NCBI GenBank assembly: GCA_963741955.1
Contig: CAVUKB010000011.1
Span: 1 to 10,532 of the forward strand
DNA: 10,532 nt
From: an uncultured Acidobacteriota bacterium
GTDB taxonomy: Bacteria; Acidobacteriota; Thermoanaerobaculia; Gp7-AA8
Reading direction: 5' to 3'
The position numbers and the translations under genes are program-made. Position 1 is the first letter of the stretch, and the number at the start of each line of letters is the position of its first letter. The notes below the pieces were generated by a model. That model saw only the letters and a list, made by a program, of their open reading frames with translations. It did not search any database and had not been told where the DNA came from. Of this stretch, positions 1 to 10,532 are shown piece by piece.

Positions 1-448
1 GCACCCGTGCGCCCGAAAGCGCACCTGAAAAGGAGGTGAGAACCCTCTCAACCAAACACTCGACTGGTTGAAAACCGAAGGCAACTGCGTCGTGGCGACA
101 CGGGGTGGAGAGCAGCCGGAGGTGACTCTGTTGGTCCGCACGCAAGGAACACGATTCGGCCGGATGTTGTGACGAGCCTGCGGGTGAGTGGCGAAGTCCA
201 GAGACCTGATGGGCGCAGACGGGAAACGGCCCTGCAGGGAAAGCCCGGGACGCGAATGAGGCACGAGTGAGCAGAAAGCGATCACGGGACGCATCAGGTG
301 GTTGGTGGCAGAACGACAGGGAAGTTCAGGTGTGGTGAATCGGGGAGATCTCGCCGCCGGGCTGACGACGGCGAGAAGTCAGAGTCTCCATAGTAGCGAG
401 GAAAGGTCGTAACGGACGAGGAGCGAAGGGAGACAGGAAGGTGGATGC

Positions 449-1328
449 GTGAAGGAAATGACGAAGGAAGAGAAACCGCGAACAGTGCGAGAGCTAGAGC
501 GTGGTGGAGAGATCCGATCCCGATGGGAATGGGTCGAAACTTCGGTATGGACCGAGCGCATGCTGGAAGCCCTGGAGAAGGGGGTGAAAGGAGGCAAGTG
601 GCATAGCCTGATCGATAAGGTGTACCGAGAAGGAAGTCTCAGAGCGGCGTGGATGCGAGTACGCGGGCGGAACGGAAGTGCAGGGGTCGACAAGATGTCG
701 ATCGAGCAGTTCGAAAAGCACGCGGACAAGCGGATCGCGCGGATGAGCGAACAACTGCGAGAGGGGAAGTTCGAACCGCGAGCGGTCAAGCGAGTCTGGA
801 TCCCGAAGGGAGGAGGGAAACTCCGCCCGTTGGGAGTGCCGACGATCATCGATCGGGTGGTGCAGACGAGCTTGCGGAACGCGATCGAGCCGATCTTCGA
901 ACGGAAGTTCGAGCCATGCAGCTACGGGTTCCGGCCCGGGCGAGGATGCAAGGATGCGCTGCGGGAAGTCACGCGACTCCTCAAACTCGGACGGACGTGG
1001 GTGGTGGACGTCGATATCGAGCAGTACTTCGACTCCATCGACCGCGAACGGCTGATGATGTTGGTTGCCGAGGAGATCGCGGACGGATCGGTCCTCCGGA
1101 TGATCCAGCAGTATCTGGATCAGGACGTGATGGAGGGGATGAAGCGGTGGCGTCCGGAAGCAGGCACGCCGCAGGGCGCGGTGATCAGTCCGTTGCTGGC
1201 AAACATCTATCTGCACCCGGTGGATGTCGCGATGAGATCGGAGGGATACGCGGTGATCCGCTATGCCGACGACATGGTCGTGATGTGCACGAGTCGGATG
1301 GAGGCAGAAAGGGCACTCGGGCGACTAG
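449..1328 (+). pseudogene. ltrA: Group II intron reverse transcriptase/maturase, N-terminal part (RT0-RT5), disrupted by IS
   Basis: Motifs SAGVDK, KRVWIPKGGGKLRPLGVPTIIDRVVQ, SYGFRPGR, VVDVDIEQYFDSI, GTPQGAVISPLLANIYL and catalytic YADD. The frame runs into the IS left end and stops at 1384. Confidence 0.93.
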
Positions 1329-1402
1329 GAGTCTGCGCGGTAGAAAACCGGTGCACGGCAAAGGAACATGATAAAAGGGTATGATTAGTAGTAACAATAA
1401 TA

Positions 1403-1418
1403 TGGTAAGATTGGGTCA
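1403..1418 (+). promoter_or_regulatory. Putative extended -10 promoter giving a leaderless transposase mRNA
   Basis: TG-G-TAAGAT (1403-1411) ends 6 nt before the ATG at 1418, in an AT-rich island. No Shine-Dalgarno sequence is visible. Confidence 0.45.
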
Positions 1419-2737
1419 TGCCGACCACGTATCGACCGTACAATCCGGAGCAGTCGCTGCTGCTTCCGCCCTCGCCATATGACTGGCTCCCTGAGGGTCA
1501 CTTGGCGCACTTCGTTTTCGACATCGTCGATCAGCTCGATCTGAGTGCATTCTACGAGCCGTACAAAGGCGACGGGAGACGGAAGCAGCCGTACGAGCCA
1601 AGGATGATGCTCAAGTTGATCATCTATTCGTACCTGACGGGAACGTTCTCCTCGCGCAAGATTGCCCGGCGGATCGATGAAGATGTCGCCGTCCGGTATC
1701 TTGCGGCCGGGAACTTTCCGTCGCATCGAACCATCTGCGACTTTCGGCTCGAGCATGTGGACGCGTTCACCTCCTTACTTGTCCAGATCATTCGGACCGC
1801 CCAAGAAACAGGGTTAGTTACGCTCGGGAGGATTGCAATCGACGGGTCGAAGGTCCGAGCGAATGCCAGTAAGCACAAGGCGATGAGCTACGATCGAATG
1901 AAGAAGGAACAAGCAAAACTCGAGAAGGAGATCGCGGACATTTTGGCCACCGCGGCGGAGGAGGATGCCCGGGAGGATGCCGAGTACGGAGTTGATCGAC
2001 GCGGGGATGAGTTGCCCGAAGAGCTCCGGCGCCGGGAGACTCGTATCCAAAAAATCAAAGAGGCACGAGAGCGACTCGAACAACGGCAGCGGGAACAGGA
2101 CACGAAGGCTGGTCGCTCCGAAGGCGACGATGATCCGGCCAGGAAGAAGGGTAAGCCATTCAAACGGAAGTTCGGCGTACCTGATGACAAAGCGCAAGAA
2201 AACTTCACCGATTCCGAGAGCCGAATCATGAAGTCCCAGGAAGGATTTCAGCAGTGCTACAACGCGCAGATCGCAGTTGATGCCTATAACCAACTCATCG
2301 TCGGATTCGAGATCACACAATCTGCGGCGGACAGCGGATCACTCCTGCCTTTGGTCGAGGTGGTCGAACAGAATTGCGAAACAACTCCCGACCAGGTTGT
2401 TGCAGACGCCGGCTACAGATCGGAAACCTCGTTCATCGAGTTGGAGCAGAAGAAGATCGATGCCTATGTTTCTCTCGGACGAGAAGGTAAAGAAGCCGCA
2501 GCTGAGACGACGCTCCCCGCGACTCTGCGGATGAAGCAGAAGTTGGACTCACCTCCAGGCAAGGCGGTCTATCGCCGGCGAAAGGCAATCGTTGAACCGG
2601 TGTTTGGCTGGGTCAAAAACGTTCTCGGCTTTCGACGATTCAGTCTCCGCGGGATGCGCAAAGTTGCCGGCGAATGGGCTCTGGTGTGCCTGGTGATCAA
2701 TCTAAAGCGAATGAGCGCTCTGGTTGCGCTCGAATAG
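1418..2737 (+). CDS. IS1182-family DDE transposase (439 aa)
   Basis: N-terminal QSLLLPPS...WLPEGHLAHFV, PYEPRMMLKLIIYSY...SSRKIAR, P-HRTICDFR, IAIDGSKVRANAS, NFTDSESRIMK, YNAQIAVD, ADAGY and YRRRKAIVEPVFGWVK..GFRRFSLRG are all typical of IS1182. Confidence 0.93.
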   Translation: MPTTYRPYNPEQSLLLPPSPYDWLPEGHLAHFVFDIVDQLDLSAFYEPYKGDGRRKQPYEPRMMLKLIIYSYLTGTFSSRKIARRIDEDVAVRYLAAGNFPSHRTICDFRLEHVDAFTSLLVQIIRTAQETGLVTLGRIAIDGSKVRANASKHKAMSYDRMKKEQAKLEKEIADILATAAEEDAREDAEYGVDRRGDELPEELRRRETRIQKIKEARERLEQRQREQDTKAGRSEGDDDPARKKGKPFKRKFGVPDDKAQENFTDSESRIMKSQEGFQQCYNAQIAVDAYNQLIVGFEITQSAADSGSLLPLVEVVEQNCETTPDQVVADAGYRSETSFIELEQKKIDAYVSLGREGKEAAAETTLPATLRMKQKLDSPPGKAVYRRRKAIVEPVFGWVKNVLGFRRFSLRGMRKVAGEWALVCLVINLKRMSALVALE

Positions 2738-2923
2738 CCGCGGCAGAGCAGTATCCAACCCCCGAAAAATCCCGCCGAACAAGTGTTTCGCGCTGCCAAC
2801 TCCCCGAGAACGGCACCATCAACCTGAAGGCGCTTCGGTGCCGCGGTTGTGCCGCTCGCGAGTGGACGTCTTACGAGATCTTCAGGAAGCGCCGAAGTTT
2901 CGTCCTACCGCGCAGACTCCTAG

Positions 2924-3372
2924 GGGAGCTGATGACGGAAAGGGGGCTGAGACTCCATCCAGTCAAGACGCGGCTCGTCGATGCGACCGAGCGCCCGGGG
3001 TTCGACTTTCTCGGATACCGATTCTTTGGGAAGCGCCGATATCCACGGCCTTCGAGCGAGAAGAAGCTGCGCGACAGCATTCGCAAGAAGACGTCGAGGA
3101 CGAGCGGGAACAGCCTGAAGGAGATTATTCGACAGGTGAACGCCACCTTGCGGGGATGGTTCGAGTACTTCAAACACAGCTCGAGCTGGGCGTTCAAGGC
3201 ACTGGATCAATGGGTGCGAATGCGAATCCGTAGCATTCTTCGCAAACGCTCGAAACGGAAGGGCGTGGGAAAAGGATCGGATCACTTCCGTTGGAAGAAT
3301 GCCTTCTTTCGGCAGCACGGTCTCTTCAGCATGCATGAGGCCCACCTGCTGCTCATTCAGTCTCGGAGATAG
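2924..3372 (+). pseudogene. ltrA: Group II intron RT/maturase, C-terminal part (RT6-RT7 and X/thumb domain, no endonuclease)
   Basis: GLRLHPVKT (RT6), GFDFLGYRF (RT7) and IRQVNATLRGWFEYFK (X domain). In frame with 449-1328 once the IS and one CTAG are removed (...ALGRLGELMTERGL...). Confidence 0.92.
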
Positions 3373-3385
3373 TCCACCGACCGGA

Positions 3386-3457
3386 GAGCCGGATGCGGGA
3401 GATCCGCACGTCCGGTTCGGAGGGAGGGGCGGAGTGATCCTCCGTCCCTACCCCTAT
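3386..3457 (+). ncRNA. Group II intron catalytic domain V and branch-point domain VI
   Basis: GAGCCGGATGCGGGAGATCCGCACGTCCGGTTC forms the DV hairpin (AGC triad, AC bulge, GAGA loop). It is followed by a GGGGCGGAG/CTCCGTCCCT stem, bulged A3450 and the AT end. Confidence 0.93.
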
Positions 3458-3459
3458 CT

Positions 3460-3487
3460 CGGAGGACCCCTTGCGCTCGGTCCTCCG
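3460..3487. other. GC-rich hairpin in the 3' exon immediately after the intron
   Basis: CGGAGGACC (3460-3468) / GGTCCTCCG (3479-3487): perfect 9-bp stem with a 10-nt loop and no U-tract. Confidence 0.5.
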
Positions 3488-3563
3488 CACTAAGTGTTTC
3501 CCCTCGGCCCTCCTCCTTCCCCCGGAAAACGACGGCAGGCTCGACCGCCGTCCGAACCACCCC

Positions 3564-3593
3564 TTGACGTCACGGGTCTCGGGGCGTTACATT
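3564..3593 (+). promoter_or_regulatory. Putative sigma70 promoter for 3654-4304
   Basis: -35 TTGACG (3564-3569), 18-nt spacer, -10 TACATT (3588-3593), about 60 nt upstream of the ATG. The TGACGTCA palindrome overlaps the -35. Confidence 0.5.
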
Positions 3594-3653
3594 CGTGGAA
3601 CCCCGGATCGCCTCATCCGGATCCGCCCGGATCATGAGGCTGGAGATTATTCG

Positions 3654-4304
3654 ATGAAGAAGAGCCGGATTGCTGTCTGGGTGGGAGCCCTCATCTTTTC
3701 GTGCGCGTCGCTGTTTGCGGCCGCGCCGCAGATCACGACTGCGGGTGTTTCGTGCATTCCGGCCAAGGGTCATCAGTTGATCACTGCCCACATCACCGGC
3801 ACGACTCCGATCATCTCCGCCCGCGTCGTCTTCCGCGCCAGCGACGAGAAAGACTGCAACTGGTCGTATGTGCAGATGCGCCACGCCCAGGGCGATCTCT
3901 GGTGGGCCGTCCTCCCGATTCCACTGAGCGCGACACCATCGGTCAACTACCGCATCACGGCCACTGACGACACCTCCGGCTCAGCTTCGACGGAACTGAT
4001 GAACACAGCCGTGAACGCGTCGTGTCCGGTTCCGACCCTGACCCCCGAGCAGTCGCGCGTCGCGCAGAACCTGGTCGTCGGTTGGACTGAAGCCGATCAG
4101 CACCAGGTCCCGTGCGGGTTCGCGTGCAGGGACATCGTCGCCGCGCTCACTCCCTCCGGCGACATGCGCCCGGTGGTCTGCAAAGTCGCGGCGGTTCCGA
4201 TCTGGCAGCCCGTCGCACTGATCGGCGCCGGTGTGGGCCTCGGCCAGATCCTCCACGAAGATCACAAAGGGAACCCTCCGGTGATCTCCCCCTCGCGTCC
4301 GTAA
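3654..4304 (+). CDS. Hypothetical secreted Cys-rich protein with C-terminal Gly-rich hydrophobic segment (216 aa)
   Basis: GGAG RBS at 3642-3645 and ATG at 3654. Signal peptide MKKSRIAVWVGALIFSCASLFA. Beta-rich middle region with several Cys. C-terminus PVALIGAGVGLGQIL...SPSRP. The TTG start at 3471 in the ORF track is likely an over-extension. Confidence 0.8.
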   Translation: MKKSRIAVWVGALIFSCASLFAAAPQITTAGVSCIPAKGHQLITAHITGTTPIISARVVFRASDEKDCNWSYVQMRHAQGDLWWAVLPIPLSATPSVNYRITATDDTSGSASTELMNTAVNASCPVPTLTPEQSRVAQNLVVGWTEADQHQVPCGFACRDIVAALTPSGDMRPVVCKVAAVPIWQPVALIGAGVGLGQILHEDHKGNPPVISPSRP

Positions 4305-4328
4305 ACGCGTCACAGATCATCGCCTTCC

Positions 4329-5997
4329 GGCGGATCCTCCGATCCCTCGCGCCGCACATGTTCCCGCCGAGGGGCGCGGATCCTCCGATCCGCCGCGAAA
4401 CTGCTTTTTGGGAAGAATTCGAACCCACCCCGCCACGCCGCTCATGTTCCCGCCGAGGGGTGCGGATCCTCCGATCTCTCGCGCCGCTCATGTTCCCGTC
4501 GAGGGGTGCGGATCCCGCGATCTCTCGCGCCGCTCATGTTCCCGCCGAGGGGCGCGGATCCTCCGATCCGCCGCGCGAATCTCGTTCGGAGCGGATCGAG
4601 AGGACGCCTGCGGCAGAAGCGCAGCCGCCCTCGCGAGAAGCCGCTCCGCGAATGACCACCGGCACGGTCATCATCGAAGACGCCACGATCGTCGCGGCAG
4701 ATCGGAGGATCTGCACCCCAAAAGAGAACGCACCGCCTTGGGAGAACGAACGTCTCCCGCCGAGGGGCGCGGATCCTCCGATCCGCCGCGCGAATCCTGT
4801 TCGAAGCGGATCGAGACGACGCTCGCGGCAGAAGCGAAGCCGCACTCGCGAGAAACCGCTCCGCGAATGACCTCAGGCACGGTCATCATCGAAGACGCCA
4901 CGATCGTCGCGGCAGATCGGAGGATCTGCACCCCCAAAGGAGAACGCACCGCCTTGGGAGAACGAACGTCTCCCGCCGAGGGGTGCGGATCCTCCGATCC
5001 GCCGCGCGAATCCTGTTCGAAGCGCATCGAGACGACGCTCGTGGCAGAAGCGCAGCCGCCCTCGCGAGAAGCCGCTCCGCGAATGACCACAGGCACGGTC
5101 ATCATCGAAGACGCCACGATCGTCGCGGCAGATCGGAGGATCTGCACCCCAAAAGAGAACGCACCCCCTTGGGAGAACGAACGTCTCCCGCCGAGGGGTG
5201 CGGATCCCGCGATCTCTCGCGCCGCTCATGTTCCCGCCGAGGGGCGCGGATCCTCCGATCCGCCGCGCGAATCTCGTTCGAAGCGAATCGAGACGACGCT
5301 CGTGGCAGAAGCGAAGCCGCCCTCGCGAGAAGCCGCTCCGCGAATGACCCCAGGTACGTTCATCATCGAAGACGCCACGATCGTCGCGGCAGATCGGAGG
5401 ATCTGCACCCCCAAAAGAGAACGCACCCCCTTGGGAGAACGAACGTCTCCCGCCGAGGAGTGCGGATCCCGCGAGGCGGGATCCGCCGCGCGAATCTCGT
5501 TCGGAGCGGATCGAGAGGACGCCTGCGGCAGAAGCGCAGCCGCCCTCGCGAGAAGCCGCTCCGCGAATGACCACCGGCACGGTCATCATCGAAGACGCCA
5601 CGATCGTCGCGGCAGATCGGAGGATCTGCACCCCAAAAGAGAACGCACCGCCTTGGGAGAACGAACGTCTCCCGCCGAGGAGTGCGGATCCTCCGATCTC
5701 TCGCGCCGCTCATGTTCCCGCCGAGGGGCGCGGATCCCGCGAGGCGGGATCCGCCGCGCGAATCCTGTTCGAAGCGGATCGAGACGACGCTCGTGGCAGA
5801 AGCGCAGCCGCCCTCGCGAGAAGCCGCTCCGCGAATGACCCCAGGCACGGTCATCATCGAAGACGCCACGATCGTCGCGGCAGATCGGAGGATCTGCACC
5901 CCAAAACAGAACGCACCCCCTTGGGAGAACGAACCTACCCGCCGCGCGAGTCGCGTTCGGAGCGGATCGAGACGACGCCCCCGGAAGAAGCGAAGCC
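4329..5997. repeat. Tandem array of REP/REPIN (BIME-like) palindromic units
   Basis: Six long units start at 4549, 4764, 4980, 5241, 5457 and 5725 (period 215-222 bp). Each is bounded by inverted arms GG(G/A)GYGCGGATCCTCCGATCCGCCGCG / CGCGGCAGATCGGAGGATCTGCACCCC. 46-bp single-arm modules occur at 4457, 4503, 5195 and 5679, with degenerate copies at both edges. Confidence 0.9.
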
Positions 5998-6155
5998 CTG
6001 CGTCCACTTCGAACTTGACCTCAAACACCGACATCGCGTGGCCCGAAGGGCGAATTCCTCGCCTGAACCGCGCGATATACCCCATATCGAGGATCGACAG
6101 CATCCGACGCGTTGGTTTACACTGCTCCGTCAAATAAGTTCGTCGGCAGGTATCG

Positions 6156-7436
6156 GTGCAACGCATTTCGAATCACTTACGGATCGCGCTCGCGACTCTC
6201 GTCGTGGCCCTCGTCCCCCTGATCGCAATTCCTCAGGTCACTTCCGATCAGGTTCCGCGCGAGCGGACCATCCCCCTCCGCCAGCAGATCGACGGGGAGA
6301 TGGCGGAGAGCCGCTTCCAGCTGGGGCCCATCCGACTCGAGCCGGAGCTGAACCTCAGGAACATCGGCTACGACAGTAACGTCTTCGGCACTCCCGAGAA
6401 CCCGGTTTCCGACTGGACTGCCACGGTCTCCGCCGGCGTCGACGCGCTCCTTCCCATCGGCCGCAAGCTCTACCTGCGCGGCGCCGTCCTCCCCGAGTAC
6501 ACCTGGTTCGCCGAGCTCAAGGACCGCCGCAACCTCGGCGGTCACTTCGACGGCGCCCTTCTCGCCCTCTTCAACCGGATGTCCCTGGAAGCGGGAGCCG
6601 GGAGCGACGAGTCGCTCGCGAACGTCAGCTCGGAGATTCAGCGACCAGTGGTCTCCAACACCAGCCGGGTCTACGCGAAGAGCGAGATCGACGTCCTTCG
6701 GAGGCTCTCCCTCTTCGGCGACTGGGAAGGCCACGACCTCAATTACGATCAGCCGGCCGACGCCGGCAATGCGTACGACGTCACTCTCCTCGACCGCCGC
6801 GATACCGTCGCCCGCGGCGGGATTCGTTATCATTTCCGCCCCTGGTTCGACATCGCCGTCGGCGCCGAAAAGACCCGGGCCGAATTCGACAAACAGCCGG
6901 AGGTCCGCGACAACCAGTCGACCGCCACGGTGATCGGAATCCACTACGACCGTCCACGCTCATTTCTGGAGCTCTGGGCCGGCCAGCGCAAAGGTGAAGC
7001 ACTGAACGGATCGCAGTTTCCGACCTACAGCGGAACCACCGGGTCGTATTTCGCGTCGTACTTCCTGCGGAGGCGTCTGGAGCTACAGGCGTTCGGGAGC
7101 CGTTCGATCGTACCGGGGCTCTTCGTTGCGAACCCGTACTTCGTCGAGATCCGTAACGGCGCCGGCATCTCGTCGGCTGTCGGCTCGCGGACCACGCTCC
7201 GCCTCTATGGTGAGATCGGCACGAACGACTATCCGGTCGAGGTCGTGGTCGGAGGAGAGAACGTGACGAAGCGCGCGGACGACGTGAAGACCTACGGAGG
7301 CGGCTTCTCCTTCCGTCTCTTCCGGACCGTTCACCTCGTCATCGACGCATCCGAATCGAAGTACACGTCCAACATTTCCGGTTTCGACCGCTCCATCTTC
7401 CGGGTGACGAGCGGTCTTTCTTTCCGAGGAGACTGA
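6156..7436 (+). CDS. Outer-membrane beta-barrel protein, polysaccharide-export associated (BBP2/EpsX-like), 426 aa
   Basis: Signal peptide, 'NIGYDSNVF' motif near the N-terminus, alternating aromatic/Gly beta-strand pattern and final strand 'RVTSGLSF'. Lies directly upstream of wza/wzc. Confidence 0.75.
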   Translation: MQRISNHLRIALATLVVALVPLIAIPQVTSDQVPRERTIPLRQQIDGEMAESRFQLGPIRLEPELNLRNIGYDSNVFGTPENPVSDWTATVSAGVDALLPIGRKLYLRGAVLPEYTWFAELKDRRNLGGHFDGALLALFNRMSLEAGAGSDESLANVSSEIQRPVVSNTSRVYAKSEIDVLRRLSLFGDWEGHDLNYDQPADAGNAYDVTLLDRRDTVARGGIRYHFRPWFDIAVGAEKTRAEFDKQPEVRDNQSTATVIGIHYDRPRSFLELWAGQRKGEALNGSQFPTYSGTTGSYFASYFLRRRLELQAFGSRSIVPGLFVANPYFVEIRNGAGISSAVGSRTTLRLYGEIGTNDYPVEVVVGGENVTKRADDVKTYGGGFSFRLFRTVHLVIDASESKYTSNISGFDRSIFRVTSGLSFRGD

Positions 7437-7442
7437 TCCTTC

Positions 7443-8303
7443 ATGACCCTGGTGATCCATCCCCGTCATTCCTTCTACCGTACGGCTCTGCTCACGCTCG
7501 CCGCACTGACGATCCTCGTTCCTTCCTCCCTTCGCGCGCAGGATCCGGGCGAATACCGCCTCGGTCCGAAGGATCTGATCGAGATCAAGGTGCTCGAGAT
7601 CCCGGAGCTGAACATGGATCGCCGCGTCGGTGACGACGGTGACATCGACCTTCCGCTCCTCGGACAGTTTCCGGTTGCCGGACTCACCGCGAGCGAAGTT
7701 CGCGACAAGCTCGAGACGATCCTCCGCTCGAAATACGTGAACCGCGCAAACGTCTCCGTCATCATCAAGGAGTACGCGAACAAGCCCGTGTCGATCCTCG
7801 GCGCGGTCGAGCATCCCGGCTCACTCACCATCTCCGGCCGCTGGACACTTCTCCAGGCCATCTCCGCCGCCGGCGGCCTCGCCCAGAATGCAGGTAAGAA
7901 GATCTTCGTCATACGCCAGGGGACGAAGGGACTTTCGCAGACCCTCGAGATCAACGTCGCCGATCTCTTCACCGGCGCATCCACCTGGAACATTCCGATC
8001 TACCCGTCGGACGTGGTGAACATCCCGCCTCGTACCAAGGTGAACGTCTTCGTGCTCGGTGAAGTCCGCACTCCCGGAGCGCTCGAGTTCTCCAGCGACG
8101 ACCGCCTCACTCTTCTCTCTGTCATCGCGAAGGCAGGCGGGCTCTCCGACCGCGCCTCCAAGCACATCCGGATCAAGCGGCGAGGTTCGGATGGGAAAGA
8201 CCAGGAGCTGCAGGCCGATTACAACCGGATCGTTTCCGGCCGGGACAAAGATCCCGAGATCAAACCCGACGACGTAGTGATCGTAAAGGCATCGTTCTTC
8301 TGA
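7443..8303 (+). CDS. wza: Polysaccharide export OPX protein (Poly_export + SLBB domains), short form, 286 aa
   Basis: EYRLGPKDLIEIKV...RVGDDGDIDLPLLGQFPVAGLT (PES domain). SLBB repeats VSILGAVEHPG..TLLQAISAAGGL and VFVLGEVRTPG..LLSVIAKAGGL. The stop overlaps the next ATG (TGATG). Confidence 0.88.
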   Translation: MTLVIHPRHSFYRTALLTLAALTILVPSSLRAQDPGEYRLGPKDLIEIKVLEIPELNMDRRVGDDGDIDLPLLGQFPVAGLTASEVRDKLETILRSKYVNRANVSVIIKEYANKPVSILGAVEHPGSLTISGRWTLLQAISAAGGLAQNAGKKIFVIRQGTKGLSQTLEINVADLFTGASTWNIPIYPSDVVNIPPRTKVNVFVLGEVRTPGALEFSSDDRLTLLSVIAKAGGLSDRASKHIRIKRRGSDGKDQELQADYNRIVSGRDKDPEIKPDDVVIVKASFF

Positions 8304-10532
8304 TGAGCAAACAGCCCGAATTCTTCGACGACGAGCTTCTCACCGACGAATCATCCCAGCGGGAGGTGCATCTCTCCGAGTATTGGAACGTCATCGTCAA
8401 GCGCCGCCGCCTGATTACTCTCGCCGTTCTGGTCGCGGTGGTCTTCGCTGCGGTCGTCTCCCTGATGACGACGCCTCTCTACAAGGCGAATGCGACGCTG
8501 AGCGTCTCTCCCGAGTCGGCGACGCCGTTCGACATCGCGATGACCCAGCCCGTCTTCGAACGGTACAACCCGGAGTTCCTCGCGACGCAGACCCGCCTGA
8601 TCCGAAGCCGCCAGATCGCCGAGCAGGTGGTCGACCGGCTCAAGCTCACTGAAAATTCGGAGTTCTTCGAGAAAAAGAGCGGCGCGTTCCAGAGCGCGGG
8701 ACAGAGCGATCCCGATTCTGCCACCAGCGACCGGATCGTCGCCGCGATCCGCGTCCAGAGCGGGATCGAGACCACGCCTGTTCGTGGCACCGATCTGGTC
8801 GAGCTTTCCTACACGTCCACCTCTCCGAAGCTCGCCGCGGAGATCGCGAACGCGGTCGCCGAGTCGTACATCGAATGGAGTCTCGAAACGAAGTACGGAG
8901 CTCTCGGGCAGGCCTCTCGTTTTCTCTCCGGACAGATCGAGCAGCTCAAGGCGGAGCTCGACGACAAGGAGAAGAAGCTCCAGGCGTACTCGCAGCGGAC
9001 GGACATCGTCTCCGTCGACCCCACCACAAACATCACGTTGCAGAAGCTCGAGTCGCTGAACAAAGATTATGCCGCCGCCGTCGCGGACCGCGTCGACAAG
9101 GAAGCGCGCTACTACCAGCTCCAGAACGCGAAACCGGAATCGATCGCCGACTCCCTCTCCAGCGGGCTGGTCGCCCAGCTCCGTAACGACCAGGCGAAGC
9201 TCGAGCGCGACTACGCCGAGAAGCTGAACCTCTTCAAGCCCGAGTGGCCGGCCATGCAGCAGCTCAAGGCGCAGATCGACAAGGGGCGGCAGAACCTCGA
9301 CGAGGTGATGCAGGAGACCATCGCGAAGGCACGCGACGTCGCGCGAAACGACTACCTCACTGCACGCCGCCGGGAAGAGAACCTCAAGGCGGTCCTGCAG
9401 GGACAGAAAACTGAAGCGATGGCGCTCAACAGCAACGCCGTCGAGTACAACAACCTGAAGACAGAGGTCGAGACCAAGCGCGCCCTCCTCGATCTCCTCC
9501 TCAAGCGCCAGGCCGAGACGGAGATCAATTCGCGTCTCCGCGGAGAGCGCGTCTCGAATATCAGGGTCGTCGACCGAGCGCTCCCGCCGAACGTCCGCTT
9601 CCGTCCCAGTTACCGCCGCAACGGCATGCTCGCCCTCTTCCTCGGCGCGCTCGCCGGACTCGGACTCGCGTTTCTCCTCGAGTACCTCGACCGCAGCATC
9701 CGCACTCCGGAGCAGATCGAGTCGATCCTCCGCCTCCCGCCGCTCGGCATCATTCCCGCGGTCGGCGACGCGAACGGCAAAGGTTACGGCTACGGCTACG
9801 GGAAGTACTTCCGGAAGCGGAAGGGCAAACAGGGGCCGAAGCCACCGGGCGAGGATTCGGGAACGTCGAACTTCTTCCGCACACCCACCCCCGCGCGGTC
9901 GTCGCCGAAGCGTATCGCGCGTTCCGCGCATCGCTCCTCCTCTCCCGTGCCGGCGGGCTCAAGTCGATGGTCATCTCCTCGAGTCTTCCCGGCGAAGGGA
10001 AGTCGGCCACCGCGGTCAACCTCGCCGCGGTGCTCGGACAGCTCGGAAAGAAAGTCCTTCTCATCGACGCGGACCTCCACAAGCCGCGCATACACGAGAT
10101 CCTCAAGATGTCCAACCGGCAGGGACTCACGTCCATCCTGGCGATGAACGCGAAAGCGGCAGAGATCATCCAGCAGACGCAGATCCCGGCAGTCTGGGCG
10201 GTTCCGCCGGACCCAACTCACCCAATCCTTCCGGTCTTCTCGCTTCCGACGCGATGAAGCGGTTCCTCGAGTTCGCGTTCGAGAACTTCGACTACGTTCT
10301 CCTCGACACCCCTCCGCTCTCCCTCGTCGCCGACGCGATGATCCTCGGCGCCGCCACCGACGGCCTTGTGCTCACCATCCACGGCGGCAAGACCCCCCGC
10401 GAGCAGATCCTCCGCGTCCGGGACATGCTCCAGCGCGGCAACGTCCGAATCCTCGGCGTCCTCCTCAACAACCTCCGCGAAGACGCCGGCGGCTACGGTC
10501 AGTACTACTACTACGGCTACTCGTACGGCTAC
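8303..10532 (+). CDS. wzc: Polysaccharide co-polymerase / BY-kinase (Wzc/GumC family), frameshifted twice, 3' end runs off the window
   Basis: Wzz-type N-terminus (HLSEYWNVIVKRR + TM), coiled coil, IRVVDRA..P, second TM, LEYLDRSIRT. After a -1 shift near 9860: AEAYRAFRASL, Walker A PGEGKS, Walker A' LLIDAD. After a second -1 shift near 10205: PNPSGLL, Walker B VLLDTPP and the Tyr cluster YGQYYYYGYSYGY. Confidence 0.9.

Follow-up and report, generated by a model that had tools for sequence, protein, structure and literature searches.

The window, a stretch of 10,532 nt from a soil bacterium (positions 1–10532 of contig C11 in assembly G000), coincides with the start of its contig, so that only 6 nt of 5′ exon precede a group II intron, and a REP-containing repeat array lies further downstream (Table 1). 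The intron was recognised by its GUGCG 5′ end, the Rfam match to domains V/VI and an ORF for a reverse transcriptase (RT) and maturase. RF00029 matches over the full model at 3384–3457 with 56.6 bits (gathering score 40), and the Rfam alignment places the 3′ end at 3457 (...CCCCUAU), which is a 3′ AY. The intron is 3451 nt long as found, or about 1856 nt once an insertion sequence (IS) and one copy of its target duplication are subtracted. The alpha–alpha′ pair shows complementary changes on both sides in relatives (alignment and consensus fold), and one RNAalifold consensus, built on 7 sequences, puts alpha′ in a large terminal loop. An AGGAG motif occurs at about 32–36, with AGGAG or AGAAG in the relatives; the trait given for class IIC is a conserved AGGAA in an 11-nt epsilon′ bulge. 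The first base of the 3′ exon, C, is the proposed IBS3 and is also C in most relatives; after it comes a second small hairpin (GGAGGACC...GGTCCTCC). Of 40 other related genomes that were searched, 9 carry homologous introns.

Table 1. Coordinates of the intron, its exons and the neighbouring repeat array in the window
Feature	Position	Strand	Basis or remarks
Last 6 nt of 5′ exon, GCACCC	1–6	+	Same 6 nt in the C13 empty site after GCGGATC-GGAG-GATCC
Proposed IBS1, CACCC	2–6	+	Tail of REP copy; hairpin would lie beyond the contig start
Group II intron	7–3457	+	GUGCG at 7–11; RF00029; RVT_1 and GIIM domains
Proposed alpha, CACUCG	57–62	+	Pairs with alpha′ CGAGUG at 264–269
Proposed EBS1, GGGUG	182–186	+	11-nt loop of domain I; pairs with exon CACCC
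IEP, N-terminal part (RT domain)	449–1328	+	PF00078 RVT_1, E 1.6e-30
CTAG target-site duplication	1325–1328 (left), 2920–2923 (right)		Read from sequence
IS5/IS1182-like insertion sequence, 1591 bp	1329–2919	+	PF01609, PF13751 and PF05598 on its ORF
IEP, C-terminal part (RT end, maturase/X, short basic tail)	2924–3372	+	PF08388 GIIM, E 2.8e-16
Domain V, 33 nt	3386–3418	+	AGC triad, 9-bp basal helix, AC bulge, 4-bp distal helix, 5-nt loop GAGAU
Domain VI and 3′ end (...CUACCCCUAU)	3421–3457	+	Rfam alignment
3′ exon	3458–3520	+	98.4% identical to C13:4849–4787
REP-containing repeat array	4320–5950		Units of 46, about 215–268 and 484 bp

The intron-encoded protein (IEP) starts at a GTG (449) or an ATG (458), lacks an endonuclease domain, and is cut in its N-terminal part by the IS. 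Among solved structures the RT domain is best matched by the reverse transcriptases of IIC introns (E 1e-52 to 8e-49, compared with 3e-35 for LtrA and 1e-28 for the T. elongatus protein), in a PDB that holds no class D, E or F protein. The IS has the features of IS5/IS1182-like elements: it encodes a DDE transposase (ORF at 1418–2737), its ends are inverted repeats of about 15 bp (GAGTCTGCGCGGTAG...), and a short target duplication flanks it. In addition, 13 further copies or fragments (87–99% identity) are found elsewhere in the genome. The first-pass annotation of the window makes no mention of this 1591-bp interruption of the ORF. Since positions 449–1324 comprise 292 codons and 2920–3372 another 151, excising the IS with one CTAG keeps the reading frame. 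An IS-free allele, with 1324 joined directly to 2920 and 0 mismatches in the contigs shown, occurs in soil metagenomes, in three runs that belong to a single study. The GIIM match of the intron is the only one in the whole G000 assembly. With its one RT/maturase gene split by an IS5-like element, the copy there is a dead end.

Excision of 7–3457 joins GCACCC to CTCGGAGG. The joined exons match GCACCCCTCGGCGG, the reverse complement of window positions 4450–4463, at 13 of 14 positions, with 11 contiguous identities. A paralogous, unoccupied copy of the locus is carried on contig C13 (99.5% identity over window 3458–4390 and 97.6% over 5950–8658), and its empty site reads ...GCCGCGGATCGGAGGATCCGCACCC up to the junction and CTCGGAGGACC... 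beyond it. The sequence contains a 7-bp stem (GCGGATC/GATCCGC) with a GGAG loop, then ACCC, then the junction; the hairpin of the window copy itself is inferred from its 6 nt of 5′ exon and from this 97.6–99.5% identical paralogue. The first-pass annotation had proposed the intron limits and the REP match spanning the splice junction, both of which are borne out. It had also predicted a REP hairpin followed by ACCC upstream of the intron, with the insertion 4 nt after the hairpin, and this is the arrangement of the C13 empty site, the window's own flank lying outside the assembly.

The array at 4320–5950 carries the same hairpin in both orientations and represents the local REP family, with hundreds of related matches genome-wide. 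Its elements have the traits of REPs, being short GC-rich palindromes that occur in more than 100 copies and form arrays in the window. The sequence GC[AG]GATC-GGAG-GATC[CT]GC is present in 199 copies in the 5.44-Mb genome, of which 176 continue with ACCCC, while the looser stem-N4-stem pattern gives 822 over both strands, a number in which every site is counted twice because the pattern reads alike on both strands. The combination of hairpin, CACCC and C is likewise found in 176 copies, so the EBS1 of the intron fits the REP consensus. A further suggestion of the first-pass annotation, that the REPs are a multi-copy safe haven for the intron, does not hold in this genome. The intron is a single, IS-split copy occupying 1 of 176 or more matching REP targets, 176 targets are unoccupied, and the one other trace of it is a 50-nt 3′ fragment (C1:136401–136450) in unique non-REP DNA.

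Within the IEP clade, a perfect 7–11-bp stem ends 1–4 nt before the junction at 15 of the 20 insertion sites examined (these are drawn from related genomes and so are not fully independent), against a background at random positions of 757/20,000 in the same loci and 697/20,000 in G000 contig C5, or about 3.6%. Judged by eye, 14 of 16 distinct flanks have an adjacent hairpin. The other five sites, where the stem near the junction is only 4–5 bp, fall into two flank families, one with two sites in a single Gammaproteobacteria MAG and one with three in a Cupriavidus/Paraburkholderia subclade. A chance insertion into REP-rich intergenic DNA, or an assembly chimera at a 5′ junction located at a contig start, would fit the great abundance of REPs in G000, the 5′ exon of just 6 nt, and the breakage of contigs C11 and C6 at one and the same REP position, but is most improbable: the hairpin frequency in the clade is far above the background, the 3′ junction is internal to the contig, and the empty paralogue both matches the 6 nt of 5′ exon and has the hairpin where it was predicted.

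The sequences of the hairpin stems differ entirely between hosts, and even within one. In genome G025, four intron copies (1873 nt, 99.8–100% identical, with intact ORFs) follow three different stems that share only their last 3–6 nt, and a 5′ fragment is preceded by a fifth stem; the targeting mechanism therefore looks IIC-like. In Paenibacillus, a more distant relative whose domain V loop is the same lies after a hairpin that has a T run and resembles a terminator. In all four relatives tested, the 5′ flank (70 nt) recurs as a dispersed repeat, with at least 36 matches in G025, 40 in G027, 79 in G005 and 58 in G008, these being lower bounds from searches in which at most 40 candidates were scored.

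The EBS1 loop covaries with the last 5–6 nt of the exon in six distinct introns, as read by eye. In the relatives the EBS1/exon pairs are UGGGCA/UGCCCA, GGGGU/ACCCC, UAGCG/CGCUA and GCUCG/CGAGC, together with UGGUG/UGCCA, which includes wobbles. Pairing extends over 5–6 bp in five of the six, and at some individual G025 sites it comprises only 3 bp plus a wobble. With the junction 1–4 nt after the stem, IBS1 overlaps the stem base, and at the many sites where this is so the stem would need to be opened by 1–4 bp. No EBS2-like complementarity to exon positions −6 to −25 was recurrent in nine introns.

The 13/14 fit of the joined exons to the REP consensus and the 176 sites suited to EBS1 would also be expected if the intron homed to the REP sequence itself, through EBS1 plus EBS2 or through protein contacts, in the manner of a IIB intron with a long homing site, and a possible EBS2 is seen as CGGAU in domain I, a 5-nt complement to exon positions −10 to −6. 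This is very unlikely, however, as CGGAU lies inside a helix that covaries among relatives, no EBS2 column recurs in nine introns, hairpin sequences are unrelated from host to host, and near-identical G025 copies sit at different stems with only the last 3–6 nt in common. The excess of hairpins and the covariation of EBS1, in the absence of an EBS2, indicate that the target is a hairpin plus a short pairing rather than the REP sequence as such. The feature shared by the lineage is a GC-rich hairpin ending 1–4 nt before the junction together with about 5 nt of pairing to EBS1. REP targeting, as put forward in the first-pass annotation, thus stands in that the intron does lie in a REP and the flanks of its relatives are dispersed repeats, but the common denominator is not REP sequence. 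The 50-nt fragment in non-REP DNA and the single occupied target in G000 count against a lineage guided by hairpin and EBS1.

Group IIC introns are defined by a CGC triad, a shortened distal stem in domain V and an EBS1–IBS1 pairing of 3–4 bp (Toor 2006, PMC1702495). By these features the ribozyme is non-IIC, as the first-pass annotation had proposed. Its triad is AGC rather than CGC, its 4-bp distal stem is not 2 bp shorter than in IIA/IIB, and its EBS1–IBS1 is longer than 3–4 bp, while it resembles IIC in having no EBS2–IBS2. Domain V keeps its 33 nt and its 5-nt loop in relatives down to about 43% IEP identity. Five plasmid introns (L056, L057, L059, L061 and L062), used as CGC-type IIC references on the basis of domain V and integron context rather than curated labels, have instead a CGC domain V of 30 nt, in which a tetraloop closes a distal stem of 3 bp. 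Two of these are located in integron cassette arrays, and in the four with located 5′ ends a terminator or attC hairpin ends 7–10 nt upstream. In the IEP tree, the window protein belongs to a 15-row clade (99/99) apart from that of all five CGC-type references (100/97).

A 5-nt domain V loop replacing the 4-nt zeta′ loop has been reported for classes IIE and IIF (Nagy et al. 2013, PMC3753933), which are also described as hiding in mobile elements (PMC7306698). The intron is like them in this loop (GAGAU), in its AGC triad and endonuclease-free IEP, and in ribozyme length (about 530 nt excluding the ORF, inside the published range of 450–700; PMC3753933). As in those classes, alpha′ may lie at the end of a domain I stem-loop, to judge by the seven-sequence consensus. 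It differs from the IIE/IIF introns chosen for study, which have an apparent EBS2–IBS2, in that the window lineage lacks EBS2 and follows the hairpin rule.

The behaviour of the lineage resembles that of IIC introns such as B.h.I1, the E. rectale intron and IIC-attC, which, in the descriptions cited, have an IEP without endonuclease, insert in intergenic DNA downstream of a stem-loop, use a short EBS1–IBS1 and a single IBS3 base without EBS2, and have a relaxed sequence specificity that allows spread to many sites (PMC1702495, PMC10190682, PMC4424553). In contrast to IIC, the triad is AGC, domain V has 33 nt with a 5-nt loop rather than 30 nt with a tetraloop, EBS1–IBS1 is 5–6 bp, the junction is 1–4 nt past the stem rather than the 7–10 nt of the four references, the IEPs form a separate clade, and the hairpins belong to REP-type repeats and lack T runs. 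Outside class C, predicted rho-independent terminators often lie directly upstream of introns with IEP types g6, U1 and U2, which are near C and F on the tree (Miura et al. 2022, PMC8919778); the likeness is one of position, given there as a statistic of distance to the predicted terminators. The introns of the window lineage could be divergent members of this recorded hairpin- and terminator-targeting assemblage (broad class C, or g6/U1/U2) in which a REP has replaced the terminator stem-loop, and the IIC-like targeting pattern, the IIC enzymes as nearest solved relatives of the RT domain, the placement of g6, U1 and U2, and the terminator-like hairpin of the Paenibacillus relative all point that way. 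We regard it as unlikely, though not negligibly so, as domain V, triad and EBS1 length depart from the IIC ribozyme definition, the sampled CGC-type IEPs fall outside the clade, and the spacing of stem and junction is different.

REPs have been described as multi-copy intergenic landing sites for ISPpu9, ISPpu10, IS1397 and others, and the intron is like these elements in that respect (PMC1525189); they are DNA transposons, and their chemistry differs from that of the intron. For P. putida KT2440, a table in the same source lists a group II intron that has 9 copies, of which 2 lie at REPs (Tobes and Pareja 2006, PMC1525189); by that entry it shares the use of REPs. The novelty of the present case is lowered by these precedents, that is, by g6/U1/U2 introns after terminators (PMC8919778) and the P. 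putida KT2440 intron at REPs (PMC1525189).

The reading we prefer, and consider probable, is that an endonuclease-less intron reverse-spliced into a host REP and belongs to a lineage that chooses its targets in IIC style, by a hairpin and an EBS1 match, using a non-IIC ribozyme. The intron would have entered one host REP copy, 4 nt downstream of the hairpin, and a target would need a GC-rich DNA hairpin immediately upstream, about 5 nt of Watson–Crick pairing with EBS1 (182–186) before the insertion point, and the single IBS3 base C, with EBS2 pairing probably not used. By analogy with IIC, the hairpin would presumably be extruded on single-stranded DNA at the replication fork, where the RNP would recognise it by shape and the fork would presumably provide the priming. 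REPs would be the most abundant hairpins of the required kind and, as EBS1 matches the local repeat tail in each host, may serve as harmless intergenic landing sites.

It is conceivable, but rather less than an even chance, that these introns form a distinct and so far uncharacterised hairpin-targeting class, with an IIB/IIE/IIF-like ribozyme, a stem abutting a 5–6-bp IBS1 and an EBS1 retuned to the REP tail of each host. If so, structure-guided targeting would have arisen twice, or be ancestral to C and its neighbours, and a retroelement would have its natural landing pads in REP/BIME arrays, just as IS110 and IS3 elements do.

In PMC4424553, PMC7306698 and PMC12584367, insertion guided by a hairpin figures as the hallmark of IIC introns alone, and a 2021 paper stated that a role of upstream structure was unreported for IIB-type introns (PMC7923331). 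The same rule in a lineage with another domain V, a longer EBS1 and another stem-to-junction spacing would mean either that DNA can be recognised by shape without the minimal IIC ribozyme or that ‘IIC behaviour’ extends beyond the class. The near-identical intact copies of G025 and the IS-free soil-metagenome allele are candidates for mobility assays. This lineage brings a retroelement into the set of mobile elements for which REPs are safe havens, and the covariation of EBS1 with the host REP tail offers a specific example, accessible to experiment, of how a mobile intron may adapt to the repeat family of its host.

The window is the first 10,532 bases of contig C11 in an assembly of 5.44 Mb and 16 contigs. 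Joining the sequences on either side of its group II intron gives GCACCC/CTCGGAGG (a slash marks the insertion point), a 13/14 match to the reverse complement of nt 4450–4463, and the junction arithmetic by which the first-pass annotation placed the intron within a copy of the local repetitive extragenic palindrome (REP) is correct. A REP hairpin had also been predicted immediately upstream. The window's own flank lies beyond the contig start, and none of the other contigs of the source genome continues C11 upstream of position 1; the hairpin is present at an unoccupied paralogous locus on contig C13 (99.5% identity over nt 3458–4390 of the window, 97.6% over nt 5950–8658). The empty site reads ...GCCGCGGATCGGAGGATCCGCACCC/CTCGGAGGACC..., with a 7 bp stem and a GGAG loop, then ACCC and the insertion point. 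At a third version of the locus, on contig C6 (91% identical), the contig ends 5 nt before the same insertion point. Among the public metagenome contigs listed, none runs off the intron's 5′ end with 31 nt or more on each side and none carries a joint skipping nt 7–3457, and neither result has a bearing on absence.

The GGAG-loop REP hairpin occurs in 199 copies in the source genome, 176 of which are followed directly by ACCCC, the sequence of IBS1 plus IBS3 (the first 3′ exon base). Arrays similar to that of the window are found on contigs C4, C5, C6, C7, C9 and C13. Three versions of the region downstream of the intron, with 91–99.5% identity, are present (nt 3458–10532 of the window, C13:1–4849 and C6:535451–544001). 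They hold a gene for a hypothetical secreted protein, the array of repeats and a cluster for polysaccharide export (Poly_export/SLBB, Wzz/GNVR), and are either paralogues or variants from different strains that the assembly has merged. The breaks of contigs C11 and C6 fall at the same REP position. The stop codon in the Wzz/GNVR gene and the open frame downstream of it may reflect a frameshift in a tyrosine-kinase-type gene.

Features of the intron and its downstream region in the window
Feature	Position (nt)	Strand	Remarks
Group II intron	7–3457	+	5′ end GUGCG; domains V/VI; RVT_1 + GIIM ORF
Alpha and alpha′	57–62 and 264–269		Covary; alpha′ in large terminal loop (consensus fold, 7 sequences)
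Predicted EBS1	182–186		GGGUG, in 11 nt domain I loop; complementary to last five exon bases, CACCC
Insertion sequence, IS5/IS1182-like	1329–2919		1591 bp; interrupts reverse transcriptase gene of intron
Domains V + VI	3384–3457		Rfam RF00029, 56.6 bits (gathering score 40)
REP array	4320–5950		Hairpin in both orientations; composite tandem array, units of 46, ~215–268 and 484 bp
Region with Wzz/GNVR chain-length protein ORF	8303–10532		Stop at 10147; open reading in another frame from 10254 to contig end

The long ORF of the intron matches the profiles of RVT_1 (E 1.6e-30) and of the maturase domain GIIM (E 2.8e-16), and it has no endonuclease domain. Its interruption by the insertion sequence (IS) is clean. 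The IS has inverted ends of ~15 bp and a CTAG duplication at nt 1325–1328 and 2920–2923, and encodes a DDE transposase of 439 aa (PF01609, PF13751, PF05598); elsewhere in the source genome there are 13 copies or fragments of it, in two identity groups (~99% and ~93%). By frame arithmetic, the intron-encoded protein (IEP) has 292 codons from nt 449–1324 and 151 from nt 2920–3372, so that without the IS and one CTAG the reading frame runs uninterrupted for ~442 codons. The IS-free joint (1324 directly to 2920) is carried by contigs of three soil-metagenome runs from one study, with 0 mismatches in the pieces shown, and an IS-free allele therefore exists in nature, the IS insertion being recent or polymorphic. 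One of the three runs may be the sample from which the genome came, so this evidence is not independent of the assembly.

The source genome has a single copy of the intron, with a disrupted protein gene. Since a genome-wide GIIM search returned the window copy only, the assembly offers no other maturase. The first-pass annotation had viewed the abundant REPs as a multi-copy safe haven, which does not hold for this genome, where the copy is solitary and dead. A 50 nt 3′ fragment at C1:136401–136450 is identical to the last 49 nt of the intron plus the first 3′ exon base (nt 3409–3458 of the window). It has a normal intron 3′ end, flanks of unique, non-REP DNA and a 6 bp stem abutting its 5′ edge; a 5′-truncated insertion and a deletion remnant are candidate origins.

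Of 40 other related genomes probed with the 5′ 448 nt of the intron, 9 contain homologous introns. With the reverse transcriptase (RT) half as query, 26 loci in named MAGs and many plasmid records were retrieved (best plasmid match, 54% identity), and close relatives of the intron protein are in Thermoanaerobaculia MAGs. In a maximum-likelihood tree built from 37 RT domains, the window intron falls in a 15-row clade with support of 99/99. Rows were dropped for short matches only (L009, L018), for lack of a match at the threshold (L046), or as duplicates or partial loci (L025, L028, L029, L034, L040, L045, L047).

Most of the insertion sites located in this clade share a hairpin. A perfect Watson-Crick stem of 7–11 bp with a loop of 2–10 nt, its 3′ arm ending 1–4 nt before the junction, was present at 15 of the 20 sites with a located intron 5′ end, against a background of 3.8% for 20,000 positions drawn at random from these loci and 3.5% for contig C5 of the source genome. 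The count leaves out loci where a contig end truncates the 5′ exon (L020/L025, L022, L024, L033), one where the 5′ end was not found (L031), partial matches (L009 and L010) and L008, which comes from the unpublished genome. With near-duplicates collapsed by eye, 16 distinct flanks remain, of which 14 have the hairpin. Stems of only 4–5 bp are seen in the other two flank families, from one Gammaproteobacteria MAG and from Cupriavidus and Paraburkholderia plasmids. The stems have no sequence in common, and the loops are purine-only in 10 of the 15 hairpin sites. Two loci, L026 (Planctomycetaceae MAG) and L023 (Thermoanaerobaculia MAG), have hairpin repeats of the same type in tandem upstream, two or three in number, with the intron after the last one, and these look like BIME-like clusters.

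For each of the four relatives tested, the 70 nt preceding the intron recurs within the same genome, with at least 36 matches in G025, 40 in G027, 79 in G005 and 58 in G008, indicating that dispersed repeats of the hosts are where the intron lineage resides. G025 carries four intron copies of 1873 nt, mutually 99.8–100% identical and each with an intact ORF, plus one 5′ fragment; these follow four different stems, and only the last 3–6 nt before the junction are common to them. In three of these relatives, the only copies that the 5′ probe detected (one in G005, one in G008 and two in G027) are ORF-less. These derivatives (L016 in G005, L017 in G008, L018 and L011 in G027; 742, 736 and 921 nt) keep domains I, V and VI, have the protein gene deleted, and each lies after a repeat hairpin.

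Read from the alignment of relatives, the loop holding the predicted EBS1 and the end of the 5′ exon change together (UGGGCA/UGCCCA, GGGGU/ACCCC, UAGCG/CGCUA and GCUCG/CGAGC), with a further pair, UGGUG/UGCCA, containing two wobbles. Judged by these co-changes, the loop and exon tail form a predicted EBS1–IBS1 pairing of 5–6 bp. The first 3′ exon base is C at most sites. When 9 introns were screened for sequence complementary to exon positions −6 to −25, no column recurred, and the lone 5 nt candidate for EBS2, CGGAU (~161–165; complement of exon −10 to −6), was rejected, lying in a helix that covaries across relatives; taken together, these argue that there is no EBS2. Separately, the intron sequence GCCCG/GUCCGA recurrently matches the 5′ arm in some of the hairpins; this was treated as chance, since conserved intron sequence and GC-rich stems are involved and 4 of 9 introns lack the match. 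As the junction is only 1–4 nt from the stem, at many sites IBS1 overlaps the stem base. The agent that reads the stem is a matter of inference. Introns lacking an endonuclease are described, in a passage of PMC4424553, as primed at replication forks.

Class IIC, as defined by Toor et al. 2006 (PMC1702495), comprises small introns with an EBS1 of 3–4 bp, no EBS2 and a 5′ exon stem-loop, a domain V in which CGC replaces AGC and the distal stem is shorter by 2 bp, and an epsilon′ bulge of 11 nt with AGGAA. The window intron likewise lacks EBS2 and has the 5′ exon stem-loop, but differs in EBS1 length and in domain V, which spans 33 nt and has an AGC triad, a 9 bp basal helix, an AC bulge, a 4 bp distal helix and a 5 nt loop (GAGAU). 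Every member of its clade with a readable domain V has the 33 nt form. Five plasmid introns with a 30 nt CGC domain V served as IIC references; two lie in integron cassette arrays in reverse orientation, and in those with a located 5′ end (4/5) a terminator or attC hairpin ends 7–10 nt before the intron. The RT tree places all CGC-type references in a clade with support of 100/97, the deeper order of groups being unresolved. Loci L043 and L046 (Polyangiaceae MAG) have an IEP that groups with this clade and a 31 nt domain V with a 3 bp distal stem and an AGC triad, so triad and stem length are not always coupled.

A 5 nt domain V loop and an alpha′ ending a stem-loop are listed among the peculiarities of classes E and F in the relevant part of PMC3753933, and the window intron resembles them in the loop and probably in the alpha′. 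Rfam models of domains I–IV matched only below threshold, RF01998 at 18.4 bits and RF02001 at 12.9 bits, and yielded no class. In protein comparisons, the nearest RTs among solved structures are IIC enzymes, in a structure set without D, E or F proteins; the C-terminal half of the IEP matches a IIC protein (E 1.6e-5) and a IIB protein (E 1.5e-4) in the PDB without discrimination, and its last 38 residues gave no PDB alignment. From the domain V and EBS1 comparisons, the RT tree, the E/F traits and the targeting, the intron is filed as apparently IIC-like in working, not IIC by ribozyme and IIE/IIF-like in two traits, without a protein class.

Partial precedents exist for a hairpin-seeking intron sited in a REP. 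Passages on hairpin targeting in reviews and recent papers ascribe it to IIC alone (PMC4424553, PMC7306698, PMC12584367). For IIB-type introns, PMC7923331 states that a role for upstream structure had not been reported, and it speculates on class E fragments beside attC-like hairpins. Miura et al. 2022 (PMC8919778), in the portion bearing on this question, place introns with g6, U1 and U2 IEP types, near C and F on their tree, directly after predicted terminators. Within the literature searched in full text, a described REP-targeting group II intron was found nowhere beyond a table entry in Tobes and Pareja 2006 (PMC1525189) for a P. putida KT2440 group II intron, 2 of whose 9 copies lie at REPs.

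The observation of an intron in a REP copy is thus confirmed, and its interpretation as a non-IIC intron targeting REPs is partly supported. The intron lies in a REP, its lineage uses hairpins of host repeats, and the ribozyme falls outside IIC. The targeting rule, however, is not the REP sequence itself: as in IIC, it combines a hairpin with a short pairing.
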